Shown: one piece after another, positions 1-64,000 of the stretch | Numbering within the stretch: position 1 is the first letter of the stretch | How the letters are laid out: each line of letters starts with the position of its first letter | NCBI GenBank assembly: GCA_963758525.1 | Contig: CAVWVQ010000003.1 | Location: forward strand, 352,001 to 416,000 | Reading direction: 5' to 3' | Source of the DNA: an uncultured Phycisphaerales bacterium | GTDB lineage: Bacteria > Planctomycetota > Phycisphaerae > Tepidisphaerales > Tepidisphaeraceae | Length of the DNA: 64,000 bases | Notes under the pieces: model-generated | The model's database searches: none | Told to the model about the DNA's origin: nothing | Seen by the model: the letters and a program-made list of their open reading frames with translations, nothing else | Made by a program: the position numbers and the translations under genes

Positions 1-1248
1 ATTGAACCTGATCGTCCTCGAGCGGCAACGTCACACGAATGCGCGGATGCACCGCAAGAATCTCCGCGGCTTGTGCTGAAAGGCTGATGCTCTCCTCGGT
101 GCCCGCGCGCCGGGCGTGATTTTCTCCAGCGACACGGAGGTGTCCCCGAGCAAATCCAACTGGTCGAAATGGGTTGCCGCCTCGAACCAATATTGCAATT
201 GCGACGGGCGATTCCAATTGTCCAGCAGATCCGGCGCCGGGAGCGGCCAATATTTCAGAGGCACGCCGTCGGCAAATGCGGCGCCCTTCAGCCAAGGCGC
301 CAACAGAGAATCAACATCCCGCCAGTCCACCTGCGGAGGCTGTCCACGCTCGGCCCACTTCACCGTCGGTTGCAACCGCGGAACATACAGAGCGGTGCGA
401 TGTTTCTGCGCCAGCGCGATCAACTGATCGAGTGTGCGAACGGTGTCGCGATAGCGCGCCTCGCTCCGGTTGATCAGTCGCGGCGTCACCGTCTCAAACC
501 GGTCGGCATAATGCTGCACGAGACGATCCCACGAAATTTCGCCGATCATCTGCAAATGCCGCTCGGGGGGAAGATCGAACGGGTAAACCGTTAAATGCAG
601 CGGCACGGTCGCCACCGGCTGGTCCTCGCCCGCGCGCATCAGATCGATCCTGCCGAGATATTCTCCCGCGCGCGTTTGCGGCGGGACGTGAAGATCGATC
701 CAGACCAGGACCGGCGCTGAGCCCGCGCCGCCTACCCGCCCGTGGGGATCGGTGGGATGATTGGGATCGCGGAGCGTTCGAAGATTCAGCGAACCTTCCG
801 TATCAAACTGTTCAGGGATCAGTGCCCGCGGAAGATTCCGCCCGGCCGTGCTCAGTCCCGTGTGACGAACGAATCCGGCGCGATCCAGATCGACCGGCAT
901 CGGCAAAATCTGCGCGGGCTCAAAATTGGAAAGGCCGATGTTCGCATTGGCGTTGTCCAGTTCCAACTCATGCGCGCGAATCCAATATCCTTCCGCCTGC
1001 GGAAGATCGCGCACTTGCACCGTGAAGCTCGTCCACTCATTTCCTGCCGCGACCAGCGCAACCCCCTTGTCCAGCGCAACCGGACGCGCGGGATCGTTCA
1101 GACTGACCGCCTCCATCGTTGCAGACGTCACATCCAGTGCGCTGTGCTGTTCAACCGGAGGCACACACGATATTTGCGCCAGCAAAATGGCGATGCTCCA
1201 GAATGCTTGCGTGCAGGAAAGGCGGTTCCATGGGCGCCAAGTCTTCAT
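1..1248 (-). CDS. Secreted hypothetical protein, DUF4091/GH123-like N-terminal region; runs off the left edge with an apparent frameshift near 100
   Basis: Likely ATG at 1248 (MKTWRPW, then a hydrophobic signal-like segment). Motifs 'LVAAGNEWTSFTVQV' and 'VWIDLHVP..AGEYLGRIDL..VPLHLTVYPFDLP' resemble DUF4091-associated proteins. The ORF-track extension to 1779 looks non-coding. Confidence 0.55.
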
Positions 1249-1462
1249 ATCGCCTGCGGCGTGCGCACTGGGTGTGCATCGGCTGGAAATCTGCTGCTTC
1301 TTTCGCCGTCTCTTGGGGGTGGTCCGGATCAGGCTGGCGAACCGCGCGGGGATGGTTGAAAAATAATCCGACACAAATAAACCAGCCTGGCTGCGAGAAA
1401 ACGGGGGAAAACGCCTGCGGTTGAGCGACGGAGCGGGCTGCGGCGCGGCTGGCGGAAGCCGG

Positions 1463-1477
1463 TGGCACGATCTTTGT
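1463..1477 (+). promoter_or_regulatory. Putative sigma-54 promoter (-24/-12)
   Basis: TGGCACG-ATCT-TTGT matches TGGCACG-N4-TTGC with one mismatch. Confidence 0.4.
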
Positions 1478-1685
1478 TTTACCATTCTAACGTACGGACG
1501 CGGAACATGAAAGAACAGGGGCAACTGTGAGTCCCGCGTCTGAAAGAGAGTGAAGAACGGGTTGTGGAATTTGGTGCTCCTACTAAGGCGCACGAAACAG
1601 GAGTCGGGAGTATTAAGAAAAAATAAATAACGAAGCGTCAATGATGACTGATGCTTCTGAAACGATCCTCGTTTCCTCCTCCGCC

Positions 1686-1727
1686 AGGCCGCACGGACTC
1701 TAACCCTCCACCGTGCGGCCTTTTTTT
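1686..1727 (+). terminator. Rho-independent terminator
   Basis: AGGCCGCACGG / CCGTGCGGCCT 11-bp stem followed by T7 on the + strand only. Confidence 0.75.
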
Positions 1728-1811
1728 GCGCACATTTTTGAGCGTGTTCCCAGCGCCGGCGGCGGGTAACCCAGAACATTCATCGCGGACCAGACGAACA
1801 ACGATCTAAGA

Positions 1812-1952
1812 CAACCACAGAGGGGGAAGAGCCCACAGAGATCACAGAGAGAATTGGAGTGCAAGAAGCCGAAATCGGGTGCAATTCCGCAACTGAGTTT
1901 TGAGACATGAGCTCTCTCTCCGTGACCTCTGAGCTCTGTGCCCTCTGTGGTT
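1812..1952. repeat. CACAGAG...CTCTGTG palindromic intergenic repeat
   Basis: CAACCACAGAGGG..CACAGAGATCACAGAGAGA is mirrored by TCTCTCTCCGTGACCTCTGAGCTCTGTGCCCTCTGTGGTTG. Confidence 0.6.
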
Positions 1953-2096
1953 GCCTTTCGTTGCAGATAATGCCGATAATAGAGAAACAACCAGTTGCGT
2001 CCCGCGAAGCCTCCGCCACATGTTTTGCTCCCCCCGCTTCGCCTCTGCCTTCGCGCCTTCGCGCCTTCGCGTCTTCGCGGCTCTTTCTTTCAGTCT

Positions 2097-3185
2097 TCAG
2101 GCGGAAGATGATTTGCGCATCATTACGGATCGCATCAGAGATTTGAGCGCGCAGCCGTAACTCATCGGCTTCCAGGAATTGCATCGCCATCTCGATACGC
2201 CAGATGGGAAGCCCCTCGCGCACGCCATCAAGATCGCGCAGCTTCACCCAGTCCTTCTCCGTCGTGACCAGCGCCCTGCGCCGCTGGACAGTGCAGCCGA
2301 TCGCAGCTGATTTACGTCAGCGGCGCTGTACCGATGGTGATCTGAAAACCACCGGCTCGCGCGATAGGTTGCGCCCCACTGGCGAAGCTGATGATCCAGG
2401 CGCGACGGAGAGCCGATGCCCGCGAACGCGAAAAACGGCGTCGTTTGGAGCTGTTCCATCGGCTGACGGTCGGCCGCTCCGCTTCCCTTCAGTGCCACAT
2501 GAGCATGCACGGCACGATAGAGCGGGACTGCCGCATGGTATTTTCTCACGCGCTGTTCGAGGACGGCCAGTTGCTCCGGGGAAATCTGGTCGCAGTGCGT
2601 CAAGACAATTGCCCCGGCCCTTGCGAGTCCGTCGAGGGGCTCCCGTAACAGCCCGCGAGGCAGCACGTGTCCAAATCCGAACGGCTCGGGCGCGCTGATC
2701 AGCACGAGGTCCAGGTCGCGGCGCGCCCGGCGATGCTGGAACGCATCGTCGAGAATAAACAGATCGATGCCGGAATCGCGCCAAGCGTCGCCGCCGCCGC
2801 GGCGACGCGATCGGGATTGGCAATCAGCTCCACTTTCGACAGATCCCCTGTATTGAGCGCCGCGTCGAGCATGCACTGCTCATCCCCCATGGCGGCTCCT
2901 TCGGATTTATATCCGCGCAAGAATCGCGACCCGCCGGCCGTCCGATCGCAGACGATCGGCAACCCATTGCACCATCGGCGTCTTTCCGGTGCCGCCGGCG
3001 GTGATATTGCCAACGCTGATCGCCGGCCGGCCCAGATCGCAGCTCCGCATCACGCCAGCATCAAAGAGCCGATTGCGGATGCGCATTGCCGTCGCGTAGA
3101 AAGGTTCCGCCAGGGCAGCGCCAAGTCGCAGCGCAGTTGCGCCTGGGCCGCGATCCGCTCCGCTCATGACGGCCTGGTAATTCAT
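2097..3185 (-). CDS. lpxK: Tetraacyldisaccharide 4'-kinase (split by about 3-4 indels)
   Basis: ISVGNITAGGTGKTP (P-loop), RGY...GDE, ILDDAFQHRR, LPRGLLREP, FSDHHRY and TTEKDWVKL are spread across consecutive frames. The 3' end is approximate. Confidence 0.9.
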
Positions 3186-3220
3186 AGAGAGCCAACCGAA
3201 TGACACCCAACAGCGCGAAC

Positions 3221-3321
3221 CAGGGCGGGATGAATCCCGGCCTACGGAACTTGGTAATTCATGGACGCTCGACGCAATGACACTGTCACGGCAAGCCGCG
3301 GCGGGATGAATCCCGCCCTAC
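3221..3321. repeat. GTAG-family REP hairpins (GTAGGGCGGGATTCATCCCGCC type)
   Basis: Two GGCGGGATGAATCCCG(C/G)CCTAC copies. The same family occurs at 8282-8349, 16524-16544, 33311-33396, 37792-37859 and 40487-40544. Confidence 0.8.
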
Positions 3322-3398
3322 GCGGTGATCAATCGACCCAATACGACCGCAACGTACCCCACAGCTCGGCGGCCCATTTCAGAACCTCGAGCGAACTG

Positions 3399-3516
3399 CC
3401 CCCTCTCCCGGTACGCCGGGAGAGGGCCGGGGTGAGGGTGATTTCGAACGTCTGGCGCGGCTGATCTCGAAATCACCCTCACCCCAATTCTCTCCCGGGA
3501 GTATCGGAAGAGGAGG
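3399..3516. repeat. CCCTCTCCC..GGGAGAGGG palindromic repeat (REPIN-like)
   Basis: Near-identical architecture at 13407-13526, with related copies at 21599-21727, 38472-38860 and 47051-47093. Confidence 0.8.
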
Positions 3517-3530
3517 TAAATGAACGAGCC

Positions 3531-4475
3531 CTAACCGGCGCACAGCTGGGCGTCGTCCTCGGCAGTAAAGGTCATCGGCCCTGATGGCAGATTGGCAATG
3601 CTGAAACCGGGCAGTAGATCGACCGCCCTTGTTTCGGTTCCCATATTCTCCATTCCGCACCATCGGGCGAGCAACCCCACGACTCTCTCCGGCGGGACGC
3701 CCGCCTCGCGATAGTACGCCAATCGCGAGTCTCCGTGCCGCTTCGCCAGTCGGCGGCCGTCGGAACCGACGATCAATGGCAGATGGGTGTACCGGGGAAT
3801 GCGTTCGTGCCACCCAAGAGCATCATAGATCAATTGCTGCCGAGCCGTGGAATCCAGCAGGTCGTCCCCGCGGACCACGTCGGTCACTCCCATCTGGGCG
3901 TCGTCGACGACGACCGCCAATTGATACGCCGGCGTGCCATCGCCCTTCTCCACAACAAAGTCACCCAGTTCGCTCGCGGCATCATATTCGCAAACCCCGC
4001 GCAACGCGTCCTGGAATCGAACGCGCGCCGGCGGCACACGGAACCGCAGCGCCGCCGGCCGACCGGTTTCCCGCAGCGCCTGCTCGCGCGACGTAAATCG
4101 GCCGCGGCAGGAACCCGGATAGATCGGGCCGGCCTCTCCGTGCGGCGCGCTGGCCGACTCTTCCACCTCGCGACGGCTGCAAACGCACGGATAGACGTTC
4201 TGATTGCGGACGAGTATTTGCATTGCGTCGGCGTAGCGGTCCCGCCGGCGCGATTGATGGATCGGCCCCTCGTCCCAGTCGATCCCGAGCCAGCGCAGAT
4301 CGTCAATCAATCCGCGATCGGCCGACGCCTTTACGCGCGGGCCGTCCAGATCTTCAATCCGCAGAATGATTCGCCATTTTTGCTGCCGCGCCAGCAACCA
4401 GTTCACCAGGAGTGTTCTTGCATTCCCTAAATGCAGCGCCCCCGTCGGAGATGGAGCAAGTCGTGTCACGCTCAT
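3531..4475 (-). CDS. gluQ: Glutamyl-Q tRNA(Asp) synthetase
   Basis: RLAPSPTGALHLGN (HIGH-like), RIEDLD, CVCSR zinc site, YQLAVVVDD, VRGDDL and RLAKR; 314 aa, without an anticodon-binding domain. Confidence 0.9.
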   Translation of the reverse strand: MSVTRLAPSPTGALHLGNARTLLVNWLLARQQKWRIILRIEDLDGPRVKASADRGLIDDLRWLGIDWDEGPIHQSRRRDRYADAMQILVRNQNVYPCVCSRREVEESASAPHGEAGPIYPGSCRGRFTSREQALRETGRPAALRFRVPPARVRFQDALRGVCEYDAASELGDFVVEKGDGTPAYQLAVVVDDAQMGVTDVVRGDDLLDSTARQQLIYDALGWHERIPRYTHLPLIVGSDGRRLAKRHGDSRLAYYREAGVPPERVVGLLARWCGMENMGTETRAVDLLPGFSIANLPSGPMTFTAEDDAQLCAG

Positions 4476-4634
4476 AAATGAGGTTCAGGGGAATGAGGGA
4501 ACATTCATCAAAAGTTGCAAAGAACGCCGCGATCCGCTAGAAGGCTTCGCTCGATCAGTCGGCGGCGTGCGTCTCCGGCTTGAGATCGAATCATTGAAGT
4601 TGGTAAATTTGATGGGCGGGAGAATTTAGGGAAC

Positions 4635-5018
4635 ATGCCGCGACCTTCGAGCCTCACTATAGCAAATCTCAAACAAATGCTGAACGTCCGCCGTAGCGAA
4701 CTTGCGAAGCTTCAGAAACAACGCGCCGGACTGGTCCGCGAGCTGGCTTCGGTCGATCGATCGATCTCCCGCATCGGCGGAGTCGGCGGCACCAAAGGCG
4801 GTCGCGCCCGCAATGAACAGAGCCTCACCGAGACGCTCCAGTCCGTTCTGAAGGACGCTGGCAAGCCGATGGGCGTAGGCGAGATCCTCGCTGCGGTCGA
4901 GGCGGCTGGGTATCGCAGCAGCAGCGCCAATTTCCGCGGTATCATCAACCAGACGCTCATCAAGGAACGCAAGTACTTTACCTCCGCCGGACGCGGTATT
5001 TACCAACTCAAGAAGTAA
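4635..5018 (+). CDS. Small basic protein: N-terminal coiled coil plus C-terminal winged-helix (HARE-HTH-like) DNA-binding domain
   Basis: Heptad-patterned N-terminus, Gly linker, then SLTETLQSVLKDAGKPMGVGEI..GYRSSSANFRGIINQTL..FTSAGRGIYQL. Confidence 0.75.
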   Translation: MPRPSSLTIANLKQMLNVRRSELAKLQKQRAGLVRELASVDRSISRIGGVGGTKGGRARNEQSLTETLQSVLKDAGKPMGVGEILAAVEAAGYRSSSANFRGIINQTLIKERKYFTSAGRGIYQLKK

Positions 5019-5109
5019 TCCCATTTTGCGGTGAGCGTAAGCCCGGGGCCGTAGGCCCCGGCTTGAGAATCCAAGGCCGGCGACCCCGGCTGCAGGAGCG
5101 CTGCGCGAG

Positions 5110-5926
5110 TCACCCTTCATCGGCGGCAACCGCTGGCGCATCGCCGCGCGTGGCGAGGATCCCGCGTTTGCTCGCGGCGATGAACGCGAGAATCTCGCCC
5201 ACTTCCGCGGTCTGCTCCACCTCGCGTTGTATCGCGGCCACCGCGGCGTTGGTGGAGCGATTGGAGTGCAGCAACTGATAGGCCGAGCGGATGGATGCGA
5301 TCGCCGCCCGCGATAATCCCGCGCCTGCATCCGACGGCGTTGTACCCCTTGAGCCGGCGCTCCCAGACCGCGCCGAACGGCGGGACATCCTTCGCTATCG
5401 GTTCGTTCCCACCAATGACGGCCAGTCTTCCGATGCGCGTGAATTGGTGCAGCGCGCATCCGCCGCCCAGAAACGCTTTGGCGCCGATGTGGGTATGCCC
5501 GCCCAGCAGTGCTCCGTTTGCGAGAATGGCGTCGTCATCAATGACGCAATCGTGGGCGACGTGCGCGCCTCCCATTGCAAAGACGCGATTCCCAAGTCGA
5601 GTCGCGTGCTCCAACCCCGCATGCGTTGCCCGGTGAATCGACGCCCCTTCGCGAATCGTGACGCTGTTGCCGATCACAAGATACGTTGGATCGTTCTCAT
5701 CGGCGATGAACCGCAGATGCTGCGGCTCAAGTCCCACAAACGCCGCCGGCCCGATCTTGCACCCCTCACCGATGATCGTTGCCCCATGCACGTGGGAGTG
5801 CTCATGCACGATGGTGTTCGCACCGATGGCGACCTTCCCCTTGATGATGCAATACGCGCCCACCTCGACGCCGTCCGCCAGCTCCGCGCACCCATCAACA
5901 ATCGCCGTTGGATGAATGTTCAACAC
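5110..5926 (-). CDS. lpxA: Acyl-ACP--UDP-N-acetylglucosamine O-acyltransferase (frameshift near 5320)
   Basis: IHPTAIVD start, hexapeptide repeats, IREGASIHRAT, HVAHDC, HQFTRIG, KDVPPF and GYNAVG; the C-terminal helix is in another frame. Confidence 0.92.
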
Positions 5927-6024
5927 GACCGCCTGAGCTCCTTCGCGGCACGCATGTCCCGCTCGAAGCGAACATTTGAGAGCAAGCCCGCGCCAGAGGC
6001 AAGCTGATGTGCCCGCTGGGCAGC

Positions 6025-6140
6025 AGAAATGTCCAAGGCCCAATGGCCAACAAAGCCCCAAGGTCCAAGGCCCAAGGCTGGCTCTCCCATTGGTCATTGC
6101 GATTTGGGATTTTTTTGGCCATTGGGCATTGGGCATTTCT
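6025..6140. repeat. Heptamer-built palindromic repeat (AGAAATGxCCAAxGCCCAAT ... ATTGGGCxTTGGxCATTTCT)
   Basis: Related copies at 8151-8418 (interrupted by a MITE) and 41781-41895. Confidence 0.75.
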
Positions 6141-6271
6141 TGGTCTCCCACATCTCTTTTCGGAGCGGTACCAGGGGAGGGGAAAAGAGAGTCCGCTGAA
6201 AGTTTCCCCCGCTGGGCCGCCAGCTTGCCCGCTTGAACGCCCGCGCCGCCTCGCTAACCTATGGATCGCAC

Positions 6272-6345
6272 GCCCGCGTAGCTCAGTTGGATAGAGCGTT
6301 GGTTTCCTAAACCGAAGGTCACAGGTTCGAATCCTGTCGCGGGTA
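6272..6345 (+). tRNA. tRNA-Arg (anticodon CCT)
   Basis: Acceptor GCCCGCG/CGCGGGT, D arm TAGCTCAGTTGGATAGAGC, anticodon arm TTGGT-TTCCTAA-ACCGA, T loop GGTTCGAATCC; CCA not encoded. Confidence 0.97.
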
Positions 6346-6427
6346 CTCCGCCGGTGTCGAAATGATCCAGCACTTCATTTCGTGGGCGGCTCCTTCGCCG
6401 GAATTTTTTATTCAATCGGCGATGGGG

Positions 6428-6436
6428 TGGTATAAT
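6428..6436 (+). promoter_or_regulatory. Extended -10 sigma-70 promoter for the prepilin gene
   Basis: TGGTATAAT (TGn-TATAAT) about 90 bp upstream of the ATG at 6527. Confidence 0.5.
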
Positions 6437-6526
6437 GCCGTTGCCGCACCGTCGGCCATTTCGCTTGCACTGGTACGCGCGGTGACACGTGCAGAGTGTC
6501 AAAACACTTGAAGCGCGAGGCGACGC

Positions 6527-7582
6527 ATGAGCAGCCGGACCATTTCACCAACGCAGGCGGGGACCATCCGTTTGCCAAACAGAAAGCGGCGCGCCGGGTT
6601 CACGATGGTGGAGCTGCTGGTGGTCGTTGGCATCATCGCGGTGCTGATCGCGATGCTGCTGCCCGCGCTTGGCAAAGCGCGCGAGCAGGCGAGATATGTC
6701 CGATGGCAGGGATTCAGCCGCGATCTGTCCATGGATGAAAACATGGCGGCGTACTACACGTTTCAGAACGATCTGGGCGGAACCACTCTCACCAACTCGA
6801 CGGTGGAAAATCACGATCCGACCTATTCGCCGACCGCCATGGACCTGACGATGCTGGACTACAGCAACAACCTGGCGGAGATGGCCGATCCTTCGTTGAT
6901 CAGCTATTTCTGGGCCAATGAGGGCCGCTTCCACAACAAGCCGGCTGCGACGTTCCTGAATGCCGGGCCGTATAACAATTTGTGCGTCTATCCGCTGGTT
7001 GCGGCAAATTCGGGACGGCTGGCGAAGCTGTTGCGCAAATCGCAGGCGATCACCGTCGCAATCTGGATCTACGTTCCCGACTATTTGATCAACCAGAAAG
7101 GCTCGCTGATCTGGTGGACGGACCAGTTCAATAATCGGATTTTTAACATTCATCTGCCGTGGGTAGGCATGGTTTACTGGGACACTCTGGGCTACGCCAG
7201 CGGCAACCGTGTATCGACTGCATTCATTTACTCCAATGACTCCGCATGGTCGCTATGGTGCTTCACCAAGGACAACCGCACGGGGCTGCAGAAAATCTAT
7301 CACGATGGAGAGATCGTGGCGGCAGGTCCCGGCAACCCCGACCCGGCCTATACCTGGAAATATTTCGACATCACCCAGATCAGCATGACTGGAAACACCG
7401 CCAACTTCTCGATCGGCAGTCCTGCCGGATCGGGCGGATGCGCCTGCACCACCGATGAATTTGCGGTCTTCGACGCCGACCTCTCTCCCGCCGATGTCAC
7501 GAGTAACGGCACCACCGCCACCATTATTCCCGGCGTGCCTGCGGTTCGATTCCTGCAGATGTATGAGATGGGGCAGAAATAG
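6527..7582 (+). CDS. Prepilin-type N-terminal cleavage/methylation protein with LamG-like jelly-roll domain
   Basis: RRAG^[32 protein letters not shown]-terminal [32 protein letters not shown] is typical of LamG/ConA folds. Confidence 0.85.
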
Positions 7583-7638
7583 TTTCAAGTGCCATCCGTA
7601 TGACAAGCCGCTGACGCGAGGCACAGTGGAGGGTATCC

Positions 7639-8109
7639 GTGGGGCTGCGTGAAGCGCTGAATCAACATGCCCGCGCGGTCACCATTTGCGGCAGCACGAC
7701 GATCGTGATCGCGGCGGCGATTGCCATCCCGCTGATTCGGTCCGGCGGACGAGCGCCAAATCCGGTTTTCCCCACCAAAATGTTTTATTCCGCGGACGAC
7801 GGCGCGACGGTATTTATCGACGATTTTGGAAAAACCGTGCCCTTCGACCACGACGGCGCGCAGGCGGTGCGCGCCTATCAGTACACTTCCGACGGCGGCA
7901 AACATACGTGGGTGCAGTATCTGGAGAAATTCGGCGAACTGGGACCGCGCCCCGCGAAACAGCCGGCGGAAACAAGCGGAGCACGTCTGGTAAAACGACC
8001 GGGAAAAGGGCAGTGGTTGCGAATGGGCGACCCGGGGGCGTTCGATATTATTCGGCCCCGAATCCCGCCGGGGTATGAGGCTGGGCGAGTCGAGCCGGTT
8101 GTGCCATGA
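7639..8109 (+). CDS. Hypothetical single-pass membrane protein
   Basis: GGAGG RBS before the GTG, N-terminal hydrophobic helix, FYSADDGAT..PFDHDGAQAVRAY motif. Confidence 0.7.
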   Translation: MGLREALNQHARAVTICGSTTIVIAAAIAIPLIRSGGRAPNPVFPTKMFYSADDGATVFIDDFGKTVPFDHDGAQAVRAYQYTSDGGKHTWVQYLEKFGELGPRPAKQPAETSGARLVKRPGKGQWLRMGDPGAFDIIRPRIPPGYEAGRVEPVVP

Positions 8110-8240
8110 GGCTCCGCGTGCCACTGCTCCCAAAGGAGACGCCGGAAGGAAGAAATGGCCAATGCCCAATGGCCAACAAAATCCTAAGCCGCATGACCAC
8201 TGCGAGAAGAGCGACGTCGGGCCTTGAGGTTGGTGCTTTG

Positions 8241-8383
8241 GGGTGTAACTTTTAGTTGTGGCGATTGCAGATTTTGCGATCGTAGGGCGGGATTCATCCC
8301 GCCGTTTTCTCAGCCGGCCAACAAATCGGCGGGATGAATCCCGCCCTACTCGGAGCCGATCGCCACTTTCGAGCGCCACACCC
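8241..8383. mobile_element. 143-bp MITE carrying a REP doublet, copy 1
   Basis: Ends GGGTGT...ACACCC; 8-bp direct repeat GTGCTTTG at 8233-8240 and 8384-8391; near-identical inverted copy at 37758-37900. Confidence 0.88.
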
Positions 8384-8409
8384 GTGCTTTGTTGGCCATC
8401 GGCTCTGCA

Positions 8410-8437
8410 TTGACATTTGCTGAAACGGGGCTATTTT
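8410..8437 (+). promoter_or_regulatory. Sigma-70 promoter of tRNA-Gly
   Basis: TTGACA-N16-TATTTT ending 10 nt before the tRNA. Confidence 0.6.
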
Positions 8438-8447
8438 TTCTGATGTT

Positions 8448-8520
8448 GCGGGCGTAGCTCAGTTGGTAGAGCGTCACGTTCCCAACGTGAATGTCGAGGG
8501 TTCGAACCCCTTCGCCCGCT
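8448..8520 (+). tRNA. tRNA-Gly (anticodon CCC)
   Basis: Acceptor GCGGGCG/CGCCCGC, anticodon arm TCACG-TTCCCAA-CGTGA, T arm GAGGGTTCGAACCCCTT. Confidence 0.97.
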
Positions 8521-8524
8521 CTTC

Positions 8525-8553
8525 AACCCCATCCGGGCCGGATGGGGTTTTTT
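8525..8553 (+). terminator. Rho-independent terminator after tRNA-Gly
   Basis: AACCCCATCCG-GGC-CGGATGGGGTT followed by a T tract. Confidence 0.85.
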
Positions 8554-8726
8554 GTTGTAGTGCGGTGGAGCGAGCGAGCGCTGCCCTCAGGGCAGCCGCT
8601 AAACGATAGCAGATGATGCCGGGAAGCGGTTGTCATTCGACGGAAAATGCTCGCGCACGAAATCCGAGCCTTCGGAGTACCTCAGACTCGGCGTCGTGAG
8701 GTGGGTTGGGGGTTCTGAAGCCGCTT

Positions 8727-9432
8727 CTAAGCCGGTTGTTTTCTTGCTGCGGATTTTTTCCCGGGAACGAGGGGCTTGCGCGGGCGGCCCTGCGGGCGGA
8801 TCGTGTATTCCAGCCCGAGACGGGCCGCGGTTTTGGCAACCCATGCGGAATCGCCGAAGGGGCGGCCGCGCCGGATTGTTTCGCGAACCTCTGCGGCAAC
8901 GGATTCTTCCAGCAGGTCGTCAACCAGGTGATTCCAGCTTTTGGGGAGCCGCACGAGGGATGGGGAGATGATCTTTCTGCCGTCGGGAGACGCTGCTCCG
9001 CCGAGGCTGGACCATCGCCACTGCTCGGCCTTGCTGACAAGTCGCTCGCGGCGCGGGTTGGATTCGATAAAGCGCCGCAGCGTGAGCAAGTGATCGTCCT
9101 GCTGCACCGGAAAATTGCGGAAGCGCGACTGGTAGACTTCGCCGTCCCCCGAGCCGGCGCGCTGGCGCTGGCGGCGGACGTGCATGGTGCTGATCCAGCG
9201 GACAAAGTCAGAAAGCTCGCCGGTTTTGGCCGGGACGAGCAACAGATGCCAGTGATCCGGCATGAGGCAATAACCCAGCAGGCGCACGCCCGGCACGCGC
9301 TGAAGCGCATCGGCCAGTGTGTTGACGAAGATGTCGTACTCGGCCGGATTGCGAAACAGCCGCTTTCGCCCCTGCGCGGTTCATGACGTGCTGCACCATC
9401 CCACCGGGGGCCACGCGGGCGATTCTTGGCAT
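8727..9432 (-). CDS. REP-associated tyrosine transposase (RAYT/TnpA-REP, Y1_Tnp HUH family); frameshift near 9370; catalytic Tyr replaced by Phe
   Basis: MPRIARVAPGGMVQHVMNR, GYCLMPDHWHLLL (HUH), G.VYQSRF, RFIESNP.R.RLV..AEQWRWSS and RGRPFGD. Confidence 0.88.
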
Positions 9433-9523
9433 GCGGCGGAGTATGCGGCGAAGGCAGCGGCACGTCAAATCCGCAGTGTCCCGTTTTTAGTTCTCCCGGT
9501 GGAGGAATGACCCCGCGGCTCTG

Positions 9524-10669
9524 CTACGGGCGCTTCTGTGCGAACGGATACCAGAATTGCCGGAGGTAGCTGGTGGGGACGGGGTGGCCTGCTATTCCGT
9601 ACTCGGCCGGCCATGCGCCTTTGGGGAGGTGATAGGTGCCGAAAAGGCGATCGAGCAAGGGGAAGTGGATCGCGAAGTTGACGTCGATGGCTTCCTTCTC
9701 GACGCCGTGGTGCCAGTGATGAAACCGCGGCGTGACAATGAATCGGCCGATGCGATCGAAGTTCCACCCCAGGTTCGCGTGGACGTACGTTGAATGAATG
9801 TAGACGAGAAGAATATAGGCGTGCAGAGCCATCGGGACGAAGCCGAGGATGTACATCGGGATCACGGTTGTGCCGCGCAGGATAATGATTTCCAGGAAAT
9901 GCATGCGCGCCCCGGCCATCCAGTCCATGGATCTGGCGGAGTGATGCACCGCATGAAATCCCCAGAGAAAGGGGACGCGGTGAAAGGCGCGGTGGACCCA
10001 GTATTGCACCACGTCGGTCAGAAACATGATTTCAATCAACTGGAGCACCACCGGTTGCGAGCCGATTGCGCTTCGCAGCGCGGTCCAGCGCGTATGTGCA
10101 AGAATTGCGATCGCCGGCGCCATCGAGATGAAGGTGAGGGCCTGCACCATCAGGCTGCTGACGAGGTAATAGAACAGATCCTCCCGCCACTCGAGGCGGA
10201 AAAGGGGCTGGCCGCGATAGCGCGGGAAGAGGCGTTCGAGGGGGATAAACAGGAAGCCGCTGAAAATGACGTTCAGGACAAACCAGTCGAGGCCGAGAAA
10301 GTATCCGCTGGTGAGTTCGCCGCCGGACCGCACGCGCGATCCGCCCAGAACCGTGGCGAGAAGCACGATCGAGATCGCCGCGAGTCCCAGCGCCTTGTTG
10401 ACGCGCAGGACCAGGCTCACGATTGACGCCGCAAACGCGGCAACGAGCAGCAGGTGCAGCCCCAGGCGGAACGCCGGCTGGGCGTATAGCGTGCGGGCGG
10501 GCGGCATGCTCAGCAAGGCGGGGTAGCGCAGGCAGAGGACAAAAAACAAGCCCGCGATCGCGCCGACGAGCCCGGCAACGCCGCTCAGCCAACCGGTTCC
10601 CGGCCGGCGCAGCTCAGCCGGGGATTCCAGATCATCGCGAATTTTCTTGCGGACGTTGCTGATCAACAT
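9524..10669 (-). CDS. Sterol desaturase / fatty acid hydroxylase family membrane protein
   Basis: His boxes YWVHRAFH, FHAVHHS, VHAN and FHHWHH; multiple TM helices. Confidence 0.9.
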   Translation of the reverse strand: MLISNVRKKIRDDLESPAELRRPGTGWLSGVAGLVGAIAGLFFVLCLRYPALLSMPPARTLYAQPAFRLGLHLLLVAAFAASIVSLVLRVNKALGLAAISIVLLATVLGGSRVRSGGELTSGYFLGLDWFVLNVIFSGFLFIPLERLFPRYRGQPLFRLEWREDLFYYLVSSLMVQALTFISMAPAIAILAHTRWTALRSAIGSQPVVLQLIEIMFLTDVVQYWVHRAFHRVPFLWGFHAVHHSARSMDWMAGARMHFLEIIILRGTTVIPMYILGFVPMALHAYILLVYIHSTYVHANLGWNFDRIGRFIVTPRFHHWHHGVEKEAIDVNFAIHFPLLDRLFGTYHLPKGAWPAEYGIAGHPVPTSYLRQFWYPFAQKRP

Positions 10670-11012
10670 GATGGGGGCTTTGGGTTGTTGACGCTTCGCT
10701 ATTCTGCTCGCCGGTTTTCTCTCGGCAGCGTGCGGGCGAGGGCGTCACGCTCAAGCGTGGCGATCGTGGGAGTACACGCGCGTACACCCACCTTACAAGA
10801 TTCCCCCTTCCGCGGCTATTTCGGGCAGTATCAGGGGAGGAGGAAATGTGGCCTTCTCTCAAAACTGGTCACACCTCCATGCTGTGGGCGCAAGGTCGCA
10901 AATAGGCCGTACCCGAAGGGTCTGAAAATCGTGGTCCAAATGAATAATTCTGACCGGCCGATGTAGTATGAGTAGGACAGTTCGACTGCTGACAGCAAAA
11001 AGTGAGTGCTGA

Positions 11013-11813
11013 ATGAATGGTGATACGCGATCGAAATGCCGGCGGCGCGGCTTTACGCTGGTGGAGTTATTGGTCACGGTGGGGATCATCGTGCTGCTGA
11101 TCGCCATTCTGGTTCCCGTGCTGGGAAGGGCGCGGGCACATGTGAACGAGGTTCGGTGCCTGTCGCATCAGCGGCAACTGATGCAGGCGATGCTCTCGTA
11201 TGCGGGTGACAATGAGGGGTATCTGCCGGCGCCGAATTGGGACGGGGGCGCAATGAACGCGGCGCTGCCGCCGGGGTGGCTTTACACGCCCCGGCTCTTG
11301 ACCGCTAGCAATACGTTTCAGCAGACCGACGCAAAGAACGGCACGCTCTATCAGTATCTCAACAGTCTGGACGTCTTTCGCTGTACGATCGACGACGGCA
11401 ACTGGAACTCGAACACAGTGCAGGTAGTCACCAGTTATATAATGAATGGTGCCGTCTGCGATTACAACTCCTCAAATCCTTTGCCCGAGAAGCTGCGCGC
11501 CTTCAAGCCGACCGCGATCCTGCTATGGGAAATTCCCGCCGATATCAGTAGCGACTCGGGAGTTGTTAACGATGGCGCCGACCAGCCTCGCGAAGAGATA
11601 ACGACCCGGCATTTTCATGGATCGACGATCGGCTTTGCCGACGGCCATTCCGAGCTGATGACTTGGACGGAGTTCACGAACGAATGGTTCAATGCCGGGA
11701 ACGCGCCCGGCAGGCTCTGGTGTGCGCCGCACTCGTCAAAGAACGATGGTGGGGCCAGCCTCTATTCCCCGTTCCCGTCCAGCCCGCCGTCTGAGCCCGC
11801 AAATAGTGGTTGA
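11013..11813 (+). CDS. Prepilin-type protein with H-X9-DG processing motif (DUF1559-like)
   Basis: RRG^FTLVELLVTVGIIVLLIAILVP; C-terminal RHFHGSTIGFADGH. Confidence 0.9.
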   Translation: MNGDTRSKCRRRGFTLVELLVTVGIIVLLIAILVPVLGRARAHVNEVRCLSHQRQLMQAMLSYAGDNEGYLPAPNWDGGAMNAALPPGWLYTPRLLTASNTFQQTDAKNGTLYQYLNSLDVFRCTIDDGNWNSNTVQVVTSYIMNGAVCDYNSSNPLPEKLRAFKPTAILLWEIPADISSDSGVVNDGADQPREEITTRHFHGSTIGFADGHSELMTWTEFTNEWFNAGNAPGRLWCAPHSSKNDGGASLYSPFPSSPPSEPANSG

Positions 11814-11987
11814 CCGAAGAACATGGTGAGCGTCGAGCCGATGGCAAATCCTCCGGTCCAGGCGGAGCGGAAAGTAGTCCGCGAATTCTTTTTCTTTGGG
11901 AAGTGAGTCGCTCCCGCGAAGGGCAAGCCACGGCGAGCGCGGCTCGGCGTCAGAGCGCAAAACCACTGACACATGCCTACTCAGATT

Positions 11988-12151
11988 GATCGCACACGAA
12001 TAACTGGATCAATTTCCGAACATGAGTGACGCAATCATGTAGCACGGCCGTCTCGGCTGTGGCCGCAAATCACAGCCGAGACGGCTGTGCTACAGGGGAA
12101 TCGCCCTGTGACTGGCTTCGAAATCATTGAGCAGCTTATTCGGGCGCGGCC
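11988..12151. mobile_element. About 165-bp MITE-like element with CACGAATAAC-type terminal inverted repeats and a central GTAGCAC REP hairpin, copy A
   Basis: Colinear with 21748-21912; core GTAGCACGGCCGTCTCGGCTGTG..CACAGCCGAGACGGCTGTGCTAC. Confidence 0.65.
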
Positions 12152-12255
12152 TCATAAGGTCCGGGTTCGGGTTTCGACATTCGGACTTCATTCCGGTTTC
12201 GGGCTTCGTCATTCGGGCTTGATTCTGGTTTCGGGTTTCGACATTCGATTTTTCC

Positions 12256-13359
12256 TCAATGTCCTTTCCCGAAGAACGTCTTGATCGAATCGTAAATGTC
12301 GTCCTTTGAATTGACCCGGCTGGTGAGCACCTTCTCCTGATTGCGCAGGTGCTCGTGCAGAACGTTGATGAAATTTCCAGACCCGTAGGCGCTGGCAACC
12401 TGGCAGTAGCCGAACATGTTGCACGTCGGCAGAAGCTGCTCCTTGAGCAGTTTCACGCACTCGCGGCTGTCGGCTTCGGAGCTGTTGTCGCCGTCGGAAA
12501 AGTGGAAGAGGTAAATGTTCCACTCGTCGGGCGAATAGTGGGTGTCCAGGAGCTGCTTGGCGGCGCGGAACGCGCTGCTGATTTTGGTGCCGCCGTCTTC
12601 GCGCAGATGATAGAACGTGTGCTTGTCGACTTCCTTGGCGCTGACGTCGTGGACGATGTAACGGCTCTCGATTCCCTCGTAATTCTTGCGCAGCCAGGTG
12701 TCGATCCAGAATGATTCGAGGCGGACGAGCTCCTTCTGCTCCTCGCCCATGGAGCCCGAGACGTCCATCATGAAGACGATGACGGCGTTGCTCTGCGGAC
12801 TCTTGACCTCCTTCCACGACCGATAGCGAATGTCCTTTTTCTGCGGGATGATGACGGGCGCATCGGGGTTGTAGTCGCCCAGCATGATCTGGCGTTTGAG
12901 GGCTTCCTTGAACGACCGCTTGAAATGCCGGAGCGATTCGGGGCCGACCCGGCGGATGCCGCTGTACTTGTCGCGGACGGTCGTGATCCGATGCTTCCCC
13001 TTGGGCTCGATGCGCGGGAGCTTGAGCTCTTCGGCCAGGATGTCGGCCAGCTCGTCGAGGGTGAGATCGACCTCCATGATGTGCCGGCCCGGCTCGGTGC
13101 TGCCGAGCACCTTTCCCTTCCCTGCCGGGCTGTTGCTGACAACGTCTCCCTCTTTCCCTTCGCCGGCGCCGACGCCGCCCGAATTGTCGCCGTAACGGAA
13201 ATGCGGCAGCTCAATGCCCCGAATGGGGATGGAAATGAGGTGCTTGCCTTCTTTGCCGATCAGCTCGCCCTTGGTGAGAAATTTGCGCAAGTCGTCGCGG
13301 ATGCGCCCTTTGACGATCTGGCGAAAGCGCTGGTGATCTTTTTCGATCTTCAGGATCAT
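12256..13359 (-). CDS. yeaH: YeaH/YhbH family (DUF444) vWA-like protein
   Basis: IELPHFRYG, AVIVFMMDVSGSM, FYHLREDGGTKISSA and WNIYLFHFSDGDN; lies downstream of prkA. Confidence 0.92.
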   Translation of the reverse strand: MILKIEKDHQRFRQIVKGRIRDDLRKFLTKGELIGKEGKHLISIPIRGIELPHFRYGDNSGGVGAGEGKEGDVVSNSPAGKGKVLGSTEPGRHIMEVDLTLDELADILAEELKLPRIEPKGKHRITTVRDKYSGIRRVGPESLRHFKRSFKEALKRQIMLGDYNPDAPVIIPQKKDIRYRSWKEVKSPQSNAVIVFMMDVSGSMGEEQKELVRLESFWIDTWLRKNYEGIESRYIVHDVSAKEVDKHTFYHLREDGGTKISSAFRAAKQLLDTHYSPDEWNIYLFHFSDGDNSSEADSRECVKLLKEQLLPTCNMFGYCQVASAYGSGNFINVLHEHLRNQEKVLTSRVNSKDDIYDSIKTFFGKGH

Positions 13360-13406
13360 AGTGCCCGTTCAATCATAGCAACGGTCAGCACGGGGTGTCG
13401 CGCATT

Positions 13407-13526
13407 TCCCCCCTCTCCTGGTACTCCGGGAGAGGGTCGGGGTGAGGGTGATTTCGAATACCAGCGGTGCACGACGCTCGAAATCACCCTCACCCCTGCC
13501 CTCTCCGGCAGTACCGGGAGAGGGAG
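13407..13526. repeat. CCCTCTCCC-type palindromic repeat
   Basis: Same family as 3399-3516. Confidence 0.8.
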
Positions 13527-13653
13527 AATGTCGTCCGAGACTATCAGTCCAACTTCTATTCTCTTCCGGACGCGCTCCTCTTCGACAAGCTCACGGCAGG
13601 CCGCTTCGCGTCGCGGCTAACCTTGAAGACCGGCATTGTCGAGCTGCGCGGCA

Positions 13654-13938
13654 CTACGCGGTTCTGCGTGAGATCAGCCAGAAACCTACGATCAGCAGCG
13701 CCACGGAACCGGCGATGCCGACGATCGTGCTGAGCTGGGCGTAGTTGGCGGCGTCGATCAGGTTGTCGGGCGAGCCGCGCAGAACAAACAGCCAGTAGCG
13801 CGGGTCGATCCGCGACTCGGCGGCGCGATGCATCGCCGGGCCGTACTTGGGATCGGTGAGCCAGAAGAACACCGCCCCGGCCAATCCCATCAAGACCAAT
13901 CCGGTTCCGGATCGGCGATTTGCCCTGTCCATGCTCAC
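13654..13938 (-). CDS. Small two-TM hypothetical membrane protein
   Basis: Starts immediately after the prkA stop; hydrophobic segments at both ends. Confidence 0.6.
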   Translation of the reverse strand: MSMDRANRRSGTGLVLMGLAGAVFFWLTDPKYGPAMHRAAESRIDPRYWLFVLRGSPDNLIDAANYAQLSTIVGIAGSVALLIVGFWLISRRTA

Positions 13939-16008
13939 TTATTCATCCTGTTTACTGTCTCCTCTGGCGAAGATGCTGGCAACGTAATTCAGCACGTCGG
14001 TGGCGCTGGTTTCGTTATAGCCGAAATACTTGATCAGGCGCTGCTTGACCACGTCAATCTTCTGCTGCGTCTCGTCGTCGACGACGCTGGAGACGAGGTT
14101 CTTCAGCTTAATGGTGTCGCGCTGATCCTCGAAGAGCTTGAGTTCCAGCGCCTTGAGCAGCCGGGCGTTGGTGTTGTACTCAAACTTCTTGCCATCGAGC
14201 GCCAACGCGCCGATGTAGTTCATGATTTCCTGGCGGAAATCCTCCTTGCGGGAATCGGGGATGTCGATTTTCTCCTCGATCGAACGCATGAGCCGTTCAT
14301 CCGGCTCCTCGTCGCGGCCGGTGTAGCGGTTGCGGACGCGCTCGTGCTGCGTGTAGGCCCGGACATTTTCGATGTAATTCGCGGCCAGGCGCTTGATCGC
14401 GTCCTCGTCGGCGCTGATCGCCCGCTGCACCTCGGCCTTGAGGATGTCTTCGTATTCGTTGCGCACCTCGGCCAGATGTTCCTTGTATTCCTTCTTCAGC
14501 TCTTCATCGGTGATCAGCGAATGATGGCTCAGCCCCCCTTCCAGCTCGTTCATCACCATGAACGGATTGATCGCCTTCTCCAGCTGCGCCTGATGGCTGA
14601 CCAGGGCGTTACTGATCTTGTCCTGGATGTAGCGGGGGGAAATGCCCTGCATCCCTTCGCGCGGGGCTTCTTCCTTCAGCTCCTTGATGCTGTCTTCAGT
14701 GAAGCCGGGGACGCTCTTGCCGTCGTAGAGCTTGAGCTTCTGGAGCTTGGTGATGCCGGCTTTCTTCGGATCGGCCAGCCGCGTCAGCACGGCCCACATC
14801 GCGGCCACTTCGATCGTGTGCGGCGCGATGTGAATCCCCTTGATCTTTCCCGGGCCGAAATCCTTGAGGTATATGCGGATCTCGTCGCTCAGGCGGATGT
14901 TGTAGGGGACGTCGATCTTGATGGTGCGGTCGCGGAACGCCTCCATCATTTCGTTGCCCTGCAGCTTCTTGTATTCCGGCTCGTTGGTGTGGCCCAGAAT
15001 CACTTCGTCGATGTAGGTCTGGGCGAACTTCTTGGGCTTGATCAGATGTTCCTGGCTGGCGCCCAGCAGATCGTAGAGGAACGCGACATCGAGCTTGAGC
15101 ACTTCGATGAACTCGACGATGCCCCGGTTGGCGATGTTCAACTCGCCGTCAAAGTTGAAGGCGCGCGGATCGGAGTCGGACCCGTACTCGGCGATTTTTC
15201 GGTAATTGATGTCGCCGGTCAGTTCGGTGGAATCCTGGTTCTTCTCGTCCTTCGGCTGGAAGGTGCCGATGCCCCGGCGATCCTTTTCGGAGAGAATCAA
15301 TCGCTTGACCTTGACGTGCTCCATGCTCTTGCGCCAGTCGCCGTCATACATCTCCAGCAGATCGGCCTGGATTTTCCGGCAGAAGGGGCAGACGTCGCCG
15401 TACAGGCGGATCTTGCGGCCGTCGGGGACTTTCTCGTTGATCGAGTCGATCACTTCCTGCCGGGCCTCGCGCGGGATCAGCAGCAGCGGCTCCTCGTGCA
15501 TCGGGCATTCGTAATACTGCTCGCCTTCGTCGCTTGCGGCCTTGTGCGGGAGGCGCCAGGAGTAGGTGTAGCACTTGCCGGCATCGGATCGCGAATAGGC
15601 TTCCAGGCCTTTTTTCAGCAGGCGGGCCATCGTCGATTTTGACGAACCGACGGGGCCGTGCAGAAGCAGAATTCGCTTTTCGGTCCCGTATCCCTGCGCG
15701 GCCGACCGGAAGAAATCGACCAGCGTCATCAGCGGGCGCTCGAGCCCGTAAATGGCATCTGCGCCGCCGTCGATCGGATCGGCAAAGAAATGATAGCGCA
15801 CCGCCTCCTGCTTGAACTGCGTGTACTGCTCGGAGCCGTAGGTGAGGATCATGTCGTAGACGCGCTGAAAAGCATTGCGCGCCACGGCGGGGTTCTCGAC
15901 GACGATATCGAGATACTCCCAGAATGTCCCTTCCCAGTGCTGTTCGTGAAAATGGGTCACGTCGAGCCGCTTGTCGATGATGCCGATCAGTGGGTTGGAT
16001 TTTGCCAT
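13939..16008 (-). CDS. prkA: PrkA/YeaG family AAA+ serine protein kinase
   Basis: [13 protein letters not shown] (Walker A), [28 protein letters not shown] and [10 protein letters not shown]. Confidence 0.95.
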
Positions 16009-16540
16009 TGCGAATCTCCGAAGTTAGTGCGTCCGGCGGAGGTGTCGCAGGCCAGTCTGAATGCGACTCCATCCGTCAGACACATCCTCAAGCCCGGCGG
16101 TAGTTTCAGACAACGGGTTTGCGGAACCGTCGAGCAAGCGGCAGGCACTTCATGCGAAAGAGCGGATTGTCCGGGGGAGACAGCTTTGTTTCAAAGCCCC
16201 AGGCCGCTTGTTCTCACCGAGTGCAGGCCCGATCCCCGACAGCGAATCTTAACGCGGTGCGTGGGCGTAGTCCATGGGAGGGGGCGATGGGGCGATGGTG
16301 ATTGGTGATTGGAACGTGACAGGGATTGGAGGAAGAAAGATCGCGGCTGCGATTTCCCGGCAGCGTATTGGGAAACTGGATTTCGCCGATCAAGCCGGTA
16401 GTGGCTTGCCCTTCGCGGTAGCGCTCAAGGGCGTGAACCCCGCGACGCCTCGGACATCCCCACCGATGCAAAACAAAGAAGGACGGATCTAATTCCGCTG
16501 ATTCACTGCGAAGATGAGATGCGGCGGGATAAATCCCGTC

Positions 16541-17794
16541 CTACGCTTTGAGCAACGGCAGCGGCGTGAAGTCGCCGCCCAAAATTTGCTTCGATGGCGT
16601 CTGCAGCCAGTTGTCGAGAATCGTGGAGTAGATGCTGCGGAAGTCGGTGGTGAACTTCAGGTCGCCGTGATCCAGATCGGTCAGCGAAGGGTGTTCGCCG
16701 GCAACTCCGCCTTTGAGGCCGCCGCCGAAGAGGAACATCGGGGCGGCGGCGCCGTGATCGGTGCCGCCGCTGGCGTTTTGCTGAACGCGCCGGCCGAACT
16801 CGCTGAAGGTCATCATCAGCACGCGATCCGCGTTGCCCTGTATTGCCATGTCGGCCCAGAACGCGTCCATCCCCTGGCCGAACTGCTTCATAAGCTGGTC
16901 ATGGCGGGCGCGCTCGTTGGCGTGCGTGTCGAAGCCGCCCATGGAAACGTAATAGACGCGGGTGGACAATCCTCCGCCGATCATCGCTGCGACGGTTTGC
17001 AAGCCGAGGCCGAATTCTCCCTGCGGATACGCTGCCGCGGGGCGATGCCCCGCGGTGACGCGGAGAATCGCATCACTGGAAACCTGCGCGTCCATCGCGG
17101 TGCGATGGAGAAAATCGAGCTGCGACTGCGGCCCGGTTGACGCTCCAGCGGCATCGGGCGCGCGGTTGAGCTTGAGATAGCGATCGACATCAGTGCCGCG
17201 GTAGCGGTACGACTCCGGCCGCTCAAAAGCCAGCGGCATGATCTTCTCGCCCTGCATGGCCAGCGGAACCGCCGCTCCGACGCTGATGCCAGGGTGCGGA
17301 TCGGCGCCCGAGCAGGTGTTGTCGAAATATCGGCCGACCCATCCGCTGGTGCCGACCTGTCGGTCCGGCTGCGCGGATTCCCAGATATCGGTCGAGCGGA
17401 AGTGGGAGCGATTGGGGTTGGGGTAGCCGACGCCCTGCACCACCGCCGCCGCGTTCTTCTCGAACAGCTTGGTCAGGGGAAGCAGGTTGGGATGCAGCCC
17501 GACGTAATCGTTGAGCTTGTGGACGATCGTCGGATCGACGCCCAGCGTCGGACGAGCGCGATGGTACGCATCGTCGGCATAGGGAATGAGGGTGTTCAGA
17601 CCGTCATTGCCACCGGCAAGCTGGACGACGACGAAGATCTTTCCGTCCTTCCCGGACGGCTGTTGCGTGAGCGCGCCATCCGCCTGGCGTTCGAGCGCGA
17701 GGCAAGTGTTATCGAGAAACGCCGGCAACGTCGGCGCGGCAGCCAGGAGCGCCAGTCCGCGACGCATGAAAACTCGACGAGTGGAGAGAAGCAT
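16541..17794 (-). CDS. DUF1501 domain protein with Tat-like signal
   Basis: TRRVF; VVVQLAGGNDGLN, PNRSHFRS, GGFDTH and FSEFGRR..NASGGTDHG. Confidence 0.9.
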   Translation of the reverse strand: MLLSTRRVFMRRGLALLAAAPTLPAFLDNTCLALERQADGALTQQPSGKDGKIFVVVQLAGGNDGLNTLIPYADDAYHRARPTLGVDPTIVHKLNDYVGLHPNLLPLTKLFEKNAAAVVQGVGYPNPNRSHFRSTDIWESAQPDRQVGTSGWVGRYFDNTCSGADPHPGISVGAAVPLAMQGEKIMPLAFERPESYRYRGTDVDRYLKLNRAPDAAGASTGPQSQLDFLHRTAMDAQVSSDAILRVTAGHRPAAAYPQGEFGLGLQTVAAMIGGGLSTRVYYVSMGGFDTHANERARHDQLMKQFGQGMDAFWADMAIQGNADRVLMMTFSEFGRRVQQNASGGTDHGAAAPMFLFGGGLKGGVAGEHPSLTDLDHGDLKFTTDFRSIYSTILDNWLQTPSKQILGGDFTPLPLLKA

Positions 17795-18022
17795 GGTTGT
17801 CCTTTAAATTCAGGCACGAAGGCACGGAGGCACCAAGGCACGAAGGGTGAGGAAGGGAGGAGTTGGGAGTGACGTTTCTGGTGATGCTGAGGGTCTGAAC
17901 ATGCGTGATCCTTTTGCAATGTTCTCGGTAATCTCGCACTATCGCGCTCTCCGGCGTCCGTTTAGCGGCCGCCCGGAGGGCGGCGTTTCATCCCGCACGT
18001 GTGCGTATTCGCACGCTTTCAT

Positions 18023-19471
18023 TCAACACAACTGATATTCCGGCATCGAAACGATGAGCTGAACGACATGCCGCGCGACTTCGGCGGTCGGGCCGTCGGT
18101 GCTGGCGGCATCGAGAAGCACCTGACGTTGAGACGAATCGATCGGACGAGCGATCAATCGCCCGAGCCAGGTATCCACCAGTTTCTCGGGACCGCCCTGA
18201 TCCATCGCCAGCGCGAGTTGCAGCGCCTGCCCATCGCCCGGCGCCCGGCCGCTGGCGAGAAAAACGGCGGTGTTGTAACGGGCGAAAAGCGTGCTGGCGT
18301 TGATCCACTGCCTTCCGCCGGGCCACCCCTTGACGTTGGGCGGAAACATCGGCGTCTGGCCCATGCTGTCGAGCGGACCCCGCAGCAACTGAAATGGCGG
18401 CACCTCAATGCCGAGCAGGCGGCATGTGCCGACCACCAACTGAACCGGACACTTGATCTGCGACCCGACGGCTTTGGCGCTGTAAAACGCCCTGCTGCTC
18501 AGGATCATCTGCAGCAGCGGACGAATTTGCAGTTTCCCCGAAGCAAAGACTTCGCCGAGGCTGTCGGCAAGGCCCGGTTCGAGATCATCGTAGACGAAGT
18601 AAGAGAAGAGTTCCGACGCGACAAAGCGGGGGCAGGCCGGCTGGGCGAGGATGATGCTGATGATGTCGTCCCCGTCGAAGTTGCCGGTTTTGCCGAGGAA
18701 GGTTTTGCTGCCGTCGTCGTGTTGATTGTGGTTGAAGATGAACTGATCGCCGTCGTGCGTCCAGCCGGTGAAGGCGCGGGCGGATTCCTTGACGTCATCT
18801 TCGGAGTAGTTGCCGATGCCGAGCGTGAACAGTTCCATCAGCTCGCGGGCGTAATTTTCGTTGGGATGGCCCTTGTGATTCTGCGTGTTGTTGAGGTAAT
18901 CGAGCATGGCCGGGTCGCGTGAGATGGCCCGGACAAATTGCCCGAAGTCCCCCGCCGCCATCTTTCGCAGCAGCTCCTGCTGCTCCCAGAGGAGCAATGA
19001 GCTGCGTTCGTCGCGGGCGCTGCTGGTGAAATGGCCGTGCCAGAAGAGTGCCAGCTTTTCCTGCAGGGGATGCGGCCCGTAAGCCATGCGGCGCAGCCAC
19101 CAGTTGAGGTCGATGATGCGTGTCTGCCCGTTGGCCTTCTGCACCATCTGCTGCAGCGCAATGCGCTGTTCGCGCGTCTTGCCGGCAAACATTTCCCGCA
19201 ACTGGCGAAAGTTGCTGGGAAGGCCCGCGATCGATGACATGTCCGGGACATCTTTGGGATCCTGCTCATCGGCGGTTTTGTCGGGAAAGTCGAGCAGCGC
19301 CGACGCCGACGCGGAGGGACCGAGCTTCACGATCTGGTTCACTTCCGACGGAGTTCCGCCAAAACCAGCCCGATTGAGAAGATGGGCGGCTTTGACATCG
19401 TCGAAGGGATCCTGAGCGGTTGGTTGATAGGGATCGAGGAGGGGATGCGGTGTGGACATGGCGGATTTCAA
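18023..19471 (-). CDS. DUF1800 domain protein
   Basis: HLLNRAGFG, LFWHGHF, AMLDYL, NENYARELMELFTLG, ARAFTGW and PPNVKGW; canonical DUF1800-DUF1501 pair. Confidence 0.92.
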   Translation of the reverse strand: MKSAMSTPHPLLDPYQPTAQDPFDDVKAAHLLNRAGFGGTPSEVNQIVKLGPSASASALLDFPDKTADEQDPKDVPDMSSIAGLPSNFRQLREMFAGKTREQRIALQQMVQKANGQTRIIDLNWWLRRMAYGPHPLQEKLALFWHGHFTSSARDERSSLLLWEQQELLRKMAAGDFGQFVRAISRDPAMLDYLNNTQNHKGHPNENYARELMELFTLGIGNYSEDDVKESARAFTGWTHDGDQFIFNHNQHDDGSKTFLGKTGNFDGDDIISIILAQPACPRFVASELFSYFVYDDLEPGLADSLGEVFASGKLQIRPLLQMILSSRAFYSAKAVGSQIKCPVQLVVGTCRLLGIEVPPFQLLRGPLDSMGQTPMFPPNVKGWPGGRQWINASTLFARYNTAVFLASGRAPGDGQALQLALAMDQGGPEKLVDTWLGRLIARPIDSSQRQVLLDAASTDGPTAEVARHVVQLIVSMPEYQLC

Positions 19472-19584
19472 ATTTCAGATTTCAAATGTTTCAACTTCCA
19501 AATTTGCACAGACGCATTCACAACGTATGTCGCCCCCGATTATTCCAAACTATACTCCCTGACAACGCCTGGGAGTAATTGCTG

Positions 19585-20459
19585 ATGGAGCCACGACTTT
19601 TGCGACTGGGGCATTCGCCCGATCCGGATGATGCGTTTATGTTCTACGGATTGGCCAAGGGACTGGTTCCCAGCGGGCCCTACCAGTTTGAGCACGTTCT
19701 GCAGGACATCCAAACGCTGAACCAGCGCGCCATGCGCGGCGAGCTGGAGATCACGGCGATCTCCATCCATGCTTATCCTTACGTCGCCGACAAGTATGCG
19801 TTGACGAGCTGCGGCAGCAGCATGGGCGACCAGTATGGTCCGATGATCGTCTGCCGGGCGGACGATGTCGCCCGATTTGGCGGCGGCAGGCTGCCTGATC
19901 TGCGCGGCAGAAAGATCGCGATCCCCGGGAAGCTGACGACCGCATTCCTCTCTCTTCAACTGGCGCTGGGCAAAGCGGGCCATGCGTTTGACTACGAGGT
20001 GGTCGCGTTTGACGAAATCCCCAGCCACGTTCGTGACGGGAAGAGCGACGCGGGTCTGCTGATTCATGAAGGCCAACTGACCTATCGGGCCAGCGGCCTG
20101 CACAAGCTGTTGGATCTTGGGGAATGGTGGTACGAGAAGACCAGCCTGCCGCTTCCGCTTGGGGGAAACTGCGTTCGCAAGGATCTGGGCGCACAGGTGA
20201 TGCAGGAGGTGACGGACATCATCAAGCAATCGATCGTCTTCAGCCTGCAGCATCGCGCCGAGGCGGTTCAATACGCGCTGCAGTTCGGCGCGATCTGGAC
20301 CAGCCGCTGGCCGACCGCTTTGTCGGGATGTACGTCAATGACTGGACCGTCGATTATGGCCCGCGCGGACGCGAAGCGATCTCACGACTGCTCAGAGCCG
20401 GAACTGACGCCGGGCTCGTGCCGGCGACGGCAGACGTGCAATACATCACCGCGCGGTAG
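19585..20459 (+). CDS. mqnD: 1,4-dihydroxy-6-naphthoate synthase (futalosine pathway); frameshift near 20289
   Basis: LGHSPDPDDAFMFY, DIQTLN, GLLIHEGQLTY and LPLPLGGN; the C-terminus ADRFVGMYVN is in another frame. Confidence 0.92.
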
Positions 20460-20469
20460 CCCAGGCGGG

Positions 20470-20979
20470 CTATGTCAGAATCGCCCCGCGGATGCGGTCG
20501 CCGTCAGAAGCTGGCGACCGAGCGGCGCGTGCCGCGGGCGAAGTCGTGGCGACGGTTTGCTGCATGGCATGTGCCTCGGCGGCGTCGGCGTTCATGATCT
20601 GGGAGTCTTCCTTCGGGTTTACGTTGCAAACCCGGATGAACGTCGACCCAATGTGGAAGGCGGCATCCGCCACGGCTTCGCAATGCCGGACCGTGCAGAG
20701 AATCGACTGCGGAGCACCGTCGTTGCTCGGAAGTTGCACCAGAAACCGCTGTCCCGCCTTCATCGCGACGGATCGCGCAATTCCAATTCCCTCGCGGGAG
20801 ACGTCGCGGATCGTTGCGACGACCCGCGTGCCCTTCCCGGGAGCGCCGGCTTCAATCACCGTAATGGTGGCGCGCAGGCCGACGCGCGGCTTGCGACGCT
20901 TGTCCTTGGTGGTGCTGACCGGGCTGTCGGACCGTAGAGCCGACAGAATCCTCTCAAACTGTTCAGACGACAGATGCAT
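20470..20979 (-). CDS. PilZ-domain (c-di-GMP binding) protein
   Basis: KRRKPR (RxxxR) and RDVSREG (DxSxxG). Confidence 0.8.
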   Translation of the reverse strand: MHLSSEQFERILSALRSDSPVSTTKDKRRKPRVGLRATITVIEAGAPGKGTRVVATIRDVSREGIGIARSVAMKAGQRFLVQLPSNDGAPQSILCTVRHCEAVADAAFHIGSTFIRVCNVNPKEDSQIMNADAAEAHAMQQTVATTSPAARAARSPASDGDRIRGAILT

Positions 20980-21089
20980 TCTTACACCCTGCAATGTTGG
21001 CTGCACCCGTGTTATCGTCCCGATCCGATGGCGACTTATGTCTGAGCTCGCCAATATGATCCAGACGCATTACGGCGGTTCAAAATTGC

Positions 21090-21560
21090 ATGCATCTTGC
21101 TGAAGAACTCATGCGTGAAGCCATCCAGGAAGCCCACGCCGCGGGCGCCGCAGGCGAAGTGCCGATCGGATGCGTGATCGTGCATGACTCCAGCGGCGTG
21201 ATTATCGGACGGGGATGCAACCGCCGGATACGAGACTGCGACCCGACCGCGCACGCGGAAATCATCGCACTCCGCGCTGCCGGCCGACATCTGGGCGACT
21301 GGCGTCTGATGGGTTGCACGCTCTATGTCACGCTCGAGCCTTGTCCGATGTGCGCCGGCGCAATCGTTAACGCCCGAATTTCCCGCCTTGTATATGGATG
21401 CACTGATCCGAAAGCCGGCGCAGTTGAAACGCTTTTTGCGCTCTGTTCCGACCCGAGACTGAACCACCGCGTGGAAGTCATCGGCGGAATGCTGGCCGAG
21501 GAAAGCTCTCGCCTGCTGAAGGATTTTTTTGCACAGCAGCGGGCACTGGGAAAAAAGTAG
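21090..21560 (+). CDS. tadA: tRNA adenosine(34) deaminase
   Basis: GEVPIGC, DPTAHAE, TLEPCPMC and DPKAGA. Confidence 0.95.
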   Translation: MHLAEELMREAIQEAHAAGAAGEVPIGCVIVHDSSGVIIGRGCNRRIRDCDPTAHAEIIALRAAGRHLGDWRLMGCTLYVTLEPCPMCAGAIVNARISRLVYGCTDPKAGAVETLFALCSDPRLNHRVEVIGGMLAEESSRLLKDFFAQQRALGKK

Positions 21561-21747
21561 CGGGACAAGCCGGCCGGGCACCGGAGCCGCTTTCTTGCCT
21601 CCTCCCCTCGTACCCGGGGGGAGGAACGAGGTGGGGGGTCGGGAATAAGAAACGCTTCGCTAACGAGTCCGCGCGAGCCGAGCAAGCCCCCACCCCGACC
21701 CTCCCCCGGAGTACCAAGGGAGGGGGAAGAAGTTGCGCCCACAAGGT

Positions 21748-21912
21748 GCTCGCGCACGAATAACTTGAGCAATTTCGAAGCTGCAAGTGACGCAATTGCG
21801 TAGCACGGCCGTCTCGGCTGTGGCCCGAAATCACAGCCGAGACGGCTGTGCTACGGGGGAATCGCCGTCCGCTGACTTCGAAATTATTTGAGCAAGTTAT
21901 TCGTGGGCGGCC
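21748..21912. mobile_element. About 165-bp MITE-like element, copy B
   Basis: Ends GCTCGCGCACGAATAAC / GTTATTCGTGGGCGGCC, central GTAGCAC REP; homologous to 11988-12151. Confidence 0.65.
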
Positions 21913-21983
21913 ACAAAGAGTTGCACCACCCCCAAAGAGTTGCACCACCGTAGTTACGAGCTCCCGGCCGATCGCACGCCCGC

Positions 21984-22604
21984 TCAATCCAAATCCGCCG
22001 GCCAGTCGGGGTGCGCCTGGTGCTCGAAGGCGCGTTCAATCTGATGCATCACCACCCGCGCCACTGACAACGGCGGCATCGCGTCTCGCGCGAAGAAATC
22101 AACTTCGGTCGTCTCATCGCTGACGGCGGCCGCGCCGCCGGTGAGTTGGCAGAGAATGTGCAGCTTGAAGACCGCGAACGGAAGCGGCGAATGACCGTGC
22201 TGGTCGCGGTTGTAGACGCCGATCAGCTTTATGGCCTTTGCGGTGAAACCGGATTCCTGAACGATTTCCTTTTCGACGGCTTCGGAGGGCGAGTCGCCAA
22301 CATCCACCCATCCGCCGGGCGGCGTCCAGAGGCCGTCCTCTTTTTCCCGGACCAGCAGGAGTTTTCCGTCGCGGAAGACCAGCCCGCGCACGTCCACTTT
22401 CGGCGTGGCATACCCGCGGTCGATTTTAAACAGCTCGATCAGCGCGGAGGGCGGATGCATCGACTCGCGCGCCATCATCTCGGCGGCGATTGAGCGGATC
22501 TCCTCATAACGCTGAATATCAAATGGGCTTTGCGCGTAGGTGATGCCGGTTTGTGCCAGCGCGGCGAGGCGTCGCGACCAGGGAAGCAGGGAGTCAGTCA
22601 GCAT
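21984..22604 (-). CDS. NUDIX hydrolase with Nudix_N domain
   Basis: ALAQTGITY..FD..RY, GYATPKVDVRG and Nudix box GGWVDVGDSPSEAVEKEIVQESG. Confidence 0.92.
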   Translation of the reverse strand: MLTDSLLPWSRRLAALAQTGITYAQSPFDIQRYEEIRSIAAEMMARESMHPPSALIELFKIDRGYATPKVDVRGLVFRDGKLLLVREKEDGLWTPPGGWVDVGDSPSEAVEKEIVQESGFTAKAIKLIGVYNRDQHGHSPLPFAVFKLHILCQLTGGAAAVSDETTEVDFFARDAMPPLSVARVVMHQIERAFEHQAHPDWPADLD

Positions 22605-22770
22605 GGTTCAGCATGGTGGAGCGCGGAATTTCGCATGCCTACAAGGTGCGGGTTCATCCGTGACGGAGCAATGATTATTCAGCAACTTCATGTAGTATTG
22701 CCGCGCTGTGCGTTCTACCAATTGTGCCGCGCGAAATCGTGATTTCCACCCCAGGCGCGTGGCATATTCG

Positions 22771-23510
22771 ATGCGCGCCTGGGAAAACGGGATTTGCCGG
22801 GGCGGTTGCTGGTGGGGCAAGACTGCTACCTTCACGTGCGGACGCTGAAACATGACTTCTTTGCCGCCACGGGTTTATATCGTGACGGGCTGGGCCAACA
22901 GGCGGTACTGAAGATGGGCCGGACGGAGGAATTTGCCGGGATTCCCCTCCGCTGGCTCGGACGTTTTCTGCAGCGGCGCGAGCTGCATTTTTATGCCCGA
23001 TTGGCGGACCTTCCCAACGTGCCGGCGGTGCTGGGAACCCTCGGAGAAACCGGGTTCGTCATGGAGTTCGTGCGCGGCCGCCCGTTGGCGGAAGCGTCGA
23101 CCGCTCCGGATGGATTCTTCGACGCGCTGATTGCACTGTTGCGCGAGATGCACCGCCGGGGGATTGCCTATGTTGATACCAACAAGCCTCAGAATATTCT
23201 GCTGGGGGACGACCAGAAGCCGCACATGATCGATTTTCAGATCAGTTGGGATGTCGATCAGCTCGGCAACTGGTGGCTGAATCGCTGGCTGCTCCGCCAT
23301 CTCCAGGCGGATGACATCTATCACGTCACGAAACACAAACGGCGGCTGCGCCCCGATGAGCTGACCGATGCAGAGCGCGACCATTTGTCCCGCAAGAGCG
23401 CGTTCATCCGCGCCCATCGCTTTCTCACCCGGCCGTACTTTCTGTTGCGCCGCAGATTGTTCAAACGGCTGCGTGACACCGGCCGGCTCCTTCCGGAGGG
23501 CAGCAAATGA
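22771..23510 (+). CDS. Protein-kinase-like (RIO/Kdo-type) phosphotransferase; probable 1-nt indel just after the ATG at 22771
   Basis: VLK lysine, MEFVRG hinge, HRRGIAYVDTNKPQNIL catalytic loop and IDFQ. Confidence 0.75.
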
Positions 23511-24088
23511 GACGAGCGTGGCGGTTCAGCGATCTTCTTATGCTGCTGACCATCGGGACCTGCGGCTGCGCCGGGCACGCGACGCCCGTCGGCTCCGATC
23601 CTGCGCCCTTTCCGCAGTCGCTGCCCGCTGCCGCAACCGACGATGGGAATGCCGTCGAGACCGAGGCCGGCGCGTGGAAGGCCATCGCCGGGGTGCTCCG
23701 CCCAGGAACGCTGCACGATGGCATCTACACGGTCGTCATTCCGCGGGATGATCTGGATGTCACCGTCGAAGGGATGGTTGTCCCCACGGCGGCAGGCATC
23801 GAGTCGCGGTTCAACTTTTATCATTGCAGTTGCGGGAAAACGAGCGTGCTGGGCGAATTCGTAGTCACCGATTACGAAGCCGACGATGTCATCGGCACGC
23901 TGCTCGACAAGCAGTTCACGGTTGCGTCGCTGGCTCCGTTTCTTCTGCACGAACGCCCCCGATTGCTGTCGATTCATTTTCACGGAGAGGGCAAGAGCGG
24001 CGACATCGCGGCCGTCTTGAAGCAGGCGCTTAGCTATACCGGCAAGCAGCGGGACGCGCCGGCCACGAACATCGGTCAGCCCAGATGA
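23507..24088 (+). CDS. DUF1259 (LppY/LpqO-like) lipoprotein
   Basis: Signal with lipobox-like CGC; IPRDDLDV..G, GEFVV..E and LLHERPRLLSIHFHG; start overlaps the upstream stop (ATGA). Confidence 0.7.
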   Translation: MRRAWRFSDLLMLLTIGTCGCAGHATPVGSDPAPFPQSLPAAATDDGNAVETEAGAWKAIAGVLRPGTLHDGIYTVVIPRDDLDVTVEGMVVPTAAGIESRFNFYHCSCGKTSVLGEFVVTDYEADDVIGTLLDKQFTVASLAPFLLHERPRLLSIHFHGEGKSGDIAAVLKQALSYTGKQRDAPATNIGQPR

Positions 24089-24132
24089 ATGGCGGAGCAG
24101 TTTTCGCGGCGTGCGCAGATTTCCGGCCGATG

Positions 24133-24181
24133 GACGATCAACGACGATCAACATTGACGATCAACATCGACGATCAACATT
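24133..24181. repeat. Tandem GACGATCAAC(ATT/ATC) repeat, four copies
   Basis: Copies start at 24133, 24143, 24156 and 24169. Confidence 0.8.
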
Positions 24182-24290
24182 GATCGGGGATCTGCAGCGA
24201 AAGGTCCGCGGTTTTTCGTGTCAGCGACGCGCGTGAAATTTTTCGCTTTTTTGGATTTGATTTTTATGGACGATGGCGTATGATGACCTC

Positions 24291-24530
24291 GCACACACAC
24301 CGCTGCCGACGACTGCCAGAGGGTGAGACGATCAAAAATAAGCCATGAAGGCTCCGTCGGCGAATAGCTGTCGGAGTTCTTTTTGTCGGGGGTATTCCCC
24401 GAAGAAGGTTCCCCCCCTCCTTCTTCAACCCCCGACATTTTTCTTCACTCTCAACCGCCCGGCCTCCCCTCCGGGCGAACCCCCAAAGTTGAGAGCCTCA
24501 GCCGCGGATCCCCCCGTCCGCGGCTTCTTT
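24291..24530 (+). ncRNA. Candidate small regulatory RNA with multiple C-rich-loop hairpins
   Basis: TTGATT-N16-TATGAT promoter-like motif upstream (24257-24284), four stem-loops, the last followed by TCTTT; lies between convergent genes. Confidence 0.5.
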
Positions 24531-24683
24531 ATGCGCACTGCCCGGGATGAAATTCGGAGCACCACGATTCCGGCGCGCGAGACAAGACCCGAAGGGGGAA
24601 GCAGCGCCCAACAATGCTCCACCCCCGGAGGGGGTGGCTTTCAGGGGCTTCTAAAGCCACCCCCTCCGGGGGTGGAATTCGCT

Positions 24684-26541
24684 CTACTTGTTCAAATCCG
24701 CGCCGGGTTGCGCGGGTTGATCTGATTTGGGCAACTGCCAGTACTCCTGCATCAGGTGAATTGCGGGGTCCGTGGGGATCGACCGCTTGGCGGCCTGCTG
24801 AAGGTCGGTTGCAGCGGTTTGCGCGTCGCCGGTGTTGTAGGCCACGTACGCCAGCAGGAACCAGGGGCGGCTTTCCTTGGGGTTCTTGTCGGCCAACTCC
24901 TTGAGATCCTTCCGGACGAAGTCCAGGCGGCCGGGGCTGAGCATCGAACCCAGGTCGAGCTGCGCCATGAGCACGGTCGCATCGGCGGCGATGGCACGGC
25001 GAATGCCAGCCTCCGCGGCGGCATAGTAGCCGGCGGCCAGGGTGGCATTGGCACGACCCAAAGCGATCATCTGATTATTTGGAGCGACAATCATCGCTCC
25101 ATCGAACTGCTGGATCGCGGCCTTGAACTTATCATTTTTCAGCGATTCTTCCGCCTTGACGAGCAAGTCGTGCAGGCCTTTCGCCTTGGGAGAAGTGACC
25201 GTGCCGGCGATGCTGCTGATTTTCACCGGTGCGGGGGTCTCCGCGCCGGGAACCGCGCTTGGGCCGGCGCCAGGCGTTGCGCCCGGGGTGCCGGGGCGCC
25301 TGGCGTTCCGGGCGTAGCGCCTGGCGTTCCGGGGGTTGCTCCGGGGGCTCCCGGAGTTTGCGTGCCGGGGGGCTTGATCGCCGTGCTGGCGCGCCTCACA
25401 TTTGGCGTGGTCGATTGAACGTTGAACTGCTTCAACTGCTGCTGCATGGCGGCGTATTGCGCCTGTAGGAGGATGGAGAAACCAGTTGTATTCCCTTCGG
25501 CGCTTCGCCGAAGCCTCCCAGTGCCGAATTTCCCACAGCGTCACTCATCCGGCCGGAAGACGGGCCGTTGATGGGCGAGTTCAGCGGCATTTGCAGCGGC
25601 GAGCCGCTCAGACCCGCGCCATTTTTCCCGACACCTCCAAAGCCTGAGTTCAATGGGTTGCCGCTGGGGGAGTTTAGCGGACCGTTGCCATTGCCATTCG
25701 AGTTGTCGGAGTTGACGTTGCTGTTGCCGTTGAGGTTTCCGTTCAGTTGATTCGGATTGGGGGTGGCCGACTGCGAAGACTGCAACTGCTGTTGCAGCGT
25801 GTTCACCTGATTCTGATCGAGCGAACTGGGAGCCAGTTGGCCCGGCGTGGGGTTGTTGAGATAACTGTTCAAGGCGTCGGCGCTGCCGGCACCCGACAGC
25901 TTGAGTCCGTAGAGGGGCGACGCGGACAGCGTTGATTGAATGTTTGGGGCTGAGGAATCCAATCCTCCGGGCAACTCGAGGAGCGAACTGTTGGTTCCAC
26001 CGGGAATACCGAGAATATTGGTCGTGCCCAACCGAACTCCGGCAAGCTCAGTCGAACTCGCGACAGACGCGTACGGATTGTTTGGGGTAAGACTGGTGCC
26101 GACCGCAGCGCCGGTGCTCCCGAGAAGCACCGTCCCGGTCGGGGGAGCGACGCCACGCGAACTGCCAAAAAACTGTCTGGGGGCGGTGAGGCTGTAATTG
26201 GGCGAATTAGCAGTGGGCACCCCCGACGAACCTGCCGTGAATTGATCTACCCCTGAACCCGGCAGAATTCCGCGAAACGCCACCGGGTCGAACTCCCGCA
26301 ATCTTCCTGTAAGCCCCTTCCCGCCGGTAACGTTGCCGTAGACGATGTCGTTGCTGGTTACCTGGGACGAGCCGCTGCGTCCGGGCCCGTTGTATCCGCC
26401 GCTGCCGACGCCGTTGTTGGCATCCAAAGCATGCCCGTCATTGCTGGTGGCGTATTGCGCGTAAACCGAGTGTGACGCGAGCACCGGCGCGATCGCCAAA
26501 GCCGCCGAAGTCAACCATCGCCGATATGTCTTTGCGCGCAT
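24684..26541 (-). CDS. Secreted low-complexity (N/S/G/P-rich) protein with C-terminal TPR-like helices; at least two indels (near 25470 and 25290)
   Basis: Signal peptide MRAKTY..SVYA, PG(A/T)TPG repeats and TPR-like KAEESLKNDKFKAAIQQF..WFLLAYVAYNTGD. Confidence 0.75.
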
Positions 26542-26803
26542 GCTCGCACCTTCTTCTTGTTGAAGCCCCTGCCCTATTCTACCCTCGAAAAACCACACGT
26601 ACACCGTAATTTCTGACGCGCCGGGCGGCGAAAAGTTCCAAATCGACCGGCACTCGGCCCCTGCGTCCGATTATACCGCACAGGACATCGGCTGTTCGCG
26701 TTCGGAAGCGGTGCAGAATTTCTGCACAAACACGTCAACGCCGGCAACTGCACCCTACTACTGCTAGGGGTACACGCATCATCCTATCTCTCGGAGAGAC
26801 CTC

Positions 26804-28143
26804 ATGACGTTTCCTAATCCGTTCCAAGCCTGTGGCGGCCGTGACCACGTGCGCCCGGCATCGCGGCGCGAATTCCTGTATGTCGGTCTCATCGGCGGGC
26901 TGGGGCTCACACTGGGAGACTTTATGCGCTCCCGCGCGGCCCTGGGCGCCGACGCCCCGGCCGCCTTGAAAGAAGGCCCGGCGAAGGCCTGTATCCATAT
27001 CTTCCTTCCCGGCGGCCTTTCGCAGCACGAGGCGTTCGACCCCAAACCCAACGCCCCGATCGAATACCGCGGGCCGTTCGGCACGACGCCAACCACCATC
27101 CCCGGCGAGGTTTTCTCGCAGCATCTCCGCGAAACCGGGCAGATCATGGACAAGATCACCGTCATCCGCTCCATGACCCATGGCGAAGCCGCCCACGAGC
27201 GCGGCACCCACAACATGTTCACCGGCTATCGCCCGAGCCCTGCAATTCAGTTCCCCAGTCTGGGCAGCGTCGTCTCCGAGGAATTTGGCCCGCGCCGCAA
27301 CATGCCGCCGTACGTCTGCGTTCCGGCCATGCCCAACCCCTACGCCGGCAGCGGATATCTCAGCTCGGCTTACGGCCCGTTCAGCCTGGCGCAGACCCGG
27401 CGGCGGGAAACTTTACCGTGCGCGACCTGGCCCTCCCCGCCGGCGTTGACGCCGACCGCTTCAGCCGTCGCCAGAGCATGCTCGACACCGTTGACAGCCA
27501 TTTTCGTCAGATCGAAAAGGCCGACGCGCTCTCGTCGATGGACACCTTCTATCAACGCGCGTACAGCCTGATCAGCTCGAAGGAAGCGCGCGAGGCGTTC
27601 GACCTCAAGGCCGAGCCCGACGCCGTCAAGGATCAATACGGCCGCAACGAAGCAGGAATGCGCATGTTGATGGCCCGGCGGCTGGTCGAGGGGGGCGTCC
27701 GATTCGTCTCACTCACCTACGGCGGATGGGATCATCACGCCCGCGTGAAGGATGGAATCGAAAAGCAGTTGCCGCAGTTCGACAAGGCGTTTGCCGCGCT
27801 GATCCGCGATCTGGAAGCGCGGAGGATGCTCGACTCGACGCTGGTGATGGTCAGCTCCGAATTCGGACGCACGCCCAAGGTCAATCAGAATGAGGGTCGC
27901 GATCACTGGCCGCGCGTCTTCAGCGTGGTGCTTGCCGGCGGCGGAATCAAGAAGGGCCTTCTCTACGGCACGTCCGACCCGACCGGATCGGAGCCGGCGG
28001 ACAATCCCTTCACCGTCGAGGAATTAGCCAGCACTGTCTATCACCAACTCGGCATCAACCCCGAAAAGAAACTCCTGTCCCCCGGCGGCCGGCCAATCGA
28101 CATCGTCCGCGGCGCCAAGGTCGTCGACGAATTGATCGCCTGA
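26804..28143 (+). CDS. DUF1501 domain protein, Tat signal (frameshift near 27389)
   Basis: SRREFL; AKACIHIFLPGGLSQHEAFDPKP, ARRLVEGGVRFV, WDHH, SEFGRTP and GRDHWP. Confidence 0.92.
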
Positions 28144-28198
28144 GAGTGCGACGCCGAACCGGCATTCCCGTGGCGCGTGTGAGCGATCCGGAACTGAT

Positions 28199-30677
28199 AT
28201 GCAGCGTGGATTCCACAATCTTCTACGCCGCTTGCACGGGCAGAATGCCCGTGCCAGGGGGAAGCTGTTCCCCACTCTCCTCGCTTTGGCGTTCTTCACT
28301 TCGCTTGCAAAGGCAGCCAGTCCGGACCTTGGAATCGTGCTGCCGCGCAGTGCGCAGCGCGGCGGCGAAGCCGACCTGGTTCTTCATGGTCAACGCCTCG
28401 CCGATGCGCAGGAGCTTCTCTTCTACGACCCCTCTATCACCGTCACCAGCTTGAGTGCCGCCAATCCCGGGGAGCTGAAGGCACACGTGAAAATCGCGGC
28501 CGACGCGCAGCTTGGAGAGCATCAGCTGCGCGTTCGAACGGCGACTGGCATTTCCGACCTCCGCACCTTTTATGTCGTTCCGTTTCCGATCGTCGAATCC
28601 AAAAAGCCGAACAACAATTTCCATTCGCCTCAGCCGATCGAGCTGAATGTCACCGTTGCGGGCACGATCGAAAACGAGGAGGTCGACTACTTCGTCGTGC
28701 AGGCGAAAAAGGGCCAGCGCATTACCGCGGAGGTGCAGGGGATGCGGCTGGGCGGCGGGCCGTTCGATTCGTATGTCGCGATCCTCGACACCAGCCGATT
28801 CGAGCTGGCCAGTTCCGATGACACGGCGCTGGCCTTGCAGGATCCGATTGCCTCGATGATCGCGCCCGCGGACGGCCCATACGTGATCCAGATCCGCGAG
28901 ACTTCCTACGGCGGCAACGGGGATTGCCGTTATCTCCTGCACGTTGGCACGTTCCCGCGGCCGATGGGAGTTTATCCGCTGGGCGGAAAAGTCGGCGACG
29001 ATCTGCCGCTGCAATTTATCGGCGACGTCGCCGGGCCGATCGCTCAGACCGTGCACCTTCCCGATGTGCCGGCGGCGCGGATCAATCTCTTCGCGCTACA
29101 GGACGGCTTGTCCGCTCCGTCCCCGAATTTTGTACGGGCGTCGCCATTCCCCAACGTGCTGGAAGTCGAGCCCAATAACGATCCGAAGACCGCCACCGTG
29201 GCGAAAATGCCGCTCCCACTGGCGTTCAATGGCGTCATCAGCGCCCCGGGCGACATCGACTATTTCCGCTTTACCGCGAAGAAGGATCAGGCGATTGAGG
29301 TTCGCGTCATCGCCCGGCAGCTTCGCTCGCCGCTCGATTCGGTCCTGACGATCTATAACGCTGACGGCGGGGGCATGGCCAGCAACGATGACGCCGGCGG
29401 CCCCGACAGCTATCTCCGCTTTAATCCCCCCGCCGACGGCGACTATCTGCTCAGCGTCACCGATCAACTGCATCAAGGCGGAATCGATTACACCTACCGC
29501 GTCGAGCTGACCCCCGTTGCGCCGCAACTTTTTGTGACGATCCCCTCCGTCCAGCAGAATTCCCAGGAGCGCCAGGCGATTGCCGTTCCGCGCGGCAACC
29601 GCTTTGCCACCCTCCTCCGCGCCAAACGCGAGGATTTCGGCGGCGAGATCGCCATCGCCTCCGGCGACCTTCCGGCGGGTGTCACGCTCTCCAGCGATAA
29701 CATCCCGGCCAACGGCGATACCATTCCCGTCCTGTTCGAAGCAGCCCCCGATGCTCCCAGCGGCGGAAAGCTTTCCACGCTCAACGCCCATTGCATCGAT
29801 CCCAACCAGCACGTCGACGGTCATTTTCAGCAGGACGTCGATCTGATCATCGGCCCCAACAATACGCCGTTTTACACCAGCCATACCGACAAGCTCGTGG
29901 TCGCGGTGACCAACCCCGTTCCGTTCAAGCTGCACATCGAACAGCCCAAGGTTCCGCTGGTGCAGAACGGGCAGATGAATCTGAAAGTCGTCGCCGAACG
30001 GAATCCGGATTTTCACGGGCCGATCGCGCTGCACATGCTCTTCAATCCGCCCGGCGTCAGCTCGTCGCCGCAGGTCGATATGCCCGGCGACAAGAACGAA
30101 GTGCTCTATCCGCTTCAGCGCCAACGACGGGGCTGAGACGCGGAAATGGAAAATCTGCGTGATGGGCGAGACAGACATCGAAGGTCCGGTCTGGGCATCG
30201 TCGCAACTGGCCGACCTCGAGGTCGCGCCCTCGTTCGTCGCGATGAAGCTGGAGATGACCGCGATCGAGCGCGGCAAATCGACGCCGGTGCTTTGCAACG
30301 TGGAACAGAAGACAAAATTCGATGGCAGCGCGACAGTGAAGCTCATGGGTCTTCCCGCCGACGTGACGGCCGCCGACCTGCCGCTCACCAGCGCCGATCA
30401 AAGGCTGGTCTTCAACGTCATCACCACCGACAAGAGCCCCATCGGCTCCCACTCCTCACTCTTTTGCGAAGTGACATTCGCCCAGAACGGCGAGTCGATC
30501 ATCCAGCAGTCCGGACAGGGAGGGGTGCTGCGGATCGATCCGCCGGCCCCGCCGAAAAAGGACGAGCCGGTGGTTGCCGCGGCGCGCCCGGCGGCGGCTC
30601 CCGCAGCGCCGGCGCCGCAGGCAGTGAAAGTGTTGTCGCGGCTGGAGAAGCTTCGCCTTGAGCAGGAGCAGAAATAG
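28199..30677 (+). CDS. PPC (pre-peptidase C-terminal) domain protein of the planctomycete cytochrome operon (frameshift near 30115)
   Basis: QRGGE, GEHQLRVRT..GIS, EVEPNN and repeated G.I....D.DYF / DS.L.. / NDD motifs. Confidence 0.85.
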
Positions 30678-30679
30678 CC

Positions 30680-33288
30680 ATGCGATCTGAATTGTGCAAA
30701 ACCGCCCGCCGCCTCTCCGGAGGGCAGACAAACGCGGGTCGGGCAAAAGCGATTGGTGATTGCAAATTGCAAATTGCAAATTGCAAATCTGGGACAGGCA
30801 CGCGCTCGCTTCCCACATTTTGCAATTTGCAATTTGCAATCCCCAATTTGCAATCATGGATTCCCCGCCTGGTCATCGCCCTCTCGATGGTAACCTGCTC
30901 AATGTCTGCGACGCGCACCGCCGACGCCACTGGTCCGGAGGTCTTCGAGGTCTTTCCGACGCAGATTCGACTGAACACCACGCGGGCGGCTCAGTCGCTC
31001 GTCGCGCACGTCGTCGCGCCAGACGGCGTCACGCATGATGTCACCGGCGACGTCCAGTTTGTTCTGCCGACGCCCGCGATTGTTCGCGCCGATGGAAATG
31101 TATTTCATCCCGTTGCCGATGGGTCCGGCCAACTGCAGGTGAAGTATCGCGAACACGTCGTGAACGTTCCTGTTGAGGTGAAAAACGCGACGGTCGATCG
31201 CCCGATCAGCTTCCGGCTCGACGTGATGCCGATCTTCATGCGCGCCGGCTGCAACAGCGGCGCATGCCACGGCTCGGCTCGCGGGAAAGACGGATTTCAT
31301 CTGTCGCTGTTCGGATACGACCCCGACGGCGACTACGACCGGCTGACACGCGAGCTCGCAACGCGCCGAATCAATCTCGCGCTGCCCGCCGAGAGCCTGC
31401 TGCTCACCAAGGCCACGGGAAAAGTTCCGCACACGGGCGGCACGCGATTCAAGGAGGATTCGCCGCTCTACGCGACGATCATGCGCTGGCTCGACGCCGG
31501 TGCGCCGCACGATCCGCCAACGGTTGCCGCCCCGACCTCCGTCGAACTGCTGCCTCATCAGGCGGTGCTGGAAGGCGCTGGCGCTCATCAGCAGTTCACT
31601 CTCCTGGCCCACTATTCCGACGGCACCGACCGCGACGTCACCAACCTCGCGCTGTTCCTCAGCAACAACGACAACTCCGCCAGGATTGACGAGACCGGCC
31701 TGGCGACCGCTGCCAATCGCGGCGAGGCGTTTGTCATGGCGCGCTTCGCGACCTTCACCGTCGGCTCCCAGGTCATCGTCATCCCGAAAGACGCCGTCTA
31801 TCGCTGGCCTGACGTCCCCGAGAGCAACTTCATCGACACGCTGGTGAACAACAAGCTCAAGAAACTCCGCATGCTGCCGTCGGACCTGTGCAGCGATGAG
31901 GTCTTTCTCCGCCGGGCGTATATCGACGTCATCGGATTGCTCCCGACGCGCGAAGAGCACGATCGCTACATGGCCAGCACCGATCCGCTCAAGCGCGACA
32001 AACTCATCGACGAACTGCTGGGGCGAAAGGAATTTGTAGAGCTTTGGGTGATGAAGTGGGCGGAGTTGCTGCAGATTCGCTCCGACGGCGACCGCCTCAG
32101 CTACAAATCCACGCTGCTGTTTTACAACTGGCTGCAGGAGCGCCTGACCGCGAACGTCCCGATGGACAAAATCGTCCAGGAGCTTTTGGTCGCCAACGGC
32201 GGCACGTTCAAGAACCCCGCGACCAACTACTATCAGATCACGACCGAAAACCTGAAGCTGGCGGAAAACACCGCGCAGGTCTTCATGGGAATGCGCATTC
32301 AGTGCGCCCAGTGCCACAACCATCCGTTCGATCGCTGGACGCAGAACGACTACTACAGCTTCGCCGCCTTCTTCGCGCAGATCGGGCGGAAGCAGGCGGA
32401 AGACCCGCGGGAAACCATCATCTTCAACAGCGGCGGCGGCGAAGTGACTCATCCCGTCGGCGGGCGGGTAATGGCGCCAAAGTTCCTTGGCGGCGCGACG
32501 CCCGACGTGAAGGGCAAGGATCGCCGCGAGGTCCTCGCCCAGTGGATCGCGTCGCCGGAGAATCCGTACTTCGCCAAGAATCTGGCGAACATTGTCTGGA
32601 GCCATTTCCTGGGCAAGGGGATCATCGATCCGGTTGACGACGTGCGGGTGAGCAATCCGGCGGTCAATCCCGAATTGCTCGAGGCGCTCGGCCAGAAGTT
32701 CCAGGAATATCACTACGACTTCAAACGCCTCGTCAAAGACATCTGCACGTCGCGCACGTATCAGCTCGCGTCAGAAACCAACCCGACCAACGAGGATGAC
32801 ACGCGCAATTTCTCACACTCGCTGATTCGGCGGATGCGGGCCGAGGTGGTGCTGGATGCGCTGAGCGAAGTGACCGAGACCGCGGAAAAATTCCGCGGGC
32901 TGCCGCTGGGAGCGCGGGCCGTGCAGATCGCCGACGGGACCACCACCGACTATTTCCTGAGAACGTTCGGGCGGGCCACCCGCGAGTCGGTCTGCTCCTG
33001 CGAGGTGGTGATGACGCCGAATCTCTCGCAGGCGCTGGCGCTGCTGAACGGCAATCTCGTGCAGCGAAAGATCCAGCAAAGCCCGGTGTTGCGGCGATTG
33101 CAGGAGACGAACAGCCCGCCGAGCGCCGCGATTGATGAAATGTATTTGCGCTGCTTCTCGCGCCCCCGATGCCGGCGGAGGAGCAGGCGCTGGTGCAGGA
33201 GTTCAACTCGGAGCCGGATCATCGCAAGGCGCTGGAAGACACGTTCTGGGCGCTGCTGAATTCGCAGGAGTTCATGTTCAACCATTGA
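30680..33288 (+). CDS. Ig-like + DUF1549 (PSCyt2) + DUF1553 (PSD1) protein (frameshift near 33165)
   Basis: SFRLDVMP..CNSGACHG, FLRRAYID, CAQCHNHPF, NPYFA and FGRATR; ends WALLNSQEFMFNH. Confidence 0.92.
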
Positions 33289-33404
33289 CGATTTTGTTCG
33301 AATCGGTTTCGTAGGGCGGGATTTATCCCGCCGGGCCTGAATACTTGAGAAACTTGAGGACGTGCAAAAAAAACGGCGGGATGAATCCCGCCCTGCGCTT
33401 GGCA

Positions 33405-36339
33405 ATGAATAGCATCCGCTCTCATCTTTTCATCGGGACACTGCTTGCGCTGAGCAGCGGCGCCGGCGCTGCGAAGATCAATTATCAGGATCATGCTCTG
33501 CCGATCTTCCGCAATTCCTGCCTGGGGTGTCACAACCCCGACAAGAAAAAGGGCGGGCTCGATCTGACCAGCTGGCAGGCCGCGATGAACGGCGGCAGCG
33601 ACGGCGCGGTGATCAATCCGGGAGACGCGGAGGGCAGCCTGCTCTATCGCGTGATCATGCACGAAGACGAACCGAGCATGCCCCCCAAGCGCGACAAGCT
33701 CCCGCAGGCGGAGCTGGACATGATCAAGAAATGGATCATCGCCGGAGCGCTCCCCACCGCCAGCGGAAAACCCGCGAAGTCTGCGAAGCCGAAGATCGAT
33801 CTGTCGTTCAAGGCCCCCGCCGGCCATCGTCCCGACGGGCCGCCTCCGATGCCGCATGATCTGCTGCTGGAATCAGTGGTGCATGCGCAGCGACCCGGCG
33901 CTGAGCGCGCTGGCGTCGAGCCCGTGGGCGCCGCTGGTCGCGGTCGCGGGGCAGCACGAAGTGCTTCTTTATAATCCGCAGTCTCTGTCGCTGCTGGGCG
34001 TGCTTCCTTTTGCCGAGGGTCAGCCACAGGTGATCAGCTTCAGCGCCAGCGGAAGCCTGCTCCTCGTCGGAGGCGGGCAGGCGGCAAAGAGCGGCAAGGT
34101 AGTTCTGTGGGACGTTGCCACCGGCAATCACATCACCGATGTTGGCGAAGAATTTGACGCGGTGCTCGCCGCGGATATTTCGCCGGATCAAACCCGCGTT
34201 GCCCTTGGCGGACCCAATAAGGTTCTCAAGGTCTACGGCACCAGGGATGGCGCGCTGATCGATACCATCAAAGCCCATACGGATTGGGTGACGGCTGCCG
34301 CCTACAGCCCCGACGGCGTGCTGCTTGCCAGCGGCGACCGGGCCGGGGGACTGTGGGTCTGGGAAGCAAAAACCGATCGCGAGTTTTACAACCTGGCCGG
34401 TCACAAGGCCGCCATCACCTCAGTTGCCTTCCGTCCCGACTCCAACATCCTCGCCAGCGCCAGCGAAGACGGGACGATCAAACTCTGGGATATGAACAGC
34501 GGCAAGGAGGCGCGGAGCTGGCAGGCGCACGGCGGCGGTGTGCTCTCGGTCTCCTTCGCGCCGGACGGCCGAATCGTCTCCTGCGGGCGCGACCGGATCG
34601 TGCGGGTCTGGAATGCTGACGGCTCGCCGCTCAAGCAGTTCGATGCCTTCAACGATATCGCGCTCAAAGCCGTCTTCTCGCAGGACGGCAACCGCGTCGT
34701 CGCCGGCGACTGGACCGGCGAGATTCGCGTCTGGAACGTCGCCGACGGAAAACAGATCGGATCGCTCGATCCCAATCCGCCGCCGCTCTCGGATCGAATC
34801 AATGGCGCGTCGCAGCGCGTCGCGTCGCTGCAACCTGCCGCCGACAAAGCTGCCGCGGAACTCGCGGCGGCCCGCGAAGGGCAAGCTACCGCCGAGCGGT
34901 CTTTGCAGGCGGCGCAGGCGGCTTTCGACAACGCCAGGCGTGCGGCGAACGATGCAACGGCTCGCGCGGGGGCGATGACTGCCGCGGAACATGCCGCGGG
35001 CGATGCGCTGGGCGCGGCCAGGCAAGCGGCGCAGTTGAAGATAGCGGAGTTCGATCGGCTGACGCAGGCGCAGCAGCAGGCAACCGCGGCGCGCGACAAC
35101 GGGCAGCACGATGCCGACGCGGCGCATATTGCGCTGCTTCAGAGCCAGCAAAGCCTCGACGCGGCAACCAAAGCGCTCGCCGATGCCAAGGCGGCAGCGG
35201 CGAACAACCCGGCTACTCAGCCATCCGCTTCCGCTGTGACCCAGGCGCAGGCGGCGGTCGATCAGGCAAACGCCGATCTCGCTCGATCGCAGCAAGCAGA
35301 CGCTGACAAGTCGAATCAATTGAAACAACTGGCCGAGGTGTTGAACCGCGCCCAGACGGATGCCGCCCGAGCCAACTCACAGCTCATTGAATTGCGCAAA
35401 GTAGTCGCCGACAAAGACCATGCGCATGGCGACGCGATCGCTCAGTTGCAGTCCGCCGGGCAGGCATTGTCCAAAGCGCAAAACGACGTCCCGGCCGCGG
35501 AGAAGCAGATCGCTCCGCGGCAGGAGGAGCTGAAAAACGCCCAGCAGCGCGTTGCGCAGGCCAGCGCCGCGGCTGATGGCGCGAACGGGCAGCTTGCCGC
35601 CGCCCGCAGCGAGCTTTCCCGCCTGAAAGCCGGGCAGTTTTTCCTGACCGTCTACTCTGCCCGCAAGGAACTGGCGGATTGCCAGCAGCAACAGCAGCAG
35701 ATGTCGGAAGCCTTTTCCGCGGCACAGTCCGCAGCCGACAAAGCGAACGGCGAGCTCGCCGCCTCACAAAAGGCGCTGGCTGACGCCCCCGCTCGGATCG
35801 CGGCAAGGCAGGATGCGATCAATCAAGCGAAAGATGCGCAAAGCGCCGCCAACGCCGCAGTCGCTGCCGCGCAGGCGATCGCCGAACGCAAACAATCATT
35901 GCGCGATGAGGCGGCAACGCTATCGCAGCGGATTCACGACCAGGCCGTCAAAGCTCCCGACGACAAAACGCTGACCGACGCTGCCGGCAAAGCCGCGGCG
36001 ACGCTCGACGTCCTGGGGACGGATGTCGCCGCCGCAAATCAGATGGTCGGACAAATGACAGCGCAGGCGAAAGCCACCAGCGAGCGCGTCACGTCCGCGG
36101 AAGCAGCCATGGCCCGCGAGCAGGCGGACATCGCCGGCGCCCCCAAGGCAATCGAACTGCTGAAAGCCGCCGTTGCCTCCGCGCAGGCGGAGATGCCCGC
36201 GAAGAAATCCGCGCTGGATGACGCCACCCATGCGTGTGAAATCGCCAGGTCAAAGGCTGAGCAACTTGAAGGGGATTATCACAAGATGGTTCAGGAAGCC
36301 GGATCCGGTTCCAACAGCTTGCCGCCCGGCAAGAGTTGA
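33405..36339 (+). CDS. Planctomycete cytochrome c (PSCyt1) + WD40 repeats + long Ala/Gln coiled coil (frameshift near 33897)
   Basis: CLGCH haem motif, MPP..WI..GA, several GH..WD repeats, then a roughly 500-aa heptad-rich tail. Confidence 0.9.
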
Positions 36340-36356
36340 TCGAGTGAAGCATTTAC

Positions 36357-36411
36357 GTAGCACAGCCGTCTCAGCTGTGGCCCAGAGTCACAGCCGAGAC
36401 GGCTGTGCTAC
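36357..36411. repeat. GTAGCAC-type REP hairpin
   Basis: GTAGCACAGCCGTCTCAGCTGTG..CACAGCCGAGACGGCTGTGCTAC. Confidence 0.8.
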
Positions 36412-36447
36412 GGGGAATCGCGATCCGCGACTTCCGCATTCGTTCGT

Positions 36448-36810
36448 TCAAAGCCCCTGCGGCATTCGTTCCCGCAAAAACTTTCGGCCCGATCCGTGCG
36501 GGGCAATGTATCCCTTTTGTCGCCAGCGATCCCAGATCAGCATGTGCGTTGCCGCGCTGGCGCTGCTGCCGATGTCGGCTTCGTAATGTTCCTCCAGCTT
36601 TGCGGCGATGGAAATATAAGAGATCCAGACCCCTCGATCGGCGGCAACGGGCAGCCCATCATCCCACATCGGCCCCAGCTCGCGGTCCCAATAGAAGCCG
36701 ACAAACCGCTCGCCGCGAACGTACCCGAGAACGTCCCCCGTGCGGTATGGCAATGGAATTGCCACTTGAACAAAATCATCCGGCAGCCCTGCGGCCGCTA
36801 GCGTAGGCAT
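36448..36810 (-). CDS. Hypothetical protein
   Basis: 120-aa ORF with globular composition (LGYVRGERFVGFYWD..WDDG..THMLIWDR). Confidence 0.6.
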   Translation of the reverse strand: MPTLAAAGLPDDFVQVAIPLPYRTGDVLGYVRGERFVGFYWDRELGPMWDDGLPVAADRGVWISYISIAAKLEEHYEADIGSSASAATHMLIWDRWRQKGYIAPHGSGRKFLRERMPQGL

Positions 36811-36919
36811 GGCACCATCCAAGCAAAAGATCAGGAAACCCAGAGAATTGTAGTCTGACGCAGACGCCCGCGGAGGGCAAAATTTGCCGGAGATATCGCT
36901 GCCATGCCTCGTTTGAACG

Positions 36920-37603
36920 TCAAAGGCTTTCCCTATTTTCCCATTTTTCCTCTGCTTCGGACTGACGCAGATAGAGCGGAGCGAGCAGATCGGGATCTGT
37001 AAATTCGCCGGCCCGCGACATGGGTGCGCCCAGACGCGCGACATTCGCGGCAGTCGGAACCCAGCACCGCGCGTCGGTCACAATGATCCCGGATTCGGCG
37101 GGCGGCGCGTGAAAGCCGAGTCCTTCGCCGATCAGATAAATCGGGCGCGGCGAGCGATTGATCGCGTCGGTGAGCTGGTCGAGGTGCGCCGGCTCGCGCT
37201 CGATCCAGAGTGTGTTCACTTTCTCATATCGTGCGGCAAAGATCGATCCGCGCCGCGCGTCGAGCACGATCAGCACGTGTCGTGCGTCCGGCGGCGCGTT
37301 TTCCGCCAGCACGCGAGCGGACGGCACGGCGACCAGCTTCGCGCCAACGGCCATGGCAAGCGTCTTGGCGAGGGTGATGCCGATGCGGAGACCGGTGAAC
37401 GAACCGGGACCGACCGATGCGTAGATTTCTTGAAGGTCGCCAGGAGCCCAGCCACGGGCGCGGAGCAACGCGTCAAGGCGCGGCACCATCTCGGCGGCAT
37501 GCTTGAGGCCGTGAGGAAAGATCGCTTCGGCGAGAACCTGCCCGGCTTCGATGATGGCAAGCGAGCCCGCCCGGCCGGAAGTTTCAATCGCCAGAGCACG
37601 CAT
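36920..37603 (-). CDS. tsaB: tRNA threonylcarbamoyladenosine biosynthesis protein TsaB
   Basis: ALAIETS, HAAEMVP, GPGSFTGLRIG, DARR and PLYLR. Confidence 0.95.
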   Translation of the reverse strand: MRALAIETSGRAGSLAIIEAGQVLAEAIFPHGLKHAAEMVPRLDALLRARGWAPGDLQEIYASVGPGSFTGLRIGITLAKTLAMAVGAKLVAVPSARVLAENAPPDARHVLIVLDARRGSIFAARYEKVNTLWIEREPAHLDQLTDAINRSPRPIYLIGEGLGFHAPPAESGIIVTDARCWVPTAANVARLGAPMSRAGEFTDPDLLAPLYLRQSEAEEKWENRESL

Positions 37604-37757
37604 TACCGCTGGAGCATTCCTTGTGCGAAGAACGATCGGCGCCAAGAAGCCCCGGATGTACATCCGCGGCTGCGAGGAGCGTCCGATACGTTAAACGAAC
37701 AATGCTCTCACGGGTTTTCTCCGCGGTCAATGAAGAGTCGGGAGATGACAGACTTGA

Positions 37758-37900
37758 GGGTGTGGCGCTCGAAAGTGGCGATCGGCTCCGAGTAGGGCGG
37801 GATTCATCCCGCCGATTTGTTGGCCGGCTGAGAAAACGGCGGGATGAATCCCGCCCTACGATCGCAAAATCTGCAATCGCCACAAATAAAAGCTACACCC
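37758..37900. mobile_element. 143-bp MITE, copy 2 (inverted relative to copy 1)
   Basis: Direct repeat CAGACTTGA at 37749-37757 and 37901-37909; two mismatches to copy 1 by my reading. Confidence 0.88.
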
Positions 37901-37931
37901 CAGACTTGATGTACTCCCCCCGAGACGATCA

Positions 37932-38978
37932 TCACTTCGAGTTCGGAGCCATACCCAGTACCAAACCGGCGGCGAGCATCATTAAAGCCGCGCCGGTGAG
38001 ATACAGGTTTGATCGCGGCTCGCGGCACAGCGCGGCAAACCATCCGCCGGTGGGCTGATATGGCGGCAGCGGAACGGGCCGGGGAATCGTCGTCAGCTCG
38101 TAGGGAGACATCGACGCGGCGCGATTGTCAGACCCATCATTCCAGACGCGGCTTCCCTCGCGGACGATGTTCATCTGCCGTTGCGCCAGACGCTCGGCCA
38201 ATCCGGAATCATCGTTCACGCGCTTGAGAAATTCGTCGTTGACGGCAACTTGTTGCTGGATGGACTCCAGATCGCGCCGCAGCAACTCCTTCTGATATGC
38301 CATCCGGCGATTGGTGTCCGCCTGGGGAATGATCAGGCAGCAGCCGATCAGGCCGATCCCGAGGCAAAGCAGCGGAATCGTCCAGCCGCCGCCGCGAGAA
38401 GGACCCAGGAGCGATTCGTCCGAGTCATCCAACGATGTTCGCGTACTGTCGCAGGCGGGCTGCCCTCGCGTTTCCCCCTCCTCTGGCACTGCGGGGGATC
38501 GCTGGAGTGGGGGCGGCGTTGCAACGACGCGCCTGACCGAATTCGTCTGACCCTCCGCAAAACGGCCCCCACCCTGACCCTCCCCCGGAGTACCAGGGGA
38601 GGGGAAAATCAGCTCGTCCTTTGCCGATGATCGCAGGTCTCCGCCGGGGGTAGGAGCTGCCCCCTGCCACTTAGTACCAGGGGAAGGGAAAACGAGTTCG
38701 TCCTTTGCCGGTGGTCGCAGTTCTCCGCCGCCGGTGGCGGCTTCCCCATCCCCTGGTACTCCGGGGGAGGGCTGGGGCGGGGGCGGCGTTATTTCGACGC
38801 GTCCGACCGGCTTAGTGCGACCTTCCGCAAGACGGTCCCCGCGCTGGCCCTGCCCCAGAGACACAGCCGTCACCGGCTCGCGGTCCACCTCTTCCGGCTC
38901 GATCGACTCCCACGGCGAAGGCGCGTCCTCGTCAACATCCGTGTTTCGCACGCCCGTGTCATCGCCGATCAAGTTCAT
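37932..38978 (-). CDS. Membrane protein with FtsB/DivIC-like TM + coiled coil; repeat-derived Pro/Gly-rich N-terminus; second C-terminal TM
   Basis: ATG 1 nt after the eno stop; TM WTIPLLCLGIGLIGCCLIIP, coiled coil, then DDSGLAERLAQRQMNIVREG. Confidence 0.65.
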   Translation of the reverse strand: MNLIGDDTGVRNTDVDEDAPSPWESIEPEEVDREPVTAVSLGQGQRGDRLAEGRTKPVGRVEITPPPPQPSPGVPGDGEAATGGGELRPPAKDELVFPSPGTKWQGAAPTPGGDLRSSAKDELIFPSPGTPGEGQGGGRFAEGQTNSVRRVVATPPPLQRSPAVPEEGETRGQPACDSTRTSLDDSDESLLGPSRGGGWTIPLLCLGIGLIGCCLIIPQADTNRRMAYQKELLRRDLESIQQQVAVNDEFLKRVNDDSGLAERLAQRQMNIVREGSRVWNDGSDNRAASMSPYELTTIPRPVPLPPYQPTGGWFAALCREPRSNLYLTGAALMMLAAGLVLGMAPNSK

Positions 38979-38979
38979 T

Positions 38980-40274
<1,295 letters not shown>

Positions 40275-40571
40275 TCAGGACGAAGAACCGCCGCCAGACG
40301 CACAAGAAGCGACCGGCAGCTCTCCTTCGATCCTCCTTGAGAGGTTATCGGACGAAAAGAGGGTGAAACTCAAACGGCGTGGCAGTCTATGCGCAGGGCG
40401 AAATGTGTCAAACGTGCGGGAGCGTGGTTTTGCTGTCCCCCTTGTGGTGGGTCGTTCCAACAAAATTTACGGTCGATCGACCCGTGGCAGGGCGGGATTG
40501 ATCCCGCCGCAGCTTGAGAGGCGGCGGGATGAAGCCCGCCCTACACACGCAGTTTCAAGGGGAACCACCCA

Positions 40572-41261
40572 TTAGCCTGCCGAGGGCTTGGAAGCGTCTG
40601 ACGGTTCGGCCGCAGGTAATGGCATTGCCGGTTGCTGCCCGGCCTTTTGGAAGTGCTTCCGAATCCACAACCAGACACCGAACGCCAGTGCAATACAAAT
40701 CACCCCCAGCAGCACCCATCGCTTGCCCTTTGCGACATGCTCGCGAAGCACGTCCATCTGTGTACCAAAGTAGTAGCCTAACGCGATGAAACTTCCGCCG
40801 CTGACGATCGCCGCCAGCCCGTCGGCAATGAGGAATTGCCAGAATGGAAACCGGATGGCGCCGGCGCAAACCACCATGGCGCCGCGGATCCCGGCAAAGA
40901 GCCTGCCGATCGCCACGACCCAGACGCCCCACCGCTTGAAGCGATGCTCAACCCAGAGAATTCGGCTCAGCGTCAGATGCCGGCCGATCAGCGGAACCTT
41001 GGTCACCTCAAGTCCGAACCGTTTTCCGAGATGGTAGAGGACGCAGTCGCCGCCGATGATTCCGCACCATGCGCAAACCGCCGCCAGGGGAAGATTGAGC
41101 CGGCCCATCGCGATGGCGAACCCCGCCCCCAGCAGGGGAATGTCTTCGGGCAGCGGCAACCCCAGTCCGCATGCAAAGAGGAGCGCGAACAGGACGGGGT
41201 AGCCGCCCCGGGCAACCCACTGGAGCACCTGCTCATCGAGATTGGCAAGCAACCAGGGCAT
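40572..41261 (-). CDS. DedA family membrane protein
   Basis: GLPLPEDIPL, GDCVLYHLG, GRLFAGIR and AG..RFPFWQF. Confidence 0.9.
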   Translation of the reverse strand: MPWLLANLDEQVLQWVARGGYPVLFALLFACGLGLPLPEDIPLLGAGFAIAMGRLNLPLAAVCAWCGIIGGDCVLYHLGKRFGLEVTKVPLIGRHLTLSRILWVEHRFKRWGVWVVAIGRLFAGIRGAMVVCAGAIRFPFWQFLIADGLAAIVSGGSFIALGYYFGTQMDVLREHVAKGKRWVLLGVICIALAFGVWLWIRKHFQKAGQQPAMPLPAAEPSDASKPSAG

Positions 41262-41268
41262 GCTTCGG

Positions 41269-41703
41269 TCAGATGTAATACATCTGCTGCTGCGCGCCGG
41301 TGCGCACCGCATACTCGGCAAGTTGCGCCAGCGTCATCTCGTCGAGAACGCCATCGGTGGCTTCGGTCAGTCGGCCGTTGAGAAATTGAACAGCCGCTTC
41401 CCCCGGAGAAAGCTCCTGCCCGCGCTTGGTTTCCTTTGCCGTAAGGCGACCCTCGAGCCGGCGCACCAGTTCCCCCACCTGGATTTCTTCAGGGGGACGC
41501 GAGAGCCGATAGCCCCCTTCCCGTCCGACTTTGCTTTCCAGGAATCCGCCGCGGCGCAGCGTCAGCAGAATCGCTTCGAGGAATTTGGTGGGGAGCTTCT
41601 CCTCGTCGGCAAGATCGCGCGACTGCACAAACCTCGCCGGCCAGAGCCGGGCAAGCGTGACTGCCGCCCGCAATCCGTATTCTGTCTGCTTTGAAACGCG
41701 CAA
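41269..41703 (-). CDS. Rrf2 family transcriptional regulator (no Fe-S cysteines, CymR-like)
   Basis: EYGLRA, FLEAILLTL..G.LES..G..GGYRL.RPPEEI; ends MYYI. Confidence 0.9.
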   Translation of the reverse strand: MRVSKQTEYGLRAAVTLARLWPARFVQSRDLADEEKLPTKFLEAILLTLRRGGFLESKVGREGGYRLSRPPEEIQVGELVRRLEGRLTAKETKRGQELSPGEAAVQFLNGRLTEATDGVLDEMTLAQLAEYAVRTGAQQQMYYI

Positions 41704-41907
41704 TGCCTATGCTCCGGGAAGAACAGGCATCGTAAGGGGGTGCGAGGAGGGGGTCAAACGGGCGTAAGGCCCCGTGACGAAGAAATGGCCAAGGCCCAAT
41801 CGGCAACAAAATCCCAAGCCGCAATCATCAATCGGACACCACCACTGGGCCTTGGGGTTTGGTGCTTTGTTGGCCATTGGGCCTTGGTCATTTCTGCCGT
41901 TAGATCT

Positions 41908-42015
41908 TCAGCGCCGCAGCACCAGCACAATAATCACAATTAGTATGATCAGACCGAGCGATCCGCCGCCGATCCAGATAGCGTCGGCGAGAATGGGAGA
42001 GAAGATGGCATGCAT
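41908..42015 (-). CDS. 35-aa single-TM micropeptide (paralog 1)
   Basis: MHAIFSPILADAIWIGGGSLGLIILIVIIVLVLRR*, with a GGAG RBS; below the ORF-track size cut-off. Confidence 0.8.
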   Translation of the reverse strand: MHAIFSPILADAIWIGGGSLGLIILIVIIVLVLRR

Positions 42016-42172
42016 GAGAATCTCCAGTTTTTTGCAGTAGAAGAAACATCAAATTTCACGGTTCAGAAGCGGTCTTCCGCGTCGGCTCGTGCTCAATGTG
42101 GCCAGCCGCCCTACTTTGATTTGCGTTCCACAGCCGAAGAGCGGCTGTAGCACACGGCGGTGAAACGGGCTG

Positions 42173-42277
42173 CTATCGCCGAACGAGGAGAACGACGATG
42201 ACGACCACGAGAATCAGGCCCAGCGTCCCTCCGCCGATCCAAATGTAATCGCCAAGTATGGGAAGATGAGAAATCAT
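42173..42277 (-). CDS. 34-aa single-TM micropeptide (paralog 2)
   Basis: MISHLPILGDYIWIGGGTLGLILVVVIVVLLVRR*, with a GAGG RBS. Confidence 0.8.
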   Translation of the reverse strand: MISHLPILGDYIWIGGGTLGLILVVVIVVLLVRR

Positions 42278-42388
42278 AAAAACCTCACAGCGGAAAATGT
42301 GTGATTGCGTTCTTTATTTGCCGAAGGGCGGCTCAATCGCGCCGCCGCGGGCGATGTGCGTCGGGCGCATCGCATCACGTTTCATCGA

Positions 42389-42583
42389 TCAACGATCGAT
42401 ATGCACTTCCGTTTGGTGTTCGGGCACGACGACGGTGCGTTCCTCCCGCACGACATGGTCACCGTCACGATAGTCCCGCGCCGCGTGATCGTGATGATGA
42501 TCTCGGTCATCGTCATGATACCAGCATCCTGTCAGGCCGGTGCAAACGATGCTGAGCAACGATAAAAGTGCCAGCGACTTCAT
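42389..42583 (-). CDS. Small His/Asp-rich lipoprotein
   Basis: AAGGAG RBS; MKSLALLSLL..LTG^C lipobox; HDDDRDHHHDH. Confidence 0.75.
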   Translation of the reverse strand: MKSLALLSLLSIVCTGLTGCWYHDDDRDHHHDHAARDYRDGDHVVREERTVVVPEHQTEVHIDR

Positions 42584-42811
42584 TGTGAAATCTCCTTGTT
42601 TCCGAACCTCCGGTCGCGACAGCCACGCCATCGCACGTCTCCGAACATCTGTTTACAAAGTGGATGCCGTGGCGTACTCATCAATCCTGACGCTCAATTA
42701 GCGGGGGTAGCGGCGGGCTGTGCTGACAAGAAGAGCTTTTATCGACGACGCGATGCGGCATTTCGACGGAGTGCGGAAACGAATGGAGTCGCTTGAACCG
42801 TTCCATGGAAG

Positions 42812-44137
42812 TCACAGTTCCCACGCGAAGATGCCGGCGACGTCATCCAAGACTTTTTCCATCAGCGGCCTGCGGAGCCACTGCTCGTAAGTCATCTCGC
42901 GTGACTGCTTGCGATCGGCTTCAAATACCTTCACCTGCTTCAGGGCGAATGGTCCGTCCAGCACATTGAGGTTGGCCTCGTCGTTCAGGCGGAACGAGCG
43001 ATTGTCAAAGTTGGACGATCCGACCGAAACCCACGCATCATCGATAATCAGTTGTTTGCAATGAAACATCGTCGGGTGGAACTCGTAGATCCGTACTCCT
43101 GCCTGCAGCAACTCCCCCCACCGGGCGCGGGAAGCGCGGCGAACCACGTGCATGTCGATTTGTGCCGAGGGAACAATAATCTCGACCGAGACGCCGCGGC
43201 GGCGCGCGGCGATCAGCGATCGAATCGTCAGATCATCTGGCACGAAGTACGCGCTTTCGATGCGGACGTTTTTCCCCGCGGCCGCCAGGGAGAGCAGTAC
43301 CAGAAGTTGCATGTTTTCACTGCCCCCCTGGGATGAGCTTCTGAAGACCTGGGCGTATTCGGAGCCGACCGACGGCAGCTTCGGAAAATAACACTCTCCG
43401 TCGAGAACCTCGCCAGTCGTCTGCATCCAGTTATCGACAAACGCGGCCTGCAGACCCCCCACCACCGGCCCTTCGACCCGGTAATGATTGTCGCGCCACT
43501 GGCCGGGACGATCGCCATGTCCGCGCCACTCGTCGGCGATGCCGACGCCCCCCGTGAATCCAATCAACCCGTCCACTACGAGGATCTTTCGGTGGGTGCG
43601 ATGATTGACCTGGCCGTAGGAGGATGGGTCGAGCAGGTGCAACGGGTGATATTCAAACACTTCCACCCCAGCCCTTTTCATCGCGTCTATGTAGCGATGA
43701 TCGATCTGTGCACTCCCGTACCAATCGAGCAGAACATGCACCTTCACGCCGGCCCGCGCCCGTCGGCAAAACGCCGCGGAGAATTCATCGCCGATGGCGC
43801 CCTGCCAGTAGATGAACGTTTCGAACGTGATTGACCTCTTTGCGCCGGCTATCGCGTCCAGCATGGCGGGGAATATTTCGTCGCCGTTTTGCAGGGTCTT
43901 GCACGAGTTGCCTCCTAGCAGTGGGGGGCCCAGAAGGTTCCCCATGGTCAGGGGGAACTGCGGATCGTGAACGGTATATCTCGATTGAATCTGATAGTAA
44001 ATCGGCCGTTCGCTTGTGCATCCGCCCACGTATGCCACCGCGACAAATCCGATCGCCCAGAGCGCGGTCCCGCGCTGAGGCGCGGCAGTTTGCAATCCGC
44101 ATTTCATGAGCCGTTCCTCCTCCACCGGGCTCATCAT
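42812..44137 (-). CDS. cls: Cardiolipin synthase (phospholipase D family)
   Basis: Two HKD motifs: RTHRKILVVDG and FHCKQLIIDD..GSSNFD.RS..LN.E. Confidence 0.92.
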   Translation of the reverse strand: MMSPVEEERLMKCGLQTAAPQRGTALWAIGFVAVAYVGGCTSERPIYYQIQSRYTVHDPQFPLTMGNLLGPPLLGGNSCKTLQNGDEIFPAMLDAIAGAKRSITFETFIYWQGAIGDEFSAAFCRRARAGVKVHVLLDWYGSAQIDHRYIDAMKRAGVEVFEYHPLHLLDPSSYGQVNHRTHRKILVVDGLIGFTGGVGIADEWRGHGDRPGQWRDNHYRVEGPVVGGLQAAFVDNWMQTTGEVLDGECYFPKLPSVGSEYAQVFRSSSQGGSENMQLLVLLSLAAAGKNVRIESAYFVPDDLTIRSLIAARRRGVSVEIIVPSAQIDMHVVRRASRARWGELLQAGVRIYEFHPTMFHCKQLIIDDAWVSVGSSNFDNRSFRLNDEANLNVLDGPFALKQVKVFEADRKQSREMTYEQWLRRPLMEKVLDDVAGIFAWEL

Positions 44138-44378
44138 AGCTGCGGCGAAAAATTCGGGGAATTGCGAATCTGCAGTTGCGCACTACGCGTGCTGGACGGC
44201 AGATGCGGAATCCGCAGGCGCGGCGCATTGCGACGCCAGTCCGGAATGTTCTCGCGCGACGAATTCGACTCACCCTTCGGACCGACGCTCGACGATGGCA
44301 TAGTGAGTGCGGATGTTCTCGGACGTTGCGTCGATGCCAAGCCGGTGAACCTGTTGCACATTCGAAAATGGAGTCTGT

Positions 44379-45410
44379 ATGAAAAACTGGATGAATCTTG
44401 CTCTCGTGGCGACGTTTGTAATCACCGGCGTACTCGTGTGGGCCGGGGTGAAAGACCGCGGAGTGTCTCCGACGATGGCCGCCACAACCGCCGGTGGGTC
44501 GGAAACGGCGGTTCTTCCCACACTGAAGATTCAGGTTGAGACAGTTTCGGCGCAGCAACCGGTGCAGACTGCAGCGCCACTCAGCACGGCAACCCTGGCG
44601 CCTCCCGCAACTTCCCAGCCCGAAATCACCGCGTTGAAACCAACTGCTCATGACGCACGCCAGACCATGCCGATCGCGGCGCGCGATGGATCGGCCTCCG
44701 TTTCCTACATCGCTCAACCGGGCGATACGATTTCAAAACTGGCGGTCGACTTTTTCGGCAGCGACAGCAAGGCCAACGAGGACGCGATCCTCAACAGCAA
44801 CCCGTCGCTTCATCAGAACGCGGATCGCATCCTCGCCGGCGAGTCGTACCTGATTCCCGCCCGATTCCCCGACGCCGCGGACGCCTCCGTCTCTTCGTCA
44901 GGACCATCGCCAGCCGTGGCGACGCAGCCAGAGGCGGCCGCCAATGTCCATCAGTTGCGCTACAGCGCGCGTCCGGGCGACACCGTTTCGATCCTGGCCG
45001 GGGCTCTTTTGGGCAGCGACACCAACGAGAAGCGCGATGCCATCATCAATGCGAATCCGTCATTGAGCGCAGATCCCGATCGCGTGGTGCCCGGAAAGAC
45101 TTATCAGATCCCGGTGCAGTCCAGCCAGCCTCTGGCCGCGGCTCCGTCCACCACTCATGAGCCGGCCGCTGCCCCCACGACACAGCCTGACGCAGATCAA
45201 CTGGTGCTGGCCGGCTCGACACGGGAGCTGAGGTATACCGCCAAAGACGGCGACAATGTGTCGACGCTGGCCAAGGCGCTGCTCGGCAGCGACACGAAGG
45301 AGAATCGTGATGCCATCGTCAACAGCAACCCGTCATTGAAAGAAGACCCCGATCGCGTGCTTGCCGGCCAGACGTATTGGATCCCGGCGCCGACGGCGCT
45401 GCATCCATGA
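44379..45410 (+). CDS. Membrane-anchored protein with three LysM-like repeats
   Basis: Three copies of Y.A..GD..S.LA....GSD.....DAI...NPSL..D.DR...G..Y.IP. Confidence 0.85.
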   Translation: MKNWMNLALVATFVITGVLVWAGVKDRGVSPTMAATTAGGSETAVLPTLKIQVETVSAQQPVQTAAPLSTATLAPPATSQPEITALKPTAHDARQTMPIAARDGSASVSYIAQPGDTISKLAVDFFGSDSKANEDAILNSNPSLHQNADRILAGESYLIPARFPDAADASVSSSGPSPAVATQPEAAANVHQLRYSARPGDTVSILAGALLGSDTNEKRDAIINANPSLSADPDRVVPGKTYQIPVQSSQPLAAAPSTTHEPAAAPTTQPDADQLVLAGSTRELRYTAKDGDNVSTLAKALLGSDTKENRDAIVNSNPSLKEDPDRVLAGQTYWIPAPTALHP

Positions 45411-45448
45411 GTCCAGCCAGAGTTCGCATCTTCAAATTCTGAGTTGAT

Positions 45449-45478
45449 ACGGGGACGGATTTCATCCGTCCCCGTTTT
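45449..45478 (+). terminator. Rho-independent terminator
   Basis: ACGGGGACGGAT-TTC-ATCCGTCCCCGT followed by TTT. Confidence 0.7.
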
Positions 45479-45529
45479 CATTATGATCTCCGCCAACCAG
45501 CAGCGCGTGCCACAAGAAAAGAGCGAGGC

Positions 45530-46995
45530 ATGCCGATTCCCGAACTGAATGCCTTTTCATCTGCCGGCCAAATGCTCCACGCGATGCGCGCCGGCAGCAT
45601 CTGTGCTGTTGAGTTGCTTGAGGACCACCTGCGACGGATCGATCGGCTCGATGGGCCGCTCAACTCGATCATTGTCCGTCACACCGAACAGGCTCGTCTC
45701 GACGCGCTCCAGGCGGATGCCGCGCGAGCGCGGGGCGAGCACCTCCCGCTCCTGGGTCTTCCGGTGACCGTCAAGGAATCGATCGACGTGGCGGGCTTGC
45801 CATCGACCGCCGGAGTTGCGGCGCACGCTTCTCACCGGGCTGAGAAGGACGCGATTACCGTTGCGCGGCTGCGAGCCGCCGGCGCGGTCGTGATCGGCAA
45901 GACCAATGTCTGCCCGTATCTGGCTGATCTCATCGCGGACAATCCCGTCTACGGCCGCACCAACAATCCGTGGGATCTGACGCGCACGCCCGGCGGAAGC
46001 TCCGGCGGCTCAGGGGCGCTCGCCGCCGGCTTCACGCCGCTGGACTTGGGCAGCGATCTGGGCGGATCGATCCGCATTCCCGCCGCCTTCTGCGGGCTCT
46101 GGGGCCACAAGCCCAGCGAAGGCGCCGTTCCCAACAGCGGCCACTTTCCCGGCTCATCGTTGCCCAATGCCGGCTGGCTCATGGCGGCGCAGGGGCCGAT
46201 GGCCAGGTCGGCGTTTGATCTCGAACTGGCACTCGATGTATTAGCCGGACCGGACGTGGGAATGGACGCCGCCTGGCGCCTGGAGTTCCCCCCGCCCGGC
46301 ATGATCGCCTGGCCGACTTTCGCGTGGCGATCCTGCCGTCGCTCGACTGGCTGCCGGTGGATCACCAGATCATCTCCGCCATCGCCGCATTCGCCCATGC
46401 GCTGCGCGGTCAAGGCGTCAAGGTTGTCGAACAGTCTCCTCCCGGCCTTGGCGACCTCCATGAGTTCCATGGGTTTCATCGGTCGATGTTGTCCGCCCTG
46501 GTTTCGTCACGCTGGCCCGCCGAGCAACGTGAACGGATCATCAAGGATCGCGAGTCGCGCGGCGAGTTCTCCCACTCCGCCGACGCCGTGGGCTTTCGCG
46601 CCACCGCCGCCGATTTTCTGCAATGGCACGATCAACGCGAGCAGTACCGCGACGGCCTGCGCACTTTCTTTCGCGAATTCGACGTGCTCATTACGCCCAG
46701 CTCTCTAGTTCCCGCCTTTCACCACCCGACAATTCCCGTCTCCGACCGCCAACTCGAGATCAACGGCAAAGAAATCGGCTTTGACTATATGACCTTCTAC
46801 CCCGGCCTCGCGTCACTCCCCGGCCACGGCGCCACCGCCTTCCCGCTGGGACTCAGCGAGTCCGGCTTGCCGCTGGGGGCTCAAGCGATCGGCCCGTTCC
46901 TCGAAGATCGCACGCCGATCCGTTTCGCGCAACTTGTTGAACAGGCGTTGGGCGGCTTCACAGCGCCGCCAGAGTACGCGCAGGACGCGAGGTAG
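45530..46995 (+). CDS. Amidase signature family enzyme (frameshift near 46290)
   Basis: GLPVTVKE, GKTN, GRTNNPWD..TPGGSSGG and GSDLGGSIRIPA. Confidence 0.92.
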
Positions 46996-47205
46996 CGTAC
47001 GGTGTGCCCGATCTTTGCGGTTGCTTGTAACTTTGGGTACTGCAACTATTTCCCCCTCCCCTGGTACTCCGAGGGGAGGGCCGGGGGTGGGGGCTGGCGG
47101 GGTAGCGCGGTCCGATTAGTATCGAGTCGACTCTGCGATCAAAGAGGAGCGGTTGATCGTGCTGGTGATCGACATCGGTCACAGGCGAGAGGTCTATCGC
47201 CGGAA

Positions 47206-48249
47206 ATGGCTGTGATGACTACGTATTTCATGTCGTGCGCGAGGCGAACTTGTGTCGGAAACACGCTCGCGGTGCTGATCATTCTCGCATCGACCGTCAC
47301 CGCGCGCGCCGAAAAAACTTCCCTCGTCGCCGGCGGCGGATCGGGCGGCGACGGAAGCCAGGCGACGCAGGCGAAGCTGGATAAGCCTTTCGCCATAACG
47401 TTCGACAAAGCGGGCAACCTTTACATCGGCGAATTCGAAGGCTGCCGGGTGCTGAAGGTCGATCCGGCAGGCGCGTTTACAACACTCGCAGGAACCGGCG
47501 GAAAGGGGTTTGCCGGCGACGGCGGACCCGCCGTCAACGCGGAGTTCAACCGCATTCACGACATCGTCACCGGCGCCGATGGCAATCTCTATCTTGCCGA
47601 CAGCAGCAATCGCCGCGTGCGCGAGATCGATCTCAAGACCGGCATTGTGAGCACCTTCGCCGGCACCGGCGTCGGAAAAGCGTCGAGCGGTGACCATGGA
47701 CCGGCCGACAAGGCCTCGCTCGATGGCGTCGCCAGTCTCTTCTTCGACCCATCCGGCAAAACGCTCTTTCTTTCCGGGTTCAGCAAATCCGTCCGTGCGA
47801 TCGACATGAAGACGAGGATCATCACGACTCTCGCGGGCGTGCCCGGCGGTCGCAGCATCGCGATTGATTCCAGGAGCAATCTGTATGTTGCCAGCGGCCA
47901 AACTCTCAGCGTCCGCTCGCCCGACGGCAGAGTGCAGGTGCTGCTCGACAAGACTCACACCGGCGGCACGCCGCTTCCTCTTGGGGACAGCCCCAAGCAC
48001 CTTGCCATCGATGCCCGCGACAATGTCTGGATCTGCGACGAGCAGCACTCGCTGATTCGCGAATATCTCCCTGGCAGCGGCAAGCTCGTGACGATCGCCG
48101 GCAACGGGAAGCCGGGAAGCGCCGGGCTGGGCGGACCGCCTTCGGAATTGCAGTTGAACCGTCCCCACGGCATCTATTTCGAGGCCGCAACCGGCGTAAT
48201 GTACGTCGCCGACAGCATGAATGACCGGGTGATCAAAATTGAGCCGTAG
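47206..48249 (+). CDS. Secreted NHL-repeat beta-propeller protein
   Basis: Signal peptide ending ARA; repeated AGTG..GFAGDGGPA / GNLY.AD..N.RVR motifs. The start is uncertain. Confidence 0.85.
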   Translation: MAVMTTYFMSCARRTCVGNTLAVLIILASTVTARAEKTSLVAGGGSGGDGSQATQAKLDKPFAITFDKAGNLYIGEFEGCRVLKVDPAGAFTTLAGTGGKGFAGDGGPAVNAEFNRIHDIVTGADGNLYLADSSNRRVREIDLKTGIVSTFAGTGVGKASSGDHGPADKASLDGVASLFFDPSGKTLFLSGFSKSVRAIDMKTRIITTLAGVPGGRSIAIDSRSNLYVASGQTLSVRSPDGRVQVLLDKTHTGGTPLPLGDSPKHLAIDARDNVWICDEQHSLIREYLPGSGKLVTIAGNGKPGSAGLGGPPSELQLNRPHGIYFEAATGVMYVADSMNDRVIKIEP

Positions 48250-48339
48250 CGGTCCGAGCCCGCAGACCGCCCATCGAACTGTCGCCAAAGTGCGATGATT
48301 TCGACAAGTGCATCGTCGCGCCGGCAAAATGCCCGGACG

Positions 48340-50007
48340 ATGAACTTTCTCAAAAGGGGCGTGCTCTTCACGCTAACCGGTACAGCGATTTTCCTCTTTG
48401 GCTGCGCCGCGGCTCCGAGCCTCACGCACGACGCGGAATGCCTCCGCGAACACGTCATCACTGTTGACGGCAAAGGCAGACCGCACGACCCCGCGGTGGC
48501 GGATGGTCGCGAATACAACATGACCGAGTATCGCTGCCAGATCGCACAGATGTTCGAGGCGATGGACGCCTTCTACAAAACCCATTCCGATCGCAAAGTG
48601 CTGCTGTTCGTTCATGGCGGTTTGAATGCTCCGGCCGACTCGCTGCAAAGCGCCGACGCGGAGATGGACCATGTTATCGCCGCGGGCTACTACCCGATTT
48701 ACCTCGATTGGAATTCAGACGTGCTGAGCACCTACGGCGAGCACCTCACCAGCATCACGCAGGGACAGACGGATGAAACCTTCGGCCGGGCGCTCATGAC
48801 GCCGTTTTACCTGATCGCGGACATCCTCCGCGCGGCGGGACGTTTGCCGATCGTCCTGGTCAATCAGGCCGGAGGTGATCTTGCGGCGGCCGCGGAAGAC
48901 GTGGCGACGCTGCCGAGACGTCGGCGGTTGGCCGCAACAATGCCATCGAGTGCCGATGCAACCCTGCAACGATGGGCACGAGGCAAACATGGGCTGGCGC
49001 TGGCGAAACTGTATGCGCAGTTGCGAAGCGCCCAGATCGAAGACGACAGGAAATTGAAGGAAATCAGCGGGTGGCAGCGAAAAGAGCTGCGCATCTACAT
49101 CGGACCGGATCTGGATGTCGATCCGGGACACATGGCCAGGCTTGCCGCCACATACGCGATCACTGCGCCGACCAAGTTCGTATCCCAACCATTGATCGAT
49201 TGGGTCGGGACTCCAGCATGGCAAAACATGCTGCGGCGAACGCTCATGGCGTTTGACGGTGATCTGGGCGGCAATCCCAACGATCCGGAGGTCGATCCGA
49301 CGCTGCTGGGCCACCGCGAAAATCGCGCAAAACACGCCGATGATTTCACCTCGACGGGCGCGCTGGAGGTGTTTCGAGAGGAACTGGAGAAAGTCACCGA
49401 AAATCATCCCTCTGATCCCGCGGCGACCCAACCCGACCAGCCTCGGTATCACATCACCCTGGTCGGCCACAGCATGGGAACGATGGTGCTCAACGAATGG
49501 CTTCGCCGGGATCTGCTGGAAAGCAAGGATGAGGATTACACGAACATTGTTTACATGGCCGCCGCATGCTCCGTGCGGGATTTCGGCCGCGCGGTCGTGC
49601 CGTATCTGCTGCAGCATCAGCAGACACAATTCTATAACCTGATGCTGCATCCCCTGGCCGAACTGCGCGAGCGCCGCCGGGCGTACGATCTGGTGCCGCG
49701 GGGAAGCCTGCTGGTTTGGCTGGACAGCTTCCTCACCGACCCCCAGGCGACGCTCGATCGAACCATGGGCCGGTGGGACAACGTGATTTCGGCCACGGAG
49801 CTGATTCCACTGAGCATACGCAAGCAGGTGACGCTGAAGGCTTTTGCCCTTGCGCCCTACAACGATCCCACGCCCCCGCCCTGCGAACCCGACTACGGCC
49901 CGCAGGAGCACGGCCAATTCCGCGGCCGACCGTACTGGTGCGAGGACTTCTGGAAATGCCAGGATGCGGTGGTGCCGGGAATCGACTGCGCAGACGTGGC
50001 GAAGTAG
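48340..50007 (+). CDS. Alpha/beta-hydrolase-fold lipoprotein
   Basis: LFG^C lipobox; LLFVHGGLN, TLVGHSMG nucleophile elbow, MAAA and C-terminal HG.F. Confidence 0.75.
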   Translation: MNFLKRGVLFTLTGTAIFLFGCAAAPSLTHDAECLREHVITVDGKGRPHDPAVADGREYNMTEYRCQIAQMFEAMDAFYKTHSDRKVLLFVHGGLNAPADSLQSADAEMDHVIAAGYYPIYLDWNSDVLSTYGEHLTSITQGQTDETFGRALMTPFYLIADILRAAGRLPIVLVNQAGGDLAAAAEDVATLPRRRRLAATMPSSADATLQRWARGKHGLALAKLYAQLRSAQIEDDRKLKEISGWQRKELRIYIGPDLDVDPGHMARLAATYAITAPTKFVSQPLIDWVGTPAWQNMLRRTLMAFDGDLGGNPNDPEVDPTLLGHRENRAKHADDFTSTGALEVFREELEKVTENHPSDPAATQPDQPRYHITLVGHSMGTMVLNEWLRRDLLESKDEDYTNIVYMAAACSVRDFGRAVVPYLLQHQQTQFYNLMLHPLAELRERRRAYDLVPRGSLLVWLDSFLTDPQATLDRTMGRWDNVISATELIPLSIRKQVTLKAFALAPYNDPTPPPCEPDYGPQEHGQFRGRPYWCEDFWKCQDAVVPGIDCADVAK

Positions 50008-50130
50008 CCAGAGTAATCCTTAGATTGAGATGTGGCGTTGTAGTGCAGGCTTCCACCCTGCCTCTGAGGAGCAGGCTGGAAGCCCGCACCACAATGGGCG
50101 CCACTCCAACCTGAAAACTGCTCCAAGCCC

Positions 50131-51482
50131 TCACCCAAACGTCCGTGGCTGCCCCGTCGCTTCCAACACGCTCATCCAAAGATCGCCGTGCGGATCGACG
50201 CCGTTGCGCTGGCGAATCGCCAGGGGCATCGGCACGTGCACGAATCGACCGTGCCATTTGCCGACCACCATCTCGGTGCGGCCGGACATTGCGGCGTGCA
50301 CCGCGTTGTGCGCCAGGCGGACGCAATAGACGCTGTCGTGCGGATTGGCCGGCACGCTGCGAATCGCGTAGCTCGGGTCGATGTATTTGAGATTCAGCTC
50401 AACGCCGATCGACTTGAAATGGCTGGTCATCCGATCGCGCAGCCAGGGACCCACGTCGGTCAGCTTTTTGTTTCCCGAGGCATCGGTCCCGCCACTGGCG
50501 GCTTCCATCAAATCCTGGCCGGCGCCTTCGGCGACAACGACGACCGCGTGCCCGCGTCGTTCCAGGCGTCGCCGCAGCACGGCCAACAGTCCGTTGTCTC
50601 CCTCCAACTGAAACGGCACCTCAGGAATCAGCACGAAGTTCGCGTCGCTCATCGCCAGCGAGGCATAACATGCGATGAATCCCGAATGACGGCCCATCAA
50701 CTTCACCAGCCCGACTCCATTGGGCGCCCCCGTCGATTCCACATGGGCGGCGCGAATCGACTTGGTCGCCTCGGAGAAGGCCGTCTGAAACCCGAAACTT
50801 TGATCGATGAACATGATGTCGTTGTCGATCGTCTTGGGAATGCCGACAACGGCCATCTTGTTTCCCCGCTCGGTGATCTCTTTGACGATCCCCATTGCGC
50901 CGCGAATCGTTCCGTCCCCTCCGATGACAAACAGGACGTTGACGCCCATGCGCTCCAGGCAATCGACCACATGTGCGGGGTCCTGCTCTCCGCGCGAGGA
51001 GCCGAGAATGGTGCCGCCGTGCTCGGTGATGTCGGAGACGACCTCGGGCGAAAGGTCCAGGGTGGCCCGGCGGTAACGTGCCACAAATCCTTCGTAACCA
51101 TTGCAAAACCCATAAACGCGCTGCACGCCATACCGTCGGCAGAGTTCCATCGTGAGTCCGCGGATGACGTCATTGAGTCCGGGGCAAAGTCCGCCGCAGG
51201 TCACGATGCCCGCGCGGGTTTTGGAAGGGTCGAAATAGATTTTGCGCGCGGCCCCGCGGGCTCGAACGCCGGCAAATCCATGGCAGCCCGGCTCCGCGCG
51301 GCGACGGCCGAGAGCGTGTCGTCGAGCAGAACGCGGTCGAATTCCTCGACATAGTGCGCGGACTGCTGCCGCTGGGCGAGCAACTCCACCAGAGGGGAAT
51401 CGATGCGCGCCGTGCCGAGGGTTTTGACGATCAGATCAGCATTGTCGACCGCTGGCGGGCCGAAGGACGAAGGTGCCACCAT
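50131..51482 (-). CDS. pfkA: 6-phosphofructokinase, long PfkA type (frameshift near 51250)
   Basis: FEPAGPR, VTCGGLCPGLN, GGTILGSSRG, IGGDGT, PKTIDND, LMGRHSG and KYIDPSY.IRS. Confidence 0.92.
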
Positions 51483-51631
51483 GTTGTCGTGCGCGGGCGG
51501 GGTTGCCGGGAGTATATCCGAAGGCAGGCCGGGGGCGTCAACCGTTTGGCAAAGGCGGATGATTCGAAAACAGCTTCTGGTGGAGCTGATTCGTGATTTT
51601 CGGAATTTTTCGGATCGGAATCCGTTTTCTG

Positions 51632-51781
51632 GCGTGCGCAGCACTCTGAATCGTTTAGCCGCCTCGCTCGCGAGGCATGTCCAGCGTCGCGGATGTTCAG
51701 CTTGGCGCGAATTGTGACAAGGGCGCAACTGGACACGCCTCGCAAGCGAGGCGGCTAAACGATTTGGAGTGCTGCGCACGC
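51632..51781. repeat. Long inverted repeat (53-bp arms, about 4 mismatches) built on CGTTTAGCCGC-type REPs
   Basis: Arms at 51632-51684 and 51729-51781. Confidence 0.85.
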
Positions 51782-51848
51782 GGGCAGGAACAGAGCCGCG
51801 CGAGCTGCGCGCCGATCGGAAAGTTCCCCTGCCGAAGCGCTGTACCAA

Positions 51849-51880
51849 AGGAAAGAGCCGCGTTGCCGCGGCTCTTTCCT
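51849..51880 (-). terminator. Terminator of the RRM gene
   Basis: AGGAAAGAGCCGCG-GCAA-CGCGGCTCTTTCCT followed by TT on the - strand. Confidence 0.75.
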
Positions 51881-51902
51881 GCAAAAGTGTTGAGTTGAAG
51901 GA

Positions 51903-52244
51903 TTAGCGACCGCGGCCACCGCCGCCGCCGTATCCGCCACGGCCTCCGCCGCCGCCGCCGCCGTATCCACCACCGCCGCCGCCGCCGCTGCGGGCTTCCT
52001 TCGGCTTGGCTTCATTGACGGTCAGCGCGCGGCCGCCGTGATCCTGGCCGTTCATCGCCGAGATGGCCGCCTGGGCCTCTTTCTCGCTGCCCATCTCGAC
52101 AAAGCCAAAGCCCTTGCTCTTGCCGGTGTCGCGATCGGTGATGATCTGCGCGCTCTCGACAGTCCCATGCGAGGCGAACATTTCGCCAAGGCTCGAGCTG
52201 TCAACATCGTAACTGAGATTTCCCACGTACAATTTCTTACCCAT
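51903..52244 (-). CDS. RRM RNA-binding protein with Gly-rich tail
   Basis: RNP2 LYVGNL, RNP1 KGFGFVEM, C-terminal GGG/RGG tail and AAGGAG RBS. Confidence 0.95.
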   Translation of the reverse strand: MGKKLYVGNLSYDVDSSSLGEMFASHGTVESAQIITDRDTGKSKGFGFVEMGSEKEAQAAISAMNGQDHGGRALTVNEAKPKEARSGGGGGGGYGGGGGGGRGGYGGGGGRGR

Positions 52245-53004
52245 AAAATTCTCCTTTTGAGAATGGGCAACAGACCCGGTGTTTTACTTTCGAGGTCGAA
52301 CGAAAGAGACCGGAGTATCGGCCCAGACAGGCAGGAGAGTTGATTGGAAAAGATACAGCAGGCAGGAACAAAGCTGCAGCAGAATCTAGTTCGATCAGCG
52401 GACCAAGCCGACAGGATTGTACCAGACAAGACGGCCCGCGTCCATCGAATTGGAGAACGAAAAATTGCCTGCGATTTTGACCGATAATACGGCATCTCCC
52501 GCCTCCCAATTCACGCCGACCACGCGCGACTGGGATTCTGCGACGTCTCGGCCCGGCCGGCTTCCAGATGCACGTCGCCAAGCCGCTGGCGCGGCGGATC
52601 TGGTGACCGGGCCGGGGCCGCGCGACGGATGGGACGGGCGCAGTGATCGCCTTTCTTCCCAAGGTGGATGACCGTGTCTGCGCGCTACCCCCTCAACCGG
52701 GAATACATACCGGGAGAGGGGGTAAACGCGCCAGAGATGGTGGTGCACCGCTCTCCCGTCGCGCCATGATCGGTAGACCACCCGCCCGGTCGGGTAAACG
52801 CGCAGAGATGGTCGTGCACCGCAATTGCCCTGCATGCACCGCTTCCGCTCGTTGCTGGCGTTTTGACGGCAGCAGGAATACGCTTATGCCCGGCGACTTG
52901 GCTCTTTCGACCCGCGCCGCCGCTTGCAACTCGCTGGTGTTCCCGCTGCTTCTGTCTTTCCCGCGGGTTGCTTAAGAAGCGAAATTTCTGTTGGAGATGC
53001 GACC

Positions 53005-54821
53005 ATGGAACTGCCCCGCCGCGCTCGTGGAGACGAGACGCTCAAACCCGGCGAACTGCTCGCCATTCGGAGCCGGCTGCGGCAGGTGGCGCCGGCTCAT
53101 GATCTGGCCACGGTGATCGCCTGCGCGTTTGATCATCGCACGCGCATGCTGCCGTTCATTTACGCCGACACGCATATGGCCCCGGCGGGCGTGCGCGGAA
53201 TCGGCTCGGCGATGGTCGACGCGGGCTTTGCCAAGACGCGCATTGTGTTGCAGCAGTGGAACAAACATTTCCGACCGTCGCGAATGCAGGTGGATGGACG
53301 GATTCCCGATTTGTTCATGGTGTCGAGCATGGGCCTGCACTCGGGCCAGTGCATGGAACTCATCCGCGATGCCCGGCGGATCGATGCCGCCCGGCGGCCG
53401 CTGATCATCGCGGGCGGACCGCACGCGGTGTATCAGCCCTACGAACTTTTCAGCACGGATCCCACTGATCCCAACGGCGCGGACGTTGCCGTCACCGGCG
53501 AAGAATTTGTTCTCATGAGTTTGCTCGAGGTGCTCCTGTCGATGCGCGCCAGCGGCGAGTCGATGCGGTCGGTTTTCTACAGGGCCCGCGACGCGGGAGC
53601 GCTGAGCGAAATCCCCGGTCTGATGTATCCCCGCGGCAGGATGGACGGGCCGGCCGAGGAATTGATCGACACCGGCGTGCAGCGGCTGGTCAGCAATCTC
53701 GACGAACTGCCGGATTCGGTCATCGGTTATCGTCTGCTGGAAGCACCAGCCGTCGCGAGACGCTTGCGAGCCAAGCCCTGGAAGCGAATCGAATCAACAA
53801 GCTCAGCCCGATCAGCTCGATCGTGCTGACCTTCGGCTGCAAATTCAATTGCCCCTACTGCCCGATCCCCGCTTATAACCAGCGTCAGCACCGCCTGAAA
53901 AGTCCGGGACGGATTGCCGAGGAGATGGGGCGACTCAATTCAGAGTATGGGCTGAAGCATTTCTTCGGAGCGGATGACAACTTTTTCAACCACAAGGCCC
54001 GCACGCTCGATATCGTCGAGACGCTGAACCGGGCGGAGGTGGACGGCAAGCCGCTGCGGAAACGCATCCGCTGGTACACAGAAGTAACGGTCCACGACAC
54101 GCTGCAAATGAAGGAGCATCTGCCGTTGGTGCACGACGCGGGGTGTCGCGCTCTGTGGCTGGGCGTGGAGGACATGACCGCCAAGCTTGTGAACAAAGGA
54201 CAGTCGGTCAACAAGACTACCGAGGCTTTTAACAGCCTGCGCAACGCGGGCATCTGCCCGATGCCAATGATGATGCACCACGACAGCCAGCCGCTCTATT
54301 CGCACGGGAGCAACTACGGCCTGCTGAACCAGATCAATCTGCTGCGAAAGGCCGGAGCTGTCTCGCTGCAGGTGCTGATGATGACGCCGTCGGCCGGCAC
54401 AAAACTCTACGAGGGAACATTCACCAACGGGCAAGTGCTGAAGCGCGTCGGCGGCCGCAGCGTCGATCCGCACATGTACGACGGCAATTACGTGATCGCC
54501 AGCAGCCACAAGCGCCCCTGGAAAAAGCAGCTCAATCTGCTGACTGCGTACGCATTTTTCTACAATCCATATCGGCTCGCGGTCCTGCTCCTGCGGGGAA
54601 AAACGAAGGTGTCTGATAAAGCCGCCGGCATGCAGATCATCGGGATGCTGGGCGTGATTCAAACCGCCCGCCGGACTTTCGGCTGGGCGGTTCGGCTGAT
54701 GCTGGGAAGGATCGAGCGCCTCTCAGAGCCGCCGGCCAGCGCCGTGGCGACGCGGAGCAGTTGCGAGAGTGCGGTTGTCAGTCCGGGGTTAGTGCAAATC
54801 TCGGTGCAGCACGCTCATTGA
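53005..54821 (+). CDS. B12-binding radical SAM protein (frameshift near 53747)
   Basis: IIAGGPHA..GE, GCKFNCPYC (CxxxCxxC), DDNFF and LGVED. Confidence 0.88.
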
Positions 54822-54893
54822 TCGGACCGGTTCCTCAGCATGAACGCCCAGCCAGATTCTCGAGAGGGTTTCACATGCCTCACATAACTTCGC

Positions 54894-55200
54894 CTATTTC
54901 CACGGCAATCGCGCTCCGTGTCGAAATCTGACGACGCGAACCTCGCCGGCTGCGTCGTCGACTCGATAGTGAATCAGGTAGGTGCCTTCAAAAACGAAAT
55001 TTATGAACGGGGTAGCCCAACTCCTTCGATGCACCGTCGTCGACCGCGTGGCCTTGGAAATCACCCAAGCCATTCATCGCGGCCCGCAATCGATCCTCCC
55101 AAGCGAGCGCGTTGTCGATGGAATCCTGTGCGATGTTGAGCACTTGCCGCAAAATTTCTTCTTCGACGAAGGGAGAAATCTGAACGGGGCGACGTTTCAC
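54894..55200 (-). CDS. RelE/ParE family toxin (one extra T near 55000 truncates the called ORF)
   Basis: The N-half IAQDSIDNALAW joins FVFEGTYLIHYRVDD..VRVVRFRHGARLPWK* in the adjacent frame; overlaps the antitoxin stop (GTGA). Confidence 0.8.
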
Positions 55201-55508
55201 GTCGCTGCCTTGCTTGGAGTGACTTTCATCGCAAGCAACTTTGCTCGCAGCTCGCCAAAAAATTCATCGACTGGCCGCCCCTTGCCCTCGTCGAATTCCT
55301 TCATCGCTCTACGGATCGCGGTCACATCCCGCGCAACTTCGATCTCCCGGGCCAACTCGTCATAGACGGCGGGGGAAATCAAGACAGCGCGCGCCTCCCC
55401 GTTGACCGTGAGAATCTCCGCATCGCCGGTCTTGTTGAGGCGCTCCATTGTCGCGGCAGCAGTTTTCCGGAACTCGGATAACGATTGAGTGCGTTCGGTG
55501 GCGAGCAT
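55197..55508 (-). CDS. Phd/YefM family antitoxin
   Basis: SLSEFRK..MERL..TG.AEILTVNG.A.AVL..YDEL. Confidence 0.88.
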   Translation of the reverse strand: MLATERTQSLSEFRKTAAATMERLNKTGDAEILTVNGEARAVLISPAVYDELAREIEVARDVTAIRRAMKEFDEGKGRPVDEFFGELRAKLLAMKVTPSKAAT

Positions 55509-55526
55509 CAGGACCTCATTTGTTGG

Positions 55527-55566
55527 ATACTAAATTAAGTATGCCACCTTTCCGCAATCGGCTCAA
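55527..55566 (-). promoter_or_regulatory. Toxin-antitoxin promoter with overlapping palindromic operator
   Basis: On the - strand, TTGAGC-N17-CATACT; near-palindrome ATACT-AAATT-AAGTAT at 55527-55542 overlaps the -10. Confidence 0.6.
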
Positions 55567-55674
55567 GCTTTCCTTTCCTGCTCACACTTTTTCCATCGGC
55601 TTATTGAAGTCGTGACATGCTTAAACTGCTGATGCAGGCAGCGATCTCAACCCATGTCTGCTATCGGTGAAGAA

Positions 55675-56868
55675 TCACCGCCGCCGGCGTCCGAAGAAAC
55701 CGGCTCCGTCGAAGAAGGGGAACCCCTGGAATCCGCCGAAGGAGGTGCCGAAGAGGTCGCCGCCGTCGTCCGGCGGCGTGGTGGGATTGCCGTCCTGGTC
55801 GACGGAGATCGTCATGTTGAAAGTAAAGCTCTTGCCGCTCGAGCCGGTCTTGCTTGCGCTGACGTTGACGCTGTAAACGGTGGTGCCGTTCGCTTCGTCG
55901 TAAACCTGGACGCTCTGCGTGCCGGCGATTGGCGTGGTGACGCCATTGTCGGCCGCAAGGGTATTGATCGCATCCTGCACGGTTGACGTGAGGGCGGAGA
56001 AGGTGGTTGTCGTGTGGCTGGGAAGTTTTGTCAGCGTGCCGGCGGCATTGACGGTGACGGTGGTCGAGGTGCCGCTGGTCGTGAAGGTTGTGGAGTAGGT
56101 GAGGACTCCGTCGTTGGTGCGGATGCTGACATTCTGGGTCGAGGTGGTCGCCAACGCATCAGCGCCCGAGGGCCGGGCAGTATTCAAGGCCGTCTGAATG
56201 GTTGTGGGAACAACCGAGAACGGAAGGTTTTCATTGCCGACGGGATTGCCGTTGGCGTCGATGGTGAAGGTTCGGCCGCCGAAGCGCGAGGTGGTGGAAC
56301 TTGTTGCTGGCGTGAAATGCAGCGTGTAGACGGCAGTCCCGCCGGCCGGGGTGCTGACGTGGATGTTGGCCGTCGAGGTGGGAACGGTCAGGTTCAGCGC
56401 CGTGGCAATGGCGCTGGCTTCGGTAGCGACGGCAGAGGGAAGTGTGCCCTCGGTTGTTGTGCTGTTGGCGGGCGCGGTCACGGCATGCCCGTTCTGGTCC
56501 ACGGTGAGAACCGATGTAGTGCCGGTCCCGCTCAAGTTGATCGAATAGGTCTCGATGCCGTTACGGTTGCCCAACAAAACCGTCTGCGTCGAGGTGAGCG
56601 CCGGGGGAGTCAGGCCGTCCTGAGTGGCGAGATTGTCCAGCCCGGTTTGAACCGCGGCAGGCGCCTGGCTGAACTCAACGGAGTTGAGTCCGTGACCAAA
56701 TCCGCCGCGCCCGAAGCCGCCGCCACCGAAACCAAAGCCTCCGAAGCCGAATCCGCCGCCGCCCAAGCCGTGATGAAAAAGCACGCGGTGTTCCAGGCAT
56801 TCCACGGTGATTCCCCTTCCTTGGAGCTGCCGTCGGATATCACGGGTCACTCGGTTTCGATACAGCAT
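55675..56868 (-). CDS. Thr-rich extracellular protein with LEPR-XLL-like N-terminal motif and internal repeats
   Basis: VECLEHRVL near the N-terminus; FS..P..VQ..L repeats; Gly/Phe tracts at both ends. Confidence 0.75.
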   Translation of the reverse strand: MLYRNRVTRDIRRQLQGRGITVECLEHRVLFHHGLGGGGFGFGGFGFGGGGFGRGGFGHGLNSVEFSQAPAAVQTGLDNLATQDGLTPPALTSTQTVLLGNRNGIETYSINLSGTGTTSVLTVDQNGHAVTAPANSTTTEGTLPSAVATEASAIATALNLTVPTSTANIHVSTPAGGTAVYTLHFTPATSSTTSRFGGRTFTIDANGNPVGNENLPFSVVPTTIQTALNTARPSGADALATTSTQNVSIRTNDGVLTYSTTFTTSGTSTTVTVNAAGTLTKLPSHTTTTFSALTSTVQDAINTLAADNGVTTPIAGTQSVQVYDEANGTTVYSVNVSASKTGSSGKSFTFNMTISVDQDGNPTTPPDDGGDLFGTSFGGFQGFPFFDGAGFFGRRRR

Positions 56869-57126
56869 GATCGCCTCCGTTTTTCTTAAGGTTCGCCCTT
56901 ATGTCTTCGCGCCCGATCGGCTGAAAGCTCGTCCGCTTCCCGACGACATAGTTCCGGGGATTTGGGAAAATCTTCCCGAAGATCCGGATTTCTCCATTGA
57001 ATCTGTACAACCTGCCATGGGTTCAGTTGCCAGCCGGCCCAATGCACCGGCACCTGTTGCCCCTGGATGTTAATGGCAAAGTGTGCCGCGCCAAGGTAAA
57101 AATCGCCTCGCTGCCGGCGCTTTGTC

Positions 57127-57729
57127 ATGTGCTTTACCTATTCGAGACCTCTTTCTTTCTCGCTGGCCGTGGTGTCAGTGCTGGGCTGTGCCCAAGACCA
57201 TGTCAACCCGGCGATTGCGCGACCCGAGCTGGCCGTCGTCCGCATCTCCAGCACGCGGTTGGGCTCAAATCCGGGTTGCGGCTTCTTGATCTCGGCCAAC
57301 GGATTGCTGGTCACCACAGCCCGTCTGGCCGCCGGTGACGCCGCAATCGGTGTCACGCTCGCCGACGGGCGAAATCGCGTCGCGACGTTCGTGGAGGAGG
57401 ATCGGGAGGCAGACGTGGCCGTTCTAAAAATCGCCGGGGACAATTACCCCTTTCTGACGCTGCGCAACGATGACAGCGAACCGGTGATGCACATCCGCAT
57501 CGTCGAGCCAACGGGCATCTCCTACGGCCTGTTTGACCGGTGGGAGAACTCGGGCCAGGCGATGGGATTTACCTCGCGCGCCATGCCCGCCGACGCCGGC
57601 GCACCACTGCTGGCCGACGACGGAAGCGCGATCGGCGTCGTCCGCAAAGCGCCGACAAATTCCACGTCGCCGCAACTGGCGACGCCGATCTGGCATGTAA
57701 TCCGGATGCTGCCGGCGCCGGCGAAGTGA
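57127..57729 (+). CDS. Trypsin-like (HtrA-type) protease-domain lipoprotein with degenerate catalytic triad
   Basis: LG^C lipobox; GCGFLIS.NGLLVTTAR, DVAVLKI and PADAGAPLL..G..IGV. Confidence 0.75.
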   Translation: MCFTYSRPLSFSLAVVSVLGCAQDHVNPAIARPELAVVRISSTRLGSNPGCGFLISANGLLVTTARLAAGDAAIGVTLADGRNRVATFVEEDREADVAVLKIAGDNYPFLTLRNDDSEPVMHIRIVEPTGISYGLFDRWENSGQAMGFTSRAMPADAGAPLLADDGSAIGVVRKAPTNSTSPQLATPIWHVIRMLPAPAK

Positions 57730-57768
57730 ATGCTATTCTCCGCATTCGACTGGTATATCATCCATAGC

Positions 57769-59649
57769 ATGAACCGACCGCTCGCCCACTGCTTTTTTCT
57801 CACCATCCTGAGCCTCGCGGCCTCGTTCGCCGGCGCGCAACCTGCGCCTCATGCAAAGCTGTTGGACGCGGCGTTCAACACCAGCGCGCTCCAACCCGGC
57901 CAACAGGCGGTCGCGGCGATCGAACTGGAAATTTCCGAAGGATTCCATGCCCAATCGCATACGCCGTCGGAGCCGACGTTCATCAAATTCGTTGCCAAGG
58001 CGGATGCCGCTGCCGCGCTCACCGCCTACGACCCCATCTATCCGCCTGGCGAAGAGAAGAATTATCCCAACTTGGGAAAGCTCAACGTCTACGCGGGCCG
58101 GGTGATCATCTTTATCCCCGTGCAAGTGAAAAGCGACGCAGCCACCGGCGCGCTCAAATTCTCCGGCACCCTGCGATACCAATGTTGTGACGAGAACGCG
58201 TGCTATCCGCCGACGAAAACACCGTTCACGATCGAGACGACGATCGTGGCGGCGGGACAAAAGGTGAAGGCGCAGAAGCCGGAGCTGTTCAAGGACTTTG
58301 ATCCGACGGTGTTCTCACATCTCCTGCCCGCGACGCGACCGGCCACGCGGCCGACGACGGCTCCCGCAATCGGCGCGGCCGGCGGCGGCGGGCACGCCGC
58401 CGGGCCAACGATCCTGGGGCTCCAGTTGACCGATACCTCATATTTGCTCGCGTTCTGCGCGGCATTTGTCGTGGGGATTATTTTCAATGCGGTGCCGTGC
58501 GTGCTTCCCGTGCTCCCCCTCAAGGCGATCGGGTTTTACGAAGCGTCGCATCACAGCCGGGCGAAGAGTCTGGCATTCGGCGGGTTCTTCAGCGCGGGAC
58601 TCATTGCCTGCTTTGGGGTCCTGGCGCTGCTGGTCGTGGTGCCGCGCTCCGGACACCAACTCGCCTGGGGAGAGCTGTACAGCTACCCGTGGTTCATCAT
58701 CACGATCTCGCTGATCCTTCTTGTGATGGCGATTAGCACGTTTGGAGTATTTACAATCAATCTGCCGCCGGCGATTTACAGCGTGACGCCAAGGCATGAC
58801 ACCTATCTTGGAAACTTCCTCTTCGGCTTTCTGACGGCCGTGCTCTCGACGCCCTGCACCATTGGCATGTTTGTATTGCTGCTGGCGTGGGCAACGCGTC
58901 AGCCGCCGCTCGTGGGGATGCTGCTGGTGATGACCGTCGGCGCGGGGATGGCGTCTCCCTACTTCCTCCTCAGCGCGTTTCCGGAAGTTGCCCGCAAGTT
59001 CCCGCGCACCGGGCCGTGGGCGGAACTGGTCAAGCAGATGATGAGCTTTCTGCTGCTCGCCTCCGTGTTCTATTTCGCCCGCCGGTATGTGCAGGATGTG
59101 ACAGGATCGGATGGATCGTGGTGGGTGCTGTTCGGGGTGGCGTTAATCGCGGGGGGATATCTGCTTTTCCGCGCGTTCACCCTCTCGGCAAAGCTCCTGC
59201 CGCGCGTGATCGCGGTTTGCATCGCCGCGGCGATCGTTGTTCCCTCGTTTTGGTTTGTGAGGGAGGCCGTGAGTCAGCCTTATGTTTGGAAGCCGTATTC
59301 CGCGACGGCACTCATCGACTCCCGCGCAGCCCACCGCGTGGCGCTCGTGGAATTCACTGCGAAATGGTGCGGGAACTGCCAGTATCTTGAAACGTTTGTA
59401 TTGCACGACAAGACGATCGTTTCGGCCGTGAAAGCGCACGATGTCGAGATGCTCAAGGCCGACCTCACGGCGGACGATGCGCCGGGCTGGGCGCTGCTTA
59501 AAGAGCTCAATCCAGTCGCCGCGATTCCGTTTACCGCCGTCTATCCGCCGGGAACGGAAGAGCCGGTACATCTGAGCGGGATTTACTCGACGAACGATTT
59601 GCGCAACGCGATCGATCAGGCGGCGGATACATCGCTGGCGATGAAATAG
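57769..59649 (+). CDS. DsbD-like thiol:disulfide interchange protein (N-domain + TM + thioredoxin)
   Basis: YQCCDENACYPP, PCVLPVLP, STPCT and FTAKWCGNC. Confidence 0.9.
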   Translation: MNRPLAHCFFLTILSLAASFAGAQPAPHAKLLDAAFNTSALQPGQQAVAAIELEISEGFHAQSHTPSEPTFIKFVAKADAAAALTAYDPIYPPGEEKNYPNLGKLNVYAGRVIIFIPVQVKSDAATGALKFSGTLRYQCCDENACYPPTKTPFTIETTIVAAGQKVKAQKPELFKDFDPTVFSHLLPATRPATRPTTAPAIGAAGGGGHAAGPTILGLQLTDTSYLLAFCAAFVVGIIFNAVPCVLPVLPLKAIGFYEASHHSRAKSLAFGGFFSAGLIACFGVLALLVVVPRSGHQLAWGELYSYPWFIITISLILLVMAISTFGVFTINLPPAIYSVTPRHDTYLGNFLFGFLTAVLSTPCTIGMFVLLLAWATRQPPLVGMLLVMTVGAGMASPYFLLSAFPEVARKFPRTGPWAELVKQMMSFLLLASVFYFARRYVQDVTGSDGSWWVLFGVALIAGGYLLFRAFTLSAKLLPRVIAVCIAAAIVVPSFWFVREAVSQPYVWKPYSATALIDSRAAHRVALVEFTAKWCGNCQYLETFVLHDKTIVSAVKAHDVEMLKADLTADDAPGWALLKELNPVAAIPFTAVYPPGTEEPVHLSGIYSTNDLRNAIDQAADTSLAMK

Positions 59650-59743
59650 CCGCCGAAATTGGAGGGTCGAAGCTCGAATTATCGAATCGAATCCAAGGTC
59701 GAAGCTCGAAAATCCGAATCACTTCATTGCAAAATTGTCATCT

Positions 59744-60199
59744 TTACCAGTTCACTGGGAACCAACTCAGATATCGAGCCAACGCACTGCGGCAGCTCGG
59801 AAAGTCGAATCGCGCGTCACGCAAGCTTTCGTGGATCACGTCGTTTCGATACTCGCGGATTTGATGCGCGGCCGCGAGGTGAGCGCGGTTCATCTGGAGC
59901 CGGCGCGCTATGCTTTCCATCAGATCAGACATTGGCGGCTCCGTGTTGCGGTTCAAGCCGCGCAGCCAATAGTCTCTGAGCGTCGCTTTAAATTCCGAGA
60001 ACAGCCGCAAGGTAAAAGTGATTTCCAGATTCGCCGCGCAGCGATCCAGTTGGGATTCAGTAATACCTCCCCGAATTGCGGCGTCGAGTACCGTACGATC
60101 GCTGTTCCACACCGCGAGAACGTGCTTGATGGCAAGTCGCCCGGCCTCGAATTCGTCACGAACTCGAACGAGCATGTTGAACGCATATTCGCGTGTCAT
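59744..60199 (-). CDS. HEPN-domain protein (putative RNase)
   Basis: All-helical; IREYRNDVIH matches the R-x4-H HEPN motif. Confidence 0.7.
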   Translation of the reverse strand: MTREYAFNMLVRVRDEFEAGRLAIKHVLAVWNSDRTVLDAAIRGGITESQLDRCAANLEITFTLRLFSEFKATLRDYWLRGLNRNTEPPMSDLMESIARRLQMNRAHLAAAHQIREYRNDVIHESLRDARFDFPSCRSALARYLSWFPVNW

Positions 60200-60200
60200 C

Positions 60201-60596
60201 TCAGCTCAGGAGGTCGCGGGCAAGTTGAGCGTAGCTTTGTTGATTCCACGGAATTCGCAGGGGCACGTTCGAATCGGTCATGATTTGCCAGGTCTCCTCG
60301 CCGATGAGTTTGACCCGGTTCAACGTTGGATATCCCATCAGATCGACCCGCCCATCGCCGCTGCCGCCGAATAGTGCGATCGGTTCCAAACGCAATTCCC
60401 CTCCGGGAAGTCTTATGTTGAGTTTTGGTGCTTCGTACTCCCCTAAAATCTTGTCGCGAAGAAGCTTTGGCGATCGTTCAACACTCCAGCCTTCCGCTAC
60501 CGACCAACCTTCGATCTGAGCGACCAGCGCCTCCACGCGAGCAATCCACTGATCGCGCCGCTGTTGCAGAACTGGATCAACAAGGCTCTGGGTCAC
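60201..60596 (-). CDS. Hypothetical protein coupled to the HEPN gene
   Basis: AAGGAG RBS before the GTG; stop 1 nt before the HEPN ATG. Confidence 0.75.
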   Translation of the reverse strand: MTQSLVDPVLQQRRDQWIARVEALVAQIEGWSVAEGWSVERSPKLLRDKILGEYEAPKLNIRLPGGELRLEPIALFGGSGDGRVDLMGYPTLNRVKLIGEETWQIMTDSNVPLRIPWNQQSYAQLARDLLS

Positions 60597-60702
60597 CGGG
60601 GCTCCTTGACGGTGCCATTATAGGAACGCCATCGCGAGAAATGAAACACGCTTGCAAGTCAGTGACAGCGGCTCCATTGCCGAACCCTGGACCTCCGCCG
60701 GC

Positions 60703-61848
60703 TCAGAACAATTCCGCCAGCACCTTTTGCGCCGCCCCGACACCTGCGCCAAAGTTGACTGGTTTCCCTGCACCCTTCAATACATGCTCAATCGCCGCCA
60801 CAACCGCCAGCGCATCGTAGGCGTCGCTGTAGCCCATGTGATTGACGCGGAAGATCTGGCCTTCCATCGTGCCTTGGCCGCCGGCGATGTGAATGTTGTG
60901 CTTGCTCTTGAGCGCGCCGCGGAATTCCTTGTCCGTCACTCCAGCGGGATAACGCACAGCCGTCACGGAATCGGCCGGCTTCTTGGAGAAGAGCTCAAAA
61001 CCCAGTGCCTTGACGCCCTGGCGAAATGCTTCGGCCGTCAGGTGCGTGCGCTTGCAGACCATCGGAATCGTCTCCGACTCAATCATTTTCAAGCTCACGC
61101 GCAGCGCTTCGATCAGGGTGTTGGCGGGTGTGAACGGCGTGTCGCCGTCGGTGATGCTCTTCTTATATTTCTTGAGATCGAGATAGAAATCCTTCTGGCC
61201 TTTGTTGGCTTCAACAGCGGCCCACGCGCGGTCGGAGAGGGCGACGAACGACAGGCCCGGCGGGAGCATCAGGGCTTTCTGGCTGCCGGTGATGGCAACG
61301 TCGACGCCCCACTCGTCCATCTTGAAGGGCATGGCGCCGATGCTGGTGATGCCGTCGACGATCAGCAGCGTCTCGCCCGAGGCGCGCACCGCTTTGCCGA
61401 TATTTTCCAGGTCGCAGACGGTGCCGGTGCTGGTCTCGGAGTGAACGAGAATTACTGCGTCGTACTTCGCGGCCTTGAGCTCGGTTGCGATCTGCTCGGG
61501 CGTGACGTGGTCGCCGTACTCGACTTTGATGTCCTTGTGCTCGATCCCGTAAGTCGTGCAGACCTGCGACCAGCGCTCTGCGAATTTGCCGTTGGTGACC
61601 ACCAGCGCCTTCTTGCCGGGAGCAAGCGCATTGACGATGCCCGCTTCCGCGGCGGCGGTGCCGGAGCCGGTGATGGTGTATACCGTCGACTTGGTCTGAT
61701 AGACGTTCTGCAGCAGTTTCTGCACCTCGTTGAAGAGCGCGCGAAACTCGCCGGTGCGGTGATGGTGCACGGGCTTGGCCAACTCGAGCAACGTCGCCTC
61801 GGGGACACTGGTCGGGCCGGGGGTGAAAAGGCGGTATTTCATCAACAT
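60703..61848 (-). CDS. Class V PLP aminotransferase (alanine-glyoxylate/serine-pyruvate type)
   Basis: LFTPGPT, VHSETSTG, VDGITS, GSQKALMLPPG and FRVNHMG. Confidence 0.92.
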   Translation of the reverse strand: MLMKYRLFTPGPTSVPEATLLELAKPVHHHRTGEFRALFNEVQKLLQNVYQTKSTVYTITGSGTAAAEAGIVNALAPGKKALVVTNGKFAERWSQVCTTYGIEHKDIKVEYGDHVTPEQIATELKAAKYDAVILVHSETSTGTVCDLENIGKAVRASGETLLIVDGITSIGAMPFKMDEWGVDVAITGSQKALMLPPGLSFVALSDRAWAAVEANKGQKDFYLDLKKYKKSITDGDTPFTPANTLIEALRVSLKMIESETIPMVCKRTHLTAEAFRQGVKALGFELFSKKPADSVTAVRYPAGVTDKEFRGALKSKHNIHIAGGQGTMEGQIFRVNHMGYSDAYDALAVVAAIEHVLKGAGKPVNFGAGVGAAQKVLAELF

Positions 61849-62642
61849 GGTCGGTTCTCCTGCAAAGCTTCGGTCCACTGCTGTTTTAAGAACGACAAAA
61901 CGTGCTTCCCGCCATCGGGAAATTGAGCCAGGTCATTTGACTCGACGGTTATCAGCCCAGAGTAGTTGCCGCGCTGCAGGACGGCAAACAGCGGGCGGTA
62001 ATCGTGTTGTGCGGTTTCTCCGGGAGACCGGCGATCCGCGACGTCCGCGACATGCACGTGGGCGATCCACGGCATCGCCTCCTCGACGTGGGTTATCGGC
62101 TCATTCTCCAGCCATAGGTGATAACTGTCGACCAGACACCTGCACGCCGGATGGTTCACCGCGCGGACGTATTCCATTGCCTCGGCAACAGAATTTATAA
62201 TGTTCGATTCGCCACGATTCATCGGCTCCAGGACGAGGGTAATTCCGCGAGCGGCGCAGATGTCGCTCGCCATCGTGCAAAATGTGATGATCTGATCGCG
62301 AGCGCGACCACGGTCAAACCCGTCGGGCACCGAGCGAGCCGGGCCGCTGCCAAACACGAGGACTTGAATACCTGCCTCGCGCGCGCGATTGGCGATGATC
62401 GTCATATACTTCCGCAGCGCGTCGGCGTCCACCGCCGGCCCCGTGACCTTCAACTCCGGCGGCAGCAGTCGATTGGCCGCAGGGACTGGCAAGGGTGACG
62501 ACCGGGCAAGCTTTGCGCCGGTCCACTGCGAATCGGGAACTTGCACCGACAGAAAGTTCAGAACGATCTCCTCCACGAAATCCCAACCCGCCGCCGCGGC
62601 AACCGCGGTGCGTTCGATGGGAATACAAACTCCAAACCGCAA
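61842..62642 (-). CDS. Sugar phosphate isomerase/epimerase (xylose isomerase-like TIM barrel)
   Basis: GWDFVE, VFGSG.AR, LEPMN..E, DSYH, HVHVAD and TVE; TTG start with AGGAG RBS. Confidence 0.88.
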   Translation of the reverse strand: MRFGVCIPIERTAVAAAAGWDFVEEIVLNFLSVQVPDSQWTGAKLARSSPLPVPAANRLLPPELKVTGPAVDADALRKYMTIIANRAREAGIQVLVFGSGPARSVPDGFDRGRARDQIITFCTMASDICAARGITLVLEPMNRGESNIINSVAEAMEYVRAVNHPACRCLVDSYHLWLENEPITHVEEAMPWIAHVHVADVADRRSPGETAQHDYRPLFAVLQRGNYSGLITVESNDLAQFPDGGKHVLSFLKQQWTEALQENRPC

Positions 62643-62790
62643 TTCCGGCTCCTGATGCAAAGCGAAGATCATAGGAAAACCCAGCCGGCGCTGCCAGTCG
62701 ATCCGGGCGATCAAGGAAATGGAAGAGTTGCAAATTGAGGATTGCAAATTGCAAACTGCTTCATGCCGTGTCGCGGCAGCGACTCCTCCC

Positions 62791-62847
62791 CTTCGTGCCT
62801 CCGTGCCTCCGTGCCTTCGTGCCTCCGTGCCTCTGTGCCTCCGTGCC
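62791..62847. repeat. Tandem octamer CCT(C/T)CGTG, about seven copies
   Basis: Read directly; the inverse form occurs at about 17812-17845 and a related CCTTCGCG array at about 2048-2078. Confidence 0.8.
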
Positions 62848-62868
62848 CCTCCTCCCCTCGTGCCTGAT

Positions 62869-63597
62869 TTAATCCCGGTCGTCCGGCGGAATCACACGCA
62901 CTCGAATATTCCGAATCGCGGCGGTCGTCTGATACGAGGCGAGCCCGAACGGTCGGCTGGGCTCTACCTCCGATCTGACTGAGACTTTCTTTCCGGCGAT
63001 CTTCACCTCGACGATACTTTCGTCGTCCACCCACGCCTTGATCCAATCCGGCTCAATGCGCAGGCGAATGTGATACCAGACGCCTGTATCGAACTTTCGG
63101 TAGGTGGTCGTTTCATTGCGGGCGGCGTCGTCGTCGTCGAGGCTGGAGATGCCGCAGACCCCGCCGCCCCAGCCGCCGAGAATGAGCGAGGCAAACGAAT
63201 CATTCACAGGAACGGTAAGACCGCAAAAGAAATCGGACCCGCTGACACGCTTGGCATCGAGTTCGACTTCGTAGTTGGTGGTCGGCGTCTTGCCGTTGAA
63301 ATTGAGACCGGTGAGCGTCTCGCCTTGCGGCAAAATGATGCAGCCGTCCTCGACATGCGGATCGCCGTGGCCCGCAAAATCGGTGACCGTCCAGCCGTCG
63401 AGCGTCTTGCCGTTGAAAAGGTTCAGCGGAGCACTTGCGTCGGCAGCGGCAGGCATCGTCGCGGGCGCGGTCGTCGGATTCGTCGTGGACCGCGGACAGG
63501 GGGAATCGCAGCCAGCGAGAACCAGGGCGGTGGTAGATCCAGCGATGAACAGCAGTGTCCGGAGTGTGCTATTTTGTGGCAAAGCGGTCTTGGTCAT
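62869..63597 (-). CDS. DUF1080 (3-keto-disaccharide hydrolase-like) lipoprotein
   Basis: LAG^C lipobox; LFNGKTLDGW, NYEVELD, WYHIR and IRNIRVR. Confidence 0.88.
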   Translation of the reverse strand: MTKTALPQNSTLRTLLFIAGSTTALVLAGCDSPCPRSTTNPTTAPATMPAAADASAPLNLFNGKTLDGWTVTDFAGHGDPHVEDGCIILPQGETLTGLNFNGKTPTTNYEVELDAKRVSGSDFFCGLTVPVNDSFASLILGGWGGGVCGISSLDDDDAARNETTTYRKFDTGVWYHIRLRIEPDWIKAWVDDESIVEVKIAGKKVSVRSEVEPSRPFGLASYQTTAAIRNIRVRVIPPDDRD

Positions 63598-63782
63598 GGT
63601 TCTTATCCCGGTTGGCGCTGGACGCGCTATCTTCTGCTCCGCGAAGGGCAAGCCACGGCGGCACTGTTGGCAAGCTCGATATGGTTACGACTCCGCAGCT
63701 TCCGCGGCTTCCGCTCCTTCTCACGTTTCACGTCTTCACGTTTTCACTGGCTCTTGTCACGTTCCAATCACCAATCACCGGG

Positions 63783-64000
63783 CTACAAATGAATCGACTT
63801 TCCATCCGCGACGCCGGCGGCTTCCATTACGGCTTCGGACATCGTGGGGTGCGGATGCATCGCCTCGATGATTTCTTCCTCGGTGGCTTCGAGCTTTCGC
63901 GCCAGGACCAGTTCGGCGAGCAGCTCGGTCACGTTCTCGCCGATCATGTGAACGCCAAGAAGCTCCCCGTATTTCGCGTCAAAGAGGAGCTTGACGAATC
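63783..64000 (-). CDS. lpdA: Dihydrolipoamide dehydrogenase, 3' end (partial)
   Basis: My translation: FVKLLFDAKYGELLGVHMIGENVTELLAE..HPHPTMSEAVMEAA..IHL*. Confidence 0.92.
   Translation of the reverse strand, partial: FVKLLFDAKYGELLGVHMIGENVTELLAELVLARKLEATEEEIIEAMHPHPTMSEAVMEAAGVADGKSIHL

Follow-up and report, generated by a model that had tools for sequence, protein, structure and literature searches.

The element at positions 24257-24536 of the window (the whole 64,000-nucleotide stretch of DNA analysed, i.e., G000:C3:352001-416000, where G000 is the source genome) is one member of an undescribed, conserved, modular, multi-copy hairpin family. This is a real, lineage-wide family of structured RNAs, with conserved structure, + strand polarity, a promoter motif, and terminators. 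Our best overall explanation, which we regard as evenly poised between right and wrong, is that the promoter would drive a small RNA whose long form is gated by an ANTAR protein and whose C-rich loops pair with G-rich targets without Hfq.

The element lies in a 595-bp intergenic gap (24089-24683) flanked by converging genes, a DUF1529 gene on the left (23507-24088, + strand) and a TPR-like gene on the right (24684-25544, - strand). The initial annotation had described a ~600-bp gap between convergent genes, a TTGATT-N16-TATGAT promoter motif, and four stem-loops with C-rich sequence in the last three loops and in two bulges, and all of these were recovered where it had placed them. The sigma70-type motif (24257-24284, + strand; -35 TTGATT, 16 nt, -10 TATGAT; predicted start ~24290-24291) is the sole promoter-like site within 24050-24750 (shuffle mean 0.2). 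From 24290 to 24535 the + strand folds at -101.8 kcal/mol (z = -6.36, 0/200 shuffles as good), and the opposite strand of the region gives z = -4.18. Three + strand features open this fold: the P1 hairpin (24298-24325), whose loop C-GACGAC is a predicted first ANTAR site; an alternative P2 hairpin, AGCC-AUGAA-GGCU (24341-24353), a predicted antiterminator that has 24350-24353 in common with the terminator; and an internal intrinsic-terminator-like hairpin with a U5 tract (24350-24384), the predicted end of a ~93-nt leader RNA. The earlier list of stem-loops was thus correct in position but had overlooked P1, P2, and with them an ANTAR-type leader, as well as the terminator-like nature (hairpin plus U5) of its first hairpin.

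Downstream on the same strand, the family core H3 (24384-24437) consists of a 9-bp stem, a C-rich internal loop (24393-24400, UAUUCCCC), an 8-bp stem, and a UUCCCCCCCU loop (24409-24418). It is followed by H4 (24448-24495), a variable accessory module with a second C-rich bulge (AACCCCCAAA, 24478-24487) and the loop CCUCCCCU (24463-24470), the complement of GGAGG, and by the terminator hairpin H5 (24500-24536), with a UCCCCCCG loop (24509-24516) carrying C6, a U-tract, and the GCGC tail of the lineage, for a predicted 3' end at ~24533. In this copy the H5 U-tract is a weak UCUUUAU, against U5-U8 in most relatives; terminator-like hairpins with C-rich loops are rare in G000 (7/436). Terminator hairpins of G000 often end in a U-tract plus TGCGC, with a hairpin of at least 7 bp at 29/168 such tracts, and this ending may be a terminator signature of the lineage. 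Elsewhere around the element, GACGATCAAC occurs four times in tandem over a short tract ahead of the promoter (24133-24178), and a strong ~60-bp palindrome lies 3' of the RNA element (24613-24680) and recurs once, with 91% identity, on contig C5. The TPR-like gene is split over two frames (24684-26604, - strand) and is one long frame in relatives; the split is probably a sequencing frameshift, as in other genes of the window.

By BLAST, the element was found in 20/24 same-family genomes and, weakly, in 1/16 others. A covariance model of the core hairpin (R1, built from 33 copies) matched 106/121 genomes of the order, all of one family of soil and freshwater, Tepidisphaeraceae, with 1-10 matches each. 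In a class sample the model matched 11/16 family genomes and gave 2 weak matches among 104 genomes of other families, and in a phylum sample it matched 0/140 other Planctomycetota. An exact pattern search of a species collection yielded 88 loci, every one confirmed by the H3 model; 75/80 labelled loci carry the labels Tepidisphaeraceae, Tepidisphaerales, Phycisphaerae/-ales, Humisphaera, Fontivita, or Planctomycetota, and the remaining 5/80 bear other taxon labels yet are full family members, being probably mislabelled or mis-binned. Most family genomes are incomplete assemblies, and the unpublished genome G004 enters the 121-genome tallies, the pattern count, the set of 21 proteins, and the tree described below, and supplies one of the three cases in which a leader stands beside a decayed H3; no conclusion rests on it. 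Rfam returned only two tRNAs from the window at gathering score and nothing relevant to the element at E <= 10, annotated phage and plasmid collections held no match to it, and searches of open-access listings and abstract openings found no description of this family.

Within the family, the C-run is exactly 7 in 101/113 H3 loops, and the two C-tracts of H3 keep a fixed 8-bp spacing. Covariation affects 11/17 H3 pairs, which change on both sides (0/500 shuffles as high; slid controls 2-4 pairs), a count that is not a probability because kin are not independent. Modules are also lost separately: some loci (L214, L215, L205, L020) keep the leader and H4/H5 with H3 decayed, or H4/H5 alone, and therefore the H3-based family counts are lower bounds. 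At the main locus, the neighbour on the upstream side is a nuoC-like gene (a name we assigned from sequence) in 9 of the first 33 loci, and the TPR gene stands opposite in 7.

We consider it highly improbable that the locus is a terminator cluster or DNA repeat between convergent genes, devoid of RNA function. It does hold several hairpins followed by U-tracts, and G000 does contain an abundant C/G-rich palindromic repeat, but there are only five H3 copies in the 6.5 Mb of G000, each with its own same-strand promoter motif, the loop and bulge letters are invariant with a G-U bias on one strand, and the flanking genes are unrelated and in both orientations. The abundant repeat, centred on GAGTAC, has ~95-137 copies by exact motifs, mostly intergenic (e.g., at ~21600-21750). 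A multicopy repeat and a conserved ORF were among the outcomes that the initial annotation had said would count against its proposal, and neither applies, the element being no REP-like repeat and no conserved ORF; of the checks it had suggested, Rfam, homologs, covariation, and paralogues in the genome gave, respectively, no match, 20/24 same-family genomes, 11/17 pairs, and five copies.

The polarity of the family points to an RNA gene on the + strand. In a strict promoter test on 113 unique copies (7 loci unanchored, 29 without a profile match, 2 cut short), a same-strand sigma70 promoter motif stood upstream of 89/113 copies versus 4/113 on the opposite strand, where shuffled sequence scored 9.7% and random windows 1.6%. 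H3 paired columns hold 14 G-U cells versus 5 A-C cells, and no reading frame is conserved across the family. A conserved ORF was rejected, the AUG of the P2 loop being missing from about half of the leaders and, counted against H3, spread over the three reading frames (10, 5, and 4). Other candidates were rejected as well: a minus-strand CsrB-like RNA with GGA loops by the promoter, the U-tract, and the G-U polarity; a cis leader of the next gene, which converges at the main locus and differs elsewhere; and an antitoxin opposite a small toxin gene, the minus-strand AGGAGG having no start codon after it. The C-loop element is very probably transcribed, and the earlier proposal of an undescribed planctomycete element stands, in that it is a structured, non-coding + strand element of Tepidisphaeraceae with its own promoter motif and paralogues, undescribed in Rfam.

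Long copies share one order, 5' to 3': P1, P2, a terminator with a U5-U7 tract, and H3 directly after it. The family consensus of the P1 loop is C-GA-N-G-R-N and P2 takes the form AGCC-ANGAN-GGCU, its 3' arm being the 5' arm of the internal terminator, so that the P2 form and the terminator are mutually exclusive; in the 24257-24536 copy the P2 form costs 2.7 kcal/mol. In nearly all of 33 leaders the common arm can pair with either partner, in P2 or in the terminator; CGA-N-G occurs upstream in 32/33 (loose match), and compensatory P2 changes are seen at L008, L009, L011, and L022; because these leaders were picked for having P2, only the compensatory changes and P1 are informative in them. 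Both stems have at least 3 bp and both loops read N-A-N-G with G at position 4 (counting the closing C for pentaloop P2); P2 is mostly an ANGAN pentaloop with position 1 usually not A, P1 begins with G, and the canonical AAUGAA hexaloop occurs in G316 only.

This arrangement resembles the dual-hairpin ANTAR antiterminators (E. faecalis EutV/eut, AmiR/amiE, NasR/nasF) in having two small purine-loop hairpins, the second overlapping the 5' arm of the terminator, and further in the AGC/GCUY stem of P2, the loop G4 in the eut register, and a REC-ANTAR regulator with a HisKA_2 kinase. It differs from them in position 1 (C or G), loops of 5-7 nt, a Gln in place of the M172 plug, and in what lies downstream of the leader, a non-coding RNA and no operon. 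The eut leader consensus, AGCAANGRRGCUY, overlaps the 5' part of its terminator (excerpts of PMC3369931), and the leader P2 here reads AGC-CANGARG-GCUY against it. The P1-P2 linker is 15 nt in the 24257-24536 copy and ~5-12 nt, by eye, in most relatives; in eut it is 5-12 nt and a 14-nt linker cut induction (excerpts of PMC3369931), and 2-25 nt was accepted for actinobacterial ANTAR-leader matches (excerpts of PMC8164766). Because its loops are not A1 hexaloops, the leader falls outside the full ANTAR-leader definition, and it is predicted to work like one all the same. A pattern that left the loop free matched 31 times, with A-N-G loops in 25 cases, and the 23 genomes concerned include 22 that are ANTAR+. 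A genome-wide ANTAR-leader scan of G000 returned 17 matches versus 24-26 for control loops and is uninformative because the control loops gave more; no second convincing ANTAR target was found in G000.

The genome encodes a single REC-ANTAR protein (C3:3519259-3519894), whose best solved relatives are 1s8n (a putative antiterminator, E 7e-41) and 6wsh (E 1e-27). ANTAR is single-copy in 49/121 family genomes and also occurs in 13/104 class genomes of families without the C-loop RNA. A HisKA_2 kinase is present in 45/122 genomes, 43 of those ANTAR+, and by our reading adjoins the ANTAR gene in 28; GAF domains occur in 10/10 ANTAR-neighbouring kinases examined, and beside the ANTAR gene of G000 no GAF kinase was found, only a PAS-HWE-type kinase. 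The ANTAR gene sits directly upstream of glyA in G000 and 5 other genomes among 24 loci checked (7 glyA-linked ANTAR loci, 2 of them duplicated; L286, L185, L187, L193, L194, and L288 are listed), a possible hint at the signal. In excerpts of the EutV-RNA structure report (PMC8934654), G4 is the only base-specific contact, A1 contacts nothing, and Met172 may set loop size. All 21/21 family ANTAR proteins keep the residues matching the EutV G4 contacts R142, K149, and E160 and have His for Y164 and Gln for M172, with Q also standing for R168 here, and on these alignments the change from Met172 to Gln is suggestive of a fit to relaxed loops.

Presence of the leader follows presence of the regulator. 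The RNA locus was viewed in 78/107 genomes with a match, 18 with short copies only were set aside, and 60 were scored. Intact P2 was found in 27/34 ANTAR+ versus 3/26 ANTAR- genomes, P1 in a hairpin loop in 22/34 versus 5/26, a U-tract of at least 5 in 25/34 versus 6/26 (e.g., G297 among the latter), and all three together in 18/34 versus 1/26; P2 was missing as scored in 7/34 ANTAR+ genomes. Comparisons within genera agree: ANTAR- G320 has lost G4 from both loops while G011 and G319 retain it, the P2 stem is broken in G297 and G298 and retained in G042, and the leader is degraded in G005 and G294 and intact in G295. In G012, the one genome matched by the loop-free pattern that is not ANTAR+, ANTAR was not found, and the contig breaks off 115 nt past the kinase, on the side on which the ANTAR gene would lie. 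On an RpoB tree (FastTree) of 57 genomes, ANTAR state changes 13 times; four genomes were brought into the test by the pattern search, and six had no RpoB. The 8 independent pairs, as scored, have P2 changing in the same direction in 6.2, in the opposite direction in 0.2, and not differing in 1.6 (median p 0.031, range 0.008-0.375), and after curation (G098, G282, G294, and G316 rescored by eye, G012 omitted) the figures are 7.0, 0.0, and 1.0 (median p 0.016). The independent-pair test is modest in strength; from this co-evolution, ANTAR antitermination probably gates the long form. P2 and mostly the U-tract too decay in ANTAR-losing lineages, and therefore the RNA would be constitutive there.

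Two other readings of the leader bear on the same data. It might be a switch whose ligand is another protein, e.g., one of the three CsrA-family homologues encoded by G000, with the ANTAR link reflecting shared loss; its loops resemble ANGGA less one G and are, in P2, mostly pentaloops instead of hexaloops. Against this, P2 tracks ANTAR over independent pairs and the AGC/GCUY stem with its place on the terminator matches the eut consensus, and we consider a CsrA-type ligand very unlikely. Quite unlikely, too, is that the ~93-nt terminated leader is itself the functional product, a sponge for the ANTAR protein, with the C-rich part made separately by leak or by processing at the U-rich linker. 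Precedents exist in EutX/Rli55, a non-coding RNA that carries ANTAR sites, as the present RNA is predicted to, and sequesters EutV (excerpts of PMC5821096), and in the binding of EutV to single hexaloops (excerpts of PMC8934654); the lack of a second convincing ANTAR target in G000 fits a sponge, as does a leader kept while H3 decays in G333, G325, and G004. However, the EutX site is not linked to a terminator (excerpts of PMC5821096), whereas here the arm common to P2 and terminator fits both in nearly all 33 copies; the U-tract decays where ANTAR is missing; and H4 and H5 are retained downstream where H3 decays. The logic would also be reversed: in EutX/Rli55 a B12 riboswitch gates an ANTAR sponge, and under ANTAR gating, the reading that we prefer, the ANTAR sites would be the gate and a C-loop RNA the output.

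The C-rich loops are the candidate effector part, three C-loop hairpins being present in the 24257-24536 copy and one in its short siblings. Known C-loop RNAs offer partial parallels. The 6C RNA of Actinobacteria pairs its C-loops with G-rich sites, e.g., AGGGGGG, with no need for Hfq or ProQ (excerpts of PMC6486639), and the present family shares with it loops of at least 6 C, a high-GC lineage, and no Hfq or ProQ (neither was found in G000, which is 91% complete). It differs from 6C in having no match to the Rfam model of 6C even at E <= 10, in its core, a bulged hairpin to which a second C-tract belongs, in the number of C-hairpins (one to three) and of copies in each genome (1-10), and in its ANTAR-type leader; by analogy, 6C RNA is nonetheless the nearest working model. 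Modular adjacent hairpins, C-rich loops, and sibling copies recall the cuckoo/CcsR RNAs, which bind Hfq and, in excerpts of PMC4615179, are reported from Alphaproteobacteria only. That identity was rejected by the loop motif, as UUCCCCCCCU, CCUCCCCU, and UCCCCCCG differ from each other and none is CCUCCUCCC, and a single-hairpin form exists here. RNAIII and RsaE of S. aureus and LhrC of Listeria, the last of them multi-copy, carry UCCC-type motifs in loops and linkers, but the present family has another structure, belongs to another phylum, and lacks an Rfam match.

As to targets, the initial annotation had read the C-rich loops as anti-Shine-Dalgarno sequences, and this holds for one loop of the element and not for its universal one. 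By rough gene calls, G000 uses Shine-Dalgarno sites (a GGAG peak of 140 over ~14, with a canonical 16S tail), and GGAGG, the complement of the H4 loop, stands at -20..-5 of 145/2975 genes versus 32-64 elsewhere, so that the CCUCC loop of H4 fits an enriched site. The complement of the universal H3 C7U loop, GGGGGA, is not enriched near start codons (18 versus 13-19). Target prediction over 2975 start regions gave 32 at -8 kcal/mol or better, a count obtained without a shuffled-RNA control; these predictions are weak, and the best of them have no function in common. Six longer motifs gave no match of at least 6 letters to 16S rRNA, nor any in the stretch after 16S. The initial annotation had taken a second candidate (1490-1727) with the same CCUCC logic as a hint at a small regulatory family; this candidate does represent a second conserved family, but has no sequence similarity to the 24257-24536 element. 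Its 3' part (1660-1731, + strand) is single-stranded UUUCCUCCUCC followed by a terminator with a AACCCUCC loop, is found in 20/24 family genomes with up to 3 copies and in 2/2 genomes of one other family, has no Rfam match at gathering score, and is a better anti-Shine-Dalgarno candidate than the element treated here.

These target results leave room for a further reading, in which transcription and ANTAR gating are as proposed and the C-rich hairpins act instead by sequestering a C-binding protein (a protein of the lineage, or Rho), the multi-copy and prophage copies raising the dose. The C-run of exactly 7 in 101/113 copies and the two C-tracts at fixed 8-bp spacing would suit a protein site equally, matching G-runs are not enriched at start codons, the predicted targets are incoherent, and copies occur in prophage structural regions. 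Still, no candidate protein was identified, C-loop RNAs of other phyla act by pairing, the H4 loop is a good GGAGG complement, and Rho prefers long unstructured RNA, which counts against that ligand. We therefore treat titration as unlikely, and lean, by analogy with 6C RNA, towards C-tract pairing with G-rich mRNA as the function.

The family also has a short form, a bare ~60-nt promoter-hairpin-U-tract unit without the leader. A -10 box stands 30-40 nt before the loop in 28/112 copies, and therefore a start at the hairpin foot and a 56-67-nt RNA are predicted for these. One short sibling of G000 (L021/L042, C3:4815586-4815658) has a phage-type AAA ATPase gene (phrog_8638) on one side and an unknown gene on the other, and is probably part of a mobile element. 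Two short siblings, L093 and L094, share a contig at a distance of 724 bp and have a promoter motif each. Seven viral contigs carry the H3 hairpin, whereas 16 of 23 looser viral-pattern matches are chance; of the viral copies, two directly follow a tape-measure-like gene and one precedes a portal gene. No ANTAR gene was found in five viral records, all partial, and no enrichment of short copies in mobile elements was shown, the flanks of 19 host copies being mixed. Candidate viral RNAs with Phycisphaerae hosts have been reported (excerpts of PMC10690425), and the viral short form may be among the unnamed ones; the C-rich loop sequence is absent from those supplements of PMC10690425 that were searched.

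Combining these parts, we propose that transcription would start at the promoter 24257-24284 and that the polymerase would by default halt at 24384, giving a ~93-nt RNA. A phosphorylated REC-ANTAR dimer would bind P1 and then P2, and P2 would claim the bottom four pairs of the terminator stem, allowing read-through to a ~243-nt RNA. Its exposed C-tracts would nucleate base-pairing to G-rich stretches of mRNAs and repress translation, in the manner of 6C RNA; the H4 CCUCC loop could reach ordinary GGAGG sites, and the H3 C7U loop would need rarer G-run sites. The ~60-nt paralogues without a leader, including the prophage-borne ones, would be ANTAR-independent siblings. More tentatively, and in our judgement somewhat short of an even chance, the whole may amount to a two-component system with a non-coding RNA output through ANTAR, in which the RNA code has shifted (A1 dropped, loop size relaxed, and the Met plug replaced by Gln), the 60-nt hairpin has become a self-contained mobile regulator copied up to ten times in hosts, and prophages carrying it in structural regions would bypass the host switch.

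Together, these data describe a near-universal RNA family of one whole order with a named candidate regulator, in a phylum, Planctomycetota, where post-transcriptional control is nearly unexplored. Fontivita pretiosa B-254 (L077), which is cultured and fully sequenced, has the ANTAR gene together with leader and core. That the RNA loop and the protein plug have changed together offers a direct test of how ANTAR proteins read loops, and the prophage copies raise the testable question of whether phages use host regulatory RNAs. In the papers we consulted, ANTAR targets are mRNA leaders or a sponge, and the text of a 2025 review of antiterminators (excerpts of PMC12591593) contains neither "sRNA" nor "Planctomyc". 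If true, the proposed mechanism would make Hfq-independent C-loop RNAs known from another phylum, and an ANTAR leader that gates an sRNA would link sensor and sRNA in a new way.
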